Under the pieces are notes generated by a model. That model saw only the letters and a list, made by a program, of their open reading frames with translations. It did not search any database and was not told where the DNA came from. This document shows positions 1-57,348 of a DNA stretch of 57,348 nucleotides, piece by piece. Numbering within the stretch: position 1 is the first letter of the stretch; every line of letters begins with the position of its first letter. The position numbers and the translations under genes are program-made. The stretch comes from Candidatus Latescibacterota bacterium (GTDB taxonomy: Bacteria; Latescibacterota; UBA2968): contig JAYODI010000029.1 of assembly GCA_038279365.1 (NCBI GenBank), positions 1 through 57,348 on the forward strand. The letters are read 5' to 3'.

Positions 1-965
<965 letters not shown>

Positions 966-1082
966 ATTATATTAATTGAGAGTGTCCAAACATCGGACTT
1001 TTTTTACTTAAATGTTACACTGAAGTTCTCAAGAATTCTTGAGAACCTACCAAGCTTTTATTGGCACATGCACGTTATTTGA

Positions 1083-1095
1083 TTTTCAAAGAACA
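1083..1095 (-). promoter_or_regulatory. boxA-like antitermination element in the rrn leader
   Basis: Minus strand reads TGTTCTTTGAAAA, resembling rrn boxA TGCTCTTTAACA, located between the promoters and the 16S gene. Confidence 0.65.
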
Positions 1096-1125
1096 GGCGC
1101 GTTCAACTCGCGCTGACAAGCATTT

Positions 1126-1337
1126 AATCTACAAAGTTACTTCTTAAAAGTCAACATCTTTTTTCAAAATTCTTTTCTTCTAAACCGCCCCCGCAAAATT
1201 TCCAGCGGAGAGTTAAGAAGATACAAGTTACTTCTTAAAAGTCAACATCTTTTTTCAAAATTCTTTTCTTCTAAACTGCCTCCGCAAAATTTCCAGCGGA
1301 GAGTTAAGAAGATACAAGGTCAGATATCGAAAGTCAA
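1126..1337 (-). promoter_or_regulatory. Three tandem sigma70-type rRNA promoters
   Basis: TTGACT-N17-TATCTT (1337-1309), TTGACT-N16-TATCTT (1245-1218) and TTGACT-N17-TAGATT (1154-1126), each preceded by A/T tracts resembling UP elements. Confidence 0.8.
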
Positions 1338-1358
1338 CATCTTTTTTAAAAAAATTCT
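1134..1358. repeat. Tandem direct repeat, ~91-bp unit, 2 near-identical copies plus a partial third
   Basis: aagttacttcttaaaagtcaacatcttttttcaaaattc... starts at 1134 and 1225; aagtcaacatctttttt recurs at 1331. Confidence 0.95.
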
Positions 1359-1828
1359 CCACGCACCGTAGATTCTTTGACGTCTACCTCCCCTTCAAAT
1401 TGCCTCAGATGCGCAAGTGCAGCAGCAATATCTTTGGCAACCCATGCATCAGACTCTATTTTTAAAGCACTTTCAAGCGTAACAATTGCCTCAGGTTCTT
1501 CAATTTGCATCAATGCAAAAGCGGTCACCTGCCTGATATCTCGATCTGCATCCATCATAAATGGCAACAGTATTTTTAAAGCGGCCTTAGAGCGCAACAT
1601 ACCCAGCGCCCAAATAACCTTTGCCCGCACCTGAACGTTGTCATCATCAAGAGCCGCCAAAAGATGAGGTATAGACTCTCCCATACGCTGTGCACCCAAA
1701 AAAGATGCGGCTTGCGCGCGCTGTTTTGGCGTTCCCGATTGCAATTGATCGATATAACTGCTGTTTTCAGAAGAACAACCGCCAATAAGCACACCACACA
1801 ATAATATCGCGAGAGGGTTTACCCACAT
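1346..1828 (-). CDS. HEAT-repeat lipoprotein
   Basis: Signal peptide with lipobox LIGG-C; PBS-lyase/HEAT repeats ([38 protein letters not shown]); overlaps the hemL stop. Confidence 0.8.
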
Positions 1829-3108
1829 ACCGCTTTCAATGCCTCATAATTGGCTTTGACCGTTGTCTCAATATCCTGATCTGTATGTGCCAAAGACACA
1901 AATGCACCCTCAAATTGAGAAGGGGCCAAATAGATACCGCGCTGTAACATTTCGCGAAAATACCGCGCGAACAACTCTTGATCACACGCATTGGCAGCCT
2001 CAAAAGTGGTTACGGGTTGTTCTGAAAAGAACAAGGTCATCATAGACCCCACCCGATTAATATGGTATTTGAGACCCAATGTCTTCAGGTTTTCTTTTAT
2101 ACCGAGTTCCAATGCCGCAGAGCGTTTTTCCAAAGTCTCATATACAGACGCATCTCGTAAGCGTTTTACAGTTTCATACCCAGCCGTCATAGCCAAAGGG
2201 TTACCAGATAGCGTGCCAGCCTGCGACACTTTTTTGCCCAATGGTGATATATCAGACATAATCTCCCGCTTCCCCCCAAAAGCCCCCACAGGTAAACCGC
2301 CGCCTATAATCTTTCCCAATGTTGTCAGATCGGGCGTAATACCATAAAGCCCTTGTGCCCCCCCAGCCCCCACACGAAAGCCAGTAATCACCTCATCAAA
2401 AATAAGCACAATACCCAAATCAGCAGTCAATTCGCGCAAACCACTCAAAAAGTTAGGCGCAGGTGGTACCACTCCCATGTTACCAGCAACGGGTTCTACG
2501 ATAATAGCTGCTATTTCGCCTTTGTTTTCGGCCACAGCTTTTTGCACAGCCTCCAAATTGTTGTAAGGCACAGTAATCGAATCTGCAGCTGTACCAGGTG
2601 TCACCCCAGGGCTGCTGGGTGCACCCAATGTTAAAGCCGATGAACCTGCTTGAATTAAAAAACTATCGGCATGGCCATGCCAACAACCTTCAAACTTGAT
2701 AATCTTATTTTTGCCCGTATGGCCTCTTGCCAATCGAATGGCCGACATGGTTGCTTCTGTTCCAGAGTTAACCATGCGCACCATTTCGATAGAAGGCACC
2801 ATCTCGGTCACCAAAGTGGCCATATCAACTTCTATTTGTGTTGGGGCACCGAAACTCGTGCCCTTTGTACACGCATTTTGAATGGCCTTATTCACTTCGG
2901 GGTGGGCGTGACCCAAAATTAATGGCCCCCAAGAACACACATAGTCAATATAAGTATTGCCGTCAGCATCTTTAATGTGTGAACCATGTCCTTCAGCAAT
3001 AAACAACGGCCCCCCTCCAACGGCACCAAATGCACGTGCCGGACTGTTTACCCCCCCAGGGATCACCTGTTGTGCCGCCTCAAAAAGCTCATTCGATCGC
3101 GAATGCAA
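1819..3108 (-). CDS. hemL: Glutamate-1-semialdehyde 2,1-aminomutase
   Basis: [62 protein letters not shown] start at 3108 follows GGAGGTG (ORF track 3126). Confidence 0.97.
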
Positions 3109-3336
3109 ATCACACCTCCCAATCATATAGATATTTGTAGGAAATAATCATCCGTATTTCGATATGTTTGATCGCCATATACGACCCTTTTAGATTTCTA
3201 ACACGTCATCCGCAAGGATCTATTCCGACCAACGCCAATTAAGCAAATACTGTCCGACCACGTTCATACCCACTCTGTTTTTATGTTAACCTTAAATATA
3301 CCCCAGGAGCTTCTCTGTCAAGCGATTTCCTTTCAC

Positions 3337-3365
3337 TTGCGTCAAAAGAGAACCGTCCGTATATT
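3337..3365 (+). promoter_or_regulatory. sigma70-type promoter for the tRNA
   Basis: TTGCGT-N17-TATATT, ending 10 nt upstream of the tRNA. A divergent TTGACA at 3321-3316 probably serves hemL. Confidence 0.6.
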
Positions 3366-3374
3366 CTCACCTAT

Positions 3375-3450
3375 GCGGCAGTAGCTCAATGGATAGAGCA
3401 TCTGACTTCGGATCAGACGGTTGGGGGTTCGAGTCCTCTCTGCCGCACCA
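3375..3450 (+). tRNA. tRNA-Arg (anticodon UCG)
   Basis: 76-nt cloverleaf: acceptor GCGGCAG/CTGCCGC, D loop with GG and A20, anticodon arm TCTGA-CTTCGGA-TCAGA, GTTCGAGTC T loop, encoded CCA. Confidence 0.97.
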
Positions 3451-3455
3451 CTTAT

Positions 3456-3484
3456 AGAGGCTCCGATATGATATCGGAGCCTCT
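3456..3484 (+). terminator. Hairpin after the tRNA, probable terminator
   Basis: Perfect 14-bp inverted repeat AGAGGCTCCGATAT-G-ATATCGGAGCCTCT; the U tract is weak. Confidence 0.6.
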
Positions 3485-3529
3485 CTTACATTGTGCCAAC
3501 CTCGGCAAACGCCTTTTATCTTAAGTGCT

Positions 3530-6298
3530 ATGCAAAATCAGATCTCCATTCGCGGTGCACGCCAACACAATCTAAAAAACATAGACATTGATATTCCACG
3601 AAACAGCTTGGTTGTTATCACGGGGCCATCGGGCTCGGGTAAATCGTCATTGGCCTTTGATACCCTCTATGCCGAAGGCCAAAGGCGTTATGTTGAATCT
3701 CTGGCCACCTATGCCCGGCAATTTCTCGATGTGATGGACAAACCAGACGTGGATGCCATTGAGGGGTTATCTCCAGCCATTGCCATTCAACAACGCAGTG
3801 CAACGCGCAATTCGCGCTCAACGGTTGGAACCGTCACCGAAGTTTACGATCACCTTCGGTTGCTCTTTGCCCGCGCAGGCACACCGCACTGCCCAGTTTG
3901 TGGTCAAACCATTTTGCGTCACACCATAGAACAGGCCGTTGATCGTTTGCTCCGACTACCCGAAAAACAACGCATCCAAATTCTATCTCCCCTTGTAAGA
4001 AATGAGAAAGGGGCCCACCTCAGCACTTTTGACACATTGCGCTCTGAAGGTTATATCAGAGCACGTGTTGACGGTGACACCATTGCCTTAGATCACGAAA
4101 TTGCTTTAGACAAATCCATACCGCACACCATTGAAGCCGTGATTGATCGCCTGGTCATCCGCCCAGACATCAACAACCGATTGGCCGACTCGCTCGAAAC
4201 AGCCGCAGATCTTTCTAATGGTGTGGTTACCATTGACATCATAGACGGCGAAGCGTGGACATTCTCTACGCGATTTGCCTGCACGGAAGGCCATTTTGAA
4301 ATAGAAGAACTCGAGCCACGGCTTTTTTCCTTTAATAGCCCACACGGAGCTTGCCCAACTTGTGGCGGGGTAGGATCGATCCCTCAAATTGATCCAGACA
4401 GTCTCATCGCCGACCCTGCTTTATCACTTCTCGATGGCGCCATTGCCCCTTGGGGCATCCCCAAAGGCAAACGTCAGGTTGAGCAACTGCAGCACTTGGC
4501 CAAACACCTGTCCTTTGATCTATCAACAGCCTTTGGTGATTTACCTACCAAAACACAAGAGAGCATTTTAAATGGTGTCAAACAAAAGGGCTTTACATTT
4601 GACGGTATTATTCCAGAAATGCAGCGCCAATTTGATCAAGCTGCCACAGAAGAAACCCAAGAAAAATTGGCACCCTATACACAATACAATACCTGCCCAG
4701 ATTGCAATGGTGCAAAGCTTCGTCCTGAAGCACGCGCCATCACATTGGCAGGACATACCATCAGCGATATCGCCAACCTACCCATCCAAAACTTACATGC
4801 CTTCTTTGATTCACTGGATCTGGCAGACAATATCGGCGAAATTGCAGCCCCTATCATTCGAGAAATCCAGAACCGCCTTAATTTCCTAAAAGATGTTGGC
4901 GTAGATTATCTCACACTGTCTCGAAAGACGGCTACGCTCTCTGGGGGTGAGTTCCAACGCATTCGCTTGGCCACACAAATGGGTACCAAGCTGGTTGGCG
5001 TGCTTTATGTACTCGACGAACCCAGCATGGGTTTACACCCAAGAGACAATCGCAAACTCATCTCCACATTCTGCCAATTACGCGATTTGGGCAACTCAGT
5101 CATTGTCGTAGAACACGACAGCGAGACCATGTGCACAGCAGATCATCTCATTGACCTTGGACCTGGCGCAGGAGAATTAGGCGGTGAACTCATTGCACAA
5201 GGCACCCCCAAAGAAGTGATGGCCAATCCCGACTCGCTCACCGGGGCGTATTTATCTCAGACAAAAACCATCCCGCCACCGCCCAATGCCCGATCAGCCA
5301 AAAGCCATATTACCATCACCAAAGCAACGGGCAATAATCTTCAATCTGTTACAGCCCAAATCCCCCTTGGTGTATTTGTGTGTATCACCGGTGTTTCTGG
5401 GTCGGGAAAAAGTTCACTGATTAATGGCACACTTTATCCGGCACTGGCGCACCGTCTTTATAGAGCAACACAAAAACCGTTGCCATTTGGTCAAATTGAA
5501 GGCGACACCCAAATAGACAAAGTCATCCGTGTCGATCAGGCACCCATTGGGCGAACTCCCCGCTCAAATGCGGCCACTTATACGCAATTATTTGGTGCTG
5601 TGCGCGAACTCTATGCCCAATTGCCCGAAGCCAAAGTACGCGGCTATGGTGCAGGGCGTTTTAGCTTTAATATGAAAGGGGGGCGATGTGAAGTTTGTCA
5701 AGGCGATGGGGTTCGCAAAATAGAAATGCACTTTTTGCCCGACGTTTATGTTACCTGCGATGCCTGTGCTGGCATGCGTTACAACCGAGAAACCCTTGAA
5801 GTGCGATTTAAAGGCGCATCCATTGCCGACATACTCAAAATGACCGTTGACCAAGCACTCATTTTTTTTAGAGACATCCCACAAGCCCAACGCCAACTCA
5901 AATCACTTGCCGATGTGGGTTTGGGTTATTTGCGTTTGGGGCAACCAGCCACAGCCCTGTCTGGCGGAGAAGCCCAACGCATCAAACTGGCAGCAGAACT
6001 GTCTAAAATATCTACGGGCAATACACTTTATCTGCTTGACGAACCCACCACCGGATTGCATTTTGAAGACATTCGCGTCCTCATAGACGTATTGGACCGT
6101 CTGGTGGATCGAGGCAATACTGTGCTTGTGATTGAACACAACCTTGATGTGATTAAACGCGCAGACTGGATCATCGACCTTGGCCCAGATGGCGGTTCTG
6201 GAGGGGGACAAATAGTCGCCACAGGCACACCCGAGCAAGTGGCCCAAAATCCACATTCTTATACAGGTCGATTTCTCAAAGAGGTATTGGCATTATGA
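3530..6298 (+). CDS. uvrA: Excinuclease ABC subunit A
   Basis: [10 protein letters not shown], two Walker A motifs ([16 protein letters not shown]), two LSGGE signatures and CxxC zinc sites. ATG 3530 fits the family N-terminus (ORF track 3491). Confidence 0.98.
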
Positions 6299-6945
6299 TT
6301 CGTATTGATTTTGGAACCCTCTACGAATTTGAACAGGAAGACACACAACTCAAACAAGAAAATCGGCAAAAAATTGCCGATTTCATTGCCCTTTGTGAAC
6401 AACACCAAGCCACAATTATTGAACAACGCGATTGGGGTACCCAAGACTTGATTCACTATGTGGGCATCACCCCCCACATGGTCATTAATATTACCATATC
6501 AGACAAATATCTGGCCATTCAAACCAGCCAAATACGTGAAAAGTTTACCACCTATAAAGCAGAATACATTTCAGTACCCGACCGTATGGCGGTGTCGGTT
6601 GAACAACCACCCGTAGAAAAAATGGGATTGCATGAAGTGATTCCGTGCCCACATTGCAATAAAAAAACACCTTACGATGGCATGATGCAACATTGCGTAC
6701 ACTGTGGCGAAACCCTCGACAACGTCATCAAAGTGTGCCCCAATGGCGAACAAAAAGTCGCCTTCCATCCATCCTTTACCTATTGCCCCAACTGTGGCAC
6801 AGAACTTGTTCCTGAAATATATGATGGCCCCCCATTGACAGAGATGGATCCCAACAGTCTCATATGGGGCATGCCACTCCAAGACGAAAGCATCGAAGAT
6901 GATGGTCTTTTTCCCGAAGATCCATCATCACCACCATTCTCATAA
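6295..6945 (+). CDS. Hypothetical protein with double zinc ribbon
   Basis: CPHC...CVHC and CPN...CPNC pairs, acidic/Pro tail; ATGA overlap with the uvrA stop. Confidence 0.7.
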   Translation: MIRIDFGTLYEFEQEDTQLKQENRQKIADFIALCEQHQATIIEQRDWGTQDLIHYVGITPHMVINITISDKYLAIQTSQIREKFTTYKAEYISVPDRMAVSVEQPPVEKMGLHEVIPCPHCNKKTPYDGMMQHCVHCGETLDNVIKVCPNGEQKVAFHPSFTYCPNCGTELVPEIYDGPPLTEMDPNSLIWGMPLQDESIEDDGLFPEDPSSPPFS

Positions 6946-6979
6946 AAAACCGCCCGATTAAAATCGGGCGGTTTTTTTT
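6944..6979. terminator. Bidirectional intrinsic terminator
   Basis: AAAAAACCGCCCGATT-AA-AATCGGGCGGTTTTTTTT between convergent genes. Confidence 0.9.
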
Positions 6980-6985
6980 ATGTGT

Positions 6986-7996
6986 TTATCGGTTTTTATA
7001 TTGTCGCTGGTAATAAGCCTTGTAATCGTCCCCCTCTTTAATTTTTCGCCACCACCCCTCATTTGCAACATACCATTCGGCAGTTAAGCGCAACGCACTT
7101 TCAAAATTGTGCTTGGGTTGCCACCCCAAATCCATTGCTTTTGCAGCATTGAGAGAATATTTCATATCATGCCCAGGCCGGTCTGTCACATGTTTAATCA
7201 GATCTTTTGGCTTTTCTAAAACATCCAATATCTTTTCTACAACCTCCATCCCATTGGCCTCATTCTCTCCACCTACATTATATGCTTCTCCTGCTGTCCC
7301 TTTGTGTAAAACCAAATCAATTGCCTCACAATGGTCTGTTACATACAAATGATCGCGAACAGCAGAACCGTCACCATATACGGGCAAAGACAAATTGTCT
7401 ATTGCATTGGTAATAAACAATGGCACACGTTTTTCAGGATATTGGAACGGCCCAATATTATTGGATGCACGCGTAATCACCACAGGCATCCCATAAGTAA
7501 TTGCAAAAGATTGGGCCATCATATCTCCTGCGGCTTTGGCCACAGAATATGGGTTGCGAGGTGCCAAAGGCGAGGCCTCTGTCCAAGGTGCTTCGCCATC
7601 GGCCAAAGAACCATATACCTCATCGGTACTCACTTGTAAAAAGCGTGCCACATCGTGTCTTCTGGCGGCATCCAACAGGGTATACACAGCCAATGCATTG
7701 GATCGCATAAAATCTTCTGCTCCCATAATGCTGCGATCTACATGGCTTTCGGCTGCAAAATTGGTCACATAATCCACACGCTGCATGAGATAATCAACCA
7801 ATTCGGCATTGCCAATATCCCCCTGCACAAACTCGTATCGCGGATTATCCACTACATCTTTCAAGTTTTCCAAATTGCCCGCATAAGTCAGCTTATCCAA
7901 ATTGATGACGTGATAATCATCATATGTCTTTAAAATATGACGTACAAAATGGCTGCCAATAAACCCAGCTCCACCTGTTACAAGAATTGTCTTCAC
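6986..7996 (-). CDS. rfbB: dTDP-glucose 4,6-dehydratase
   Basis: GGAGFIGS, DKLTYAGN, FAAESHVDRSI, VSTDEVYGS, YSVAK, DRPGHD. Confidence 0.96.
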   Translation of the reverse strand: MKTILVTGGAGFIGSHFVRHILKTYDDYHVINLDKLTYAGNLENLKDVVDNPRYEFVQGDIGNAELVDYLMQRVDYVTNFAAESHVDRSIMGAEDFMRSNALAVYTLLDAARRHDVARFLQVSTDEVYGSLADGEAPWTEASPLAPRNPYSVAKAAGDMMAQSFAITYGMPVVITRASNNIGPFQYPEKRVPLFITNAIDNLSLPVYGDGSAVRDHLYVTDHCEAIDLVLHKGTAGEAYNVGGENEANGMEVVEKILDVLEKPKDLIKHVTDRPGHDMKYSLNAAKAMDLGWQPKHNFESALRLTAEWYVANEGWWRKIKEGDDYKAYYQRQYKNR

Positions 7997-8030
7997 AAAG
8001 AACCTCTTTTCAATGAGTGTATTTTCAGGG

Positions 8031-9005
8031 CTATAAAAATAACTTCACCATCATGCCCAAATAACCCAAATACAAAACAAACAAAAATATACCTTCACCA
8101 CGTGAGAGTTGGTGACGCGTACGCATCACGATCAACATACTGATCACCATCACCAACATAGCAGGAAAAGAAAAGTGGATCACACGAGGCTGAACCACCA
8201 ATGGATTTACCAATGCAGATGCGCCAGCAATCCAGCAAATATTTAAAATATCTGCACCGAGAATATTGCCCACCATCAACTCGCCATGTCCTTTTTTAGC
8301 GGCCATCACCGCAGTGGCAATTTCGGGCAAGGAAGTGCCAATAGCCACAACCGTCAAACCAATAACCGCCTCGCTCACACCCAAAAAAGATGCAATCACC
8401 ACAGATGCATCAACAATAAAATGACTGGCCCCCAACACCCCCACCAAACCAACCACAAACCACAAAATGAGCCCCCCCACCCCTTTACCTTCTATAGCTT
8501 CTTCGATCTCTGCCAACTCTTCTAAGTTTTCTGTTTCTTGCGAACGCTTACGTGTGACATAGGCAAAAATGGTATAGATCACAAACAGAAACACCAAAAC
8601 ACCACCCTCACCTCGGCTCAAGGTATAATCATTGAAAACCATCGCATAAGCAATAACATCTACCACAATCAAAAAGAAACCCGTTGTTTTCAACAAATAA
8701 GGATTAATAGCAATTGGAGCCGCCGCAAAAAACGCTCCCAATCCCAAGGCCACACCATCATCCACAATGACCGACCCCACCGCATTTCCCAATGCCATCT
8801 CCGGATGTCCTTGCAATGCAGACATCACCGAAACGGCCAACTCTGGAGATGTTGTTGCCAAACTGACCAACACAATGCCTATCAGCATTTGAGGCACGTT
8901 TAAATATTCTGCAATTCCCACTGCGCCATCGACAAACCAATCGGCACACTTGGTTAACACCACAAAACAAATAACCAAAACACCTACAGCAACCCAAACA
9001 CTCAC
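8031..9005 (-). CDS. Calcium/sodium antiporter (CaCA, YrbG-like)
   Basis: Two alpha repeats (SLATTSPEL, AIGTSLPEI), GNILGADILNI, ~10 hydrophobic segments. Confidence 0.92.
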   Translation of the reverse strand: MSVWVAVGVLVICFVVLTKCADWFVDGAVGIAEYLNVPQMLIGIVLVSLATTSPELAVSVMSALQGHPEMALGNAVGSVIVDDGVALGLGAFFAAAPIAINPYLLKTTGFFLIVVDVIAYAMVFNDYTLSRGEGGVLVFLFVIYTIFAYVTRKRSQETENLEELAEIEEAIEGKGVGGLILWFVVGLVGVLGASHFIVDASVVIASFLGVSEAVIGLTVVAIGTSLPEIATAVMAAKKGHGELMVGNILGADILNICWIAGASALVNPLVVQPRVIHFSFPAMLVMVISMLIVMRTRHQLSRGEGIFLFVLYLGYLGMMVKLFL

Positions 9006-9091
9006 GACATACTCCTATCTCCAAAAATAAAACAAGAAGACCGAATGATCTGAATATCTAATCCTCAGATATCATCTGCCTCCTATTTCTT

Positions 9092-9865
9092 TTATATAAC
9101 AAAAATCTCGCTTGGTCGCTCTTGCAATGCAACCGTTAATGGGAAACGTCTAATCCCGCGCTTTGTAAACATATCTTGGCATGTTTTGCGTGCCAAGTCA
9201 GGGTGATTGTTCTGTTCACTCAAGTGGGCCAAAACGGCTTGTTGCATACCCTCTTCGGCCAAATCACACAACGTCTCTGCCGCGCCATCGTTGGGCAAAT
9301 GACCATGTCTGCCACTAATCCGCTTTTTGAGATCCCAAGGATAAGGTCCGTCCATTAACATCTTCCGATCGTAATTGGCTTCAATGACCACCAAGTCTAC
9401 AGATTTCAAACGTTGGTAAACCAACTGCGTCATCACACCCATATCGGTGGCAACGGCCATGGAGGCGGAACCATCGCTCACGACATAATTAACCGGATCG
9501 GCAGCATCATGTGGCAAAGGAAAGGGCTGGAAAGCCAAATCACCAATAGAAAAACCTTCATCCTGGGCAATCACACGCACACGCTCTGCACCTGTAAACG
9601 TTTTTTTTGAGCCATCCAAGGTGCCCTGTGTCATCCATACAGGGAAACCATATCTACGGGCCATAACGCCTACACCTTTTATGTGATCGGAATGCTCATG
9701 GCTGACCACAATGCCCTGCAAAGTTGCCGGATTCACGCCAATGCTGCTTAAACGGGTCTCGATTTGCTTGCCCGTTAAGCCCGCATCAATTAATACACTT
9801 GTTGTGCCATTTTGGATATAAATAGAATTACCCGCACTGCCACTGGCCAATAAACACACTTTCAC
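9092..9865 (-). CDS. MBL-fold metallo-hydrolase (YycJ/WalJ-like)
   Basis: LASGSAGN, HEHSDH, PHDA, EANYD, YPWDLKKRI..HGHL, HLSEQNN. GTG start at 9865 follows GAGGAG (ORF track 9925). Confidence 0.9.
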   Translation of the reverse strand: MKVCLLASGSAGNSIYIQNGTTSVLIDAGLTGKQIETRLSSIGVNPATLQGIVVSHEHSDHIKGVGVMARRYGFPVWMTQGTLDGSKKTFTGAERVRVIAQDEGFSIGDLAFQPFPLPHDAADPVNYVVSDGSASMAVATDMGVMTQLVYQRLKSVDLVVIEANYDRKMLMDGPYPWDLKKRISGRHGHLPNDGAAETLCDLAEEGMQQAVLAHLSEQNNHPDLARKTCQDMFTKRGIRRFPLTVALQERPSEIFVI

Positions 9866-9976
9866 CCAACAACTCCTCTCAATCAAGCGGTCGTTTTTCG
9901 GCTTTCGGCTTTTTTGGCCACACACACAGGTGGTCGTGACTGACCGCTGATTGCTGATTGCTGATTGCTATTTGCT

Positions 9977-11194
9977 CTAATAAAACGCCATACTCACAAA
10001 AGAAACCATCTGCTGTGTGTCTTGATCTACAATATGATCATAGTTCAACAATTCACCTCGCTTGGCATCCATAACTTGTAACATTGTATAAATGGATGAT
10101 GTGCCACATACGCGCGTGCGGTCACATTCTTGAATGACCACATCAAAATAACCATCGGCATCCATTGCACCTGCTTTTTTAATTAAAGCCTGGTCCACCC
10201 TTTCCACATCTGCTACAAAACCGTCGGTCAACACATCTGCATCACCAAAATGTTGCCCCACATGGCTTAAATCGACACCTGCAATCAAACACACGCGTTT
10301 GCCCGACACATTCAACACCTCTTTTAAACCTTGCACAAACTCCGAAACCACAGGCGCAGTTTGAGGCATTTTCTGTTTTTCAACCATTTCATGGAACGAG
10401 CCACACAAAATAGGAACAAAAGGAATGTCTTGGTCGGGATAGAGATATTTTAAAAACACAGCTTGAAATTCGATGGCATGTTCTTCTTTGTGTGCAAATT
10501 CATCGGCAAACACATCCAAAGGTGCCCTTTTGGCAATTTGATCAATGATTTCACGATCTGCTCTTAAAACCCCAAAAGGCGTTTCAAAATCTTTGCGACT
10601 CATCACAAAGGGCATACGAGCCGAATGCCCCGTGCCCAGCACCACGAACAAATCAGGAGCAGGCGACTCGGCCAAAGCCTTATATGCCCAAGCAAAACAA
10701 GGCCCGCCTCGGTTAAAATCGATATGCGGCGCAATAAGTGCTCTGAGCGGTTCGGCACCATTTCCGTGAGGACGCCCAGGCCCTGCATCAAAAAAACCAT
10801 CAATCATCAGTCTCAAAACATTTGGATCATCAGGATAAGACAACCCAGCATGAGCAGCAGGTCTTATGGACGCTTGCCGAAAAGCCATTTCATTTTCACG
10901 CCGTCGTGTTTGATAACGTGCGTTGCGAAGCAAAAAAGCCCCATCCAATTGTGCAATGAGTTGACCAATCTCCTCAAGTGTAACAGAAGCACCCGAAAAC
11001 TGCTTTGCAAAAACGGTTTTTAAATCTGTTACCGAATGTAATCCATCCATATGCGAAATCAAAAAATAGGCGGCAGGCGGCACGGCCAAACCGGGGGCCA
11101 ATCCTTCAGGATCGCGCAAATAAACCAACTGCTTCCCTTCTATTTCCGTCGGAAATGCATCGACATATCGCACCAATGGTTTTTCAATCATCAC
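9977..11194 (-). CDS. AmmeMemoRadiSam system protein B (MEMO1 family) with N-terminal extension
   Basis: RPAAHAGLSYP, IAPHID, ETPFG, HKEEHAIEFQ, DLSHVG, VCG. Confidence 0.85.
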   Translation of the reverse strand: MMIEKPLVRYVDAFPTEIEGKQLVYLRDPEGLAPGLAVPPAAYFLISHMDGLHSVTDLKTVFAKQFSGASVTLEEIGQLIAQLDGAFLLRNARYQTRRRENEMAFRQASIRPAAHAGLSYPDDPNVLRLMIDGFFDAGPGRPHGNGAEPLRALIAPHIDFNRGGPCFAWAYKALAESPAPDLFVVLGTGHSARMPFVMSRKDFETPFGVLRADREIIDQIAKRAPLDVFADEFAHKEEHAIEFQAVFLKYLYPDQDIPFVPILCGSFHEMVEKQKMPQTAPVVSEFVQGLKEVLNVSGKRVCLIAGVDLSHVGQHFGDADVLTDGFVADVERVDQALIKKAGAMDADGYFDVVIQECDRTRVCGTSSIYTMLQVMDAKRGELLNYDHIVDQDTQQMVSFVSMAFY

Positions 11195-11199
11195 ACAAC

Positions 11200-13506
11200 C
11201 TATTTTTTATTGACCATATATGCCACCCAAATGCTCACTTCATAAAGCACCACAAGGGGCAATGCCATGAGCACTTGCGAAATGGGATCGGGGGGCGTCA
11301 ATATTGCCGCCAAAATAAACCCAATAAGAATGGCGTATCGACGACCTTTGCGCAATCGATCTGCAGTGGCAATACCCAGTTTGGCCAAAAAGAATGTCAA
11401 AACAGGTAGTTCAAAAACCAACCCAAATGCCAGCAACAATCGAATCACAAAACTGATATACAAACCAATATCAAACTGAGCCGTCACCCCAGTATCGGCC
11501 GTCATCCCCACAAAGAAAACCATTGCCATTGGAATCACAAACCAATAGGCCAAAAGCGCACCCAAACCAAAACACAAGGTTGAGGAACCAATTACAAATG
11601 TTGCAAAATGTCGCTCGCGTGCAAACAATCCAGGCGCAATAAACAACCAAAGTTGGTAAATCAAAATGGGCAATGCCAAGATGCCTCCTCCCACCAGAGC
11701 AATTTCCAATTTGACCATAAACATGCCCATAGGCTTCAATGTCTGCAAAACGGGAGGAAATTCCATAACCCGGATTGGGCGGATCAATACCCGCAAAATA
11801 TCATCGACAAAAATACCACAAAATATGGCCCCAACAATAATGGCGGCCAAACCCTTCAAAATATGCCAACGCAATTCCTCTAAGTGGTCCAAAAAAGGCA
11901 TGGGCTTGCCGTTGTCTACCAAACCATCTTCAGAGGTCGTTCCAATTGATGCCACCGTTCCCTCAGGTACTCGGCGCGTCATGGCTTCTGTTGTATCGGG
12001 TGTTTCTTCTGGGCGTCGAATGGCGGCCACCACAACGCCCATCAACATCATCACCAAACACAACTGAGAAAACAAATCGCCAAATTGTACATAAATTGAT
12101 TGATCTGTTCGACGAACCACATTTTCATGCAAAACGGCTTCATGAAAAATACCCGTCTCTTGCAACCGACGCCCATAAGGGTCGATAAACATAGACACAC
12201 CCGTATTGGCACATCGAACAACCGATCTTCGATTTTCTATTGCGCGAAACACCGACATTTCAGCATGCTGATAAGGCCCCGATGTATCACCAAACCACCC
12301 ATCATTTGTAATCACCACCAAAAATTCTGCACCTGCAGCCGTCAAATCTCTTGCCAACCAAGGAAACACCGAATCAAAACAAATCAACCCCGAAAATTTA
12401 CCCCCAGGCATTTCAAAAACCGTACGTGCTGTGCCCGATTCAAAATCGCCACTGACATATCCTGCACCACTCCATTGAATGTCCCTCAAAATCGAAAGCA
12501 ATTTCGGGAACGGTGCCCGCTCACCAAATGGCACCACTTTCACTTTGTCATAATAAGGGAGGTCACCGCCACCGGGTGCAAAGAAAAAAGACGAATTATA
12601 GCGCCGATCTCTCACAGGATCTTCTTCGTATCGGTTGGCCCCCATATAAAGATAAATGCCCAAAGAATCGACCAATGTTTGCGTCCAGGCTTGATACGTA
12701 CGATGCACTGGGCTTTTAAAATAGGCAGGCAAGGCCGCTTCAGACCACACCACCAACTCGGCTCCCGTTTCTTTGGCCTGAATGGTCAACGGTTTGAGAC
12801 GATCAAAATTGTAGTCGAAACCCCAATGTGACTTTTCAACTGGTGGAATATTTTGTTGTACCAAAGCCACAGACACATCGCCTTGCGGCACCGGCTCTGA
12901 CAACCGCCATACCCCAAAGGCCAAAGGAAGTGCAAAACACAGGGCAAGCACCCCGACCCATTTGCCACGTTGTTCACTTTGGCTCAGGCTCAAAACCACC
13001 AAATTAATCAGCACCACCCAAAACGAAACCCCATAAACCCCTGTTGCTTCGGCAAATTGAATCAAGGGCAAATAATCGGCTTGTGTATGCCCCAACAACA
13101 CCCAAGAAAAACCCATATCACTGAGCGTATTAAAATATTCAAATCCAACCCATATAAAAGGGGTTAGCCACACCCCCAAATGAGAGGTGCGTTTTAGAAT
13201 AAAAGCCCACACCCACACAAACAAACCACGAAACAACGCCATATAAAAAATGGCACCCGCCATACCAGGTGGCGTAATCCAGGCAATCCAATAAAGGGTT
13301 GCGCCATAAAACACCACCCCTTGTACAAAACCTGCACCAAAAGCACCCCGACCACTCAAGTTTTTTGCAGAAACCACCAAAGGCAACAAACTAAAATAGA
13401 CCAAAAACCCCAATGGCAACGGCGGAAAAGCCGCAGCCATAATCACCCCAGATAAGGCCGGATAAACAAGCGTCAATGTCCACCAAGAATAACGGTCTTG
13501 CCCCAT
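11200..13506 (-). CDS. lnt-tatC: Fused apolipoprotein N-acyltransferase (Lnt) and twin-arginine translocase subunit TatC
   Basis: N-part: VQQNIP, VWSEAA, YDKVKVVPFGE, LICFD, ITNDGWFG..SGPYQH, RAIENRR, RCANTGVS. C-part: MPFLDHLEELR, YQLWLFIAPGL, FGLVFELP, AAILTPPDPISQ, PLVVLYE. One frame with no stop; ATG 13506 follows GGAG (ORF track 13548). Confidence 0.93.
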   Translation of the reverse strand: MGQDRYSWWTLTLVYPALSGVIMAAAFPPLPLGFLVYFSLLPLVVSAKNLSGRGAFGAGFVQGVVFYGATLYWIAWITPPGMAGAIFYMALFRGLFVWVWAFILKRTSHLGVWLTPFIWVGFEYFNTLSDMGFSWVLLGHTQADYLPLIQFAEATGVYGVSFWVVLINLVVLSLSQSEQRGKWVGVLALCFALPLAFGVWRLSEPVPQGDVSVALVQQNIPPVEKSHWGFDYNFDRLKPLTIQAKETGAELVVWSEAALPAYFKSPVHRTYQAWTQTLVDSLGIYLYMGANRYEEDPVRDRRYNSSFFFAPGGGDLPYYDKVKVVPFGERAPFPKLLSILRDIQWSGAGYVSGDFESGTARTVFEMPGGKFSGLICFDSVFPWLARDLTAAGAEFLVVITNDGWFGDTSGPYQHAEMSVFRAIENRRSVVRCANTGVSMFIDPYGRRLQETGIFHEAVLHENVVRRTDQSIYVQFGDLFSQLCLVMMLMGVVVAAIRRPEETPDTTEAMTRRVPEGTVASIGTTSEDGLVDNGKPMPFLDHLEELRWHILKGLAAIIVGAIFCGIFVDDILRVLIRPIRVMEFPPVLQTLKPMGMFMVKLEIALVGGGILALPILIYQLWLFIAPGLFARERHFATFVIGSSTLCFGLGALLAYWFVIPMAMVFFVGMTADTGVTAQFDIGLYISFVIRLLLAFGLVFELPVLTFFLAKLGIATADRLRKGRRYAILIGFILAAILTPPDPISQVLMALPLVVLYEVSIWVAYMVNKK

Positions 13507-13507
13507 C

Positions 13508-15172
13508 CTATCTCCCATCACTGGCCACAGGCCACACCAGCGGCCCACTTTTAAATGGCCGAATCAGTTGATTTTCTACACCATAAAAAAACTCATGGCC
13601 ATGTGCGCGCGGTGCATACCAAACACGCTCTACAATTTCGCGATTGCCACGCATTTCATCCAAGGTAGCCAAACGCGTATTGTCTAATGTATGAAACCAC
13701 ACCCCCAGCATTCCATCGATCACCACCGCACCAATAGGCGTTTCAACCAACGTACACAAATGCCCACGTAACCCCATAGACAAAGCACGCAATGGAACCC
13801 CCAATCGAGCACCTATTTTTTCTGCTAATAGTGCCGTCAAACGCGACGTATCGCCACAAAAGCACCCCGCCAAACGAGGAATCGTTTCTATAGATGCGCC
13901 ATTGGACACACGCGACCATGTAGATGAATGGCGCGTGACACACGGATGATGCACCCACATAGCCACCGCACACAGGGCATCTTGCCAATTGGGAAATCGG
14001 CTCGAAATCACTGCCGAAACTTGATCCAAAGCATTGGTTGCAGACAAATCAACGCTGGCATCACCGTCTTTGTCTACCAAATAAAAGTCTGAGGGTGCAC
14101 CCTCTTGTGTGGTTTCCATCGCATAATTGGGCAAATGACTCAAAATATAAGACCGAAACGCATCCAAAAAATCGGCATGATTCGAATCGGGGCGTGTCAC
14201 CCGAGCTCCCCCAAATTGTTCGCGCACCAAAATGCCCGTATCAAAACCAAAAGGAAAAGCCCCTGCCCAAATATGAACACCCGTATCGTCTAGCACATCA
14301 ATATGCAATCGAGCAACATTTGCCAATCCATTGGCCCACTTGGCCCGAAAAGGAAAGATCAGGGGAACCTCAATATCTCCCGAGCCCCCATCGCATCGCC
14401 AATCAAATGGCCCTTGTTCATACACACCATCTGTTGGCAAATCTATGCGTACCATCACCTGCCCAGTGTGTATGCCACTTTGGGAAAACCGACATTTCAA
14501 AAAAATAGGACTTGGGTCGCCCCCCCAAATGGGTTTGCCCAAATCCATCGCATCTACACACATTGTCGGATCGGTTTGATACAAATCGCCAAAAACCAAA
14601 GGCGTATCTCGCGTCCAAGTCACACGATTGGGCCACGCCAATGAATCGGGCATGGGCGTTTCGTGAAACCCAACACGCAGCGACAAACCCGCCAATCCAC
14701 ACGTATGCCACAATCCTTGATCTGGCAATGACACACGCGCAAAAAAACGCGCATCATCCAAATATGCAAACTCACCTTGGGCATCAGCTGGTGCATTTAA
14801 CACTTGCACAGCGTCATCACCCAATTCTTCTCCTGGACAAGCAAAATGCGCTTCTCGAACCACCTCACCCCGATCATCAACTGCGTATAACCAGCGTGTG
14901 GCATGATCATGCTCTGGGTTAAGCAACACAGCCAAATGCGCACGATTATACCACTCTTCGTGATCGGGGCGCGCACCAAAAGGGTTCAAACCTTCGGCCA
15001 GTACAGAAATAATGAGTTGACCTTCGCACAAAGAAATACCCACATGTGCCTTGCGCCCATCGGTATCGGGCCCTAACATGAGGGTATATTCACCACCTAA
15101 TAAGTGCGAAACATCAAATGCCTGCCCATTGGCTACGACTTGAGGCGTATGTAAAACTTGTGCCCAACGCAT
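13508..15172 (-). CDS. Hypothetical protein, possible C-terminal transglutaminase-like domain
   Basis: Long ORF co-oriented with lnt-tatC; GCFCGD...RGHLCTLV...VIDG spacing. Start uncertain (ATG 15172 or GTG 15205). Confidence 0.7.
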   Translation of the reverse strand: MRWAQVLHTPQVVANGQAFDVSHLLGGEYTLMLGPDTDGRKAHVGISLCEGQLIISVLAEGLNPFGARPDHEEWYNRAHLAVLLNPEHDHATRWLYAVDDRGEVVREAHFACPGEELGDDAVQVLNAPADAQGEFAYLDDARFFARVSLPDQGLWHTCGLAGLSLRVGFHETPMPDSLAWPNRVTWTRDTPLVFGDLYQTDPTMCVDAMDLGKPIWGGDPSPIFLKCRFSQSGIHTGQVMVRIDLPTDGVYEQGPFDWRCDGGSGDIEVPLIFPFRAKWANGLANVARLHIDVLDDTGVHIWAGAFPFGFDTGILVREQFGGARVTRPDSNHADFLDAFRSYILSHLPNYAMETTQEGAPSDFYLVDKDGDASVDLSATNALDQVSAVISSRFPNWQDALCAVAMWVHHPCVTRHSSTWSRVSNGASIETIPRLAGCFCGDTSRLTALLAEKIGARLGVPLRALSMGLRGHLCTLVETPIGAVVIDGMLGVWFHTLDNTRLATLDEMRGNREIVERVWYAPRAHGHEFFYGVENQLIRPFKSGPLVWPVASDGR

Positions 15173-15219
15173 ATCATCATCCAAAAAATTGAAGTTGCCA
15201 AACACGGCCAGAGTGGTAG

Positions 15220-15248
15220 AATATAAGGGTGTGTTTCATCCTTGTCAA
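15220..15248 (-). promoter_or_regulatory. sigma70 promoter for the hypothetical-lnt::tatC-memo-yycJ-yrbG-rfbB run
   Basis: TTGACA (15248-15243)-N17-TATATT (15225-15220). Confidence 0.8.
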
Positions 15249-15305
15249 TCACACACAGAAACCTTCGTACTAACACATCAAACACATAAATAATAGACAC
15301 TTAAA

Positions 15306-16472
15306 ATGATTCCAAACATTAAATCAGAACTTCAGACATTACGAGATCAAAATCGCTTTAGGAGCATTCGACAAGTCGCGTCTGCTCAAGAACCACGAAT
15401 CCGTATCGATGGGCGTGACCTGATTCTCTTTTGTTCCAACAATTACTTGGGTTTGGCCAATCATCCCGCACTCAACACCGCAGCCATCCGTGCCATTCAA
15501 CAATATGGCAGCAGCAGTGTGGCCTCGGCCCTCATCTCGGGTTATATGACCCCACATGCCCAGTTAGAAACCGGCATGGCTCAGTTTTTGGATACGCAGG
15601 CAGCCATCGCTTTCCCAACAGGCTACATGGCCAATTTGGGTGTCATTACGGCACTCATGGGCCAAGCGGATATCATTTTTAGCGATCAGTTGAACCACCG
15701 CAGCATCATTGACGGCTGTCGATTATCACGCGCTCAAATTGCCATTTATAACCACTGCGACAGCCATCACCTTGAAACATTGCTCAAAAAAGCAACACAC
15801 CATCGCCGTCGTCTCATCATCACCGATGGTGTCTTCTCTATGGACGGTGATCTTGCACCATTGCCCGAGCTAGTTGCTCTTGCCAACCAATACCACGCCA
15901 CACTCATGGTCGATGACGCCCACGGAACCGGCATCTTAGGAGCAAATGGCCGTGGTACATTTGAGCACTTTCATTTGTCACCCAATGCCATTGACATCCA
16001 CATGACTTCAGGAAGCAAAGCGCTGGGTGCATCGGGTGGTTTTATTGCAAGCAGCAATGACCTCATCGACCTCATTAGAAATCGCGCAGCGCCTTATATA
16101 TATACCACCGCCATGCCCCCTCAAGATTGTGCGTCAACCACAGCCGCATTGGACCTCATCACCCACGCCCCAAATCTACGCCAACAACTTTGGAAAAACA
16201 TCAAAACCATTCACCAAGGCCTCCAAGCACTTGGTTTTGATTTGGGCAAATCACAAACACAAATCATCCCCATTATTATTGGTGAAGATAAAAAAACCGT
16301 TGCAATCTCTCACGAACTTTACGAACGTGGTGTTTATCTCTATGGCATTCGCCCTCCCACCGTGCCAGAAGGACAAAGCCGTTTGCGCTTGTCTGTTATG
16401 GCCACACATACCCAAGAAAACATCGCCAACCTCCTTGAGGCAATGGCAGATATAAGAAAAACTTTTTTTTAG
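15306..16472 (+). CDS. bioF: 8-amino-7-oxononanoate synthase
   Basis: FCSNNYLGLANHP, GYMANLG, SDQLNHRSIIDG, DGVFSMDGDLAPL, DDAHG, SKALG, IRPPTVPEGQSRLR. Could instead be a related class II PLP acyltransferase. Confidence 0.85.
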   Translation: MIPNIKSELQTLRDQNRFRSIRQVASAQEPRIRIDGRDLILFCSNNYLGLANHPALNTAAIRAIQQYGSSSVASALISGYMTPHAQLETGMAQFLDTQAAIAFPTGYMANLGVITALMGQADIIFSDQLNHRSIIDGCRLSRAQIAIYNHCDSHHLETLLKKATHHRRRLIITDGVFSMDGDLAPLPELVALANQYHATLMVDDAHGTGILGANGRGTFEHFHLSPNAIDIHMTSGSKALGASGGFIASSNDLIDLIRNRAAPYIYTTAMPPQDCASTTAALDLITHAPNLRQQLWKNIKTIHQGLQALGFDLGKSQTQIIPIIIGEDKKTVAISHELYERGVYLYGIRPPTVPEGQSRLRLSVMATHTQENIANLLEAMADIRKTFF

Positions 16473-16482
16473 GAAAACATAT

Positions 16483-17700
16483 ATGAAAACTGAACGCCTC
16501 ACATTTCCCAATGCAACAGGCCATCAGTTGGCCGCGCGTTTAGAACGCCCCGATGAGGGCAAACCCAGAGCTTATGCCTTATTTGCGCACTGCTTTACAG
16601 GTACCAAAAACCTGCGAGCCGTAAGCAACATTGCCCAATCACTCACAGAAGAAGGCATTGCTGTTTTTCGGTTTGATTTTACGGGGTTGGGAGAAAGTGA
16701 AGGCGACTTTTCAGACACCAACTTTTCATCCAATGTGGCCGACCTTGTTGCCGCAGCACAATTCCTCGAAAAAAAATATGAGGCCCCAAAAATTCTTGTG
16801 GGGCACTCTTTAGGGGGAGCCGCAGTTCTCCAAGCCGCACACCAAATACCATCGGCCATCGCTGTATCTACCATAGGTGCCCCCTTTGAACCCTCTCATG
16901 TTTTACACCTCATCTCTGACAAGCAAGATGAAATTGAAAACACAGGTGAAGCCCTTGTTAAAATTGGAGGGCGCTCCTTTAAAATCAAAAAACAATTTCT
17001 CGACGACTTAGAAGACGCCACCATGGAAGAAACGGTCCTCACACTCAAACGCGCCTTGCTCATCTTCCACTCACCCGTAGACAATGTGGTGGGCATCGAA
17101 AATGCACGTAAAATGTTTTTTGCCGCACGCCATCCCAAAAGCTTTATCACCCTCGATCAAGCAGACCACATGCTCACCGACCCCAGTGACTCCCAATATG
17201 TGGGTACTGTGATTGCCGCTTGGGCACATAAATATGTTGTGGCCACTGCAAAAACCGACGAACCCACTCCGCCCAAACCGGTTCTTGTACAGGCAGACAA
17301 ATCGCGCTATCGCACCAACATCACCATCAATGGTCACAAAATTGTAGCCGATGAACCGCAAGAAATGGGCGGCACAGATCTGGGTCCTACCCCCTATGAC
17401 TTGCTCTTATCATCCCTCGGTGCGTGTACGGCCATTACCTTACGCATGTATGCCGACCGCAAAAACTGGCCTCTTGAAAACATAGACATCGCCCTTACAC
17501 ACAACAAAATACATGCAAAAGATTGTGAAAACTGCGAAACAAAAACCGGCCAAGTTGATCACATCACACGTGAAATCAACCTGACCGGTTCATTAGATAA
17601 AGAGCAACAGGCGCGTTTATTGGAAATTGCAGATCGTTGCCCCGTGCATCGCACCTTGCAAAATGAAATTGTGGTAAAAACAGAGTTGAAAAAATCCTGA
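16483..17700 (+). CDS. Bifunctional alpha/beta hydrolase / OsmC family protein
   Basis: AHCFTG, FDFTGLGESEG, GHSLGG; C-domain ADEP..GG.DLGPTPYDLL...LGACT...RCPVHRTL. Confidence 0.92.
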   Translation: MKTERLTFPNATGHQLAARLERPDEGKPRAYALFAHCFTGTKNLRAVSNIAQSLTEEGIAVFRFDFTGLGESEGDFSDTNFSSNVADLVAAAQFLEKKYEAPKILVGHSLGGAAVLQAAHQIPSAIAVSTIGAPFEPSHVLHLISDKQDEIENTGEALVKIGGRSFKIKKQFLDDLEDATMEETVLTLKRALLIFHSPVDNVVGIENARKMFFAARHPKSFITLDQADHMLTDPSDSQYVGTVIAAWAHKYVVATAKTDEPTPPKPVLVQADKSRYRTNITINGHKIVADEPQEMGGTDLGPTPYDLLLSSLGACTAITLRMYADRKNWPLENIDIALTHNKIHAKDCENCETKTGQVDHITREINLTGSLDKEQQARLLEIADRCPVHRTLQNEIVVKTELKKS

Positions 17701-17780
17701 ATAGACGAAACTGCGAATCAACGAATAGGTTTTGATTCGTCTATTCGCAGTTTCTCAGTTTCGTTCATTTGCCATTTCGC

Positions 17781-18479
17781 CTATTTAATCCGATACCGCA
17801 CCCGTATATTGGCCACCACACTTAACTCACCGCCCGAAATGGGTGTATCGGCAGACATCATCGCTTCGGCGCGCACGGCTTTATACACCGGTGCTGGCGC
17901 CCGCCCCGTGGTGCTCACCCAAAGCAGGTCACCCAACCCAACCCCTGCCCCCTCCGCAATTGCCTGAGCCTGTTTTTTGGCATTTTTCATTGCCTTCACC
18001 AATGCCATTTGATAAGCACCCTCCGAATCGCGCACCTGGAAAGTGAGCCCCATCACCCGATTTGCCCCAGCATCAATGGCCCCATCTATCACCTGCCCAA
18101 CCTTTTTAATATCCAAAATATCGACCTCTACCGTATTGTGAACCCGATATCCGATGGGTCTGGGATCTTTTTGGCGCCCATCTTTATAATCATATTGTGG
18201 ATCTACTTGAAAATGTGTGGTCCGAATCTGAGCAGGGTCAATCCCGAGTGCTTTCAACTGCTTGCCCATCTGGCTCATTTTTCCTGCATTTTCTTGTGTG
18301 GCATCGATAGCTGTCTTCGCAAATGTCTCAACAGACAATTGTACAACGGCCTGATCGGGTTCTTTAGACACCGAAGCCAATGCACTGACTTCTATGGTTG
18401 GCACCATCTCGTCGTCATCTGCGACCACCGTTTGTACCCAAACCATCATTCCCAGTATCACCATCACCAAATATTTCAT
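17781..18479 (-). CDS. SIMPL (DUF541) domain periplasmic protein
   Basis: Signal peptide; PDQAVV, IRT..F.VDPQYDY, IGYRV.N, DGAIDAGAN. ATG 18479 follows AAGGAG. Confidence 0.9.
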   Translation of the reverse strand: MKYLVMVILGMMVWVQTVVADDDEMVPTIEVSALASVSKEPDQAVVQLSVETFAKTAIDATQENAGKMSQMGKQLKALGIDPAQIRTTHFQVDPQYDYKDGRQKDPRPIGYRVHNTVEVDILDIKKVGQVIDGAIDAGANRVMGLTFQVRDSEGAYQMALVKAMKNAKKQAQAIAEGAGVGLGDLLWVSTTGRAPAPVYKAVRAEAMMSADTPISGGELSVVANIRVRYRIK

Positions 18480-18491
18480 ATTCAACTCCTT

Positions 18492-20369
18492 TTAGACTGG
18501 TGCTTGCATGTCTTCGTTTTTTTCATTGTCTGTAAGCTGTGTTTCAAACAAATTGTAATACATACCGCGCTGAACAATCAAACGCGCGTGCGTTCCCCAT
18601 TCAACCAAATGCCCCTTATCCAAAACCAAGACCAAATCGGCCTTGCGCGCCATGGCCAACTTATGTGTAATCACAAAAGATGTGCGCGTTTCCATAATGC
18701 GATCTAAAGTGCGATAAATACGCGCTTCTGTTTTGGCATCTAAGGCCGACGTACTGTCATCCAATATAAGAACGCTTGGGTTGGTCAAAAGTGTCATCGC
18801 CAATGCCATACGCTGTTTTTGCCCCCCCGACAGTGACACACCACCTTCTCCAATACGCGTTTCATATTTGGCGGGCAACGTCATCACAAAATCATGCAAT
18901 TCTGCAGCTTTGGATGCTTCAACCACTTCATTGGGCGATGCTTGAGGGTTGCCATAACGTATGTTCTCAGCCAATGTTCCCGAAAACAACATAGGCTCTT
19001 GGGGCACCATTCGAATATGCCGCCTTAACGAAGACAATGCCAAATTCTGAATATCTTCTCCATCGACTGTAATCCGCCCCTCTGTAGGGGTGTATAATCG
19101 CAACAGCAGATTGACCAAACTCGTTTTACCTGCTCCCGATGCACCCACCACACACACCATTTGACCAGGCAACACACCAAAATTGACCCGATGCAACGCC
19201 TCGCGTTCTTTGTCGGGATCGTATTTCAAGGACACATTGTGAAATGTCACTTCACCGTGCAATTCATTAAATGTTAAGGCTCCGGGTGTATCCTCTATGG
19301 TAATATCTTCATCCAGAATTTCAAAAATTCTGTGCAATGCCGTCATCACCCACTGCACCATGATATTCATATTGGACAAAGACACCACAGGCCCAAACAA
19401 AAAACCAATAGACCCATGAAAATAGAGAAATTCACCCAAAGTCATTTGGCCATCACGAATGGCCAAAATGCCCAAATAAACCACTGCAGTTGTGCCGACC
19501 CCACTGATGAGACCACACAAAACACTCAAAGATGTATTGAGAACCGAGTTGCGCACCTGCAATCTAAAATAATCTGCAATTCCTGCAAAAAAACGGCGCA
19601 ATTCGCGCAACTCTCGGGCAAATGCCTTCATGACCCGAACACCGTTGACCCCATCGCCAATGGTGCCATAAACAGAGGCATTGGCCTCACGAATCATGCG
19701 ATTGGTTAATCGAATACGCCGAACAAAAAATTGATACACCAACACATACCCCGGCAAGGTCACCATCGCAATAAGGGCCAACTTGGCATTGATCGAAAAC
19801 AAAATAACCGTCCCAATCAACAAAGTGGCCACATCGGTCACCACACGTATAAAAACCGAAGAAATACTCGACTCCACCGCATTGACATCATCCATCACAC
19901 GGGCCATAATCTTGCCCGTTTGATACCGGTCAAAATAAGACACTTGCAATTGCTGTAACTTATGATACAAATCTTGCCGAATGCGAAACACCACTTCTTG
20001 CCCAATGCGCGCAATGCCATATGTATACCCCCATTGCACGCCCGCAAGCAAAATGCGCAAACAAATGTAGGCCATAGAAACCCAAAACAACAATCGCAAG
20101 GACCGACTTTTATCGGAAACCGAAATCGGTGCTTCGCGATTGGTCGTTGCCGTCTCACTCTTGGCTTCTTTGGGGCGTTGTTCTTTGATAAGAGAGGTGC
20201 TTACCTTTTCAACCTGCCCCACATGCAAAACATCGTCAACCATGACTTTGCTCAAATAGCTAAAAGTAAAAGATGACAACGATGCCACCAGAGCAGCAAT
20301 GAGCACCAACACCAATTTGCTACGATGAGGTTTAAAGTAACTTCTTGCCAAACGTAAAAACTGTTCCAT
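18492..20369 (-). CDS. ABC exporter half-transporter (TMD+NBD), degenerate Walker B
   Basis: GASGAGKT, LSGGQKQ, LILDDSTSALD (Asp in place of the catalytic Glu); N-terminal TM helices. Confidence 0.95.
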   Translation of the reverse strand: MEQFLRLARSYFKPHRSKLVLVLIAALVASLSSFTFSYLSKVMVDDVLHVGQVEKVSTSLIKEQRPKEAKSETATTNREAPISVSDKSRSLRLLFWVSMAYICLRILLAGVQWGYTYGIARIGQEVVFRIRQDLYHKLQQLQVSYFDRYQTGKIMARVMDDVNAVESSISSVFIRVVTDVATLLIGTVILFSINAKLALIAMVTLPGYVLVYQFFVRRIRLTNRMIREANASVYGTIGDGVNGVRVMKAFARELRELRRFFAGIADYFRLQVRNSVLNTSLSVLCGLISGVGTTAVVYLGILAIRDGQMTLGEFLYFHGSIGFLFGPVVSLSNMNIMVQWVMTALHRIFEILDEDITIEDTPGALTFNELHGEVTFHNVSLKYDPDKEREALHRVNFGVLPGQMVCVVGASGAGKTSLVNLLLRLYTPTEGRITVDGEDIQNLALSSLRRHIRMVPQEPMLFSGTLAENIRYGNPQASPNEVVEASKAAELHDFVMTLPAKYETRIGEGGVSLSGGQKQRMALAMTLLTNPSVLILDDSTSALDAKTEARIYRTLDRIMETRTSFVITHKLAMARKADLVLVLDKGHLVEWGTHARLIVQRGMYYNLFETQLTDNEKNEDMQAPV

Positions 20370-20470
20370 AACATCCTCAAGAATGTCGCAAGTCGCAGGT
20401 CGGCAAGTCGCAAGTCCGCATCAAAAGCATTGACAGACCTGTGACCTGCTGACTTGTGGCCTGTGACCGA

Positions 20471-22210
20471 TTAAACATTTTCCAACTGTGCTGCAAATTG
20501 CTCTTCATAAAGCTGTCGATAGTCCCCATTGGGGAGTTTGAGTAATTCTTCGTGTGAGCCCACTTCTTTAATTTTCCCTTTGTCCATCACCACAATCATA
20601 TCGGCATTGATAATGGTAGCCAAACGATGAGCAATAATAAATGACGTGCGCCCTGCCATCACACGTGTCAATGCTTTTTGAATCAATGCCTCAGATCGCG
20701 AGTCGAGCGAAGACGTTGCTTCATCCAAAATCATAATACCCGGCTGAGTCAAAATAGCACGGGCAATGGCCAAGCGTTGTTTTTCACCCACAGAAAGCAC
20801 AATGCCCCCTTCTCCCACCACTGTATCATAACCATCCACCTGCCCAATCACAAAATCATGCACCTCCGCATCACGCGCCGCTTCTATCACCTGCATGGCT
20901 GTTGCGTGACGATCACCATATTTCAAATTTTCAAAAATGGAGGTATGAAACAGAATGGATTCTTGCAAAACAGCACCAATGTTTTGTCGCAACGAACGCA
21001 AGGTCACATCGCGTATATCCACCCCATCTATCTCAATGGCCCCTTCCGTGACATCGTAAAACCGCATCAACAAACTCGTTAGCGTCGTTTTCCCACACCC
21101 TGTGTGTCCTACCAAAGCCACCGTGCTCCCTGCGGGTACTTCCAAATCGACACCGCGTAACACAGGCTCGCCCTTTACATATGAAAAATGTACATTTTTA
21201 AAATGCACATGGCCTTGAACCTTCCCCATTGTTTGTGCTTCAGGACGTTCGATAATCTCAGGTTGGGTATCCAAAACCTCAAAAATACGTTCTACAGAAA
21301 TGGAGGTTTGCTCCAGCAGATTCGAAACCTCAGTAAATCTGACGGCAGGTGACAATACACGAAATACAAAAGCACTAAATGCCGCCACTTCACCATAGGT
21401 CATTTGCCCGATAATGACATAATAGCATCCCAAACAATAAATAACCGTTTGCCCAAGCCCACTGAGCAAACCCGATGTGCCAGAAAAAGATGCTGAAAGT
21501 GTGGTGGTTTCCAACGCCGTATCCAAAACCCCTCGCGTACCTTCTGCAAAAGCCTCTGCTTCGCGACCTTCATTGGTAAAAGATCGAACCAAGCGTGTGC
21601 CTTTAAGACGTTCTTGTAAGGCATTGGCCACCCGATCCATTTTCTTCCAAATACTCACATTTTTGCGGCGAATCCGTTTGACAAACCACAAATAATTCAC
21701 CACATAAAGCGGCAACAAAGCCAATGTAATAATCGACAATTGCCAGCTAAAATAAAAAATCATCACCAACCCAAAAACAAACGAAATCAAATCGTTTACA
21801 ATCGAAATGGTATTCCAGGTAACCATATTTTGAATGCGCGACACATCACCCATAATGCGCGCCATAATCTTGCCCGTGCCCATTTGGTCATAAAAACGCA
21901 AAGACAATTCTTGAATGTGTTTAAACAATGACAAGCGAATATCAAAAACCAGACGTTGTCCGACCAAGTAAATGATCAAATAATTCCAATATGTACCCGC
22001 AGCAGCCAACACATTGACGGCCAAAAATGCCAAACAAATGGCTACGGATTCATCCCACTGCCCCAACCCCACCACATCGTCAATCACCAATTTCATCAAA
22101 ACAGGTGGCAACATACCCAATAAGGTCATGATACCCGTAAGGGCAATGGCCAACAGCAATTGCCCCCGAAAAGGTCTAATAAACCGCCAAACTCTCGTAA
22201 GAACACCCAT
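20471..22210 (-). CDS. ABC exporter half-transporter (TMD+NBD), heterodimer partner
   Basis: GHTGCGKT, degenerate signature LSVGEKQ, intact ILDEATSSLD and IAHRL. The pair fits TM287/288-type heterodimers. Confidence 0.95.
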   Translation of the reverse strand: MGVLTRVWRFIRPFRGQLLLAIALTGIMTLLGMLPPVLMKLVIDDVVGLGQWDESVAICLAFLAVNVLAAAGTYWNYLIIYLVGQRLVFDIRLSLFKHIQELSLRFYDQMGTGKIMARIMGDVSRIQNMVTWNTISIVNDLISFVFGLVMIFYFSWQLSIITLALLPLYVVNYLWFVKRIRRKNVSIWKKMDRVANALQERLKGTRLVRSFTNEGREAEAFAEGTRGVLDTALETTTLSASFSGTSGLLSGLGQTVIYCLGCYYVIIGQMTYGEVAAFSAFVFRVLSPAVRFTEVSNLLEQTSISVERIFEVLDTQPEIIERPEAQTMGKVQGHVHFKNVHFSYVKGEPVLRGVDLEVPAGSTVALVGHTGCGKTTLTSLLMRFYDVTEGAIEIDGVDIRDVTLRSLRQNIGAVLQESILFHTSIFENLKYGDRHATAMQVIEAARDAEVHDFVIGQVDGYDTVVGEGGIVLSVGEKQRLAIARAILTQPGIMILDEATSSLDSRSEALIQKALTRVMAGRTSFIIAHRLATIINADMIVVMDKGKIKEVGSHEELLKLPNGDYRQLYEEQFAAQLENV

Positions 22211-22281
22211 GAAAACCTCTTTGAATCAAACAAAACGATCATATTTCAATAGCAGTGGCATAAACACTCTATTTGATATAG

Positions 22282-22316
22282 AAAAACGTCCAACCTAACC
22301 GTGTAGGATGGACGCC
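22282..22316 (-). terminator. Intrinsic terminator upstream of the ABC exporter start
   Basis: Minus strand GCGUCCAUCCUA-loop-UAGGUUGGACGU followed by UUUUCUAU. Confidence 0.75.
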
Positions 22317-22521
22317 TGATGATCAAATCGAAACGTAGGGCCACCATCCCTTTTAGGAGTGTCATACACAAACCATCACGCGACACTTTTTCAGATCAAC
22401 ACCTAAACAAACAGATGGATCTTAAGCCAAAAACTGCAACCAACTCAAAAACGAGAGTTAGGCCCTAAGGCACTCCTTAAAAGGAATCAATGACAAACCA
22501 ATAAAATCTTCTTTTTTGTTG
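22282..22521 (-). ncRNA. Candidate structured leader RNA (riboswitch/attenuator-like) or standalone ncRNA
   Basis: Upstream promoter, 15-bp closing stem, 7-bp pseudoknot and terminal intrinsic terminator (see finding). No family recognised. Confidence 0.55.
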
Positions 22522-22527
22522 TACGCA

Positions 22528-22556
22528 AAACTAAAGTATTGATCTGAATGGGTCAA
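22528..22556 (-). promoter_or_regulatory. sigma70-type promoter for the leader/ABC operon
   Basis: TTGACC-N17-TAGTTT. Confidence 0.6.
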
Positions 22557-22582
22557 GGTAAAAATCTGTATCAAGACGCAAC

Positions 22583-22611
22583 TTGTCAAAAAAAATCAAA
22601 TTCTGTATTCT
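22583..22611 (+). promoter_or_regulatory. sigma70-type promoter for trmJ
   Basis: TTGTCA-N17-TATTCT, followed by AGGAG and the ATG at 22648. Confidence 0.6.
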
Positions 22612-22647
22612 ACACCCTAATCAAAATACCTCAGGAGATCGAAATTT

Positions 22648-23421
22648 ATGTCAGAAACAGATGCACTCAAACACATTCGCCTGGTGCTTGTAGAACCCAA
22701 ACAACCGGGAAACATTGGTTCTGTAGCACGCGCAATGAAAAATATGGGCCTTTCGCGCCTTTATTTGGTTAACCCTGCCGATCATACATGTGGCGATGCC
22801 CGAGCTTTGGCACACGGATCGGGTGACATTCTCTACGGTGCCACAGTGGTAAACTCTTTGGCCGAAGCTTTGGCTGGTACGTCTTTGGTCGTTGGTACCA
22901 CACACCGCACACGGCGCGGATTTAATATCCACCATTCCCCAAGTGAAGCTGCAAAACAATTGGTCGCATTGCCAGAAAACCATGAGGGTGCCATTGTTTT
23001 TGGTCGTGAACAAAACGGCTTTACCAACGACGAACTCCACCAATGCCAAATCATCTCTCGCATACCTTCAGCAGTCACCTACCCATCGCTCAACCTTTCT
23101 CAAGCCACACTGATTTATGGTTATGAACTTTTCCAAGCCGTTTACCACACCCCAGAGCCCGCAAACCTCGATTTGGCCCCCCACGATGAAATAGAATCTA
23201 TGTATGATCACATTCAGGTGGGCTTAGACAAACTGGGCTTTGTTGCTCGCCATGATCCGCGCACCTTTATGCGCTCCATTCGGCGCATATTTGATCGCAC
23301 CCAAATGGAACGCAGAGATGTGGCCACCATACATAAAATCTTTCGGCAAGTAGACCGCTACACCGCCCGGCATGGCATAGATAGCAAATCGACCCCACCG
23401 GAAAATGAAACAGAAGAATAG
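22648..23421 (+). CDS. trmJ: SPOUT tRNA methyltransferase, TrmJ/LasT family
   Basis: LVEPKQPGNIGSVARAMKNMG, FGREQNGFTNDEL, YPSLNLSQA. Confidence 0.9.
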   Translation: MSETDALKHIRLVLVEPKQPGNIGSVARAMKNMGLSRLYLVNPADHTCGDARALAHGSGDILYGATVVNSLAEALAGTSLVVGTTHRTRRGFNIHHSPSEAAKQLVALPENHEGAIVFGREQNGFTNDELHQCQIISRIPSAVTYPSLNLSQATLIYGYELFQAVYHTPEPANLDLAPHDEIESMYDHIQVGLDKLGFVARHDPRTFMRSIRRIFDRTQMERRDVATIHKIFRQVDRYTARHGIDSKSTPPENETEE

Positions 23422-23425
23422 CCCT

Positions 23426-24001
23426 ATGCACCTGACCATCACATTGTCGTATCTCATCTTTTATGCCATCTTGCACAGTGTTCTGGCTATGGATCGCACC
23501 AAAAAAATGCTCTCTCCACTCCTGCCACAACAATATTATAGACTTCTTTATACACTTATCAGCATCATTTTACTTGCCCCACTCCCGTGGCTTCCTTGGC
23601 CAAGAGGCACCCTGTATCACATTCACGCCCCGCTATCCTACGGTTTTTATACCCTTCAGCTCTTTGGCCTCTTCGGTCTTTTATGGACACTGCGCCACAC
23701 CAATTTGAGCGATTTTTTAGGATGGGGGCATCTTCAAAAATTATCAACATCTCCGCAATTGATCACCACAGGCCCTTATCGTCTGTGCCGTCATCCCCTA
23801 TATTTTTGGATATCGGTCATCTGTATCACCCATCCACACCCAACCTATCGGCATCTCATATTCACCCTGTGGCTCGTCCTGTATTTTTGGATTGGGTCTT
23901 ATATTGAAGAGCGTCGACTCATCCTTCAATTTGGTGAGGCGTATAAAACATACCAAACCCATACTGCTCGCCTGATCCCTTTCTTAAATATTAAAATCTA
24001 A
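23426..24001 (+). CDS. Membrane methyltransferase, ICMT/nurim/MddA-like family
   Basis: HSVLA, YRLLY, LITTGPYRLCRHPLY, EERRL...FGEAY..Y. ORF track start 23405. Confidence 0.75.
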   Translation: MHLTITLSYLIFYAILHSVLAMDRTKKMLSPLLPQQYYRLLYTLISIILLAPLPWLPWPRGTLYHIHAPLSYGFYTLQLFGLFGLLWTLRHTNLSDFLGWGHLQKLSTSPQLITTGPYRLCRHPLYFWISVICITHPHPTYRHLIFTLWLVLYFWIGSYIEERRLILQFGEAYKTYQTHTARLIPFLNIKI

Positions 24002-24017
24002 AATTTTCACCTGTTGC

Positions 24018-24047
24018 TTGCCAATTTTGTTCACTCTGAGGTATAAT
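24018..24047 (+). promoter_or_regulatory. sigma70-type promoter for the nuo operon
   Basis: TTGCCA-N18-TATAAT. Confidence 0.6.
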
Positions 24048-24146
24048 ATGAAAGAACGATCAAGACAAGGCTTGCGATTTTCGATCAAAACAATTATCAT
24101 AAGCCTCGGACAGGCATATTTTTAAAGACCTTATCGGAATATAATT

Positions 24147-24521
24147 ATGGAATGGATCGCCGAATATCGTTACTTGGGCACTTTGCTTTTGGCGGGTATT
24201 GTGTTAGGTGCAATGCCCGTTATTGTGCCATTGTTTATCTCACCGCGTAGCCGAGGGGAAAAAACCCTCGATACTTACGAATGTGGGGTGGATACGATTG
24301 GCAGTGCTTGGGTAAAATTTGACATTTCTTATTATCTTTTTGCCCTCATCTTTGTTGTATTTGAAGTTGACGTGCTCTACATTTTGCCAATAGCTGTTAT
24401 TTATGATTCGGGCGAATACATTTGGCGCGACTTCATCGAACTTTTCGTTTTTGTTGGCATCCTCTTTTTGGCCATCATATATGCTTGGAGCAAAGGTGTT
24501 TTGAACTGGAGATCTCGATAA
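24147..24521 (+). CDS. nuoA: NADH-quinone oxidoreductase subunit A
   Basis: K...YECG, YYLFALIFVVFEVD, YAWSKGVLNW. Confidence 0.96.
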   Translation: MEWIAEYRYLGTLLLAGIVLGAMPVIVPLFISPRSRGEKTLDTYECGVDTIGSAWVKFDISYYLFALIFVVFEVDVLYILPIAVIYDSGEYIWRDFIELFVFVGILFLAIIYAWSKGVLNWRSR

Positions 24522-25070
24522 ATGGCCGATTCCAAAAACACATCACTTGACTTACCCATTGTGAACAGCAACGCACAAAACATAGAACAACTGCGTGAAG
24601 AAGTTGGCCCACTCATTCACATGGACAGCCTCGAAAACTTACTCAATCAGGCACGGGCCCGTTCTCTTTGGCCACTTACCTTTGGTTTGGCCTGCTGTGC
24701 CATTGAAATGATGGCCGCAGGCGCTGCACGGTTTGACCTCGACCGCATTGGCGCGGGTGTTTTTCGCCCCAGCGCGCGTCAGGCCGATGTGATGATTCTT
24801 GCAGGCACCATTTCACGCAAAATGATTGACCCCATTAAAACCCTCTGGGACCAAATGCCAGCGCCCAAATGGGCCATTGCAATGGGCGGTTGTACCATTG
24901 ACGGCGGGCCTTTTAAATACCCTGGTCAATATGCCATTGTGGAAGGCGCAGATAAAATCGTGCCCGTTGATGTTTACGTGCCAGGATGTCCACCTCGCCC
25001 AGAAGCCCTTTTTGCAGCGCTTTTCAAGTTGGAAGAAAAAATTAAGGCCGGAAAGAACTTTAAAAAATGA
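24522..25070 (+). CDS. nuoB: NADH-quinone oxidoreductase subunit B
   Basis: [35 protein letters not shown]. Confidence 0.97.
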
Positions 25071-25534
25071 GTCTGCTTGATCACATAGAGGGCGTAAAAG
25101 AAACCACCGCCATCGACCACAAAGCACAAGGGTTTCACCTGCTTCATACCCTTGCAGCAAATGCCATTACCCAAGCCGCTCAAGCCTATTGCGACAAGGG
25201 CTTCTACCTTGAAATGATGACCTGCCAAGATCGGCGCGAAAAAGAAAATGTTTTTCGTTTGGTCTATCAGTTTTGTACCATCGACCATACCCAACGCCAT
25301 TTGCTACACCTCGATATCGATCCATTGGCAGAAGTCGAAAGCATCGCCCATATTTTTCCAGCATCCGATTGGCTCGAACGCGAAGTTTTTGATATGTATG
25401 GCGTTCGTTTTGCCAATCACCCCGATCTCAAACGCATTCTCATGCCCGAAGATTACCCCGCACATGCACACCCATTGTTAAAAGACTTTGTTGATCCTGA
25501 AAGTGAAGGGAAGACGGATGGCCAGTCGGTTTGA
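25067..25534 (+). CDS. nuoC: NADH-quinone oxidoreductase subunit C
   Basis: [31 protein letters not shown]. Confidence 0.95.
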
Positions 25535-26648
25535 TGTGGTGCAGGATACAGAAAGTCGTGACACATACTATCTCAATATGGGGCCCCAACACCCGTCTAC
25601 ACACGGCGTGTTGCGCCTCAAACTCCACTTAGACGGTGAAACCATCCTTTCGGCAGAACCCGTTATTGGGTATGGGCATCGCGCCCATGAAAAAATGGCC
25701 GAAAACCGCGACTACCTCCAGTTCCTACCCAACCCCAGTCGTGTCGACTACCTCTCTGGCATGATCTACAACATTGGCTATTGTCAGGCCATTGAACGGG
25801 CCATGGGCATTGAAGTGCCCGAACGGGCCGAATACATTCGCATCATTGCCAATGAACTCAACCGCATCTCCAGCCACCTGTTGTGGCTTGGAACCTTCTT
25901 GCTCGACTTGGGCGCATTTACACCCTTCTTATACGCATTTGATGACCGCGAAAAAATTCTCGACATCCTCGACAGAGTGACCGGATCGCGCCTCACCTAT
26001 TGTTATGGCCGATTTGGTGGTGTTGTGCTCGATGTAGACGACACCTTTCTCACACAAGTGGCCGAGTTTTGTACGTATTTCAAAACGCGCTTCGATATTT
26101 ATGAAGAACTCGTCATTGGCAATGTCATCTTCCGAGAACGCACCATTGGTGTAGGGGTTTTCGATCAAGACCTCGTTCAAAAATATGGCGTTTCTGGCCC
26201 GTGTTTGCGGGCAATGGGGCATGCACGTGACGTGCGCAAAGACGAACCCTATGGCATCTACGACCGCTTTGACTTTGACATCCCCACACAAACAGAAAGC
26301 GACTGCTTTGCGCGCTCACTCGTGCGCATGGAAGAAATGCGCCAAAGTGTGCGCATTGTTGAACAGGCCGTCAAAGACATTCCCGATGGCCCGTTTATTG
26401 CCCCCAAAGTGCCCAAACGCATTCGCCCAGAAGAAGGGGAATATCACTTTAGCGTCGAATCGGCACGCGGAAATTTTGGCATGTACATTGTAAGCGATGG
26501 CAGTGACATCCCCTATCGTCTCAAATTGCGCACACCTTCATTTGCCAACATGGCCACCATGCCCGATGTGATGAAAGGCGAACTGCTTTCAGACGCTGTG
26601 GCCATTTTGGGCAGTATAGACATTGTTGTTCCAGAAATAGATCGGTAA
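25518..26648 (+). CDS. nuoD: NADH-quinone oxidoreductase subunit D
   Basis: NMGPQHPSTHGVLRL, GYGHRAHEK, ELNRISSH, DIVVPEIDR; no NiFe-ligating CxxC motifs. ORF track start 25488. Confidence 0.96.
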   Translation: MASRFDVVQDTESRDTYYLNMGPQHPSTHGVLRLKLHLDGETILSAEPVIGYGHRAHEKMAENRDYLQFLPNPSRVDYLSGMIYNIGYCQAIERAMGIEVPERAEYIRIIANELNRISSHLLWLGTFLLDLGAFTPFLYAFDDREKILDILDRVTGSRLTYCYGRFGGVVLDVDDTFLTQVAEFCTYFKTRFDIYEELVIGNVIFRERTIGVGVFDQDLVQKYGVSGPCLRAMGHARDVRKDEPYGIYDRFDFDIPTQTESDCFARSLVRMEEMRQSVRIVEQAVKDIPDGPFIAPKVPKRIRPEEGEYHFSVESARGNFGMYIVSDGSDIPYRLKLRTPSFANMATMPDVMKGELLSDAVAILGSIDIVVPEIDR

Positions 26649-26762
26649 AACAGTGAAACGGCAAACGGCAAACGGCAAATGTGAAGCAGGCATCAAACGG
26701 GGTGGTTGGAATGGGACGTTTGCCATTTGCCTTCTGCCGTCTTCCAGTTTTTAGGATTTCAA

Positions 26763-27737
26763 ATGCCCACAAACATCATCCAATATTTTGACAACTTCTG
26801 GGTCGCCATTGGCGCCACCATTGCCATCATTATGGGTTATTTGAGCGTGAATGCCATTATGCTCATTTGGCTCGAGCGCAAACTCAGTGCGCGCATCCAA
26901 AGACGCATTGGCCCCACGCGTGGCCCCTTTGGTTTGGTGCAACAAATATTTGACATGGTCAAGCTTTTTAGCAAAGAACTCATCACCCCCGACCACGTCA
27001 ATCGTGTATTATACCTCATTGCCCCCGTGATGGTCTTTGCGCCCGTGCTTGGGGTTTGTTCCCTCTTTCCCATCTCCGCCACGTGGATATTTCACGATTA
27101 CAGCATTGCGGTGGTCTTGCTTTTGGCCATTAGCGGTGTCAACATTTTGGGCATCTTTTTTGCCGGGTGGGGTTCTAACAACAAATACGCGCTCTTAGGT
27201 GCCGTGCGCTCTGTGGCCCAAAACATCTCCTACGAAATTCCACTGATTCTCTCTGTCATTCCCATTGTCATGATGACGGGTTCCTTATCGCTTTATGGCA
27301 TAGCCGATGCCCAAACTGTTGTTCCCTTTGTGCTTTTGCAACCCATTGCCGCCATTATATTTATCATCTCAGCCACAGCAGAAACCAACCGCGCGCCCTT
27401 TGATATTCCCGAAGCCGAATCGGAACTCGTGGCTGGATTTCACACCGAATATTCGGGCATGCGTTTTGGCCTGTTCTTTTTTGCCGAATATTCCAACATG
27501 ATCATCGCCTGTGCTTTGGCCACCGTGCTCTTTTTAGGCGGATGGAAAGGCCCTTATTTACCAGGCCCCGTTTGGTTCTTCATTAAGGTATATGCCCTCA
27601 TCGTGCTCATGATGTGGTTTCGCTGGACTTTTCCGCGTTTGCGATTTGATCAACTCATGAAATTTGCGTGGATGGTGTTGGTGCCATTGGCATTGATTAA
27701 TCTGTTGGTCACAACGTTTGTGTTAAAATTGATATAA
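26763..27737 (+). CDS. nuoH: NADH-quinone oxidoreductase subunit H
   Basis: ERKLSARIQRRIGP, GWGSNNKYALLG, AETNRAPFDIPEAESELVAGFHTEYSG, PRLRFDQL. ORF track start 26706 lies inside repeat DNA. Confidence 0.97.
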   Translation: MPTNIIQYFDNFWVAIGATIAIIMGYLSVNAIMLIWLERKLSARIQRRIGPTRGPFGLVQQIFDMVKLFSKELITPDHVNRVLYLIAPVMVFAPVLGVCSLFPISATWIFHDYSIAVVLLLAISGVNILGIFFAGWGSNNKYALLGAVRSVAQNISYEIPLILSVIPIVMMTGSLSLYGIADAQTVVPFVLLQPIAAIIFIISATAETNRAPFDIPEAESELVAGFHTEYSGMRFGLFFFAEYSNMIIACALATVLFLGGWKGPYLPGPVWFFIKVYALIVLMMWFRWTFPRLRFDQLMKFAWMVLVPLALINLLVTTFVLKLI

Positions 27738-27819
27738 ATACAGTCTCAAGTCGCAGGTTTGCAAGTCACAGGTCAAAATCTTAAGACCTGCGAACGATTC
27801 TTATTTTTGGAGTTTATAA

Positions 27820-28404
27820 ATGGCCTTCGTCAAAGACATTCTTGACGGCACAAAAACATTGCTCACGGGCATGAAAGTAACTTTAGATAACTTTCGGAAG
27901 CCGTCTATCACATCCAAATATCCCATGGAAAAAATCGAAATGTCACAAGCATTTCGAAATGTGATTGTGCTGATAGAAAAAGAAGACATCCAATCGCACG
28001 ACTGTATTGGGTGCAAAGCCTGTGAACGTGTCTGTCCTTCTTTTTGCATTGATGTAGATGGCGAACGCCCAGAAAACATGCGCCGTATGCGCGCCACCCA
28101 CTTTAAGGTCGATTTTGCACTGTGTAGCGATTGCGGTCTGTGCTTAGATGTATGCCCCACCAGCACCTTGGGTTACAGCAAAGTACACGACGAAGCCGGA
28201 TACAGCCGCAGTGACTTTGTGTATGACCTGCTGGAACCTTGGCAAGACGCAGAAGCGGCCACAGTTGAGCGTTTGCGAAAAGCAGAAGAAGAACAAGCCG
28301 CAGCCAAAAAAGCCCGAACGGTAAAAAAAGCCGCAGCTAAAAAAAGCGACGCAGACAATACAGACGAAACAACCAACGACGACACGGAGAACAGCGATGC
28401 CTGA
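27820..28404 (+). CDS. nuoI: NADH-quinone oxidoreductase subunit I
   Basis: Two CxxCxxCxxxCP motifs; position in the operon. Confidence 0.93.
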   Translation: MAFVKDILDGTKTLLTGMKVTLDNFRKPSITSKYPMEKIEMSQAFRNVIVLIEKEDIQSHDCIGCKACERVCPSFCIDVDGERPENMRRMRATHFKVDFALCSDCGLCLDVCPTSTLGYSKVHDEAGYSRSDFVYDLLEPWQDAEAATVERLRKAEEEQAAAKKARTVKKAAAKKSDADNTDETTNDDTENSDA

Positions 28405-28897
28405 CCTCATCGCCTACATTTTTATTGCCCTTACCCTATTGGGTGGTCTTATGGCCGCCTTTGCCCGCCAAGTCCTTTATAACATTATTGGTTTAGGCGT
28501 GAGTTTGCTCGGTTTGGCAGGCCTATTTCTCAACCTCGGAAGCCCCTTTGTTGCCGCCATGCAAATCCTCATCTACATTGGTGGCATCACTGTTGCCATC
28601 GTTTTTGCCATGATGCTCTCTATTGCCATGTCACTTTTGCCACCAGCACCCAATATGTCCAAACGCATCTTTGCCATTCTTGCCGGCATTTTATTTTTTA
28701 TTACCCTCATGCCCATTATCACTGGCACACACTTTGATATCGTTACACCCGCATCTGAAGAAGCGTGGTCTGTTGGACAAATTGGTCATGCCCTGCTTAC
28801 CACATACAACCTGGTATTTGAAGCCCTCTCACTCGTTTTGTTATTGGCCATCATTGGTGCCATCTTAATTGCCCGCAAGGACACCCCAACGCCATGA
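28397..28897 (+). CDS. nuoJ: NADH-quinone oxidoreductase subunit J
   Basis: FVAAMQILIYIGGI, FEALSLVLLLAIIGAI. Confidence 0.94.
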   Translation: MPDLIAYIFIALTLLGGLMAAFARQVLYNIIGLGVSLLGLAGLFLNLGSPFVAAMQILIYIGGITVAIVFAMMLSIAMSLLPPAPNMSKRIFAILAGILFFITLMPIITGTHFDIVTPASEEAWSVGQIGHALLTTYNLVFEALSLVLLLAIIGAILIARKDTPTP

Positions 28898-29199
28898 CCT
28901 TAAACATGTACTTACTTGTGAGCCTTGCCCTCTTTTCTTTGGGCCTAATCGGTGCACTTTCTCACCGCAACCTCATTGCCTTGCTCATTGGCGTAGAGCT
29001 CATGATGAATGCGGCCAGCCTAAATTTTATGGCCTTCAATCACTATGTGGTCACTGATCCTACCGTTGGACAGATTTTTGTACTCATCATTATCGGTTTG
29101 GCCGCTGCCGAAGTGGCAATTTTTCTATCCATCATTTTGAGACTCTACCGAGCCTATCACGATATTGACGCCGAAAAACTCTCTGAGCTCAGTGGATAA
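28894..29199 (+). CDS. nuoK: NADH-quinone oxidoreductase subunit K
   Basis: ELMMNAASLNF, GQIF, AAAEVA. Confidence 0.96.
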   Translation: MTLNMYLLVSLALFSLGLIGALSHRNLIALLIGVELMMNAASLNFMAFNHYVVTDPTVGQIFVLIIIGLAAAEVAIFLSIILRLYRAYHDIDAEKLSELSG

Positions 29200-29262
29200 A
29201 CCCGTCACACCCGCTCATCTACTCAGCCTAACGGCCATTGGCCCATATGTGTAGGAATTGAA

Positions 29263-31095
29263 ATGGACGCGCTTAACCTGCTTCTTATCACCACATTTGC
29301 ACCCATTATCGGCTTTGGCATTGCACTCATCTTTTTGATGCGCCAGCCCAAAGCCGCCCAATCCGTTGTCTTGCTCTCTGGGCTGGCATCGGTCATGGGT
29401 GCCCTATTGCTCTATCTTCAAGGCCCCGCCGAACCCTTGCGTTTTTTGTGGTTTGTCAGTGGTGACCTCCAGCTTCAATTTGGGTTTGTGCGCGAAGGGG
29501 CTTCCCTCTTGTTTGGCATGGTTGTGGCCATTATCACAGCGTGTGTAATGCTCTATTCCACTGCCTATATGTCGCACGACCCAGACAAAACGCGTTATTT
29601 TGCCATGCTCGGTTTATTTGCTTGGGCTATGCTGAGTTATGTATATGCCGTTGATCTTTTACAAGCCTTCATCTTTTGGGAATTGGTTGGTTTGGCGTCC
29701 TTTTTCCTTATTGGATTTTGGTACGAAAAACCCACCGCAGCGGCTGCAGCTCGCAAAGCATTTCTCATGACCCGCATTGGTGATGTGGGACTCTTTATCG
29801 GCATCCTACTCATCTTACAACACACCGCAAACTTTGATATTCCCACCCTCATTGATCCCAATGTAGGCCTTGTCACCCAAGTGTCTGCCGACACACTCAA
29901 CCTCATCATGTTGCTCATCTTTATTGGCATTATGGGCAAAAGTGCACAATTTCCATTGCACACGTGGTTGCCCGATGCCATGGAAGGCCCCACACCCGTT
30001 AGTGCGCTCTTGCACTCGGCCACTATGGTCGCGGCAGGTGTGTTTCTCATGATTCGCCTTCATCCCCTCTTTATGGCAGCAGAGTCAACAGCCCTGATCG
30101 TTCTCGGCATCGCCACATTCACAGCCGTGCTTTCATCCACCATTGCAATGGTGGACAACGACATCAAAAAAGTACTCGCTTACTCCTCCATTAGCCAATT
30201 GGGCTTTATGCTTATGGGGCTTGCCGCAGGCAGTCTGTTTGCGGGCGTGTTTCACCTCATCACCCACGCCATCTTTAAGGCCCTGCTCTTTTTGTGCTCG
30301 GGCATTTACATTCATGCTTACGAAACCAACGACATGACCACCATTGGGCAAAAGGGTGGGCGTCAGCTCAAAATAACCACGCTCGGGCTCATTGTTGGAG
30401 GGGCCGCCTTGGCCGGTCTGCCCCCGTTGGCGGGTTTTTGGAGCAAAGAAGAAATATTTGCCCAATTGGGTCACCACGGCTTTAACATCTTTATGGCCGG
30501 TGCATTTTTCGCGGCATTTCTCACAGCCTATTACAGTTTTCGCATGATCTTTTTGGTGACCAAGCCCAAACACATTGAAAGCCAGCACGATCACCACGGT
30601 CACAACCCAGAACCACTTGCGATGACCTTACCCGTGATGTTGCTCACACTCGGAGCCATTGTTTTAGGTTTTTTTGGCAACAACATCGGCCACGCCTTGG
30701 GTGTACACGTGCAGCACCACGCCATCATGTCTATGTTGCCCGCCATAGGTATCGTAATCTTCGGTATCTTTGTGGCCTACTTAGACTATGGCCGTGCCAA
30801 CGCTACGCGCTTAGGATTTATTACCAAAATTGCCCCCTTGCACACCCTTTTTGCCAACAAATGGTATATCGACGACGTCTACCGATCCACGGTGGTTGCC
30901 TTCACAATGGCAGTGGCCACACTCATGCACTGGCTTGAAACACATTTGTTTGATGGTGTCTTTGATCGTTTTGGTTTTGGCATCTTGCGTACGGGTTCTG
31001 CCTCAACACGCATCCAAGGAGGTTGGATGCAAATGTATGTGGGGTGGGCAATCGTTGTTGTCGGTCTTGTTGCACTCTATATCGGATGGTTGTAA
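29263..31095 (+). CDS. nuoL: NADH-quinone oxidoreductase subunit L
   Basis: FWELVGLASFFLIGFW, GKSAQFPLHTWLPDAMEGPTPVSALLHSATMVAAG, GFWSKE. Confidence 0.97.
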   Translation: MDALNLLLITTFAPIIGFGIALIFLMRQPKAAQSVVLLSGLASVMGALLLYLQGPAEPLRFLWFVSGDLQLQFGFVREGASLLFGMVVAIITACVMLYSTAYMSHDPDKTRYFAMLGLFAWAMLSYVYAVDLLQAFIFWELVGLASFFLIGFWYEKPTAAAAARKAFLMTRIGDVGLFIGILLILQHTANFDIPTLIDPNVGLVTQVSADTLNLIMLLIFIGIMGKSAQFPLHTWLPDAMEGPTPVSALLHSATMVAAGVFLMIRLHPLFMAAESTALIVLGIATFTAVLSSTIAMVDNDIKKVLAYSSISQLGFMLMGLAAGSLFAGVFHLITHAIFKALLFLCSGIYIHAYETNDMTTIGQKGGRQLKITTLGLIVGGAALAGLPPLAGFWSKEEIFAQLGHHGFNIFMAGAFFAAFLTAYYSFRMIFLVTKPKHIESQHDHHGHNPEPLAMTLPVMLLTLGAIVLGFFGNNIGHALGVHVQHHAIMSMLPAIGIVIFGIFVAYLDYGRANATRLGFITKIAPLHTLFANKWYIDDVYRSTVVAFTMAVATLMHWLETHLFDGVFDRFGFGILRTGSASTRIQGGWMQMYVGWAIVVVGLVALYIGWL

Positions 31096-31151
31096 TCTAA
31101 AATGAAAATTTAAACATCCTCCCTTTTTAATTTTTCATTTTACATTTTTAA

Positions 31152-32636
31152 TTGGATCTCACCATGCCACTGCTCAGTTCTATTTTACTTGTTCCCACAC
31201 TCACACTCCTCGCGATCTTATTGATCCCCAACCGCGCAGTCCAACTCATTCGTTGGGTGTGTGCCCTAAGCGGTTTGATCACGGGCGTACTGAGCATTCA
31301 GCTTTGGATCGCTTATGACCCAACACTTGGCGGGATTCAATTTATCGAAATGATCCCTTGGGTTGCCTCAATGGGCATATCCTACCACCTCGGTGTGGAT
31401 GGTTTTGGCACCATCTTGGTCATGCTCAATTCCATCGTATTTTTTACGGGCGTGCTCACCATGTGGGATTTGGAAACGCGCGTAAAAGAATATTTTGCGT
31501 TTATGATTCTGCTCGTCATTGGCGTTTACGGTGTGTTCATGTCGCAAGACATGTTCTTCTTCTTTTTCTTTTATGAAATCGCCGTGGTGCCCATGTATCC
31601 ACTCATTGTGATTTGGGGCAGTGGCAACAAAGAATATGCCGCCATGAAATTGATGCTCTTTCTTTTGGCTGGCAGTGCCCTTCTCTTTCCGGGGCTGTTG
31701 GCCATTTACCACAATGCGGGCCTTCACACATTTGACCTGATTGCCCTTTCAAAACACACCTTTACACCCGACTTTCAAATTTTTGTCTATCCTTTCATTT
31801 ACATCGGATTTGGCGTTTTGGCAGGTATGTTCCCCGTCCACGGTTGGTCACCCACGGGTCACGTTGCCGCACCTTCTGCCGTGTCGATGCTCCATGCTGG
31901 CGTCTTAATGAAACTCGGGGCATTTGGTGTGCTTTCTATAGGCCTACGTCTCTTACCCGAAGGCGCCATCTATTGGGCACCCACATTTAGTGCCTTTGCT
32001 GCCATTGGCATTGTATATGGTGCTTTTGTGGCCATCCGCCAAACCGACTTCAAATTTGTCATTGGCTTCTCATCTGTCTCGCATATGGGCATTGTTTTAC
32101 TGGGCCTCAACTTGGCCGTTTTGGGCAAAGCAGGCACCGATGCGCTCAACGGAGCCGTCTTTCAAATGTTTGCCCACGGCATTATGACCGCTCTCTTTTT
32201 TAGCACCGTCGGTTTTATTTATGACCGCGCCCACTCCAAAACCATTGCCGACTTTGGTGGGTTGGGTTCGCAAATGCCACGAGCCGTATCCATATTTATT
32301 GTGGCCGGTTTGTGCGGTGCAGGTTTGCCAGGCTTGGCCAGTTTTTGGGCCGAATTGCTCGTTTTTTTGGCCGCCATAAAGACGTATCCAATCGTTGGCG
32401 TCATCATCATTATTGGCCTCGTTTTAACCGCCATTTATGTATTGCGGGTTTTCAACACAGCCTTTTTTGGTCCCCCAAACGACCGTTGGAAAAATCTTAA
32501 AGAGGTGGATCTCAAAGGGTTTCAATTGTTACCACGTGCCATATTGGTCGCCGTTTTGGTCTATTTCGGATTTGTGCCACGTGCGATGCTCGATATTATC
32601 AACAGCACCACAACTGCATTACTGGGAAAATTTTAG
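31152..32636 (+). CDS. nuoM: NADH-quinone oxidoreductase subunit M
   Basis: YHLGVDG, PMYPLI.IWG, HGWSP.GHVAAP, SSVSHMG, GLPGL.SF.AE. Start is TTG 31152 or ATG 31164. Confidence 0.95.
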   Translation: MDLTMPLLSSILLVPTLTLLAILLIPNRAVQLIRWVCALSGLITGVLSIQLWIAYDPTLGGIQFIEMIPWVASMGISYHLGVDGFGTILVMLNSIVFFTGVLTMWDLETRVKEYFAFMILLVIGVYGVFMSQDMFFFFFFYEIAVVPMYPLIVIWGSGNKEYAAMKLMLFLLAGSALLFPGLLAIYHNAGLHTFDLIALSKHTFTPDFQIFVYPFIYIGFGVLAGMFPVHGWSPTGHVAAPSAVSMLHAGVLMKLGAFGVLSIGLRLLPEGAIYWAPTFSAFAAIGIVYGAFVAIRQTDFKFVIGFSSVSHMGIVLLGLNLAVLGKAGTDALNGAVFQMFAHGIMTALFFSTVGFIYDRAHSKTIADFGGLGSQMPRAVSIFIVAGLCGAGLPGLASFWAELLVFLAAIKTYPIVGVIIIIGLVLTAIYVLRVFNTAFFGPPNDRWKNLKEVDLKGFQLLPRAILVAVLVYFGFVPRAMLDIINSTTTALLGKF

Positions 32637-34067
32637 ATGGAAAACGCCCTGCTCTTTGCCCCAGAAATCGTCTGCCTCCTGATGGCTTTGGTCTTATTTT
32701 TTGGCACGGTATTTCAGGCTTCTCATCGCACCATTTATGGCCTTGGCATTGTTACAGGCCTCCTCATGCTTGCCACAAGCGTGTATACCCTTTCGCTCAA
32801 TGGCGAACCGTTTTTCCCACACATTTACAAAGTGGATTTCTTTTCCCAACTCATCAAAGTGGCATTGGCATTGGGTTTTTTATGTGTCGCCATCACCTGC
32901 CGCAACCCGCTAACCGTTCATAACTCTGCCTGGGCCGAGTTGCCTCTGTTTTTGCTCTTTTCCACACTTGGCCTCATGATGATGGTCAGTGCAACCGAAT
33001 TGCTCACACTTTATGTCTCAATGGAATTGGCCGCCTACCCGCTTTACATTGTTGTGGCCCTACATCGCAATATCAAAACCAATGGTGAAAGTGCCACCAA
33101 ATATATGGTTCAAGGCATGGCCGCCTCAGCCGTTTCGCTTTATGGCATGAGCTTTCTCTTTGGTGCATTTGGATCAACCTATTTCACCGACATTGCAAAC
33201 CAGTTTGCCCAAGTATCTACCCAGCCCATCTTTTATTTGGGGCTGTTGTTAACCCTGTCGGGGTTCTTCTTTAAACTCGGTGCATTTCCATTTCATTTTT
33301 GGGCACCCGATACCTATCAAACAGCGCCCCATCCCGTCATCACTTTTATTGCCACCGTGTCTAAGATTGGGGCTGTTGCCATTTTGTGCCGTCTCTTGTC
33401 CTTAACCATCCCCTATGCTTGGCATGCAGGGCAAATTCAAACCGTTTTGATGTGGTTTTGCATCATCGCAATGACAGTTGGCAATCTATCGGCACTCGTA
33501 CAAAAAGATGTCAAACGCCTCTTGGGATATTCCACCATTGCACATGCAGGATATATCCTCCTTGCTCTGCAAACCTTTGCCCAAACCGGTCTTTCTGCGG
33601 CCATTTTTTACGCGCTCGGTTATTTTGTAATGTCCTTTGCGTGTTTCCTCGTTATCAGCGAAGTGGGCAAAAACAAAGACCAAGTTGCCATCGAATCACT
33701 CTCGGGCCTTTATAAACGTGCCCCTCTCCTATCGTTCACTTTACTCCTTGGTCTATTTGGACTCATTGGCCTTCCTCCCACCGTGGGCTTTGTGGGCAAA
33801 TGGTTCCTTTTTTCAGCGGCCCTTGAACGGGGGCAATTTTATCTCGTACTGGTCGCGGCCATCAATGCCACCATTGGCCTCTATTATTATCTTATGGTCA
33901 TTCGTCAGGTCTACTGGGTCGAATCACCCCACGCAGAAACCATCCACACCTCACCGCTTATAGCCATAACAGCCTTAGGCACCATCGTTCTCGTGTTGGC
34001 AATGGGCACCTTCCCCAACACGTTTTATGAGCTTGCCACACGAGCCGCCGCGGCCCTCTTGAGCTAA
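32637..34067 (+). CDS. nuoN: NADH-quinone oxidoreductase subunit N
   Basis: ESATKY, FKLGAFPFHFWAPDTYQ.AP, KRLLGYSTIAHAGY, GLPPTVGFVGK. Confidence 0.96.
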   Translation: MENALLFAPEIVCLLMALVLFFGTVFQASHRTIYGLGIVTGLLMLATSVYTLSLNGEPFFPHIYKVDFFSQLIKVALALGFLCVAITCRNPLTVHNSAWAELPLFLLFSTLGLMMMVSATELLTLYVSMELAAYPLYIVVALHRNIKTNGESATKYMVQGMAASAVSLYGMSFLFGAFGSTYFTDIANQFAQVSTQPIFYLGLLLTLSGFFFKLGAFPFHFWAPDTYQTAPHPVITFIATVSKIGAVAILCRLLSLTIPYAWHAGQIQTVLMWFCIIAMTVGNLSALVQKDVKRLLGYSTIAHAGYILLALQTFAQTGLSAAIFYALGYFVMSFACFLVISEVGKNKDQVAIESLSGLYKRAPLLSFTLLLGLFGLIGLPPTVGFVGKWFLFSAALERGQFYLVLVAAINATIGLYYYLMVIRQVYWVESPHAETIHTSPLIAITALGTIVLVLAMGTFPNTFYELATRAAAALLS

Positions 34068-34162
34068 CATTAGAACAAAACCTAAAAATACAAACAGATG
34101 GCCAATAAATAATTAATTTTATTTACTTTATTTTTTAAACAAAAAATGTCCACAGAAATACA

Positions 34163-34215
34163 TTTTATATAAAAAAGCAGCCCGATATCTGTTCGGGCTG
34201 CTTTTTTATATAAAA
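34163..34215. terminator. Bidirectional intrinsic terminator
   Basis: TTTTATATAAAAAAGCAGCCCGA-loop-TCGGGCTGCTTTTTTATATAAAA. Confidence 0.9.
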
Positions 34216-34236
34216 GTAAAAAACGAGATCGGTATC

Positions 34237-35082
34237 TTACCGATCTCTCACAACCGTCCAAAAATGCTGCAAATAGTCCGCCAAACGCTTGCTCCAATAT
34301 TGCACAAAGGTGAAAAATGTCTGTATCAAAGACAAACGCTCGTGGGCTTGCCCCCGCTGACGCAAAAGCCCCAACGTACGTGCCGTTACCCGACCTTGGG
34401 GCGCCAGGCCAACCACAGACTGAAATTGCTTGAGCGCAGTTTCGGTTTTCGGCCCCAACACACCGTCAATCCCACCCACATCATATCCCAAATTATTGAG
34501 CAACACTTGTGCATCAAATATATGATCGCTTGCCAGTTCTGTGTCTTCTTCTGTTTGCACTTCGCCAGCAATGGGAATATCCAAATCTCCGACCAATTGT
34601 CCAACAACACCCACCTCATAAACGGCCGCCGCAACAGCCAAAAGACCCAGTCCACCTAATAAAAAAGCAATGCCCAATCGCACTTCATAGACACCATGAA
34701 ATTCGGACTGCATATCCAACCCATAAAACACCTCAAATGAGGCCAAATATTGTGCCCACATCCAAGTCAACAGATGAAAAACACTTCCAATTGCAGGAAG
34801 CCCCAGTGCCCTTATACCAATCTGCTTGAATAACAACAGCCCCATTAAAAACACATCCAGCCCCACCAAACACACAGGCATCCACACCAAAACAGCGGCC
34901 CACTGGTCTACAGGATTAGGGGCACCATAAACACCCAACACAACCGCCCCCAGCAGACATACCCCCAAAACACCCCAAGCCCAATAAGCTTCCAACGCGT
35001 TTGCAGATTGCGCAACTGGTCCAGCAACCAATTGCCCCGACACAGAGTCGTGATCTGTCAATATGATTTGTTCGCTATTCAT
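34237..35082 (-). CDS. Membrane protein with C-terminal peptidoglycan-binding domain
   Basis: ~4 TM segments, then AQVLLNNLGYDVGGIDGVLGPKTETALKQFQ...GL...G (PG_binding_1 pattern). ATG 35082 follows GGAAGG (ORF track 35178). Confidence 0.8.
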   Translation of the reverse strand: MNSEQIILTDHDSVSGQLVAGPVAQSANALEAYWAWGVLGVCLLGAVVLGVYGAPNPVDQWAAVLVWMPVCLVGLDVFLMGLLLFKQIGIRALGLPAIGSVFHLLTWMWAQYLASFEVFYGLDMQSEFHGVYEVRLGIAFLLGGLGLLAVAAAVYEVGVVGQLVGDLDIPIAGEVQTEEDTELASDHIFDAQVLLNNLGYDVGGIDGVLGPKTETALKQFQSVVGLAPQGRVTARTLGLLRQRGQAHERLSLIQTFFTFVQYWSKRLADYLQHFWTVVRDR

Positions 35083-35256
35083 AACCTTCCCAATATAGTA
35101 TTTCACACATTCAACATCAAGCCACAATCGCCTTGCAACCCTCGAAAAATTGGCTATATTCCAATAAGTTATCGACACCCTCTTTCCGACAAATCATGCG
35201 CATATATCTACCCAATGACCACACATTTGTGATGCGCATTGTATTTTGGAGTTTTA

Positions 35257-37383
35257 ATGGCACACCACCTTGGGGTGCTGGCGATAGAACTCGTCAACGG
35301 CACCCAAATGCACCTCTACACACGCAAAGAAAAGATTACAGAGACATTTTCTCCGTGGCTCTTGCTCGAAACACCCGAAGATGCCCACAGAGCAGGGTTG
35401 GTCGGCGTGTCCAATATCGTATCCCTCAAAGGCGGTGGCGAATTTCGATATCGCGTTCACTTCGACACCTGGAATCATTTTCTCGAAGCACGCGACCGTC
35501 TCTCCACAGACAGCATCGTGCACTTCAACATCAACACCCCCGTGCGCCAACACCTGATGTTAACCGGTCAAACGCTCTTTAAAGACATGCGTTTTGACGA
35601 TCTGCACCGCCTCCAACTCGACATCGAAACCCTCTCTTTAGACCCACAAGCCCCCACTGCACAAATCATTCTGATTTCCGTAACAGACACACAAGGTTAT
35701 GAAAAAGTGCTCAGTGGGATCGATTATTCTGAAGCAGAACTGTTACAACAACTCAATCAAATCATTTCAGAGCGCAACCCCGATGTTATAGAAGGCCACA
35801 ACATCTTCGAATTTGATCTGCCCTATATTGCCGCACGTGCCCAAGTACACCATGTGCCCCTCACCTGGGGCCGTGACGGATCAGAGTTGCGCGCAGGACA
35901 CGGTCGCCAACGCTACAAAGTAGGTGCCCAAACCCCCAATTTTCGCCCATCTTACGTTCACGGTCGACACATCATAGACACCTATCATCAAGTTCAGCGA
36001 TACGACATTGGGGGCAAGCTCGAAAGTTATGGGCTCAAACCCGTGGTGCGCGCCTTGGGGCTCGAACGCGAAGATCGCACTTTTGTAGAAGGCGAAGACA
36101 TTGCCCGCACGTGGCAAACCGATCCACAAAAATTGATAGCCTATGCCCTCGATGATGTCCGCGATGTCAAAGATTTAAGCAAACTCGTTGTTCCCACAGA
36201 GTTTTACCAAACCCAAGTCTTGCCCTACAGTTTCCAATCGGCGGCACTCAGTGGTCCTGGTGAAAAAATTAATGCCCTCATGGTCGGGCATTATTTGCGT
36301 CGAAATTTGGCCATTCCTCGCCCACGCAAAACAAAAGATTTTGGTGGCGGTTATACCGAGCTTGTTGCCGATGGTATTTTTCAGCGCGTGGTCAAAGCCG
36401 ATGTCGAAAGCCTTTACCCATCCATTATGCTGTCCAACCAAATTCGCCCTGCATCCGACACCGAAAATTCATTTCTACCCATGCTCGAGCACCTCACCCA
36501 CCGTCGCCTCGAGGCCAAAACCAACTACCAAAAAGCCAGCACAGAAACCGATCGAGCCTATTGGGATGGGGTGCAAGGCAGTTACAAAATTTTGATCAAC
36601 TCTTTTTATGGCTATTTGGCCTATGGGCGTGCCAACTTTAACGACTACCATGCCGCCGAACAGGTCACCACCATAGGGCAACAAATCGCACACAGTATGG
36701 TCAGCACCCTCAAAGATTTGGGCGCAGAAATCATCGAAGTTGATACCGATGGGGTCTACTTTGTGGCCCCACCCCACGTCCAATCAGAAGCCGATGAAAT
36801 CAAGCTCATCCAATCCATTTCAGCATCTTTGCCAGAAGGCATCCATTTGTCACACGATGGCCGATTTAAAGGCATGATCAGCCTCAAAGCCAAAAATTAT
36901 ATTCTCAGTGATTACAACAACAAACTCATTGTCAAAGGCAGTTCACTCAGAAGCCGTCGGGATGAACGCATCTTTCGCAAATTTATTACCGACTTGGCTC
37001 CCTTTCTCATCGAACAAAACTTTCAAGCCGCATCCGATGTTTATCTTCACCTTGCCCACCAGCTACAAGACGGCAAAATTCCACCCGAAGATTTTTGTCG
37101 TTGGGAACGCATTTCTAAAAAAACATTTTCCAACTCTAATTTGCGCCGCTTAGCACAAGCCGCAGAAGACAGCAACATTGGTGACAAAATCGCTGTTTAC
37201 CAACGCGAAGACGGCTCACTGGCCCGCATTGAGCATTTTGCACACGACGAAGACCGCAAATATCTGCTTCGCCGACTCCACGATACGGCAGAGCGTTTCC
37301 ACACACTTTTTACAGATGCCGAATTCAAAAGACTCTTTCCTCACGTACAACCCAAAGTGCGCGACCAGCTCACCCTCTTCTAA
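35257..37383 (+). CDS. polB: Family B DNA polymerase (Pol II-like)
   Basis: Exonuclease motifs LDIET, HNIFEFD, YALDD; polymerase motifs DVESLYPSIM, KILINSFYG, VDTDG; C-terminal QLTLF. Confidence 0.93.
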   Translation: MAHHLGVLAIELVNGTQMHLYTRKEKITETFSPWLLLETPEDAHRAGLVGVSNIVSLKGGGEFRYRVHFDTWNHFLEARDRLSTDSIVHFNINTPVRQHLMLTGQTLFKDMRFDDLHRLQLDIETLSLDPQAPTAQIILISVTDTQGYEKVLSGIDYSEAELLQQLNQIISERNPDVIEGHNIFEFDLPYIAARAQVHHVPLTWGRDGSELRAGHGRQRYKVGAQTPNFRPSYVHGRHIIDTYHQVQRYDIGGKLESYGLKPVVRALGLEREDRTFVEGEDIARTWQTDPQKLIAYALDDVRDVKDLSKLVVPTEFYQTQVLPYSFQSAALSGPGEKINALMVGHYLRRNLAIPRPRKTKDFGGGYTELVADGIFQRVVKADVESLYPSIMLSNQIRPASDTENSFLPMLEHLTHRRLEAKTNYQKASTETDRAYWDGVQGSYKILINSFYGYLAYGRANFNDYHAAEQVTTIGQQIAHSMVSTLKDLGAEIIEVDTDGVYFVAPPHVQSEADEIKLIQSISASLPEGIHLSHDGRFKGMISLKAKNYILSDYNNKLIVKGSSLRSRRDERIFRKFITDLAPFLIEQNFQAASDVYLHLAHQLQDGKIPPEDFCRWERISKKTFSNSNLRRLAQAAEDSNIGDKIAVYQREDGSLARIEHFAHDEDRKYLLRRLHDTAERFHTLFTDAEFKRLFPHVQPKVRDQLTLF

Positions 37384-37398
37384 AAACCACCCAAACAA

Positions 37399-38604
37399 CT
37401 ATCGCGCCAACAATCGCCAAACACGCCCCCCCAATAAACACGCAAACAACCATCCAGTCACTGTCGGCGCCATTGCCGCCCCCATTGCACCTTGCCACCA
37501 AAAGCCAAACCCACCGAACAAAGTTCCCACCACCACCAAACCCACCATCCATCCAAACCCTTCACCTTCGCGCCCCAATGCCAACAATGCCGTATGTGCC
37601 ACCGCACAAACCAGCAAAGGGGGCAAAATCCAACCCAACACCTGAACAGCCGTCACGGCCCCCACATATTCCAAACCAAAAATCCAAACCACGGCCCAAT
37701 ATCCAAATGCTTGTATCAAACCCACTCCCACAACACCACCCACCAAAAACAAACCACAGCATCGCCAAAACAAATCGCGAAAAGCCCCCCTGTTATCACT
37801 CACGCCCACCAATGCAGGCAACACCCCTTCCATACTCGCACTCACCAACACAAACAAAGCAGCTCCCACGCGATAACCAATGGCATAAACACCCGAATCA
37901 ACACCCTCTCCCAAAGCATCTGCCGTAATAAAATTGATATTGAGCAAAACCCCTATAAAAAACACAGCAGGCATCAACTGCACCCCCGCCAAAACAACCG
38001 ACCACCGAACCCCACTAGTTTCAACAACAAACCCGACACGCCCAAGCAATATCCAAGCTGCAAACATAAATCCTATGCGACAAACCGCATAAGCCAAAGC
38101 AATCCCCAATAAACCAAAGCCAAACACCATCGCAGCAATGCCCAATCCCGTGAGGCACACATACGCTCCCCCCACCAACAAGGCACTATAATCGGCGCGT
38201 TGCAACCCCTTAAACACCGCATTAAAAACATCGCCCACACTCATTGCCCAAGTAGACACCCCCACCAACAAAACAGCCCAAATAACATCAGTCGGTTTGC
38301 CTGCCCACCAACTACACACAAGCATGAGCATCACCGCAATGACACCAAACCGCATTTTAAACGCCACAGCATCTTGTAATGCCAACACACCTTCTCCAGC
38401 CGCCACAGCACGAATGACCCGTGTGTTTAAACCCAAGTCTAAGATTGGCACAAATACAGCCGTTATGGCAATCACATAGGCATAATCACCCAAAGCCGCT
38501 TCCCCCATCAAACGCGCCACTGCAATGAGCAAAAGCATTGCCCCACCCAAATGCGATGCCTTTTCAAGGGTCAACAAAAACGCCTGTTTGCTTAATCGGC
38601 TCAT
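37399..38604 (-). CDS. Oligosaccharide flippase (Wzx/MOP family)
   Basis: VARLMGEAALGDY, DLGLNT..IR, VFKGLQR, GVYAIGYR, IFGLEY; ~12 TM segments. ORF track start 38649. Confidence 0.8.
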   Translation of the reverse strand: MSRLSKQAFLLTLEKASHLGGAMLLLIAVARLMGEAALGDYAYVIAITAVFVPILDLGLNTRVIRAVAAGEGVLALQDAVAFKMRFGVIAVMLMLVCSWWAGKPTDVIWAVLLVGVSTWAMSVGDVFNAVFKGLQRADYSALLVGGAYVCLTGLGIAAMVFGFGLLGIALAYAVCRIGFMFAAWILLGRVGFVVETSGVRWSVVLAGVQLMPAVFFIGVLLNINFITADALGEGVDSGVYAIGYRVGAALFVLVSASMEGVLPALVGVSDNRGAFRDLFWRCCGLFLVGGVVGVGLIQAFGYWAVVWIFGLEYVGAVTAVQVLGWILPPLLVCAVAHTALLALGREGEGFGWMVGLVVVGTLFGGFGFWWQGAMGAAMAPTVTGWLFACLLGGRVWRLLAR

Positions 38605-38692
38605 ACACACCAATAAAAAAGGCAGAAGATCAAACTTCTGCCAAATCAATCACCCACACTTTATAAAAACGAGACCAACACAATATATCGGC

Positions 38693-39391
38693 CTACGGCC
38701 CTTGTACAACCCGCCCCCCGCGGTCGTTTACACGCACGCGCACCTGCACCACATTGCTCGAATCACCTTGTCCTTCAACCAAATCGGCCACTTGCAATTC
38801 AAACACATAATCAGCGGGTGCCAGAGCCTGAAACACCGGAGAAGCGCTCTGTAGGTTTTCTAAAGCCACCCGTGGCCCCCCCAACTGGCGCCAAAAATAG
38901 GTCAAATTATCCCCATCGGGATCCACGCTACCCGTGCCATCCAAAACAATGCGTAAAGAATCACCATATTCAAAAAAGGGTTCTGCCAAAACCAAAGCCG
39001 TTGGCGGAGCCTGCGTAACCCCAATACGTAAAGAAGACGTGGTAAGCGTTTCCGATTTTCCATCGCTCACTTCCAAAAACAATTCATACGTACCCGGAAG
39101 AAGGGGTGCTTTCCACGTCACGGAAACCGAATCTTGAAACAAGTCAATAAATGTATCTCGTTGGGTGGCCGTAAAAACCCCACCACTTGCTGTCCATCGA
39201 AAATCCAATTCATCGTTGTCTGGGTCACTGGTCAAAACCGTTATTTTAACCAACTGCCCACGTCCCACAGAGGGCTCACCGCCACGATCAGTTTTCAAAT
39301 CGAGCAATTCAGGTGCCCCTTGTCGATCAACCAAACTGCACCCCGACAAAAGCACCAAATACCCCAAAACCCAAAAAAAACGATTAAACAA
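38693..39391 (-). CDS. Lipoprotein with two PKD/Ig-like domains
   Basis: Lipobox LSG-C; SDPDNDELDFRWTA and LDGTGSVDPDGDNLTYFWRQLGGP motifs. Confidence 0.8.
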   Translation of the reverse strand: MFNRFFWVLGYLVLLSGCSLVDRQGAPELLDLKTDRGGEPSVGRGQLVKITVLTSDPDNDELDFRWTASGGVFTATQRDTFIDLFQDSVSVTWKAPLLPGTYELFLEVSDGKSETLTTSSLRIGVTQAPPTALVLAEPFFEYGDSLRIVLDGTGSVDPDGDNLTYFWRQLGGPRVALENLQSASPVFQALAPADYVFELQVADLVEGQGDSSNVVQVRVRVNDRGGRVVQGP

Positions 39392-39667
39392 ACCAGAACC
39401 CCGTTGAACACAAAATGAAAGAGAGTAAGTACAAAACCGTATAGATGCAATAAAATTTAGGCAAAAACACCTAAAATAACTATATTAAATATCGCGTCCA
39501 AATCTTGACGCGTAATGTAATGAGATGTCATTGTGGTGTCAATACCACATCCATCCATCGCGTCACCCGTGTCCTCAAAACTTCTTGACAACACACTCGA
39601 TTGACGTATTATTCCAACGACTTGAGTTTGCGTAAGTTCCCAACAAAACCCTGACCCTTCAAAACTT

Positions 39668-41074
39668 ATGAAACACAAAATTCTAATTACAGACGACGAT
39701 TTATCCATTCGCACTATGTTGCAAAAAGTGCTCGAAAGAGAAGGATACAGCGTTTTAACGGCCTTAGATGGTGAAGAAGGTGTTGAGTTGGCGGCAAGTG
39801 AGTCACCCGACCTCATCTTACTCGACCTGGGCTTGCCCGGCATTAATGGCATTGAGGCCTTGCGTCAAATTAAAAAGAACGACCCCGATATGGCCGCCAT
39901 TATGATCACTGCCGAGGGCAGCATTGAATCGGCCGTAGCAGCCATGAAAGCCGGTGCCAGAAATTATATTACCAAGCCCTTCAACACCGACGAAATTCGC
40001 ATCATTGTGGCCGAAACCCTCGAAACCGTTCGATTAAGGCGCGAAGTACATATTTTGCGAAGCAACCAGCGCGATGCATTTGACCCCAACCAAATCATTG
40101 CGCAAAGTGAAGCCATTAAAAAAATTATTCGGCTGTCACAAAGAATTGCGCAAAGTGAAACCACCACCGTACTCATTGAGGGAGAAAGTGGCACGGGCAA
40201 AGAAGTCATCGCCAAGCTTATTCACTACACTGGCCCACGCGCCGACGGCCCTTTTGTGCCCATCAACTGTGGTGCCATTCCCAAAGACTTGGTTGAAAGC
40301 GAACTGTTTGGCAGCGAAAAAGGCGCTTATACAGGCGCCGCCCAAACCCGAGCCGGTAAATTTGAAGCCGCCAATGGAGGCACGCTGTTTCTCGACGAAG
40401 TCGGAGAATTGTCTCTCGACAACCAAATTAAACTGTTGCGTGTTTTAGAAGAAAAATCTTTCTACAGACTCGGTGGCAACAAAAACATTCACGTCGATGT
40501 GCGCATTGTGGCCGCCACCAACCGCGACTTGCACAAAGCCATTGATGAAGGCGTTTTTCGAGAAGATCTTTATTATCGGCTTAATGTGGCAGGCATTTAC
40601 ATTCCTGCCCTGCGCGAACGCCAGGAAGACATTATTCCATTGGCCGAAAAGTTTATTAAAGAATTTTGTGGCACATTTGGCAAACCACCGCTCACCATCG
40701 AACCCGAAGCCGAAGAACGCCTCCTTACATATGCCTGGAAAGGCAATGTGCGCGAGTTGCGCAATACCATCGAGCGGATCATTTTGCTTGAAGATGGCAC
40801 CGAATTAAAAGGCCATCATCTCGACTTTCTACAACCGCCACGCCACAACCGTCGCAATGTGGTTCAAAGCCCCGTATCACAAGTGCCAGCCGAACAACCA
40901 AGTGGGGCCTTTAAATTGCCGCCCGAAGGCGTCATTCTCGACGACTTAAACAAAGACCTGATCCACCAAGCACTTGAGGTTACCGGCGGCAACCAGGTGC
41001 GTGCCGCAAAACTTTTAGGCCTTACGCGAGGAACCCTGCGTTATCGCCTCGACAAATACGGCATTCAAGAATAA
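39668..41074 (+). CDS. sigma-54-dependent response regulator, NtrC/AtoC family
   Basis: Receiver (DDD, LLDLGLP), [37 protein letters not shown]-terminal Fis-type HTH. Confidence 0.96.
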
Positions 41075-41098
41075 AACCTTCATTTTCTGTATCTAAAC

Positions 41099-41130
41099 AA
41101 AAAGCAGAGGAAAAATCCTCTGCTTTTTTT
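41099..41130. terminator. Bidirectional intrinsic terminator
   Basis: AAAAAGCAGAGGA-AAAA-TCCTCTGCTTTTTTT. Confidence 0.88.
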
Positions 41131-41917
41131 ATGTATGGGTCACATCCTTTTGTGCCTGCCACACCGCCAACCCCAAAGTCAAAATTGCAAACCCAACCGT
41201 CACGATCACGCACAAGCCCATATCGGGTAAGGTGTGATGCCCCAATGGCTCTGCCCAATAAATGGCCTGTCGCAACCCAGCCATCCCATAAGTGAGTGGA
41301 TTGATAACCATCATCCAAGACAACCAACTCGAGGCCCCATCTACAGGAAAAAAAGCACCAGATAAAACCCACATGGGCAGCAAAAACAAATTCATCACCG
41401 CATGAAACCCTGCCGTAGATGTCATGCGCCAAGCAATCACAAACCCCATGCCCGTAAGGGATAAACCCAACAAAAACAAAAACCCAACCGTCACCAACAA
41501 AGATTGCACAGAGACAGGAATATCCAAACCAATTAAAAACAACAAAAATACCACACTTTCACCCAAAGCAAGTGTGGTGCCCCCCATCACTTTTCCCATC
41601 ACCAAACCCGTGCGTGAAACAGGCGCAACCATTACCGATTGCAAGAACCCTTCACGCCGATCTTCAATAACAGAAATGGTCGAAAAAATGGCCGTAAACA
41701 ACAAAATCAGCAACAACGTACCCGGAAAAATGTACTCCAAATAACCCACATGATCAGGTAGTCCCGCAGGCATAAATGACCCTTCAAAACCCGCGCCCAT
41801 CAACAACCAAAACACCAACGGCTGTCCAATAGACCCATAGAGGCGATTGCGATCACGCGCAAAACGAACCAGCTCACGCTTCCACAGTGAAACAACAGGC
41901 AACAACGTATTAGACAT
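41129..41917 (-). CDS. ABC-2 type transporter permease
   Basis: EDRREGFLQSVMVAPVSR...GK, LSGAFFPV, INPLTY. ORF track start 41965. Confidence 0.92.
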   Translation of the reverse strand: MSNTLLPVVSLWKRELVRFARDRNRLYGSIGQPLVFWLLMGAGFEGSFMPAGLPDHVGYLEYIFPGTLLLILLFTAIFSTISVIEDRREGFLQSVMVAPVSRTGLVMGKVMGGTTLALGESVVFLLFLIGLDIPVSVQSLLVTVGFLFLLGLSLTGMGFVIAWRMTSTAGFHAVMNLFLLPMWVLSGAFFPVDGASSWLSWMMVINPLTYGMAGLRQAIYWAEPLGHHTLPDMGLCVIVTVGFAILTLGLAVWQAQKDVTHT

Positions 41918-42836
41918 CCCGCACCTCCACCTCAAATTTGTGCCCAGTGCGCTGCACGAATACATCTTCCAAAGAGGGCTGGCTCAATGTCAGTGCCGTA
42001 ATCAAATCGCGCACCAAAGGATACAGCTTGGCCAACAAATTCTCCGCGCCAGCACATGCAATTCGCACCGTGTGATCCACCACCTGAACCTCACCATCAA
42101 AAACAGGCTGAATACGTGCAACCACCCCATCAGGGTCTTCTGTTTGCAAAGCAATGACATCATTGCCCACCGATTGTTTCAACGCCAAAGGTGTATCCAG
42201 AGCAATTAAATGCCCACCATCCAAAATACCCACCTGATCACACCGCTCGGCTTCTTCCATAAAATGTGTGGTCAAAACCAGTGTGGTGCCATACGCTTCG
42301 CGCAAAGTCATCAAATTGTCCCAAAAGTTTCGGCGAGCCCCAGGATCCAAGCCCGTGCTGGGCTCATCAAAAACCAATACCTCAGGTCGGTGCAACAGCG
42401 CCTTTGCCAATTCAACCCGCCGTTGCAACCCCCCCGATAACTCGGCAACAAAATCTGCACGCCGATCATCCAAAACCACCAAGGACAACACCTCATCGAT
42501 GCGCTGTTTTAACAGAGGGCCACGCAAACCATATAAGTGGCCTTGATGTTGTAAATTTTCCAATACGGTCAATTTTGAATCCAAACTGGGTTTTTGAAAA
42601 ACAACACCCAAACGCTCCCGCACAGCCGCCACATCCTTCACCACATCTAAACCCGCAATGTGAATCTTGCCGTGTTGTGGAATAAGTGAGGTGCTCAAAA
42701 GCCGAAACAGCGTGGTCTTGCCTCCCCCATTTGGCCCCAGCAAAGCAAACACATCGCCTTTTTTTATTCGCAACGACACATTATCCAATGCCACCCGCTC
42801 GCCATACAAATGGCGAACCCCGTCAATATCAATCAT
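41910..42836 (-). CDS. ABC transporter ATP-binding protein (DrrA/NodI-like)
   Basis: GPNGGGKT, LSGGLQRR, FDEPSTGLDP, TTHFMEEAE, PSLEDVF. Confidence 0.94.
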   Translation of the reverse strand: MIDIDGVRHLYGERVALDNVSLRIKKGDVFALLGPNGGGKTTLFRLLSTSLIPQHGKIHIAGLDVVKDVAAVRERLGVVFQKPSLDSKLTVLENLQHQGHLYGLRGPLLKQRIDEVLSLVVLDDRRADFVAELSGGLQRRVELAKALLHRPEVLVFDEPSTGLDPGARRNFWDNLMTLREAYGTTLVLTTHFMEEAERCDQVGILDGGHLIALDTPLALKQSVGNDVIALQTEDPDGVVARIQPVFDGEVQVVDHTVRIACAGAENLLAKLYPLVRDLITALTLSQPSLEDVFVQRTGHKFEVEVRDV

Positions 42837-42922
42837 GCAATCCAAAGCAAATCACCCACAAAAGAAAGGTGATCGGGGTTCCGATCACCTCAAGGTTTAC
42901 AAGCAATTAAACCACGGTTTCA

Positions 42923-43810
42923 TCAAATTTTATCCCACACCATCACGGCCCAAAGCACAGGCAAATAAATAAGTGTCGCCCGCAACAAACCCCGTGCACG
43001 CATATCTGTTCGGTTTTTTGCAAAAGCCAAACTTTTTTGCAAAACCAATGCCCCCAAAAGTACGGCCACCCCAAAGTAGATCGGCCCACTCAAACCAATC
43101 AGCGCAGGCATCAAACTACAAGAGAGCAACACCAAGCTATAAAGCACCATTTGATGTGCCGTGCGATCTCCTTGGGGGTCTTCTACAGACAACATGCGAT
43201 ACCCTCCCCGTGCATAATCTTCGCGATACATCCAAGCAATCGCAAAAAAATGGGGAAATTGCCAGACAAACAAAATCGCAAACAAAGCCAAGGCTTCACT
43301 GCCCAAACTGCCCGTAGCAGCCGTCCAACCACCCACAGGGGGCAATGCCCCCGAAATGGCACCCACTGCCGTATTGTGCGGAGAACGTTTTTTTAAAGGC
43401 GTATAAATTAAAATATAAATGCCCGTGGTCAACGCCCCACAAAGTGCGGTTAGCCAGTTAACAGCCACGCCCAGATACACCACCCCAACCACCGTGAGCA
43501 ACAACCCAATGCGCAAAGCCAACTCGGACGCCACACGCCCCGCAGGTAAGGGTCTATCAGCCGTACGTCTCATCAAACCATCGGTTTCTCGCTCGGCATA
43601 ATGATTCAGCGCACCAGCTCCCGCAGCCGTCAAAAAGGTGGCCAACACCAAATGTATCAACTTGAACACGGCTATTGGCGTGCCCAAAATACACCCCACC
43701 AAAGCACTTAATGTGACCATAACAGCAATGCGAAACTTGATCAGTTCCAACAAGTCACCCACAAAACTATGGGCTTCCGAATAGGATGCATTTTCTACGG
43801 GTTGTTGCAT
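42923..43810 (-). CDS. cyoE: Heme O synthase (protoheme IX farnesyltransferase)
   Basis: LN...ERETDGLMRRTADRPLPAG, YTPLKK, GALPPVGGW, WQFPHFFAIAWMYREDY. Confidence 0.96.
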   Translation of the reverse strand: MQQPVENASYSEAHSFVGDLLELIKFRIAVMVTLSALVGCILGTPIAVFKLIHLVLATFLTAAGAGALNHYAERETDGLMRRTADRPLPAGRVASELALRIGLLLTVVGVVYLGVAVNWLTALCGALTTGIYILIYTPLKKRSPHNTAVGAISGALPPVGGWTAATGSLGSEALALFAILFVWQFPHFFAIAWMYREDYARGGYRMLSVEDPQGDRTAHQMVLYSLVLLSCSLMPALIGLSGPIYFGVAVLLGALVLQKSLAFAKNRTDMRARGLLRATLIYLPVLWAVMVWDKI

Positions 43811-44061
43811 AAAAACTCCCCAACATCTTTACCAAATGAACACAGGTATATACAGCAACAGAACGCCTAACAATACCAGCTTTTTGCAAATCAGTCAAGT
43901 TAGAAGACACGTCTATTGAAACACAGCAAACGCCTCCTTAAGTGTCTGACAATGCCCCGTTCCAACAGATCGGTCTCACCGCTGCACCATATGGGTCATT
44001 TTTCGATTGCCCAATCTTACCTAAGTCCCTACAAAAGCAAGATGTGGCGCAAAAATAGGTC

Positions 44062-44091
44062 TTGACTTAGAACACGCGATAGCTATATATT
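44062..44091 (+). promoter_or_regulatory. Probable sigma70 promoter for the mamA-like/mamK-like cluster
   Basis: TTGACT-N18-TATATT, about 210 nt upstream of the TTG start. Confidence 0.5.
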
Positions 44092-44300
44092 GTAGGACAT
44101 TACGGCAAATCTTCCCTATTTGTCACATATCTTGCATATCTTCACCTCCCCCACATTTTGGTGATCCTTATCCTATTGGTCTAACAATTCATTTTGGTCA
44201 CCACCATTTAAGATACATCCTCTTTGTTGCAACTCCATTCTATTAAATTTCGAATTCACCGTTAGTTCGGCCTATTCAACCATACCAAGGGAGACTTGCC

Positions 44301-45158
44301 TTGAGCGCAGGGAACCAAGCCAGTAACACCAAGCGGGGCACGGGCAAAGTTTTTGGCTCATCCCAGTCGGGCAATGTAAACATTCAAAAGCGCGACCCAA
44401 TCAGTGAATATACACGTTCTCATTTAGAAAGTGAGGCTACCCAAACGCCACAAACAGGAGAGCTTCTCCCACAAGAATGGGAACTCATAGAAACCGACGA
44501 AAATGCCATTCCTGAAGAAGACATTCTTCAAAGATTGGATCGCATTGAAAAGCGTTTAGACGCATTTGAAAACACCAGCTACACATTCTTGCTCTATGCC
44601 AAACAGCTTACAGACCGAACAGTGTCTTTCTTTGAAGATATTTTTGGCCTCAGCAGTGGCGATCTGTCACAAATTCACGACCGATTGGGCATCAATTACA
44701 ACAACAAAGGCGATTATCCCAAAGCAATAGAAGCCTTTCAGAAGTTGGTGGGGCTCACACCATCGGCACCCGCTTTTTACAAACTCGGTGTGGCCTATGG
44801 CAACAACAATGACTTTCAAGAAGCCATTGAAGCCTATCGCAAAGCCATTTCTCTTGATCCTCAATATCTCAGTCCCTATTACAAATTGGCCGATGTTTAT
44901 GCCAAAACAGAAAACTTTGGCGAAGCCATCCGATGCCTCACACAGGCCGTAGACATCAATGCCGATGTCGCAGAAAGCCATTTCCGGCTTGGCAGTGTGC
45001 ACGATGCCAGAGGGGCCTACGATCAAGCCATTGCAGCCTTTAATCGGGTGCTCGCACTCAATGCCAATTACCCTGGCATTTACCAAAGCTTAGGTATCGC
45101 CTACGAACAAAAGGGCGAGCACAACCGCGCCATTGAATTCTTCAAAAAGTCGATCTAA
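44301..45158 (+). CDS. TPR protein, MamA-like
   Basis: About 5 TPR motifs. Pre-TPR helix and C-terminus (FRLG..D..G.YD.AI..F...L.L; YEQ.G.H..A..FKK) align with recalled MamA. TTG start follows AGGGAG. Confidence 0.8.
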   Translation: MSAGNQASNTKRGTGKVFGSSQSGNVNIQKRDPISEYTRSHLESEATQTPQTGELLPQEWELIETDENAIPEEDILQRLDRIEKRLDAFENTSYTFLLYAKQLTDRTVSFFEDIFGLSSGDLSQIHDRLGINYNNKGDYPKAIEAFQKLVGLTPSAPAFYKLGVAYGNNNDFQEAIEAYRKAISLDPQYLSPYYKLADVYAKTENFGEAIRCLTQAVDINADVAESHFRLGSVHDARGAYDQAIAAFNRVLALNANYPGIYQSLGIAYEQKGEHNRAIEFFKKSI

Positions 45159-45163
45159 CCACT

Positions 45164-45643
45164 ATGAGTATCCGCAATTTAACAACCCAAGTGCACCGAG
45201 AAAACACAGAGCACCAACGCGTGCAACAATTTCAATCTGTGCGATCTGCATCCAATGCGCCCGAGACCAAACAAAGTGTTGTCAAACAAACACCATTTTT
45301 AGTGGGCACTGGCAATCGAAAAGAGCGGGTGCCAGATCCATCAGCCGATCTTACAGTGCCCCCGCCAACAGCCACTCCCAAAATAGGTCTCAAGGAACGT
45401 GCTTCACAAACGACCTATGGTATTCCAGGGGGCATTGTTGCGCGTTTTGGTCGAGAAGCCCTTAAACAAACTACGACACAAGCTGAAAACAAAACAACAC
45501 CAGAACCTGTACGAGCAGAGTTGCCGGCAGAAGAAAACACAAAAGAAGCCGACGAACTCGAATTGCTACAGGTCCCAGAAGAACAGGAGCGGGTAACCGA
45601 AGAAGAAGCTACCCGCATCACCATCGAACTCCAATCTCACTGA
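45164..45643 (+). CDS. Hypothetical protein, low-complexity with an acidic C-terminal third
   Basis: 5 nt after the previous stop and 11 nt before the next ORF; rich in Glu/Thr/Pro/Gln; no TM segment. Confidence 0.7.
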   Translation: MSIRNLTTQVHRENTEHQRVQQFQSVRSASNAPETKQSVVKQTPFLVGTGNRKERVPDPSADLTVPPPTATPKIGLKERASQTTYGIPGGIVARFGREALKQTTTQAENKTTPEPVRAELPAEENTKEADELELLQVPEEQERVTEEEATRITIELQSH

Positions 45644-45654
45644 GAAAGGACGCA

Positions 45655-46773
45655 TTGGACATGGCGGATGAAACCGGCCCAAGCGCCCCGTTTGAAACCC
45701 CCGTTGATCCCACACCTGCCGGACGCACAACCGTCCCTCCATCGGGCGATATATTATACCTCGGTGTCGATTTGGGCACAGCAAACTGTTCGGTGGCGAC
45801 AAGCACAGACATTACCCGTACAGTCCCCAGTGTGGTCGGGTGGCCCAAAGATCTCGTTGCTTACAAATTTCTACAAAAGTCCATCGTGTTTGGCGAAGAA
45901 AGTATTCGCAATCGCATGGCCTTAGACTTGTTTTACCCGCTTGAAAAAGGCGTTTTGAAATATCGTCCATCAGAAGGTGGCAACATAGATGGCGAAAACC
46001 GCGAAGCTGCAGCGGTTGAAGAATTGGTTCGCCATGTGATTCAACTGGCAGAAATCAAACCCGGTCAATCTGTGCGTGCCGTTGTCGGTGCCCCCGCATT
46101 GGCCAGCGTAAGTGACAAACAAGCCATCATCGACGTCATGCAAGGCCTTGTCGATTCCGTCATTGTTGTTTCTGAACCCTTTCTTGTCGCTTATGGTTTG
46201 GGCTTTTATAACAACGCCCTCGTTGTTGATATCGGTGCAGGCACCTTAGATATGTGTCGCATGCATGGTACCATTCCCGAAGATGAAGATCAGCGCACGC
46301 TTTATAAAGCGGGCAATTTCATCGACGAACAGTTTCATGCACTCTTACAAGACAAAATTCAAGATTCACCCATTTCGCGTCATTTGGCCACAGCCATCAA
46401 AGAGCGTTATTCATTTGTTTCTCCCATCACCGAGGGCATCAGTGTCGAATTCCAAGTCGGTGGCAAACCCGTTTTATACAACATTGCCCAAGAGCTTAAA
46501 TCGGCCTGTGAAAGCATCTTGCCCGATACCCTTTCTGCCATTCGCGAACTGATCACCACTTTTGAGCCCGAGTTTCAAGACGAATTGCGCAATCACATTG
46601 TATTGGCAGGTGGTGGCAGTCAAATTAAAGGCCTACCCGAAGTCATTGAAACCAATCTCGCCGAATTTGGTTCTGCGCGCGTAACCGCCGTAGATGACCC
46701 CGTGTATGCAGGTGCATTAGGTGCGCTCAAACTCGCCCAAGACATGCCCCAAAGCGAATGGGAAAGTGCATAA
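45655..46773 (+). CDS. mamK: MamK-family actin-like ATPase
   Basis: LGVDLGT, SVVGWPKD, YPLEKGVL, VVSEPFLVAYG, VDIGAGT, EDQ.TL.KAGNFIDE, KERYSFV, GKPV, K.ACE.I.PD, F.PEFQ, LAGGGS.I.GL, GALKLA. These follow MamK rather than MreB. Start is TTG 45655 or ATG 45661. Confidence 0.9.
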   Translation: MDMADETGPSAPFETPVDPTPAGRTTVPPSGDILYLGVDLGTANCSVATSTDITRTVPSVVGWPKDLVAYKFLQKSIVFGEESIRNRMALDLFYPLEKGVLKYRPSEGGNIDGENREAAAVEELVRHVIQLAEIKPGQSVRAVVGAPALASVSDKQAIIDVMQGLVDSVIVVSEPFLVAYGLGFYNNALVVDIGAGTLDMCRMHGTIPEDEDQRTLYKAGNFIDEQFHALLQDKIQDSPISRHLATAIKERYSFVSPITEGISVEFQVGGKPVLYNIAQELKSACESILPDTLSAIRELITTFEPEFQDELRNHIVLAGGGSQIKGLPEVIETNLAEFGSARVTAVDDPVYAGALGALKLAQDMPQSEWESA

Positions 46774-46796
46774 AAACAAAGTGACATAGCCCAAAC

Positions 46797-46848
46797 CAAA
46801 AGTCACGAGTCTGCTTCATATTAACGATTCGTGACTTTTGATTTTATT
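46797..46848 (+). terminator. Hairpin between mamK-like and parB-like genes
   Basis: CAAAAGTCACGAGTC-14 nt-GATTCGTGACTTTTG followed by ATTTTATT. Confidence 0.6.
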
Positions 46849-46879
46849 CCAACCCCAGCCATTTTGAAACCCATACTTC

Positions 46880-47494
46880 ATGCCCGACACACTTACCGAA
46901 ATCCCCATCACTCAAATTGATGACCGTCGTGTACCCCTTCGCGAACGCCTCAACGACCCCAACATCAATGGCCTCATGCATTCTATCCAACGCTTTGGCC
47001 TAATTGAACCTATTGTGGTCAGTCCTACAGACGATGGCTACATGCTCGTTATTGGACGTCGGCGGTTTGAGGCCTGTCGGCGTTTGGGTTTTGAAACCAT
47101 TTCGGCCATTGTTCGCAGGCTCTCTACTGAGCGTGCACGTGAGCTTTCTTATCAATCCAACCTCCAAACGCACCCCCTCAACATTGCCGATGAAGTAGAT
47201 TTTCTCAGACGCATCGACATCTTTCGTTTGCCCGATGCCGATGCCGCTCAACAATTGGGCATGACGCCCGCAGAGATGGCCGTGGCCAGACGCTTCAACC
47301 AATTGCCCCCGCCCATTCGCGAAGCCGTTCGCACAGGTGAGCTCGACGAACGACGCGCGTTGGCACTTACGCGATTAAAGCGAGAAACCGATCAAACACG
47401 TGTTTTTCGATATATCCGCGAAAACGACCCGCCCATTGCCCAACTCGAATCACTTATCGATCGCGTTCGCGACGGTCAAGCGCCATACGTTTAA
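46880..47494 (+). CDS. ParB/Spo0J-like protein (ParB N-terminal domain plus HTH-like region)
   Basis: L..SIQRFGLIEPIVV, LVIGRRRFEACRRLG, SNLQTHPLN, AQQLG...LPPPIREAV.TGEL....ALAL. Confidence 0.85.
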   Translation: MPDTLTEIPITQIDDRRVPLRERLNDPNINGLMHSIQRFGLIEPIVVSPTDDGYMLVIGRRRFEACRRLGFETISAIVRRLSTERARELSYQSNLQTHPLNIADEVDFLRRIDIFRLPDADAAQQLGMTPAEMAVARRFNQLPPPIREAVRTGELDERRALALTRLKRETDQTRVFRYIRENDPPIAQLESLIDRVRDGQAPYV

Positions 47495-47510
47495 AAATGT
47501 GCCATACAAT

Positions 47511-47545
47511 AAAAAAGCCACTGCTGTTACGCAGTGGCTTTTTTT
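47511..47545. terminator. Bidirectional intrinsic terminator
   Basis: AAAAAAGCCACTGC-TGTTAC-GCAGTGGCTTTTTTT. Confidence 0.9.
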
Positions 47546-47568
47546 ATGTCATCATCGCCAACAAATTC

Positions 47569-48519
47569 TTATATCGCATCCAATCGGGCCAAAACCGCTT
47601 GCATATCTGATGGCAAATGAGCCTCAAACACCATTTCTTTTTGCGTGTGCGGGTGTATAAAGCCCAATTTTTGTGCGTGTAACATTTGTCGGTCAATCAA
47701 CTTCAGCAGTTGTTGGGCAAAGGGCCGATAAACAGGTGAAATGCCCAAAATACGTGACCGACGTCCGCCATAAACAGGATCGCCAAAAATCGCATGGTGC
47801 ATATGAGAGAGGTGTACCCGAATTTGATGGGTTCGCCCCGACTCCAATTGCAATGTCAACAAAGTTGTAAACTCATATTCTTTTATCACCTGCCATTGGG
47901 TTGCCGCAAACCGTCCATCATCGCGAACGGCCATACGCAACCGATCTGACTTATGGCGACCAATAGGTACCTCAATTCGCCCCTCAGGCTCATCAAAAAG
48001 CCCCCATGCCAGTGCACAATATTGACGCACAATGGTCCTGTTTGCCAACTGCTCTGCCAAGCCCCTGTGTGTCACATCATCTTTGGCCACCATCATCAAA
48101 CCCGTTGTATCTTTATCCAACCGATGCACTATGCCTGGCCGTTGTCCACCATTCATCATCGACAACTGATCACAATGAAACAATAAGGCATTTACCAATG
48201 TGCCCGACAACACACCCGTTGCTGGATGCACCGTCATGCCTGCCGGTTTGTTGATCACCAAAACATGGTCATCTTCAAAAAAAATATCCAAAGGAATATC
48301 CTCTGGACAGATCTGCACCGGTTCAGGATCGGGCATATCAATATCTACCACGTCATCAGCCAATACTTTATAGCTCGATTTAACCACTTGGCCATTTACA
48401 CGCACACATCCATCTTGAATCAATTGCTGAATACGAGATCGAGACAACGTGTCCAAATCGGTAGCCAACCAGCGATCCAACCGGTCACCTTCACATTCAG
48501 GTGGAATTTTGCTCTGCAT
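47569..48519 (-). CDS. rluD: RluA/RluD family pseudouridine synthase
   Basis: S4 domain (RLDRWL..SRSRIQ), NKPAGMTVHP, GIVHRLDKDTTG, GRTHQIRVH. ORF track start 48582. Confidence 0.94.
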   Translation of the reverse strand: MQSKIPPECEGDRLDRWLATDLDTLSRSRIQQLIQDGCVRVNGQVVKSSYKVLADDVVDIDMPDPEPVQICPEDIPLDIFFEDDHVLVINKPAGMTVHPATGVLSGTLVNALLFHCDQLSMMNGGQRPGIVHRLDKDTTGLMMVAKDDVTHRGLAEQLANRTIVRQYCALAWGLFDEPEGRIEVPIGRHKSDRLRMAVRDDGRFAATQWQVIKEYEFTTLLTLQLESGRTHQIRVHLSHMHHAIFGDPVYGGRRSRILGISPVYRPFAQQLLKLIDRQMLHAQKLGFIHPHTQKEMVFEAHLPSDMQAVLARLDAI

Positions 48520-48991
48520 CAGAATGGGCCTCACCTGAAGATTGAAGACCGTAGGTAAAAAGCAGCAAAACCGTGCCCACACTCACCCATGAGTCGGCCA
48601 AATTAAAGATCCACCACCGTGTATCTCCAAAACCAAAATCTAAAAAATCGATCACCACACCAAACCGGACGCGATCAATGATATTGCCAATGGCCCCGCC
48701 CAACACCAATGTCAAGCCCACGGCAGGCCATTTTGCATCTCTGGGCAAACGCCACAACATCACACACACAAAAGTAAGTGCCACAGCAGCAAGCGCCAAG
48801 TGGATATAAATCCCCCCCAAACGCAATCCAAACACAGCACCGGGGTTGTGAATATACGTCAATTTAAAAAACGAACCCATCACAGGAACAGACTCATATA
48901 ACGCCATCGTCTGCATCACCCACCATTTGGATGCTTGATCCAAAATCAAGGCCACCACTGTAATCCAAAGTGCACGCACACCGTTACCCAT
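48497..48991 (-). CDS. lspA: Lipoprotein signal peptidase II
   Basis: DQASK, NPGAVFG, GGAIGNIIDR, VIDFLD, FNLAD. Confidence 0.96.
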   Translation of the reverse strand: MGNGVRALWITVVALILDQASKWWVMQTMALYESVPVMGSFFKLTYIHNPGAVFGLRLGGIYIHLALAAVALTFVCVMLWRLPRDAKWPAVGLTLVLGGAIGNIIDRVRFGVVIDFLDFGFGDTRWWIFNLADSWVSVGTVLLLFTYGLQSSGEAHSDAEQNST

Positions 48992-49033
48992 TTACAATTT
49001 AAAATTTAAAAAGCAGCATGAACAGTACCTTGT

Positions 49034-49420
49034 TTATGCCAACTTTCTCACTTCTCCATTTTCATTTTCTTTACAAGGCACACACGTCTTGGTTGTCGGT
49101 ACAGCTTCCAAACGTGCCACCGGTATTTCACACCCACATACCCGACACAAACCAAACGTGCCATCTTCTATTCTTTTAAGAGCTTTTTCAATTTGGTCCA
49201 AATACACACCATCACGAGAAGCAAACATAAACGCTTTCTCACGCTCCATGGTGCTGCTGCCCAGCTCACCCATATGATCAGAATAAGTCAAATCGCCCGA
49301 AGATTCTGCGGCTGTTGTTTTCATAGAGTGTGTTTGCAAAAGCCCCAAATCTTGCATAATCGACACCTGTTTTTCTTTTAACAAAACCTTAAACTGCTCC
49401 ACAATCTGTGCGTCCATCAT
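49034..49420 (-). CDS. TraR/DksA family C4 zinc-finger protein
   Basis: Coiled coil, ALKRIEDGTFGLCRVCG.EI...RLEAVP....CVPC. Confidence 0.92.
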   Translation of the reverse strand: MMDAQIVEQFKVLLKEKQVSIMQDLGLLQTHSMKTTAAESSGDLTYSDHMGELGSSTMEREKAFMFASRDGVYLDQIEKALKRIEDGTFGLCRVCGCEIPVARLEAVPTTKTCVPCKENENGEVRKLA

Positions 49421-49453
49421 CCACCCTTTCTATCACCAAAAACCGTTTCACCA

Positions 49454-49915
49454 TCAGCTAACAGCAGCTTGAATACGGTCTTTACATTCTTCCAATAAAG
49501 CTTGTTGCTCGGGCCAAAAACACTTTGGCACAGGCATCAAGAGCACCCAATGCATGGTTTCATGCTGTTCCTGATGTGTTGGCACAGCATGTGTTTGATC
49601 TGTGATATATAAAAAGTAGTGTGTAATTTTCCATTCTGTTTTATCAAAATCTAAGCGTGTTTTGACACCCAATTTTTCAATGAGTGTCAAATCTGAAACG
49701 CCCACTTCTTCACCTATTTCACGACGGGCCGCCTCAATTACGCTTTCGCCCAATTCGACATGCCCTTTGGGCAACACATAGCTATCATATATTTTTTCTT
49801 GTGCCAAAGCCACCCACACTTGGTCACCAACCTTGCGCACCACAACCCCACCAGCCGTATGGCTTTCAGGAACACCATCTGGGCGCACATACCAAGTATC
49901 GTCAATCTCAGGCAT
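49454..49915 (-). CDS. NUDIX hydrolase
   Basis: Nudix box PKGHVELGESVIEAARREIGEEVG. ORF track start 49936. Confidence 0.9.
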   Translation of the reverse strand: MPEIDDTWYVRPDGVPESHTAGGVVVRKVGDQVWVALAQEKIYDSYVLPKGHVELGESVIEAARREIGEEVGVSDLTLIEKLGVKTRLDFDKTEWKITHYFLYITDQTHAVPTHQEQHETMHWVLLMPVPKCFWPEQQALLEECKDRIQAAVS

Positions 49916-49957
49916 TCCAATCACTCCAAATCGCATATATTTATTTTTATGGTGCCT

Positions 49958-50830
49958 CTAAGATTGCAAATATCGGCCATACAACACTTGCAAACGCGCT
50001 TTGGCCGCATCAGAAATGGCATCTGGTGCCGTCATAATTGCAAACTGAGCCGCATCCAAACAGGCACAATCAGACGATTCAGGCAACAATCTTATCAATG
50101 CCTTCACAATATCGTTGGCACACTCAGCATTGGCTTTTAAAACTGCCACAACCGCCTCAACCGACACATCTTCTTCGGCCTCGTGCCAGCAATCATAATC
50201 TGTGCCCATGGCCAACATCGCATAACACATTTCGGCCTCCCGCGCCAACTTGGCTTCGGGCAAAGCCGTCATACCAATCACGGTGGCATCTACTTCTCGG
50301 CGATAAAAGTGAGACTCGGCACGCGTCGAAAACTGGGGGCCTTCCATACAAACATAAGTACCCCCATCATGTACCTTGGCTTGTGTTTGTTGCGATGCCT
50401 GTAACAAAAACTGCCTCAACTCTTCGCAAAACGGATCGGCAAAAGCAACATGCCCCACCACGCCCTCACCAAAAAAGGTAGACGCTCGCACCCCTTTGGT
50501 GCGATCAAAAAGCTGGTCGGGAATCACCATATCGCCTGGTTGGATATGTTCTTGCATAATACCCACCGCGCTTACTGCCAACAAATGCGTCACACCCAAT
50601 TGCTTTAGGGCATGTACATTGGCCCGATAAGGCACTTCAGAGGGCAACAAAACATGGCCGCGTCCATGGCGGGGCAAAAAATAAACCGTGCGATCACCCA
50701 CTTGGGCCTCAACAACCACATCAGAAGGTTTACCAAAAGGCGTTTCCATCTGATGCTCCGCCACCACAGACACACCTTGCATATGATAAACACCCGACCC
50801 ACCAATTACGCCCAATTGCACCTTTTTCAT
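49958..50830 (-). CDS. mtnP: S-methyl-5'-thioadenosine phosphorylase
   Basis: GVIGGSG, TPFGKPS, LPRHGRGH, MEGPQFSTRAES, GMT..PEAKLAREAE, TDYDCWH. Confidence 0.95.
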   Translation of the reverse strand: MKKVQLGVIGGSGVYHMQGVSVVAEHQMETPFGKPSDVVVEAQVGDRTVYFLPRHGRGHVLLPSEVPYRANVHALKQLGVTHLLAVSAVGIMQEHIQPGDMVIPDQLFDRTKGVRASTFFGEGVVGHVAFADPFCEELRQFLLQASQQTQAKVHDGGTYVCMEGPQFSTRAESHFYRREVDATVIGMTALPEAKLAREAEMCYAMLAMGTDYDCWHEAEEDVSVEAVVAVLKANAECANDIVKALIRLLPESSDCACLDAAQFAIMTAPDAISDAAKARLQVLYGRYLQS

Positions 50831-51351
50831 GCTTGTGTATCCTCACTCTCATCCACTTCTATAGGCTCTGTATTTTGTACGGTTTCTTGCACCACATCGG
50901 GGTCTATAAATTTGAGCTGACCCAAAAAATCATCTTGGGCTTGAACCAACGCCTGAAATTTTGCCACAAACATATCGCGCTGATTCTTCAAGTCAACAAT
51001 TTCTGCCCGAATGGTATGCACATGAGCGCGCGCTTTTTCAATTGCGCGATTGCCACGAATCTCTGATTCTTTCACAATCAAACGCGCTTCTTTGCGCCCA
51101 TTTTCTTTTACTTCTTCGGCCGCTTGCTGAGCCGTGCGCAACATCTCCTGCAACGTCTGCTCCATAACGCGAAAATGATCCACCTCGGTTTGCAAAGAAG
51201 TTTGTTTTTCTCGAAGAACAATGGCTTCGCGGTTCAAACGCTCAAACTCTTCTGCCAACACCTCTAAAAACGCTTGTACCTCTTCTTCGTCATACCCACG
51301 AAATACGCGTTTAAAAGTCTGCTTCCGAATGTCCAATGGTGTAATATTCAC
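50827..51351 (-). CDS. divIVA: DivIVA domain protein
   Basis: ITPLDIRKQTFKRVFRGYDEEEV..FL followed by a coiled coil. Confidence 0.93.
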   Translation of the reverse strand: MNITPLDIRKQTFKRVFRGYDEEEVQAFLEVLAEEFERLNREAIVLREKQTSLQTEVDHFRVMEQTLQEMLRTAQQAAEEVKENGRKEARLIVKESEIRGNRAIEKARAHVHTIRAEIVDLKNQRDMFVAKFQALVQAQDDFLGQLKFIDPDVVQETVQNTEPIEVDESEDTQA

Positions 51352-51430
51352 GAAACACCTCTCCAGTTGAGCGTCATCACTTCACAATCACCAAAACTTC
51401 GACCATCCATTTCAATTGCCCCAAAACAAT

Positions 51431-52030
51431 CTACCACATCATGCGCAACCCCATAATACGCACAATGGCATTTTGGGCAAACTGCAACAAAAAAATCAAT
51501 AAAATCGGAGACAAATCCAACATGCCAATGGAGGGAACAAGATCTCGAAAGGGTCCCATAATGGGTTCTGTCAGCCGAAACAAGGTCCACATCAGCCGGC
51601 CATCACGCAAAAAGGGCAACCATGAAAGCACGATTCGCGCCACAATCAAAACCAGCAAAACAGCAACCGCGCCATACAACACCCAGCCTATAATTTGCAA
51701 GGGCAAACCAGCAGACAGGCCATACAACAACCCCAACAAAGCCTGCACCAAATCATCTGTTAACCACTTGAAAAAAAATGCCCCAATCAGCACACCCAAA
51801 ATGAGCAACAATGGTGCGGAATTTTGGCTGGTTGGCATCATTTGAGCAATGGGCCAAATAAGTGGATCTGTGGCACGTCGAATATAGTAAGAAGCCCATC
51901 CAAAAGGTTTCACACTCAAAATGATCCAACGCAAAACCACCAATGCCACCACACCCAACACCAAAACAATCAAAGCCCAGTCAATAGCGACCTTCAGCAA
52001 CATCAGTGCTTCTTGAATCAATTCAATCAT
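51431..52030 (-). CDS. yggT: YggT family membrane protein (two repeats)
   Basis: RRATDPLIWP; RIVLSW...LTEPIMGPFR..VP.IGMLDLSP. ORF track start 52102. Confidence 0.88.
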   Translation of the reverse strand: MIELIQEALMLLKVAIDWALIVLVLGVVALVVLRWIILSVKPFGWASYYIRRATDPLIWPIAQMMPTSQNSAPLLLILGVLIGAFFFKWLTDDLVQALLGLLYGLSAGLPLQIIGWVLYGAVAVLLVLIVARIVLSWLPFLRDGRLMWTLFRLTEPIMGPFRDLVPSIGMLDLSPILLIFLLQFAQNAIVRIMGLRMMW

Positions 52031-52721
52031 CAACACGCCTACTTCCAAAAATAGCAGTACCCACACGCACCATGGTGGCACCTTCTTCAATGGCCACCTC
52101 AAAATCGTTTGTCATGCCCATCGACAACGTCTCCATAGAAACACCTTCTATTTGGGCATCCACAATACGGTCACGCACCTGTCTCAATGCAATAAAATTG
52201 GGTCGCACATCTTCTGCATTGGGCAAAAAAGCACCAATGGTCATCAAACCATCTACCTTCAAACCTTCCAATTGAGCCATTTGCCCCACCAAATCAACGG
52301 CAACATCGGGTGCAATACCAAACTTAGAGGCTTCACCTGAAGTATTGACCTGAAGCAACACGCGCACCACTTGACCATTTAAGACCGCTTGTTTGCTGAC
52401 CTCTTTGGCCAAGCGCAAACTGTCTATCGAATGAATCAAATCAAAAATGGGCAAAGCAACCTTCACTTTATTACGTTGCAAATGCCCAATTAAGTGCCAA
52501 GAAACAGAGCCTGTTATTTGCCCAACTTTTTCTTGGGCTTCTTGAACGCGGTTTTCGCCCAAGTTTACCGCACCTGCATCCACAGCCTCTTGCACACGCG
52601 CTATGGGCCAGGTTTTAGATACTGCAATCAGTGTCACATCATCCACAGAACGCCCAGACCGCAAAGCAGCTTTGGCGACACGTTCTTGCACTTGTTTCCA
52701 ATTATTTGCAATGACCGACAT
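52023..52721 (-). CDS. yggS: PLP homeostasis protein YggS
   Basis: LIAVSK, GENRVQEA, WHLIGHLQRNK, GLMTIG, LSMGMTNDFEVAIEEGATMVRVGTAIFG. Confidence 0.97.
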   Translation of the reverse strand: MSVIANNWKQVQERVAKAALRSGRSVDDVTLIAVSKTWPIARVQEAVDAGAVNLGENRVQEAQEKVGQITGSVSWHLIGHLQRNKVKVALPIFDLIHSIDSLRLAKEVSKQAVLNGQVVRVLLQVNTSGEASKFGIAPDVAVDLVGQMAQLEGLKVDGLMTIGAFLPNAEDVRPNFIALRQVRDRIVDAQIEGVSMETLSMGMTNDFEVAIEEGATMVRVGTAIFGSRRVDD

Positions 52722-52937
52722 AAAAACGCCGTCCCAGAAGACAAATTAAAGTCGGATAGAGACTTTTTAATGTATGAAAAAATGGGCTTACTGGCAACCT
52801 AAAAGGCGAAAAAGCACCTGAACCCAAAATGAACTTTATGATTGATTTTTCAAAGTATAGGTCAAAAAACCATTGACGAAACCCGCCCTGCAACATCATG
52901 TTTAAAGGCCATATCCACTTTATTCCAAAGGTGCCCT

Positions 52938-54929
52938 ATGTACAAAAATGATTACGGCCACATGGTGCTCGACCACACCGTGGCTCAAGTTCGAGAAATT
53001 CGGCAAGACCGCGCCAAACGTTTGGCCGCCATTCGCACACGAAAGCAAGCCTTGGCTTATCAAGAGCAGGTGCAACAGGCCATTGACCAAGCCTATCGCC
53101 CTTGGCCTCGCAAAACCGCACTCAATGCCCAAGTTGTAGGCGTAGTTGAACGCCCACGTTATAAAATTGAAAAAATCATCTTTGAAAGCCGCCCTGGTTG
53201 CTTGGTTACCGGTCATCTTTATGTGCCCAACACCCTCAAAGCCCCCGCACCCGGTGTCATTGGTTCATGTGGGCATTCGGCCAATGGAAAGCTTTCAGAT
53301 GCCTATCAATCTTTTTGCCAACGCTTGGCGCTCAATGGGTTTGTCTGTTTTATCTTCGACCCATTCAACCAAGGTGAGCGCGATCAATATTACACACTTA
53401 AAGACCGCGAAACGGTGCGCAGCTGCACGCATGCACACAACATGATGGGCAAACAGCTTGAGCTGGTCGGTGAATGGTTTGGTGCTTGGCGTGCTTGGGA
53501 TGGCATTCGGGCGCTCGATTATTTGCTCACCCGCCCCGAAGTAGACCCCAACCATGTGGGCATTACTGGCAATTCAGGCGGGGGCACCATGACCTCTTGG
53601 ATTTGGGCAGTTGAAAAACGATTTACAATGGCCGCCCCCAGTTGCTTTATCACCACATTTTTGGCCAATCTCGAAAATGAACTCCCCGCCGATTCTGAAC
53701 AATATCCCCCCGGTGTTATTGGCAAAGGCCTCGATATGGCCGATTTTCTCATTGCACGTGCACCTGCACCCACCATGCTGTTGGGGCAAACATACGACTT
53801 TTTTGATCGCCGAGGCCTCAAAGAAGCCTATGCAGAAATACAACGTTTTTACGGTCTTTTGGGCGCACCAAAACAAAATACCGACCTGTTCATTGGACCT
53901 CAAGGCCACGGTTATTCTTGGCACAACCAAGAAGCCATGGTGCGCTTCTTTGCCAGCCATTCTCACCAAAAACGCGCTATCAAAGTCTCAAAAACAGAAG
54001 AATTGGGTGCCGATCAACTCAACGTTACCCCCAAAGGGGAGGTCATTCCCGAAGGGGCCACACCGATCTATACCCTTATTGAGCAAAAAGCCAACGCGCT
54101 ATCCGACAAGCGCAAAAAGCTTTCCAAACCCCAACTCATTCGACAAATCAAATCGCTGCTCACCCTTCCCATTCGCCGAGAGATTCCCCACTATCGTTGC
54201 TTAAGAGCAGTAAGCGAAGACGGCGTTAGACTGGCACGTTATGCCATAGAAACAGAAAACAACATACGTGCCATTATGCGAAAACGCCTCGAAACACCAA
54301 CCTATTCCCACACGCTTGATGTTGAACCAGAAGTACACCTTTATTTGCCCCATGTCTCTTCGGAGCAAGATCTTTTAGAAGATTCTTGGGCCAAGTCGCT
54401 TAAAAAACAACATCCTTTATATGCCTTAGATGTCAGAGGTTTGGGTGAGTCACTTACCAGTGACGAACGCGAACTCTTTCACCCATATGGCAACGATTAT
54501 ATGTGCAATGGATATGGTTTGCTCTTGGGGCAAAGCTTTCTGGGGCGACGGGTCTACGACCTTTTGTGTACGCTTGATCTGCTCGTTGCCGAAGGTGCAA
54601 AAAAAATCCACCTCTACGGGCGTGGTCAAGGGGCCATCCATGCACTCTTTGCAAGCATCCTCCACAACAAGGTGGCTTTTGTGACATTAAAAAATGGCCC
54701 ACTCTCTTATCAATCGTGGACCCAAACCCCACTCGTGCACTGGCCCAATGCCAATATCCCACGTGGGGTCTTAAAAACCTTCGATTTGCCAGATATTATC
54801 CGAGCAATGGGCACCAAAATATCCCTCATCCAACCATGGGATGCCCATATGAACCCCTTATCGGGCCAGGCTCTTATCCAATTACTCCAAGAAACCGGAC
54901 TCTCTAAAGCGTTGATCAAACGCAAATAA
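52938..54929 (+). CDS. Tandem alpha/beta hydrolase (acetylxylan esterase-like)
   Basis: CGHS..GK, D...QGER, WDGIRALDYL, nucleophile GNSGGG; second, degenerate hydrolase domain (DVRGLGES, GRGQGA). ATG 52938 follows AAAGG (ORF track 52842). Confidence 0.85.
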   Translation: MYKNDYGHMVLDHTVAQVREIRQDRAKRLAAIRTRKQALAYQEQVQQAIDQAYRPWPRKTALNAQVVGVVERPRYKIEKIIFESRPGCLVTGHLYVPNTLKAPAPGVIGSCGHSANGKLSDAYQSFCQRLALNGFVCFIFDPFNQGERDQYYTLKDRETVRSCTHAHNMMGKQLELVGEWFGAWRAWDGIRALDYLLTRPEVDPNHVGITGNSGGGTMTSWIWAVEKRFTMAAPSCFITTFLANLENELPADSEQYPPGVIGKGLDMADFLIARAPAPTMLLGQTYDFFDRRGLKEAYAEIQRFYGLLGAPKQNTDLFIGPQGHGYSWHNQEAMVRFFASHSHQKRAIKVSKTEELGADQLNVTPKGEVIPEGATPIYTLIEQKANALSDKRKKLSKPQLIRQIKSLLTLPIRREIPHYRCLRAVSEDGVRLARYAIETENNIRAIMRKRLETPTYSHTLDVEPEVHLYLPHVSSEQDLLEDSWAKSLKKQHPLYALDVRGLGESLTSDERELFHPYGNDYMCNGYGLLLGQSFLGRRVYDLLCTLDLLVAEGAKKIHLYGRGQGAIHALFASILHNKVAFVTLKNGPLSYQSWTQTPLVHWPNANIPRGVLKTFDLPDIIRAMGTKISLIQPWDAHMNPLSGQALIQLLQETGLSKALIKRK

Positions 54930-54943
54930 CAACGGGGTATCAA

Positions 54944-55450
54944 ATGGCCAACCAAACCCAAGCCCAAGCGCTTCTACAAATTGTGAGCAAGTTAAAAATA
55001 TTTCAGGGTCTTACACCGCGTGAAGCCGCCCAAATGCTCAAATCATGTACATCGCAAACCTTTCATCCCAATGAAGTGCTCTACCAAGTGGGCACGCCCA
55101 GTCAAGAAATGTTCATTTTGTTGCAAGGACGATTAAAAGTTGTGGGCAAATCGGGTACAGCCTTAGGAGATATTCTGCCAGGTACCTGTTGCGGCGAAAT
55201 GGGGGTGTTTACGGGGCAACCTCGCTCTGCCACGGTTATTGCCACACAAAAATCGGTCGGTTTTAGCATCACGAAGCAAGACCTTCAAAGTGCACTCAAA
55301 GTCAACCAAGACATGCATATTAAGGTTTTACAAAATGTGATCACCTTATTAAGCGAGCGGTTGGGCACTGCCGATGGGTATATTGAAAATTATGCAAGCA
55401 AACTCAAACGAGCAGAAGACGAGCGTGGCATGTTAGATGGATTAGAATGA
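54944..55450 (+). CDS. Standalone cyclic nucleotide-binding domain protein
   Basis: IFQGL, EMFILLQG.L.V, PG...GEMG..TGQPRSATV; no HTH. Confidence 0.88.
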   Translation: MANQTQAQALLQIVSKLKIFQGLTPREAAQMLKSCTSQTFHPNEVLYQVGTPSQEMFILLQGRLKVVGKSGTALGDILPGTCCGEMGVFTGQPRSATVIATQKSVGFSITKQDLQSALKVNQDMHIKVLQNVITLLSERLGTADGYIENYASKLKRAEDERGMLDGLE

Positions 55451-55533
55451 CAAATAATAAATGCAATTATTAATAAGTTTGAAACATACCCGTAACATAT
55501 GCACTGTATATTTGTCATCGACGACTTTCGGAA

Positions 55534-55600
55534 GGGCATCTGGTTTATCGGCCAGGTGCCCGTTTTTTATAAAAAAAGGCGACGCAAGCATCACGTCGCC
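55534..55600. terminator. Pair of convergent intrinsic terminators
   Basis: Plus strand GGGCATCTGG...CCAGGTGCCC-GTTTTTT; minus strand GGCGACG...CGTCGCC followed by T7. Confidence 0.8.
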
Positions 55601-55627
55601 AAAATAAAAGCCATCTGTCACACACTG

Positions 55628-57348
55628 TTATTTGTTGCCATCATCACCAGAATGACTTAGGTCTTCAGATTCTTGACCTGCATCAAAACTCACAATGTCC
55701 ATATTTCCTACATATTTTTCGGTGCGATATTCTTTCACCGTTTGCATTGCCTTCACAATCGCCTCAATTGCCAATCCCGCCTTTCGAATCGACGCCAAGC
55801 CCTCTCTCATTCCACCATCTACAATCTTATAATCTTGCAACAACAAATCAACCATACCAATAATAACCGTAAGGGGTTGATTGATTCTGTGAGCAGCAGC
55901 CCCTGCGGTTTGCACCACCACAAGGTCGCGCTCCAATTCACGCGCCATCTCTTCTACACGCTGACGTTCCGTGATATCAAAAATCGCCGCCACAACCCCA
56001 TCAAAATCGCGTGTGAGTTCATAAAGCGGCGCTTTGGTTACCACAAATTTTCTTTTATTCCCCTCTGGCTCTTCCATCTCAATTTCATAATGTTGCATCT
56101 TCTGATTTGAAATAATGGTTCGTGTTGCATCTGCCTCAATTTGTGCCACCTCTAAAGACCAAATCTTTGTTTGATGTTTTCCCACAATATCTTGAGGTGA
56201 CTTCCCAAACAAGTCGGCAAAAGCCTTGTTACAATCTGTAAAAATTTGATCTTTGTCTTGCAAATAAAGTGGAATAGGTACCGTATCTACCAAAGTACGT
56301 AGAATATCCCAATTTGCCTGTACTTGTTCCGATGCCAATGCCAATTGTTTATTTGCCAGATGCAACTGCCGATTCCGCCTCACAACACGCGCCGATTGCC
56401 ACAAAATCACCAAAATCAAACCTGTCAAACCACCAATAAACCAGGCCTGTTTCCATATCGGTGGCAACACAACAAATGAAACAGTGATCACATCACTATT
56501 ATTAAAGGCTTTGTCACGCGCTTTTACCTGAAAACGATAATCTCCATCGGTTAATCCAAGAAAAATGTGTTCATTTTCGCGTGTATAATGAGACCACGCG
56601 CGATCATTTAATCGCCAGGCATATTGCAACTCTGATACTGCTGTATCGTGCCATCGATCTTGCCCTTGCCAACTAATTAACGTATTCCCCGGCTGCGTGA
56701 CCTCTTCCACGTAAGACGTCACAGATAGCGTAGGGGATAGCTTTTCCATTTCTACCATAGCGGTTCCCCACTCGGGAGCAACCGTCCACAAATTGCCTTT
56801 TGAATCCATTTTGATTTCACCAACTAATTCATCAGGCAAAATATCGGGTGTCCAAGACTGACCATCAAAACGATAGATCCCCAAAGAACCACTGGCCCAA
56901 ATATTACCATCTGCTGTTTCGATGATACTCTCAAAAAAATTGCCTTCCAAACCCTCTTGCTGTGTATACTGGCGCCACACCTCACCTTTGCGTTGCCAAA
57001 CACCTTTCAACCGTGTGCCAACCCAGAGAGAGCCATCTTTTGCACCCAAAATACTGTGCACCCAAACATCTGTGATGGTTTCATCAATTTGCCATATTTG
57101 GCCATCAAAATACTGCAATTCATGTGTGCCTGCCCAAATGCGTCCGTCTGTTGTTTCCCCCATCGCATAGACCACATCAAGTGCTTCTGGCGGTTCATAA
57201 TGAATCCATTTAGAACCATCAAAACACAGTAGGCCACCTATTTGGCCAAGCTTGTCATTATAATGATAGGCACCAAACCAAATACGTCCCTTGCTATCAA
57301 CAAAATCGCTCTTCCAATAAATCATTCCAGAAAGGCGCGGATAGTTTT
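55628..57348 (-). CDS. Membrane sensor, partial: regulator propeller repeats, Y_Y_Y domain, TM, PAS, HisKA-like; 5' end outside the window
   Basis: D..G.IW repeats, LTDGDYRFQVKARD, PPIWKQAWF, PAS (NKAFADLFG), AAHRINQPL. The frame stays open from 57325 to the window end. Confidence 0.88.
   Translation of the reverse strand, partial: NYPRLSGMIYWKSDFVDSKGRIWFGAYHYNDKLGQIGGLLCFDGSKWIHYEPPEALDVVYAMGETTDGRIWAGTHELQYFDGQIWQIDETITDVWVHSILGAKDGSLWVGTRLKGVWQRKGEVWRQYTQQEGLEGNFFESIIETADGNIWASGSLGIYRFDGQSWTPDILPDELVGEIKMDSKGNLWTVAPEWGTAMVEMEKLSPTLSVTSYVEEVTQPGNTLISWQGQDRWHDTAVSELQYAWRLNDRAWSHYTRENEHIFLGLTDGDYRFQVKARDKAFNNSDVITVSFVVLPPIWKQAWFIGGLTGLILVILWQSARVVRRNRQLHLANKQLALASEQVQANWDILRTLVDTVPIPLYLQDKDQIFTDCNKAFADLFGKSPQDIVGKHQTKIWSLEVAQIEADATRTIISNQKMQHYEIEMEEPEGNKRKFVVTKAPLYELTRDFDGVVAAIFDITERQRVEEMARELERDLVVVQTAGAAAHRINQPLTVIIGMVDLLLQDYKIVDGGMREGLASIRKAGLAIEAIVKAMQTVKEYRTEKYVGNMDIVSFDAGQESEDLSHSGDDGNK

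Follow-up and report, generated by a model that had tools for sequence, protein, structure and literature searches.

A Natural Fusion of Apolipoprotein N-Acyltransferase with TatC Kept throughout an Order of Latescibacterota

Why should apolipoprotein N-acyltransferase (Lnt) and the Tat translocase component TatC be encoded in one open reading frame, and does their union serve lipoprotein maturation or merely record the history of two genes? The locus that raises this question lies on a contig of 57,348 nucleotides, the whole of which was analyzed and is referred to here as the window. It comes from an uncultured estuarine bacterium of the Latescibacterota (WS3), the genome of which is 98.5% complete in a metagenome assembly of 199 contigs with an estimated contamination of 7.4%. 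A first-pass annotation, made from the nucleotide sequence without database searches, recognized the fusion and suggested that lipoproteins exported by the Tat system could be handed directly to Lnt. A literature search found no published description of an Lnt–TatC fusion, in agreement with that annotation, and the architecture is apparently undescribed.

The Frame, Its Start, and Its Neighbors

The lnt-tatC fusion gene occupies positions 11200..13506 of the minus strand and comprises 768 codons and a TAG stop (11202-11200); the single uninterrupted frame of ~768 aa perceived at first pass stands at the same coordinates. The frame is open over 11200..13548 and would yield 782 aa if counted from the farthest GTG. 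The ATG at 13506-13504 is the likely start, giving a protein of 768 aa, because a Shine-Dalgarno-like GGGAG (13512..13516, minus strand) precedes it by 5 nt and because it lies 1 nt past the TAG (13510-13508) of the upstream gene. The representative of the protein cluster, P0002, is also 768 aa long and differs from the window product by one Val-to-Ile change.

The upstream gene (13508..15205, minus strand), an operon neighbor, encodes a 565-aa protein without a Pfam family; among 25 loci examined from the order, only four (L012, L013, L033, and L036) have it next to the fusion. Downstream, the other operon neighbor, a gene for a Memo-like protein (9977..11194, minus strand), begins 5 to 8 nt past the fusion stop; it is the next gene after the fusion in 12 of 25 such loci and follows tatC in G079, where lnt and tatC are split. 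The gene for signal peptidase II, lspA (48554..48964, minus strand), which acts one step earlier in lipoprotein maturation, is unlinked, ~35 kb from the fusion. RNA-library contigs match positions 11099-11311 and 11596-11792 (best run, 11% of sampled words), although such contigs cannot show transcript ends and may include DNA carry-over.

Two Complete Halves and a Disordered Linker

Residues 1-496 (12019..13506, minus strand) form the Lnt body, in which seven membrane helices predicted at the N terminus are followed by a nitrilase-type domain in the periplasm and by a final membrane helix at residues 478-496. This half matches Pfam families LNT_N (PF20154) and CN_hydrolase (PF00795), both over the Pfam cut-offs, and scores 317 bits against the NCBIfam lnt model TIGR00546 (cut-off 132.9), covering model positions 8-394 of 395. 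Aligned motifs place the catalytic residues at Glu256 (GAA, 12739..12741) in VVWSE, Lys321 (AAA, 12544..12546) in YDK, and Cys376 (TGT, 12379..12381) in LICFD, all on the minus strand. In the alignment, their counterparts in the Escherichia coli and Pseudomonas aeruginosa enzymes are the WPE, NK, and ICY/ICF motifs (the E. coli triad being E267/K335/C387), and the Glu-Lys-Cys triad is invariant in an alignment of 18 fused homologues. In the AlphaFold2 model, the Lnt half gives Foldseek TM-scores of 0.79-0.84 (target-normalized) against 20 solved Lnt entries, and the predicted fold is the expected one: a multi-helix membrane domain, a periplasmic nitrilase-like domain, and a last helix that would return the chain to the cytoplasm. 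Pfam, TIGR00546, and the alignment uphold the earlier call of a full Lnt with its triad in VWSE, YDK, and LICFD, and judged from its sequence the N-terminal half is a complete apolipoprotein N-acyltransferase that is predicted to be active. The fusion holds the sole lnt match above cut-off in the genome. A genome-wide profile search found no second true lnt, the 13 further TIGR00546 matches being below cut-off, partial, and mostly in the nitrilase-type region.

The TatC part, residues 536-768 (233 aa; 11203..11901, minus strand), starts with MPFLDHLEELR, where the first-pass annotation had placed the beginning of a full TatC. Its completeness was confirmed by a match to all positions of Pfam PF00902 (1-208 of 208), by a score of 197.2 bits against NCBIfam tatC TIGR00945 (cut-off 132.7; positions 2-215 of 215), and by alignment. 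Residues E544, F622, and E631 align to the twin-arginine-binding residues E15, F94, and E103 of E. coli TatC (9dzz) and do not vary among the 18 fused homologues aligned; F94 and E103 are named as key residues for binding the twin-arginine motif in the available text of a review of Tat evolution (PMC13673990). The modeled six-helix fold superimposes on Aquifex aeolicus TatC (4b4a) with a TM-score of 0.88 and an rmsd of 2.5 Å over 223 columns. No second tatC was found in the genome-wide profile search, so that neither half of the fusion has the stand-alone counterpart that the first-pass annotation had proposed to look for. As the fusion carries the only TatC of the genome, the translocase must tolerate the attachment. 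No tatA lies in the window, as had been observed at first pass; the only TatA-family match in the genome is an 80-aa TatA on another contig (C37), and with a single TatA-family gene there is no separate TatB. A crude count gave 115 ORFs with Tat-like N-termini vs. 59 in the control.

Between the two halves, residues 497-535 (11902..12018, minus strand) form a linker of 39 aa (RRPEETPDTTEA...DNGKP) that is acidic, rich in Pro and Thr, and predicted to be disordered, corresponding to the polar linker of ~40 aa in the first-pass annotation. The model has a pLDDT <50 over residues 501-539 and a whole-protein pTM of 0.62, with no inter-domain error estimate. Neither the sequence nor the length of the linker is conserved: of 60 fused protein clusters, 52 allowed it to be measured, and their linkers span 25 to 69 aa (median 36). 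Among the 30 linker codons closest to the tatC ATG, a median of 9 (26 loci) could be turned into a stop by one substitution. The linker would be cytoplasmic, since the last helix of Lnt ends and TatC begins on that side; the topologies of the two halves are compatible, as had been proposed.

Distribution and Evolution of the Fusion

All 53 genomes of the order carry the intact fusion. They span two families (f1 and f2) and 11 genera and extend down to 53% identity; two of the loci are cut by contig ends yet still span the join. Conservation in related genomes, a check suggested at first pass, is therefore complete at this level, and separate adjacent genes, as would mark a recent loss of a stop codon, are found in none of these close relatives. 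In the sister family (f4), 73 genomes have a TatC match, of which 31 are fused (in genera g25, g30, and g31), 38 are split, and 4 are undetermined. At the 14 split junctions examined, the lnt stop and the tatC ATG are separated by 40-176 nt, and 6 of these junctions are in frame, with a single stop as the only difference from a fusion. In genome G078, where the two genes are likewise separate, the conserved tatC ATG lies 67 nt past the lnt stop. The genes are adjacent but separate in two of three genomes of family f3, and in the other classes lnt and tatC are found on different contigs or >2 Mb apart in 16 of 16 comparable genomes. The TatC tree requires at least four changes between the fused and split states, although this tree by itself neither roots nor orders the events of fusion and fission. 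Grouping of all fused proteins in one clade is rejected by an approximately unbiased (AU) test (p 3.6e-9), as is monophyly of the six fused rows of the sister family (p 1.7e-8). On the evidence of the genome counts, the junctions, and the tree, the sister family switches between the fused and the split state.

Where source names are listed, the fusion proteins are called only "apolipoprotein N-acyltransferase" or "hypothetical protein." Because databases name only the Lnt half or neither half, an automated survey based on names would count these genomes as lacking tatC.

A Probable Merger of Neighboring Genes

The reading that we prefer, with a probability of roughly 0.65, is that the locus encodes a real bifunctional inner-membrane protein formed by the merger of neighboring genes, in which each half does its ordinary job and the tether is mechanistically dispensable. 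The fusion looks more like two merged neighbors than a purpose-built machine. In the ancestor of the class, lnt and tatC would have become co-oriented neighbors separated by a spacer of only 40-176 nt; the lnt stop would then have been lost, turning the Lnt tail and the spacer into the linker. The Lnt half would N-acylate diacylated lipoproteins, mostly exported by Sec, and the TatC half would form a minimal TatAC translocase with the single TatA. The tether would enforce 1:1 synthesis and co-localization without being a mechanistic requirement. Fixed co-expression and co-localization, a plausible and weaker alternative to the direct hand-over suggested at first pass, would follow trivially from any fusion. 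Once the genes were joined, tatC would be expressed, at least in part, from the start of lnt, and with such dependence the fusion could stay fixed in the order without any functional gain.

Some observations stand as counterpoints. It is striking that none of the 53 genomes has lost the fusion, although a median of 9 of 30 linker codons are a single substitution away from a stop; such full retention may point to selection on the physical connection itself, beyond the need for the lnt start. An advantage might likewise lie behind the recurrence of this fusion in the sister family, and a merger does not of itself account for the lnt-tatC neighborhood.

The class is well sampled and presents a series of states in which the genes are apart, then adjacent, then in frame with a single intervening stop, and then fused and fixed, and it is a good system for asking whether benefit or a ratchet keeps a fusion in place. 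For Tat research the locus is a natural experiment, with a conserved and presumably functional TatC that bears a 500-residue membrane enzyme beside its signal-peptide binding site.

A Possible Second Product from the Retained tatC Start

The ancestral start codon of tatC is retained within the fusion as the ATG of Met536 (11899..11901, minus strand), which aligns to Met1 of Aquifex TatC and is a possible internal start. The gene may therefore have two products, the 768-aa fusion and a free 233-aa TatC from the ATG at 11901, such that ordinary TatC would be accompanied by a minor Lnt-tethered form. We regard this as a genuine though tentative possibility, somewhat short of an even chance. All 60 fused protein clusters have this Met, which suggests that free TatC may also come from an internal start, and ATG is the codon at this position in all 32 fused and all 17 split loci compared, although the residue just ahead of the Met varies in the fused proteins (P, A, S, E, N, or T). 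Conservation begins exactly at this Met, and split relatives start at the same ATG; the alignment with E. coli TatC begins at Pro8, where the preceding position is not a start Met.

Against an internal start, the Met could be retained for structural reasons within the invariant MPFLDHLEELRW block, and no Shine-Dalgarno core (GGAG, GAGG, or AGGA) was found from -18 to -4 of the ATG at 11901, consistent with the lack of a strong motif reported at first pass. Such a core precedes 35% of 5165 crude first-ATG starts genome-wide vs. a background of 4.2%. The ATG of the split relatives, however, also mostly lacks a clear Shine-Dalgarno, so its absence from the fusion is not decisive; because neither fused nor split junctions show a clear motif, the motif does not discriminate between them. 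A sigma-70-like consensus scan found no minus-strand site inside the gene, which likewise speaks against separate expression, but it returned one site (plus strand) vs. 3.5 expected by chance and is uninformative for this phylum.

Proposed Coupling of Tat Export to Lipoprotein Maturation

If the union were instead functional, a Tat–Lnt assembly might speed the maturation of Tat-dependent lipoproteins, or the membrane domain of Lnt might have a structural role in a translocase that lacks TatB. Several features are consistent with such coupling: the fusion is fixed over the whole order, the same gene pair has been fused or split repeatedly, linkage of lnt and tatC is kept through the class, the single TatA-family gene is unaccompanied by a separate TatB, and Tat-dependent lipoproteins are a recognized substrate class in the available text of PMC13673990. 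Other evidence is unfavorable. A regular-expression census of crude ORFs found five with both a Tat motif and a lipobox, two or three of them plausible (the census is neither SignalP nor TatP and could under-count), vs. 208 with Sec-type lipobox N-termini (76 in an internal-start control), and most Lnt substrates would therefore not arrive via Tat. Lgt and LspA act after export and before Lnt, and these two steps fall between release from the Tat translocase and Lnt; the genome has one lgt and one lspA, both encoded away from the fusion. The two halves are separated by a long, disordered linker that shows no conservation, and 38 genomes of the sister family manage with split genes, some of them one stop codon away from fusion. 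Functionally unrelated partners are also found: TatC is fused elsewhere with NadA (in KSB1), with a permease, and with an Fe-S module in the same phylum (G065), and Lnt with SNase, LEA_2, and PAP2.

We consider functional coupling unlikely. The direct hand-over envisaged in the first-pass annotation is poorly supported, given the few Tat lipoboxes, the distant lgt and lspA, and the unconserved linker, and it is also opposed by the interconversion of fused and split forms in the sister family and by the unrelated fusion partners. Quite unlikely, too, is a selected module of the TatB-less translocase with tethered and free TatC isoforms, in which the tethered form would recruit Lnt to Tat sites or Lnt would scaffold the receptor. 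Were it true, Tat export and lipoprotein triacylation would be physically coupled across a whole bacterial order.

Cleavage or Artefact as Unlikely Explanations

It is very unlikely that the single chain is a polyprotein cut by a protease in the cytoplasmic linker to give ordinary Lnt and TatC. In favor of cleavage, the linker is exposed and disordered in the model; against it, the cytoplasmic location puts the linker beyond the reach of signal peptidases, and the linkers of the fused homologues contain no conserved motif suited to be a cleavage site. An assembly or sequencing error that erased a stop or frameshift between two genes, or a pseudogene, was rejected as practically negligible despite the number of contigs and estimated contamination of the metagenome assembly, because the remaining 52 genomes of the order, many of them listed as one contig, carry the same continuous frame, as do 60 protein clusters from several sources, and because contigs of ≥99% identity from three other studies cross the junction without an indel, stop, or frameshift, bearing out the read-support check proposed at first pass and differing near the junction only by a synonymous Ser change (11932) and a Val-to-Ile change (12036).

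Comparison with Known Lnt and TatC Proteins

The preferred reading, a merger of neighbors whose halves keep their ordinary jobs, can be set beside known forms of each half. With the stand-alone Lnt of E. coli and P. aeruginosa (PDB 5n6h, 5n6m, and 6nwr) the fusion shares a full-length family match, the triad, and the modeled fold; it differs from them in ~270 extra C-terminal residues made up of the linker and TatC, and its identity to the solved enzymes is 22-25%. With stand-alone TatC (A. aeolicus 4b4a and E. coli 9dzz) it shares an alignment from residue 1 of the Aquifex protein and equivalents of E15, F94, and E103, whereas its TatC N terminus, instead of being free, is joined to an eight-helix enzyme immediately next to the site where signal peptides bind.

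Among fused proteins, TatC-NadA and the Fe-S module-TatC protein are likewise cases of TatC joined in frame to the gene beside it, with different partners, and TatC-NadA uses the other end of TatC; as far as was searched, no published description of either was found. The 14-helix TatCt of haloarchaea, the sole TatC fusion discussed in the available text of the 2026 review of Tat evolution (PMC13673990), is made up of two fused copies of TatC in which both RR-binding sites are probably inactive. It is also a natural TatC fusion, but there TatC is duplicated onto itself, whereas the Latescibacterota protein combines TatC with another enzyme and has an intact RR site.

The closest likeness on the Lnt side is mycobacterial Ppm1 (Rv2051c/BCG_2070c), described in the available text of PMC3850990 as a two-domain Lnt-Ppm synthase. 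Its counterparts in Mycobacterium smegmatis (MSMEG_3859/3860) and Corynebacterium glutamicum (ppm1/ppm2) are two separate adjacent genes, and removing the Lnt domain does not abolish Ppm activity (PMC3850990). The fusion protein of the window has no Pfam match to a glycosyltransferase family, its C-terminal part being TatC and not a Ppm synthase domain. As far as that source describes Ppm1, the two systems are alike in that Lnt is N-terminal and bears a second enzyme on its cytoplasmic C terminus, and in that relatives carry the genes either fused or split and adjacent, as lnt and tatC are split in families f3 and f4. They differ in that Ppm1, found in Actinobacteria, has a soluble cytoplasmic glycosyltransferase as its partner and a pathway link, lipoprotein glycosylation, that is without counterpart here, whereas the partner in Lnt–TatC is a six-helix membrane protein. 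For lipoprotein research, Lnt–TatC adds a second natural Lnt fusion to that of mycobacterial Ppm1.

The lnt-tatC Gene Encodes Complete Lnt and TatC Halves

The lnt-tatC fusion gene occupies a single unbroken frame on the minus strand (11200..13548 by ORF reading of the window), and its start is, judging from the sequence, most likely the ATG at 13506, which has GGGAG 5 nt upstream and follows the TAG of the upstream gene by 1 nt. The 768-aa product (11200..13506) agrees with the first-pass annotation and equals in length the cluster representative P0002, from which it is separated by a Val-to-Ile change. Pfam matches were LNT_N, CN_hydrolase, and a full-length TatC domain, and the protein exceeded the NCBIfam equivalog cut-offs for both lnt (317 bits vs. 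132.9) and tatC (197 bits vs. 132.7). E256 (VVWSE), K321 (YDK), and C376 (LICFD) aligned with the catalytic motifs of the solved Escherichia coli and Pseudomonas aeruginosa Lnt, and the TatC part and Aquifex TatC aligned from residue 1 of the latter, Met on Met; the full Lnt with its Glu-Lys-Cys triad and the full TatC initially described are therefore both upheld. Equivalents of E. coli TatC E15, F94, and E103 are kept, and F94 and E103 are the key twin-arginine–binding residues according to the accessible text of a 2026 review (PMC13673990).

In an AlphaFold2 model built with an alignment of 18 fused homologs (mean pLDDT 76.7), both halves were folded and residues 501-539 had pLDDT below 50; Foldseek gave TM-scores of 0.79-0.84 between the Lnt half and solved Lnt and 0.88 between the TatC half and 4b4a. 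After the last Lnt helix (478-496) comes RRPEE, and since the TatC N terminus is cytoplasmic in solved structures, the topologies of the Lnt end and TatC start would be compatible, as had been proposed. The linker, in which Pro, Glu, Ala, and Asp are abundant, is not conserved among fused clusters; its length, measurable in 52 of the 60 clusters, spans 25-69 aa with a median of 36.

The gene ending 1 nt before the fusion start (13508-15205, minus strand) encodes 565 aa without a Pfam family and adjoins the fusion in only 4 of 25 order loci examined. Directly 3′ of tatC is a Memo-like gene, often then an MBL-fold hydrolase gene (9092-11194, minus strand); the same neighborhood occurs at loci L012, L013, L023, L026, L030-L036, and L121 and is shared by numerous order genomes as well as by G079, where lnt and tatC are split. 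A 16S rRNA gene truncated by the window's start leaves its 5′ portion at 1-965 (minus strand), and a tRNA gene lies at 3375-3447 (plus strand).

The Fusion Is Conserved throughout the Order

The lnt-tatC gene is a real, ancient, and conserved domain architecture in an uncultured phylum. The 168 genomes of the phylum were searched with the whole protein and then with the TatC part alone. An unbroken fusion frame was detected in each of the 52 further genomes of the window's order (53/53 with the window's genome), representing two families, 11 genera, and 53-85% identity, so that close relatives carry the fusion rather than separate adjacent genes. A single contig is recorded for many of these assemblies, and two of the 53 frames hit contig ends, yet span the join. 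In the sister family f4, 73 of 76 genomes had a TatC match: 31 were fused (801-983 aa; confirmed by Pfam or junction analysis in G135, G167, G164, G157, G132, and G143), 38 were split, and four were without an assigned state, three lying outside the matches listed and one having an ambiguous frame. In a third family of the class, lnt and tatC are neighboring yet separate in two of three genomes, and no lnt was found within 2.6 kb of tatC in the third. In other classes the two genes are on different contigs or >2 Mb apart in all 16 genomes with both places listed.

In one single-contig relative (G017:C1:5245410-5247715), the first ~100 Lnt residues match in another frame (matches 11-108 and 69-781), which points to either a frameshift or an error in sequencing close to the 5′ end of its fusion gene. 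The f4 TatC proteins (P0062-P0069 among others) have a ~40-90-residue insertion after the first membrane helix, in the first periplasmic loop (columns 776-850 of the fused-homolog alignment A1), which is absent in the window's order.

The window's genome (199 contigs, 98.5% complete) contains no TatC match other than the fusion and no other Lnt match above cut-off, and thus no second stand-alone copy of either gene was found. It encodes one tatA, on a contig other than the window's, one lgt, and one lspA, inside the window 35 kb from the fusion. Public contigs from three other studies (≥99% identity) cross the junction without insertion or deletion, the only differences there being a synonymous Ser change and the Val-to-Ile change.

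At 90% identity, the 120 clusters listed included 60 fused ones, whose database names, where given, never went beyond "apolipoprotein N-acyltransferase" or "hypothetical protein"; among the best 150 representatives at 50% identity, just 2 covered both halves. The first-pass annotation knew of no described Lnt-TatC fusion, and we found none mentioned in the open full-text literature searched, nor in the accessible text of the 2026 Tat evolution review (PMC13673990) and a 2013 TatC diversity survey. The architecture is apparently undescribed and already present in databases under single-function or hypothetical names.

Origin of the Fusion and the Retained tatC Start Codon

At the 14 split junctions analyzed, the conserved tatC ATG lies 40-176 nt beyond the lnt stop, and in six of them both genes are in one frame with a lone TGA or TAG between. 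A TatC tree of 36 sequences (19 fused, 17 split), in which deep nodes lack resolution, required at least four fused/split changes. With groups named after the tree was seen, AU tests rejected a single group of all fused sequences (p = 3.6e-9) and of the six f4 fused sequences (p = 1.7e-8). In the simplest history, lnt and tatC would have become neighbors in the class ancestor, and stop loss would then have joined them once in the order and, in f4, on two or more further occasions or with reversals.

Internal initiation at the old tatC start (Met536, ATG 11901-11899) may still give free TatC. The ancestral start is ATG in 32/32 fused and 17/17 split loci, Met is present there in 60/60 fused clusters with a variable preceding residue, and conservation in the fused alignment starts exactly at this Met. 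However, no Shine-Dalgarno core precedes the internal ATG, as originally observed, and 35% of crude genome starts have one; in split relatives, too, an obvious Shine-Dalgarno is mostly missing before tatC.

Of the 30 linker codons closest to the ATG, a median of 9 could become a stop through one substitution, so the fixed state across 53 genomes calls for an explanation. The tether could be beneficial, or a ratchet could be at work in which tatC translation now depends on the lnt start.

Function of the Fusion and Comparison with Other Fusions

A crude N-terminal census of the genome, with internal-start ORFs as control, gave 115 Tat-like N termini (control 59), 208 Sec-type lipoboxes (control 76), and five ORFs with Tat motif plus lipobox (two to three plausible; control 0). 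As Sec-type lipoboxes far exceed the Tat-plus-lipobox class in this census, most Lnt substrates would not go through Tat. The two best Tat-plus-lipobox candidates, on contigs C7 (ORF start 27810, minus strand; 968 aa, GRRKFIQ...LTAC) and C109 (18489, minus strand; 320 aa, NRRYFMK...TSGC), would be natural test substrates for any Tat-Lnt coupling. Lnt acts only after Lgt and LspA, and both are encoded apart from the fusion. The direct hand-over of Tat lipoproteins to Lnt first suggested is thus disfavored by the few Tat-plus-lipobox ORFs, the separate lgt and lspA, and the unconserved linker.

These same observations, together with the other partners of TatC and Lnt and the parallel with Lnt-Ppm1, favor an opportunistic fusion of neighbors in which each half would keep its ordinary job, and the mechanistic significance is probably modest. 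At the ends joined here, both TatC and Lnt are prone to fusion. Elsewhere, the partners of TatC are NadA, a permease, and an RnfB-like Fe-S module, and those of Lnt are SNase, LEA_2, PAP2, and extensions without a Pfam family.

The TatC-NadA proteins of candidate division KSB1 (657-713 aa; P0076, P0067, and eight further clusters) have N-terminal TatC and C-terminal quinolinate synthase and are labeled at NCBI only "quinolinate synthase NadA"; the Fe-S enzyme NadA is soluble and is not known to be linked to Tat. In G065, from another class of the phylum, a 551-aa frame (L132, 1093..2748, minus strand) places the RnfB-like module (PF04060 + 4Fe-4S) directly before a full TatC. Long frames without a Pfam match upstream of TatC in G042 (L130, 630 aa) and G063 (L131, 408 aa) may be over-extended ORFs. 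The Lnt partners (P0208, P0239, P0249, P0143, and P0169) comprise C-terminal SNase, C-terminal LEA_2, N-terminal PAP2, and C-terminal ~350-aa extensions.

The accessible text on the Mycobacterium tuberculosis Lnt-Ppm1 fusion (PMC3850990) reports that relatives have the two as split neighbors and that Ppm activity persists after deletion of the Lnt domain. Like Lnt-Ppm1, lnt-tatC is fused in some genomes and present as split neighbors in relatives.

Follow-up and report, generated by a model that had tools for sequence, protein, structure and literature searches.

A conserved, uncatalogued leader RNA with the layout of a transcription attenuator upstream of a heterodimeric ABC exporter operon in Latescibacterota

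In the transcriptional OFF riboswitches, such as the purine, TPP and SAM-I leaders of Firmicutes, the P1 helix acts as an anti-antiterminator. The leader described here lies on the minus strand upstream of an ABC exporter operon of a Latescibacterota bacterium (assembly GCA_038279365.1, contig JAYODI010000029.1; the whole stretch of DNA analysed, 57,348 nucleotides, is called the window). It resembles these riboswitches in that P1 closes a multi-helix junction, the 3' strand of P1 also belongs to an antiterminator that competes with the terminator, the element is placed in the 5' leader of the operon it would regulate, and its stems covary. It differs from them in the length of P1 (14-22 bp against their few marginally stable pairs), in junctions and hairpin number, which vary, in its distribution (one operon, one copy per genome, a narrow clade), and in belonging to no Rfam 15 family.

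The bmrB-bmrCD leader of Bacillus subtilis is outlined in PMC4191407 as a case of ribosome-mediated transcription attenuation. As there, a terminator-based attenuator stands directly 5' of the genes for an ABC exporter that is an asymmetric heterodimer and has one degenerate ATP site; unlike there, no conserved leader frame, start codon or Shine-Dalgarno (SD) sequence is present, and a covarying structured domain of about 100 nt parts the competing strands. Factor-dependent attenuators of B. subtilis, namely the TRAP-trp leader and those of the ribosomal proteins L10 and L20 (as outlined in PMC3064811, PMC4538822 and PMC1865079), can be likened to the present leader in that a trans-acting factor on the nascent RNA picks antiterminator or terminator, and in their narrow, one-operon distribution. 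The present leader is unlike them: it shows no repeated binding motif, neither the operon nor its neighbourhood encodes a candidate RNA-binding protein, and autoregulation is unlikely because the operon products are membrane transporters.

The leader is housed in a 437-nt gap (minus strand) between a divergent SpoU gene and the gene for the first ABC subunit. The features of the window referred to below are the following:

22648-23421, plus strand: gene for a TrmJ-like SpoU methyltransferase, divergent from the leader.
22528-22556, minus strand: putative promoter (-35 box TTGACC at 22556-22551, 17-nt spacer, -10 box TAGTTT at 22533-22528).
22495-22527, minus strand: 5' part of the leader before P1, poorly conserved, with a small hairpin here in other lineages.
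22471-22494, minus strand: 5' strand of P1 (P1a GUCAUU at 22494-22489; P1b AUUCCUUUUAAGGAGUG at 22487-22471).
22460-22470, minus strand: J1/2, CCUUAGGGCCU, 5' partner of a proposed pseudoknot.
22442-22459, minus strand: P2 hairpin AACUC-UCGUUUUU-GAGUU, seen in the minimum-energy fold and in the sequence check.
22393-22422, minus strand: P3 hairpin AGAUCCAUCUG-UUUGUU-UAGGUGUUGAUCU, seen in the minimum-energy fold.
22362-22392, minus strand: J3/4 and a weak, variable P4 region, the most divergent portion of the interior, with no direct counterpart in other lineages.
22340-22361, minus strand: 3' strand of P1, CACUCCUAAAAGGGAU plus GGUGGC, doubling as the 5' half of the antiterminator.
22317-22339, minus strand: linker between P1 and terminator, holding the proposed 3' partner of the pseudoknot, 48% identical to the sister species.
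22282-22316, minus strand: intrinsic terminator GGCGUCCAUCCUA-CACGGU-UAGGUUGGACG followed by UUUUU.
22211-22281, minus strand: spacer between terminator and ATG (at 22210), with the SD site AGAGG for the ABC gene.
20471-22210, minus strand: ABC exporter subunit 1 (ABC1, 579 aa), transmembrane and nucleotide-binding domains, degenerate signature LSVGE.
18492-20369, minus strand: ABC exporter subunit 2 (ABC2, 625 aa), canonical LSGGQ, Walker B ILDD, without an AHR-type H-loop.
3375-3447, plus strand: tRNA gene.
1-965, minus strand: partial 16S rRNA gene (model positions 1-949), reaching the first base of the window.

Asymmetric heterodimeric exporters are built from two half-transporters with one degenerate ATP site, in which one subunit has a non-canonical signature and the other has the Walker B glutamate replaced and the H-loop lost. 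Both subunits encoded here carry ABC_membrane and ABC_tran domains. ABC1 has the motifs LSVGE, ILDEAT and AHR, and ABC2 has LSGGQ and ILDDST (catalytic Glu changed to Asp), no AHR being found in it. By these motif definitions the pair is an asymmetric heterodimeric ABC exporter of the BmrCD / TM287-288 type. No NCBIfam equivalog reached its cut-off for ABC1 or ABC2, and hence no substrate was assigned.

The leader is very probably a cis-acting transcription attenuator of about 250 nt for ABC1-ABC2. From a promoter-like site, RNA polymerase would transcribe the long P1 (14-22 bp) closing a domain of 96-109 nt with two or three hairpins, then a linker of 22-27 nt and the intrinsic terminator. 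The 3' strand of P1 could pair instead with the 5' arm of the terminator, giving an antiterminator. Once formed, P1 would act as an anti-antiterminator, the terminator would fold and transcription would stop before the exporter genes; if P1 were late, the antiterminator would form and the polymerase would read through.

The gap had been singled out as a candidate riboswitch or attenuator by a sequence-only reading, all of whose quoted strings and minus-strand coordinates were confirmed by a direct sequence check. Its P1 (22486-22471 with 22361-22347), both its inner hairpins and its terminator were present in the minimum-energy fold of 22275-22530 (-70.6 kcal/mol, z = -2.05, 4 of 200 shuffles equally good). 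The full P1 of the window amounts to 22 pairs (-24.8 kcal/mol). The complementary strand also outfolded its shuffles (z = -3.07); because the opposite strand folds well too, the strand call rests on the U-run, the G-U pairs and the conserved position of the promoter. A TTGAC-N17-TAnnnT sequence was seen by eye at the equivalent place in the homologous leaders. A consensus scanner flagged neither the putative promoter of the window, whose -10 box TAGTTT matches TATAAT at 3 of 6 positions, nor the terminator, which was probably missed owing to its internal mismatch.

An RNA-library contig of 153 nt (one run, depth 3.9) covered exactly 22346-22498, that is, the P1-enclosed domain, with two differences from the window, both in the P2 loop. 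No cover of flanking genes was seen within the 1.3 kb compared, and absence elsewhere is uninformative. A further contig of 194 nt, of a library type not known, also mapped on the leader. As contigs show neither levels nor transcript ends, the RNA-library contig is only a weak hint.

Close orthologues of the ABC genes were found in few genomes in a protein search of 168 genomes of the phylum: G002 (91% identity), G001 (92%, contig-truncated), G052 (76%), G050 (75%, truncated) and G051 (72%), followed by a second group at 60-62% (G054, G056 and G058). All other relatives, among them a paralogue (52%) from the genome of the window itself, were at 56% or less. A further 12 loci came from one metagenome scan, and a second contig scan, run with the ABC alignment, yielded no additional orthologue at 60% identity or above. 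At the DNA level, a search of 61 relatives matched nothing beyond the genome of the window and G002, in which a contig end interrupts the match. Homologous leaders were present in L113 and L114 (G002 species), L085 (G052), L086 and L115 (G051), L122, and L116 and L117, and L119 carries only the 3' end of the leader. The set compared below consists of seven sequences from about five lineages, the window and L113 being congeners and L115 and L122 near-identical. Measured from the -10 box, the terminator ends after 247, 249, 256, 253, 255 and 248 nt in six of them.

The sequence-only reading had made constancy of the downstream gene one of its checks, and the same ABC exporter (full-length orthologues of at least 70% identity) follows six of the leaders, with a truncated remnant after the seventh, from G032. 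A covariance model, R1, built on the P1-enclosed domain recovered the homologous leaders at 103-139 bits and matched a single copy in the genome of the window; across 151 genomes of the phylum it gave one further real match, that of G032 (43.5 bits, E = 5e-8). Two weak partial matches in the phylum search (20.6 and 19 bits) were without P1 and were treated as noise, and R1 had no matches in the f4-type leaders described below or at the loci of the 40-56% ABC relatives. In the G032 locus (L126, 1141-1648, minus strand), no more than the first ~23 ABC codons (MEILREIFPFIRSFRKRLLLAI...) remain downstream of leader and terminator; beyond them the frame enters unrelated sequence and stops. Read from its sequence, L126 is a relic locus in which the exporter was lost and the switch kept. 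The RNA is tied to one gene family, and indeed to one ABC gene, because the sole extra match in the phylum retains the start of that gene; the conserved cargo of the leader is the two ABC genes only.

Covariation was counted mainly on a MAFFT alignment of the seven leaders that was not structure-fitted. P1 comprised 17 aligned pairs, with 90.6% of cells paired and 6 pairs changed on both sides, and the terminator 12 aligned pairs, with 89.3% of cells paired and 5 pairs changed on both sides. The whole structure was 90.0% paired, against 41-54% (with 3-6 double-changed pairs) in slid controls. None of 500 shuffles reached the observed percentage paired, either of two counts of both-sides changes or the covariation score, and 51 of the 500 reached the observed value for further pair types. 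A model-fitted alignment gave 89.8% paired and 13 double-changed pairs, and RNAalifold reported double changes in 21 of 48 pairs. The interior hairpins align poorly by position and their covariation counts are soft; in the model-fitted alignment the hairpin at the P2 position had 4 of its 6 pairs changed on both sides, and P3 of the window differs from that of the sister species L113 by two double compensatory changes (CAUCUG/UAGGUG vs. CAUUCA/UGAGUG). The pairs of P1, for which the sequence-only reading had named covariation as decisive, change in a compensating fashion across the homologues, and the leaders (seven sequences, about five lineages) hold a conserved, covarying structured domain of the kind expected of a riboswitch.

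P1 ranges over the seven leaders from -18.6 to -25.8 kcal/mol. Its 5' strand holds an AAGGAG-type, SD-like motif with columns A20, A21, G22, G23, G25 and T26 invariant in all seven (in L085 the motif reads AAAGGGG). Compared across lineages, the leaders have nearly all their invariant columns in P1 and the terminator and differ in inner architecture. When the window is set against its sister species, J1/2 with P2 is the top segment (95% identity), above the P1 strands. L115 and L122 differ only in the stretch enclosed by the P1 strands, where two changes in P2 are uncompensated, and by one change in the flank 5' of P1; their P1, linker and terminator are 100% identical.

The terminator hairpin of the window has 13 pairs and one mismatch (-13.3 kcal/mol) followed by UUUUU, as in an intrinsic terminator, and those of the homologues reach -16.4 to -27.0 kcal/mol, with U-runs present. 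When the 3' strand of P1 together with the linker was searched for duplexes with the 5' arm of the terminator, the best was GGGAUGG (22350-22344)/CCAUCCU (22311-22305) plus GCC/GGC (-16.8 kcal/mol, equalled by 0.3% of 300 shuffles). Such an antiterminator duplex beat shuffles in five of the seven leaders (fractions 0.003, 0.007, 0.010, 0.027 and 0.013) and was no better than shuffles in L085 (0.36) and L116 (0.46). The best duplex uses the 3' strand of P1 itself; therefore P1, antiterminator and terminator are mutually exclusive, and an expression platform of this kind was found throughout, with the exceptions L085 and L116. Mutually exclusive folds had been part of the original proposal and are upheld by the antiterminator pairing and by the covariation of P1 and terminator; its further claim, that the folded domain gives termination, is supported by the P1/antiterminator/terminator layout. 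P1 was stronger than the antiterminator (-10.5 to -19.1 kcal/mol) in all seven leaders.

The spacer between terminator and ATG measures 70, 45 and 73 nt in three leaders and 3, 3 and 7 nt in L115, L122 and L116, and in L126 the terminator ends directly before the ATG. Because only 3-7 nt separate terminator and ATG in L115, L122 and L116, their ABC genes would be readable only through the terminator. A separate ABC promoter after the terminator, an outcome that the sequence-only reading had listed as fatal to itself, has no room there, and a promoter scan between the terminator and the ATG of the window called none. The ABC genes of L115, L116 and L126 are without an SD site, despite strong SD use genome-wide (G000), because the terminator U-run abuts the ATG.

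A 7-bp pseudoknot, UAGGGCC/GGCCCUA, had also been proposed. It is present in the window, but it is at chance level and not conserved: shuffles were at least as good in fractions of 0.078, 0.44, 0.074, 0.42, 0.40, 0.51 and 0.92 for the seven leaders, and its 3' partner is altered without compensation in L113, where the linker is 48% identical.

Rfam 15 was searched with its 4227 models, membership being a score at or above the gathering threshold of the family. In a scan of the whole window no family reached that threshold in the leader region, in agreement with the novelty proposed from the sequence. With E up to 10, only FasX (17.8 bits, threshold 100, E = 1.5) and an 11-bit lncRNA fragment appeared; the homologous leaders L085 and L086 had no matches in Rfam 15, and the T-box model (RF00230) gave no match even at E up to 10. 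The strand AAGGGAUGGUGGCC, which we take to resemble a T-box sequence, pairs within P1. In the literature on Latescibacter* and riboswitches, no title or abstract opening pointed to such a leader. On comparative sequence grounds the leader is a real, conserved, uncatalogued structured element and very probably a cis-attenuator: the switchable cis-leader of the first proposal stands, and its pseudoknot, no better than shuffles, does not.

What would trigger the switch is a separate matter. We infer that the decision is taken on the P1-enclosed domain, and a riboswitch-type OFF switch, with a small molecule or ion as candidate effector, is the single most likely trigger, favoured tentatively and at less than an even chance. 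The effector would bind the junction and pre-organise it, and P1 would close before the 5' arm of the terminator was transcribed, so that exporter expression would follow effector scarcity. In this leading reading the interior would be a ligand domain, as suggested by J1/2 and P2, the most conserved parts within the genus, and by the pairing of P2 and P3, apparently kept by compensation. Against it, lineages show little conservation of the junction nucleotides and differ in how many inner hairpins they have; to our knowledge, known aptamers do not behave in this way. The L115/L122 pattern is the opposite of the usual one, in which the aptamer is conserved and the expression platform freer, and the leader serves one operon in a narrow taxon. 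P1 outweighs the antiterminator in all seven leaders and thus would form ligand-free, unless kinetics or a factor prevents it. An OFF switch is also unexpected for an exporter.

A serious rival, possible though doubtful, keeps the same attenuator and has a macromolecule bind the single-stranded 5' strand of P1, UUYAAGGAGU; P1 would be blocked, the antiterminator would form and the exporter would be ON. Candidates are the 30S subunit on a perfect SD sequence, a GGA-binding protein such as CsrA, or an sRNA. The interior of about 100 nt would then mainly be a spacer conserved in length and serving as a timer, a view of similarly doubtful standing; its sequence and architecture do vary and its length is held at 96-109 nt, but J1/2 and P2 are too conserved for a mere spacer in the window/L113 pair. 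The relative stabilities fit well, as active blocking of P1 is the simplest route to the ON state when P1 exceeds the antiterminator in seven of seven leaders, and an ON response suits an exporter. The AAGGAG columns are invariant in all seven leaders while the outer P1 pairs drift with compensation, yet AAGGAG may be kept simply for pairing with the conserved CUCCUU, itself needed in the antiterminator. In folds truncated before the 3' strand of P1, the 5' strand was free or weakly self-paired in 7 of 7, and these truncated-transcript folds gave no alternative conserved partner for it inside the leader. The genome has a canonical 16S tail (CACCUCCUU) and uses SD sequences heavily: 1093 SD-like words fall in the -12 to -10 bin against a background of ~45 (2892 long ORFs), in a sharp peak made of GGAG, GAGG and AGGA words (whole genome G000). 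A CsrA gene is encoded in the genome, but no RNA-binding regulator was found in or beside the ABC operon. Most leaders, inspected by eye, are without a start codon at a usable distance after AAGGAG, and we know of no precedent for an attenuator worked by 30S subunits without a reading frame.

AAGGAG was also considered as the SD of a downstream mini-frame and rejected. In the window nothing was seen by eye within 12 nt, and the mini-frames starting at most 12 nt after AAGGAG were a 3-codon GTG frame (L115), a TTG at a spacing of 1-2 (L116) and a TTG with an immediate stop (L126).

A leader-peptide attenuator of the bmrB-bmrCD type is improbable. Here a ribosome stalled on a frame across the 5' strand of P1, for example by a translation inhibitor, would lead to read-through. 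The exporter is asymmetric and BmrCD-like, and for B. subtilis BmrCD, a heterodimeric multidrug ABC exporter, transcription attenuation ahead of the genes is established, as outlined in PMC4191407. A frame of at least 8 codons crosses the 5' strand of P1 in all seven leaders and in three of three f4-type leaders, but crossing frames also occur in 63-95% of shuffled leaders, so that ten out of ten is uninformative. No conserved start, ribosome-binding site, frame or peptide was found in the ten leaders: the start codons, mostly TTG, are scattered between -18 and -55, lineages differ in the frame relative to the motif (0 or 2), and no SD-like word lies 5' of any recurring frame, in an SD-heavy genome. 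The ATG that L116 shares with L115 and L122 is followed, in the latter two, by a stop after 2 codons (by eye), and all four L115/L122 nucleotide differences inside the frame alter the amino acid. The mechanism, moreover, needs no structured insert of 96-109 nt between the competing strands.

A stand-alone sRNA, offered as the alternative in the sequence-only reading, is now highly improbable. It would be made from a promoter of its own and ended by an efficient terminator, and the exporter would be transcribed independently or by unregulated leak-through. Such an sRNA would suit the discrete promoter-to-terminator unit of conserved length, the RNA-library contig that spans only the structured core and the 70 nt by which the window separates terminator and ATG, but a terminator 3, 3 and 7 nt from the ATG in L115, L122 and L116 leaves no promoter room, none was called in the window either, the RNA always lies 5' of one gene family (its only other occurrence retaining the first ~23 codons), and the conserved antiterminator pairing would be functionless.

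If the riboswitch-type OFF switch is taken further, the leader could represent a new orphan riboswitch class of uncultivated Latescibacterota, a three- or four-way junction closed by a long SD/anti-SD-like P1 and sensing a metabolite or ion linked to the exporter substrate. An equally novel alternative would be a frame-free attenuator using a decoy SD to sense free 30S subunits, with the f4-type leaders as a second branch of the same device. This proposal, in either form, is speculative and rather unlikely. Latescibacterota are without a cultured model, and a validated switch would be a handle on the timing of a BmrCD-like exporter in marine bacteria; the ligand, if found, would hint at the substrate of the exporter. 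The long P1 with its invariant SD-like strand is a test case for the regulation of very stable anti-antiterminator helices. The general impact is moderate, because the family has few members and is restricted to a single operon.

The f4-type leaders (L087 3236-3489, L088 175-426 and L089 3534-3784) lie upstream of the 60-62% ABC orthologues. They are GC-rich and have the same layout, with 251-254 nt from -10 box to terminator, and their sequence is unrelated: P1 is GUCGCC..GGGGAG/CUCCCC..GGCGAC, accompanied by an invariant GAAA-tetraloop hairpin and a terminator. All three scored 21-27 bits against the Rfam family BcKCsr2, below its threshold of 40. As homologues they were rejected, since three sequences with an almost invariant P1 give no usable covariation and the likeness is a resemblance only. 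In L089 (G058) leader and terminator stand 308 nt 5' of the ATG, and a second terminator-like hairpin, GCCGCCACUCCC...GCGGCUUUUUG, abuts the gene. ABC relatives of ~54% identity in L090, L092 and L096 have a shorter conserved leader with a hairpin and U-run, AGCUACAUAG...CUAUAGCUCUUUUUU (by eye). Terminator-based control may recur across this exporter family.

The TrmJ-like SpoU gene and a PEMT/ICMT-like methyltransferase gene are divergent from the leader both in the window (22648-24001, plus strand) and in G051 (L008 1215-2613), and SpoU-like coding sequence was also seen by eye 5' of the leader in L113, L116 and L085. TrmJ is an RNA-binding enzyme; the linkage of methyltransferase and leader is probably plain synteny. 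The gene 3' of ABC2 is SIMPL/YggE-like in the window (17781-18485, minus strand) and encodes a translational GTPase in G051 (L008 6821-7732). The 101-nt spacer between ABC1 and ABC2 (window 20370-20470, minus strand) contains GGTCACAGG twice and CTTGCGAC twice, plus one CCTGCGAC variant; these repeated words could form stem-loops, which is unusual between the halves of a heterodimer operon.

Follow-up and report, generated by a model that had tools for sequence, protein, structure and literature searches.

A four-gene module encoding a MamK-family actin alongside a ParB-like protein in Latescibacterota without detected magnetosome genes

Organization of the locus

The window analyzed here, a stretch of DNA of 57,348 nucleotides, belongs to the metagenome-assembled genome of a marine member of the Latescibacterota, which is 98.5% complete with an estimated contamination of 7.4%. 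Four open reading frames (ORFs), co-oriented on the plus strand, occupy positions 44301-47494 (Table 1), exactly where a first-pass annotation of the sequence had placed four co-oriented genes. Their products are a TPR protein resembling MamA, a disordered protein referred to as p159, an actin-like ATPase of the MamK family and a short ParB-like protein, and a membrane-spanning stretch was found in none of the four. Judging from the sequence AAAGGA at 45645-45650, translation of the actin probably begins with the ATG at 45661 and not at position 45655. The 47 other long ORFs in the window are housekeeping or unnamed genes and none is a mam gene, which agrees with the housekeeping surroundings described previously. 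The genes lspA, DivIVA and YggS are found a few genes from the module. Given the contamination estimate of the genome, a foreign origin of the contig was considered, and it was rejected because named Latescibacterota genomes have the same locus and flanks.

Table 1. Features of the module and their coordinates in the window
Feature	Coordinates	Strand	Description and evidence
Sigma-70-like promoter candidate (first three genes)	44062..44091	+	TTGACT, 18 nt, TATATT; 10/12 matches
MamA-like TPR protein gene	44301..45158	+	285 aa; MamA profile 145.6/200 bits and structural match
p159, disordered adaptor candidate	45164..45643	+	159 aa; orthologue alignment, charge profile; no family
MamK-family actin-like ATPase gene	45655..46773	+	372 aa; profile, structure match, motifs, tree
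Hairpin and T-rich run, actin/ParB-like spacer	46797..46840	+	Folding energy, orthologous spacers
Short ParB-like protein gene	46880..47494	+	204 aa; ParB_N and HTH_ParB
Terminator-like stem-loop and T run 3' of ParB-like gene	47521..47547	+	Site scan, terminator-like site at 47521-47537

The promoter and terminator that had been assigned to the module are present as sites, but such sites are no more frequent than in shuffled sequence: there are 6 promoter-like sites here versus 4.7 in shuffles, and 4 terminator-like sites versus 4.4. Contigs assembled from RNA libraries begin near the promoter candidate at 44122 and 44124 (two runs) and at 44013 (one run), which is weak support for a promoter because contigs cannot reveal transcript starts. 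Metatranscriptome contigs from four runs in four studies fall on all four genes, with DNA carry-over possible; they cross the junction of the TPR and p159 genes in two runs and that of p159 and the actin gene in three. No RNA-library contig from the four runs covers positions 46752-47123, which is uninformative on transcription there.

The hairpin between the actin and ParB-like genes has a folding energy of -22 kcal/mol (z -5.4) and is unique in the genome. A hairpin is found in nine of ten orthologous spacers, conserved in structure and divergent in sequence, and is a candidate terminator, attenuator or protein-binding site. Because the hairpin and T run precede the ParB-like gene in nine of ten loci, this gene may be transcribed apart from the actin gene. 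No other recurrent non-coding element was found at the module. Spacers with heptad repeats occur in relatives.

The encoded proteins

The actin narrowly exceeded the cut-off of the NCBIfam MamK profile NF040964, set at 400 bits, with a score of 402.1 bits (403.4 bits in the genome-wide search); it scored 188.1 bits on the BeeR profile NF053558, below the cut-off of 530, and 64 bits on the MreB profile. Among solved structures it matched MamK 5LJW with an E-value of 1.4e-82 over residues 33-370 and about 41% identity as counted from the identity line; weaker matches were obtained to BeeR 8r2n (1.2e-37) and MreB (2e-9). Glu174, within the SEPF motif, pairs without gaps with residue 143 of 5LJW, which we take to be the catalytic Glu. 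The alignment bears out the near end-to-end resemblance to MamK that was noticed at first pass. The ATPase motifs DLGT, SEPF, DxGAGT and AGGGS were invariant in 15 aligned rows, at positions D39-L-G-T42, E174-P-F176, D192/G194-A-G-T197 and A318-G/G321-S322. The protein begins with about 30 disordered residues that open with a conserved MAxETG. An MreB-like gene is also encoded in the genome.

A quick tree of 63 actin rows, three of them traceable to magnetotactic bacteria and none a Latescibacterial magnetosome MamK, joined the Latescibacterota actins and one further representative in a single clade with 98% support. Of the clusters of MamK representatives, 4 of 10 in one set and 5 of 10 in another could be named. 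The anchors AMB-1 MamK-like P0183 and P0145, the latter scoring 508 bits as MamK, share another clade with 99% support, although labelled anchors are few, and the BeeR-type rows form a separate clade. The first-pass annotation had tied its reading to a place within the MamK clade, and the outcome is mixed: the actin lies inside the MamK family by profile and beside the clade of magnetotactic anchors in the tree.

In the TPR protein, residues 1-69 are disordered and residues 72-284 form helical repeats, with a very conserved stretch ahead of the TPRs. Its score on the NCBIfam MamA profile NF040959 (145.6 bits, E 1.3e-42, model positions 9-199 of 204) is approximately double that on the next family (72.8 bits) and misses the cut-off of 200. 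The best natural structural match is likewise MamA (3vtx/3vty; 31% identity, TM 0.77-0.86 on the target), outranked by designed consensus TPRs alone, but this agreement is weak evidence because TPR folds are generic. A homologue search returned no protein named MamA among the best 120, the list passing from orthologues with at least 57% identity directly to generic TPR proteins. The MamA-like label given earlier therefore stands as the best natural match by profile and fold, but not as membership by the MamA cut-off.

Three short motifs of p159 are conserved in an alignment of 12 orthologues, namely MSIRxLTxxLxEE in an N-terminal helix, IPGGIAARFG in the center and ITIELQSH at the C-terminus. 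The protein had been described as an acidic linker; its last third, residues 111-159, is indeed acidic (pI 4.1), but the preceding part, residues 1-110, has a pI of about 10 and is thus basic. At E <= 0.01, p159 matched nothing in Pfam or NCBIfam, and a search of the Atlas gave no usable match; these searches linked it neither to MamJ nor to any other curated family. A predicted complex of p159 with residues 30-372 of the actin scored 0.00 against a mark of 0.32, a value that says nothing either way on binding.

Canonical chromosomal ParB proteins have a C-terminal dimerization domain and an N-terminal peptide that stimulates ParA. The ParB-like protein of the module matched the CTPase-fold Pfam domain ParB_N (61.5) and the Pfam domain HTH_ParB (39.4), scored 87.6 on TIGR00180 (parB_part), above the cut-off of 58.45, and reached 110.7 bits on the Noc profile TIGR04285, below the cut-off of 315. 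In an alignment to Spo0J its residue 7 corresponds to residue 25 of Spo0J and it ends about 8 residues past the aligned HTH region, so that its 204 residues leave no room for either the N-terminal extension or the C-terminal dimerization domain. ParB-CDP and Noc were the best matches in a structure search, in which PadC (6ryk) ranked 30. The nucleotide-binding motif of ParB is GERRxR. The corresponding arginine motif here reads GRRR in place of GERR, and among orthologues G59, R61 and R62 are invariant while R, K or Q occupies the position of the Glu. The tail of the protein carries the motif G-x-AP-x. Whether the protein binds DNA is uncertain because the segment aligned with the ParB recognition helix departs from canonical ParB and bears acidic residues. 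Three perfect canonical parS sites occur in the genome, all on a contig other than that of the module. A comparison of six upstream regions of the module found no shared direct-repeat array, centromere-like or other, and the hairpin arm motif, considered as a DNA target, was not enriched in the genome.

Conservation and loss of the module

The gene order of TPR protein, variable middle gene, MamK-family actin and ParB-like protein is the same in all nine genome loci, as far as their contigs extend, and in two more genomes of another family. Within the order, the actin is present in 9 of 53 genomes. The short ParB-like gene, at 62% identity or more, was found in eight of these nine, always beside the actin gene, which in the ninth lies on a short contig, and in none of the 44 genomes of the order without the actin. 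ParB matches at E <= 1e-10 occur in 51 of the 53 genomes; those other than the short gene next to the actin are paralogues with 24-32% identity and open frames of about 300 aa. On metagenome contigs, the actin gene lies directly upstream in 18 of 19 loci that carry a ParB-like gene with at least 46% identity, and the TPR gene is present in all ten loci long enough to show it. At the 19th locus (L068), which has the same flanks, the ParB-like gene is truncated, the deletion having removed the other three genes and cut into this one.

Empty sites were found in two genomes, G069 and G040, which share their genera with the carriers G070 and G041. In both, the ferredoxin-like gene of the left flank and rluD are 100-400 bp apart and the module is absent. 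A family with a different downstream flank retains all four genes. In a sister family (f4), the actin (57-62% identity; 408-422 bits on NF040964) occurs without the TPR or ParB-like gene and with a gene for a 178-aa coiled-coil protein instead; therefore a MamK-type actin also works with other partners. The distribution of the module is patchy (18 of 49 genera), and it is missing from close relatives, including all 21 genomes of one genus. The adjoining rluD-lspA-dksA block is syntenic with or without the module. The four genes are kept or lost as one block between the same flanks, even within a genus, and the co-conservation on which the first-pass reading depended is borne out.

Search for magnetosome genes

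A profile search of the genome found none of MamB, M, E, O, P, Q or I. The best scores, with cut-offs, were 148.9/800 for MamE, 83/800 for MamO and 32/300 for MamP, with none for MamI or MamQ, and the single CDF gene of the genome scored 53.6/350 as MamB and 48.7/350 as MamM. MamB did not exceed its cut-off in any of 168 genomes of the phylum. Five relatives that bear the module, of which two are single-contig and two are two-contig genomes, likewise yielded no MamB, E, P or Q: MamQ gave no match, MamP did not exceed 27.9 and MamE did not exceed 167. These absences are by profiles used without a deep-branching magnetotactic control, the MamI model matched nowhere, and divergent genes could escape. 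By profile search, the absence of magnetosome genes reported for the window thus extends to the genome and, together with the co-conservation of the four genes, supports the earlier reading of a stand-alone module.

Comparison with known systems

The module resembles the MamK/MamA/MamJ apparatus of magnetosomes in several respects. The actin is of the same NCBIfam family, aligns end to end and keeps the ATPase motifs; a TPR protein of five to six repeats, for which MamA is the best natural match, is encoded alongside; and a disordered, partly acidic protein is encoded between the two. Unlike that apparatus, the module includes a ParB-like gene and resides in a genome without detected biomineralization genes, its TPR protein falls under the MamA cut-off, p159 shows no family similarity and two thirds of it are basic, and in the quick tree the actin occupies a clade separate from the magnetotactic anchors.

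The type II partition operons ParM/ParR/parC consist of an actin gene followed by the gene for a DNA-binding adaptor. Here too an actin gene precedes the gene for a small protein with a DNA-binding fold, in keeping with a logic of filament and adaptor, although the actin is of the MamK family and the adaptor has a ParB fold rather than a ribbon-helix-helix. The module also contains two further genes, lies on the chromosome, and showed no centromere-like repeat array. The ParB-like protein shares with ParB/Spo0J and Noc the N-terminal ParB and HTH domains and the invariant G-x-R-R, and differs in length (204 aa versus the frames of about 300 aa of the canonical paralogue in the order) and in the replaced Glu of GERR.

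MamK-like actins that form filaments in non-magnetotactic hosts have been described as BeeR in Verrucomicrobiota and saltatorellin in Saltatorellota (PMC11929497; 10.1101/817700). BeeR reportedly has a disordered N-terminal extension, as does the actin of the module, which nevertheless reaches 188/530 bits on the BeeR profile, and the BeeR-type rows form a clade of their own; a TPR or ParB-like partner is described for neither protein in the accessible portions of these two reports. A ParB-fold protein is also paired with a cytoskeletal polymer in Myxococcus xanthus, where the CTP-binding PadC is reported to connect a bactofilin polymer with the apparatus that segregates the chromosome (PMC12704722). 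In that system the polymer is a bactofilin and PadC reportedly recruits ParA, whereas the module has no ParA gene.

Proposed function and alternatives

We read the locus as a cytoskeletal module that non-magnetotactic Latescibacterota inherit vertically on the chromosome and have lost repeatedly, with a filament that would be tied to DNA, and put the probability of this reading at roughly one half. It is best understood as a filament system of the MamK family that has nothing to do with magnetite and that the ParB-like protein may tie to DNA. By analogy with MamK, BeeR and saltatorellin, the actin would polymerize with ATP into filaments, and the TPR protein and p159 would serve as adaptors that bind via short peptides. 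A link from the filament to DNA would be made by the ParB-like protein, which is probably a switch that binds CTP and contacts DNA by its helix-turn-helix. Part of the chromosome would thereby be positioned or anchored by the filament, the identity of the cargo being the weakest step.

A possible, though clearly less probable, explanation is that the filament positions a cargo other than DNA (an inclusion, organelle or protein assembly, for example), with the TPR protein as coat or adaptor and the ParB-like protein as regulator or CTP-dependent tether. Noc is a ParB-type protein that binds membrane. The standing of MamA as best natural TPR match, the empty searches for a DNA site, the atypical predicted recognition helix and the hairpin that sets the ParB-like gene apart are all consistent with such a cargo, and the patchy distribution over genera suits an accessory trait. 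The lack of membrane-spanning stretches in all four proteins argues against it, as do the loci examined, which contained no organelle gene near the module and no cargo candidate. A mere regulator is also hard to reconcile with a ParB-like gene that is always found with the actin gene and lost with it, beyond the need of a generic regulator.

A more specific form of DNA attachment would make the module an actin-driven machine for chromosome positioning or segregation, running from the filament through the TPR protein and the disordered adaptor to a ParB-fold switch on DNA, a hybrid of two partition principles; we consider this doubtful. A cytoskeleton for cell shape, polarity or division is unlikely. 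It has precedents in saltatorellin, for which such a role has been proposed (10.1101/817700), and in the cyanobacterial CorMR, reportedly a chromosomal actin and adaptor pair that turned from segregating DNA to controlling cell shape (10.1101/2025.06.27.661541). However, close relatives, among them the genus in which all 21 genomes are without the module, live without it, and the MreB-like gene is present too. The vicinity of lspA, DivIVA and YggS, which might point to such a role, says little because this neighborhood is conserved with or without the module.

We give little credence to the ParB-like gene being a neighbor by descent only, functionally separate from the other three. A terminator-like hairpin does precede it, and the adjoining rluD-lspA-dksA block is syntenic without functional relation, but the ParB-like gene, unlike rluD, vanishes when the module does (none of the 44 genomes that lack the actin has it), stays by the actin gene where the downstream flank changes, and was itself trimmed by the deletion at L068. 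Least probable of all, and very unlikely, is the split magnetosome cluster of a magnetotactic organism that had been offered as an alternative, for although the actin exceeds the MamK cut-off, MamA is the best TPR match and magnetosome clusters have been reported in Latescibacteria (PMC7449369), core mam genes were not found in this nearly complete genome or in five carriers, MamB was above cut-off in none of the 168 genomes of the phylum, and in the quick tree the actin lies outside the clade of magnetotactic anchors.

Biological significance

MamK and MamA are regarded as hallmark magnetosome proteins, and MamK serves as a marker for finding magnetotactic bacteria. The occurrence of a MamA-like and MamK-family pair with a ParB-fold protein, where biomineralization genes are absent by profile search, calls for caution in identifying magnetotaxis from such markers. 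An actin filament would represent a possible new class of partner for ParB-fold nucleotide switches. Because all four are small, soluble proteins, heterologous expression offers a way to test the proposed interactions even though the hosts are uncultured. If the module were a segregation machine, the MamA-like/MamK pair would be a precursor type of the magnetosome chain apparatus, or its repurposed descendant. The module provides a concrete system in which to study MamK-type filaments outside magnetosomes and the origin of the chain machinery.

Genomic context of the module

The genome that holds the window measures 6.03 Mb in 199 contigs, of which one (C168) is the window in full, at 98.5% completeness and 7.4% contamination. 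The close relatives of the locus are Latescibacterota metagenome-assembled genomes, some labelled Gemmatimonadetes by their submitters, and three of them are closed chromosomes. Open reading frames and neighbours confirmed the four co-oriented genes at 44301-47494 that the first-pass annotation had placed among housekeeping genes (cyoE, rluD). These encode a MamA-like TPR protein, a middle protein (p159), a MamK-type actin and a short ParB-like protein, and are separated by 5, 11 and 106 bases in gene order. The left neighbour is cyoE, on the opposite strand across a 490-base spacer, and to the right lie rluD, lspA, dksA-like, Nudix-like, MTAP, DivIVA and YggS genes, all on the opposite strand. 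The remaining genes of the window are also housekeeping (hemL, uvrA, the nuo operon, ABC transporters and others); one 782-aa open reading frame at 11200-13548 (-) matches both Lnt (residues 76-460) and TatC (553-769), which could reflect a gene fusion or two genes taken for one. None of the four module proteins contains a hydrophobic segment of membrane-spanning length.

Coordinates of module genes in the window and of features at related loci (L-numbers)
Feature	Position	Strand	Description
TPR protein gene	44301-45158	+	ORF, 285 aa
p159 (middle protein) gene	45164-45643	+	ORF, 159 aa
MamK-type actin gene	45655-46773	+	ORF
ParB-like gene	46880-47494	+	ORF, 204 aa
Hairpin with 7-base repeat arms	L021:11048-11135		
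Hairpin with 7-base repeat arms	L024:11120-11239		
Hairpin with 7-base repeat arms	L025:11084-11175		
Hairpin with 7-base repeat arms	L043:2867-2951		
178-aa coiled-coil gene	L029:7405-7941	-	conserved, no Pfam family
178-aa coiled-coil gene	L032:7383-7919	-	conserved, no Pfam family
178-aa coiled-coil gene	L036:9110-9646	+	conserved, no Pfam family

Conservation and loss of the four genes

The order TPR gene, middle gene, MamK and ParB-like gene is kept at all nine genome loci as far as their contigs reach, and also in two genomes of a further family. Identity to the window is 74-94% for MamK (except for one shortened gene, at L042, with 54%), 52-87% for the TPR protein, 47-87% for the ParB-like protein and 28-52% for the middle protein where it is detectable. 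Of the 53 genomes of the order, nine have MamK. A short ParB gene (at least 62% identity) adjoins it in eight of these; in the ninth, whose assembly has 930 contigs, MamK lies at 3001-4014 of its contig. The short ParB gene was found in 0 of the 44 genomes of the order that lack MamK. ParB-like matches at E <= 1e-10 occur in 51 of the 53 genomes, those beyond the short ParB being paralogues at 24-32% with open frames of about 300 aa.

The distribution of MamK is patchy within genera (1 of 2 genomes in g5, 1 of 2 in g7, 1 of 3 in g4 and 0 of 21 in g6). Two genomes that each have a carrier congener, G069 and G040, show an empty site, with 100-400 bp and nothing else between the ferredoxin-like gene of the left flank and rluD; two g6 non-carriers (G079, G081) likewise have no module beside rluD. 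A metagenome scan with a ParB-like alignment as query gave 22 loci, 19 of them encoding a relative with 46% identity or more, some of which may come from the same organisms as the genomes counted. MamK lies directly upstream of the ParB-like gene in 18 of the 19, and the TPR gene is present in all ten that reach far enough. The nineteenth locus (L068:3973-4552) keeps only ParB-like residues 74-204, with the same left flank and rluD on either side. It is a deletion scar: the three upstream genes, from the TPR gene through MamK, are gone together with the beginning of the ParB-like gene. In family f3 the downstream flank is different and all four genes are kept.

Taken together, the synteny, co-occurrence, empty sites, deletion scar and f3 loci establish that the four genes are inherited and lost as one block, in line with the earlier proposal that they form a unit. 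The pattern is consistent with vertical inheritance and repeated loss, and the actin tree tracks the family grouping. In three genera the carrier genome is larger than those of its non-carrier congeners (G070 8.4 Mb against G069 5.6 Mb; G041 5.7 against G040 4.1; G066 5.4 against G067-G068 4.4-4.6), a difference to be taken as a hint since completeness differs between genomes.

Relationships of the actin

The actin is annotated by the NCBI pipeline as 'MamK family actin-like protein', and its NCBIfam scores are 402.1 bits for MamK (NF040964, cut-off 400), 188 of 530 for BeeR and 64 for MreB. The nearly end-to-end match to MamK was borne out by alignment with the solved MamK 5LJW over residues 33-370 (E 1.4e-82). 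Every nucleotide-binding motif is invariant across 15 aligned rows. The N-terminus carries an extension of about 30 residues beginning with a conserved MAxETG.

Searching 1.84 billion protein representatives gave 921 relatives, of which 150 had E <= 1e-30. The 55 of these 150 listed matches that are single-domain and full-length (leaving out fragments and long fusions) went into a quick 63-row tree with seven Latescibacterota actins and the MreB of the same genome; rows were named from cluster look-ups, and MamK profile scores were added. One clade, at 96% support, gathers the BeeR-type rows. Another, at 98%, unites the module actins (100%), the actins of family f4 (99%) and one representative from a bacterium SM23_31 cluster. 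The two rows that could be tied to Magnetospirillum-type MamK sit in a third (99%), together with Nitrospinota and Desulfurivibrio rows; they are P0183, named MamK-like and from P. magneticum, and the unnamed P0145, whose MamK profile score is 508 bits. A Magnetococcales row lies elsewhere on a long branch. Among the matches listed, those with 37-47% identity belong to Nitrospira, Verrucomicrobiota, Acidobacteriota and even ANME-2 archaea. The actin is inside the MamK family by the NCBI cut-off; in the quick tree it groups apart from the two Magnetospirillum-type rows. Given this placement and these relatives, the actin is MamK-family in a broad sense, and its orthology to magnetosome MamK is putative. 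Of 2798 MamK-like metagenome sequences, only 227 are reported to have other Mam genes on the scaffold, and non-magnetotactic MamK homologues are acknowledged in print (PMC7449369). The MamK-like actins BeeR and saltatorellin form filaments (PMC11929497, 10.1101/817700).

The family also includes some unusual members. The P0150 cluster is from ANME-2 and Methanosarcinales archaea (39% identical to the window's actin, with a MamK profile score of 370.8 bits); many representatives (P0129, P0131, P0133, P0140, P0144 and others) are 700-1232 aa long, with a C-terminal actin domain and a long N-terminal part without Pfam match; and one of these long proteins, P0160 with 768 aa, fuses FtsZ to MamK.

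The TPR protein and the middle protein

The TPR protein has numerous overlapping TPR matches in Pfam. Its best NCBIfam family is MamA (145.6 bits, E 1.3e-42, model positions 9-199 of 204), and the runner-up reaches 72.8 bits. Modelled with AlphaFold from 11 orthologues, it shows disorder over residues 1-69 and is confidently predicted from about 120 onward. Designed consensus TPRs are its first structural matches, and the best natural one is MamA (3vtx/3vty, 31% identity, TM 0.77-0.86 on the target). A strikingly conserved stretch precedes the canonical repeats in the orthologues. The proposed likeness to MamA beyond generic TPR similarity stands as the best family and natural fold match, with about twice the bits of the next family, but the protein is not MamA by the NCBI rule because its score is below the cut-off of 200 bits.

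No match to p159 was found in Pfam, NCBIfam or Atlas, and 12 orthologues are only 20-52% identical to one another. All share a helix at the N-terminus, MSIRxLTxxLxEE..R, and IPGGIAARFG in the middle, and a C-terminal ITIELQSH is retained in nine of the 12. Its first label, "acidic linker", suits residues 111-159; residues 1-110 are basic.

The sister family f4 has MamK in 18 of 76 genomes, at 57-62% identity in the 15 loci fetched, none of which has a TPR or ParB-like gene nearby. In the three of these loci whose genes were examined, the actin is followed, among metabolic genes, by a gene for a 178-aa coiled-coil protein that ends in DKIMGNLTRW. This is a second, distinct MamK partner set, likewise without magnetosome genes. 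The N-terminus of the coiled-coil protein (MGIFAFLTxxRLKxELTRQRDE) resembles that of p159, a likeness suggesting that this helix may be the part contacting actin.

The ParB-like protein and its surroundings

The ParB-like protein contains ParB_N and HTH_ParB domains (Pfam), scores above the ParB domain-model cut-off and far below that of Noc, and best matches the structures of ParB-CDP, Noc and Myxococcus ParB. Its arginine motif is G-(R/K/Q)-R-R, and the chain is too short to accommodate either a dimerisation domain at the C-terminus or a peptide at the N-terminus. An atypical recognition helix is predicted, and a genome motif scan together with the regions upstream of the operon yielded no DNA site.

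The spacer between the MamK and ParB-like genes folds strongly in nine of ten orthologous loci (z -2.2 to -9.2), and in eight of the ten none of 200 shuffles folds as well. The hairpin sequence is not conserved, and a T-rich run follows it in most loci. We read it as a terminator or attenuator lowering ParB-like expression; a protein-binding site is possible. The arms at four loci are tandem 7-base repeats with inverted copies on the opposite arm (e.g. GTTCCGA, GTTCCAA, GTGCTGA, CCGTGAC), which would be unusual in a simple terminator and might serve as an array for protein binding.

The canonical parB lies about 38-44 kb from the module in all five carriers with both on one contig (G070, G042, G041, G066, G043), in a region whose synteny extends to non-carriers. 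In the window's genome, three perfect 16-base canonical parS sites fall within 2.1 kb on one contig (C172:30976, 31040 and 33045), and canonical parB is on another (C149).

Absence of magnetosome genes

None of the 47 other long ORFs of the window matches a magnetosome family, as had been noted by eye, and genome-wide profile searches, all run with no deep-branching magnetotactic genome as positive control, extended this absence to the core mam genes. MamE and MamO reach at best 148.9 and 83 of 800 bits; both hit the same HtrA-type genes, and both profiles also match 12 of 14 ordinary control genomes. MamP scores 32 of 300, over the PDZ part only. The single CDF transporter is ZitB-like (MamB 53.6 and MamM 48.7 of 350), and MamB exceeds its cut-off in none of 168 genomes of the phylum, the top score (231.6) being in a genome without MamK. 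MamQ and MamI were not found by profile, the MamI model having matched no genome whatsoever. Five further carriers (two in a single contig, two in two contigs and one in 40) gave no MamQ, MamP at most 27.9 and MamE at most 167.

Presence in RNA libraries

Estuary, salt-marsh and marine runs contain the locus, and six of these runs are RNA libraries. When contigs from four metatranscriptome runs of four studies were aligned to it, 21 of 26 were at least 99% alike. They span the first three module genes and part of the fourth, crossing from the TPR gene into p159 in two runs and from p159 into MamK in three. Contigs start at 44013, 44122 and 44124, the latter two just past a promoter-like site at 44062-44091. 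This is support rather than proof, since contigs cannot demonstrate that the genes are transcribed, or transcribed as one unit. In three runs the contigs have an additional GAA following 44513, within the disordered N-terminal region of the TPR protein, probably strain variation.

Proposed function

Literature on MamK, MamA, BeeR, MamK-like/ParB and the actin-like cytoskeleton in Latescibacter or Gemmatimonad yielded no description of the module. The main text of a ParB-CTPase fold survey names no MamK or actin partner, and its supplements may list these proteins (PMC12704722). Judged from their families, the actin would form an ATP-driven filament, the TPR protein would bind peptides and the ParB-like protein would act as a nucleotide switch with a DNA-binding fold; p159 may be a motif-bearing disordered linker. 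In actin-type partition operons the actin gene is followed by the gene of a DNA-binding-fold protein, and the module has the same order. A further precedent is PadC, a ParB-fold protein that ties a cytoskeletal polymer to chromosome segregation (PMC12704722). Because no DNA site was found, the recognition helix is atypical and a chromosomal actin-adaptor pair has reportedly been repurposed for cell shape (10.1101/2025.06.27.661541), we give the step to DNA only moderate odds; the partition-operon gene order and the PadC precedent nonetheless lead us to favour a filament that would position or anchor DNA.
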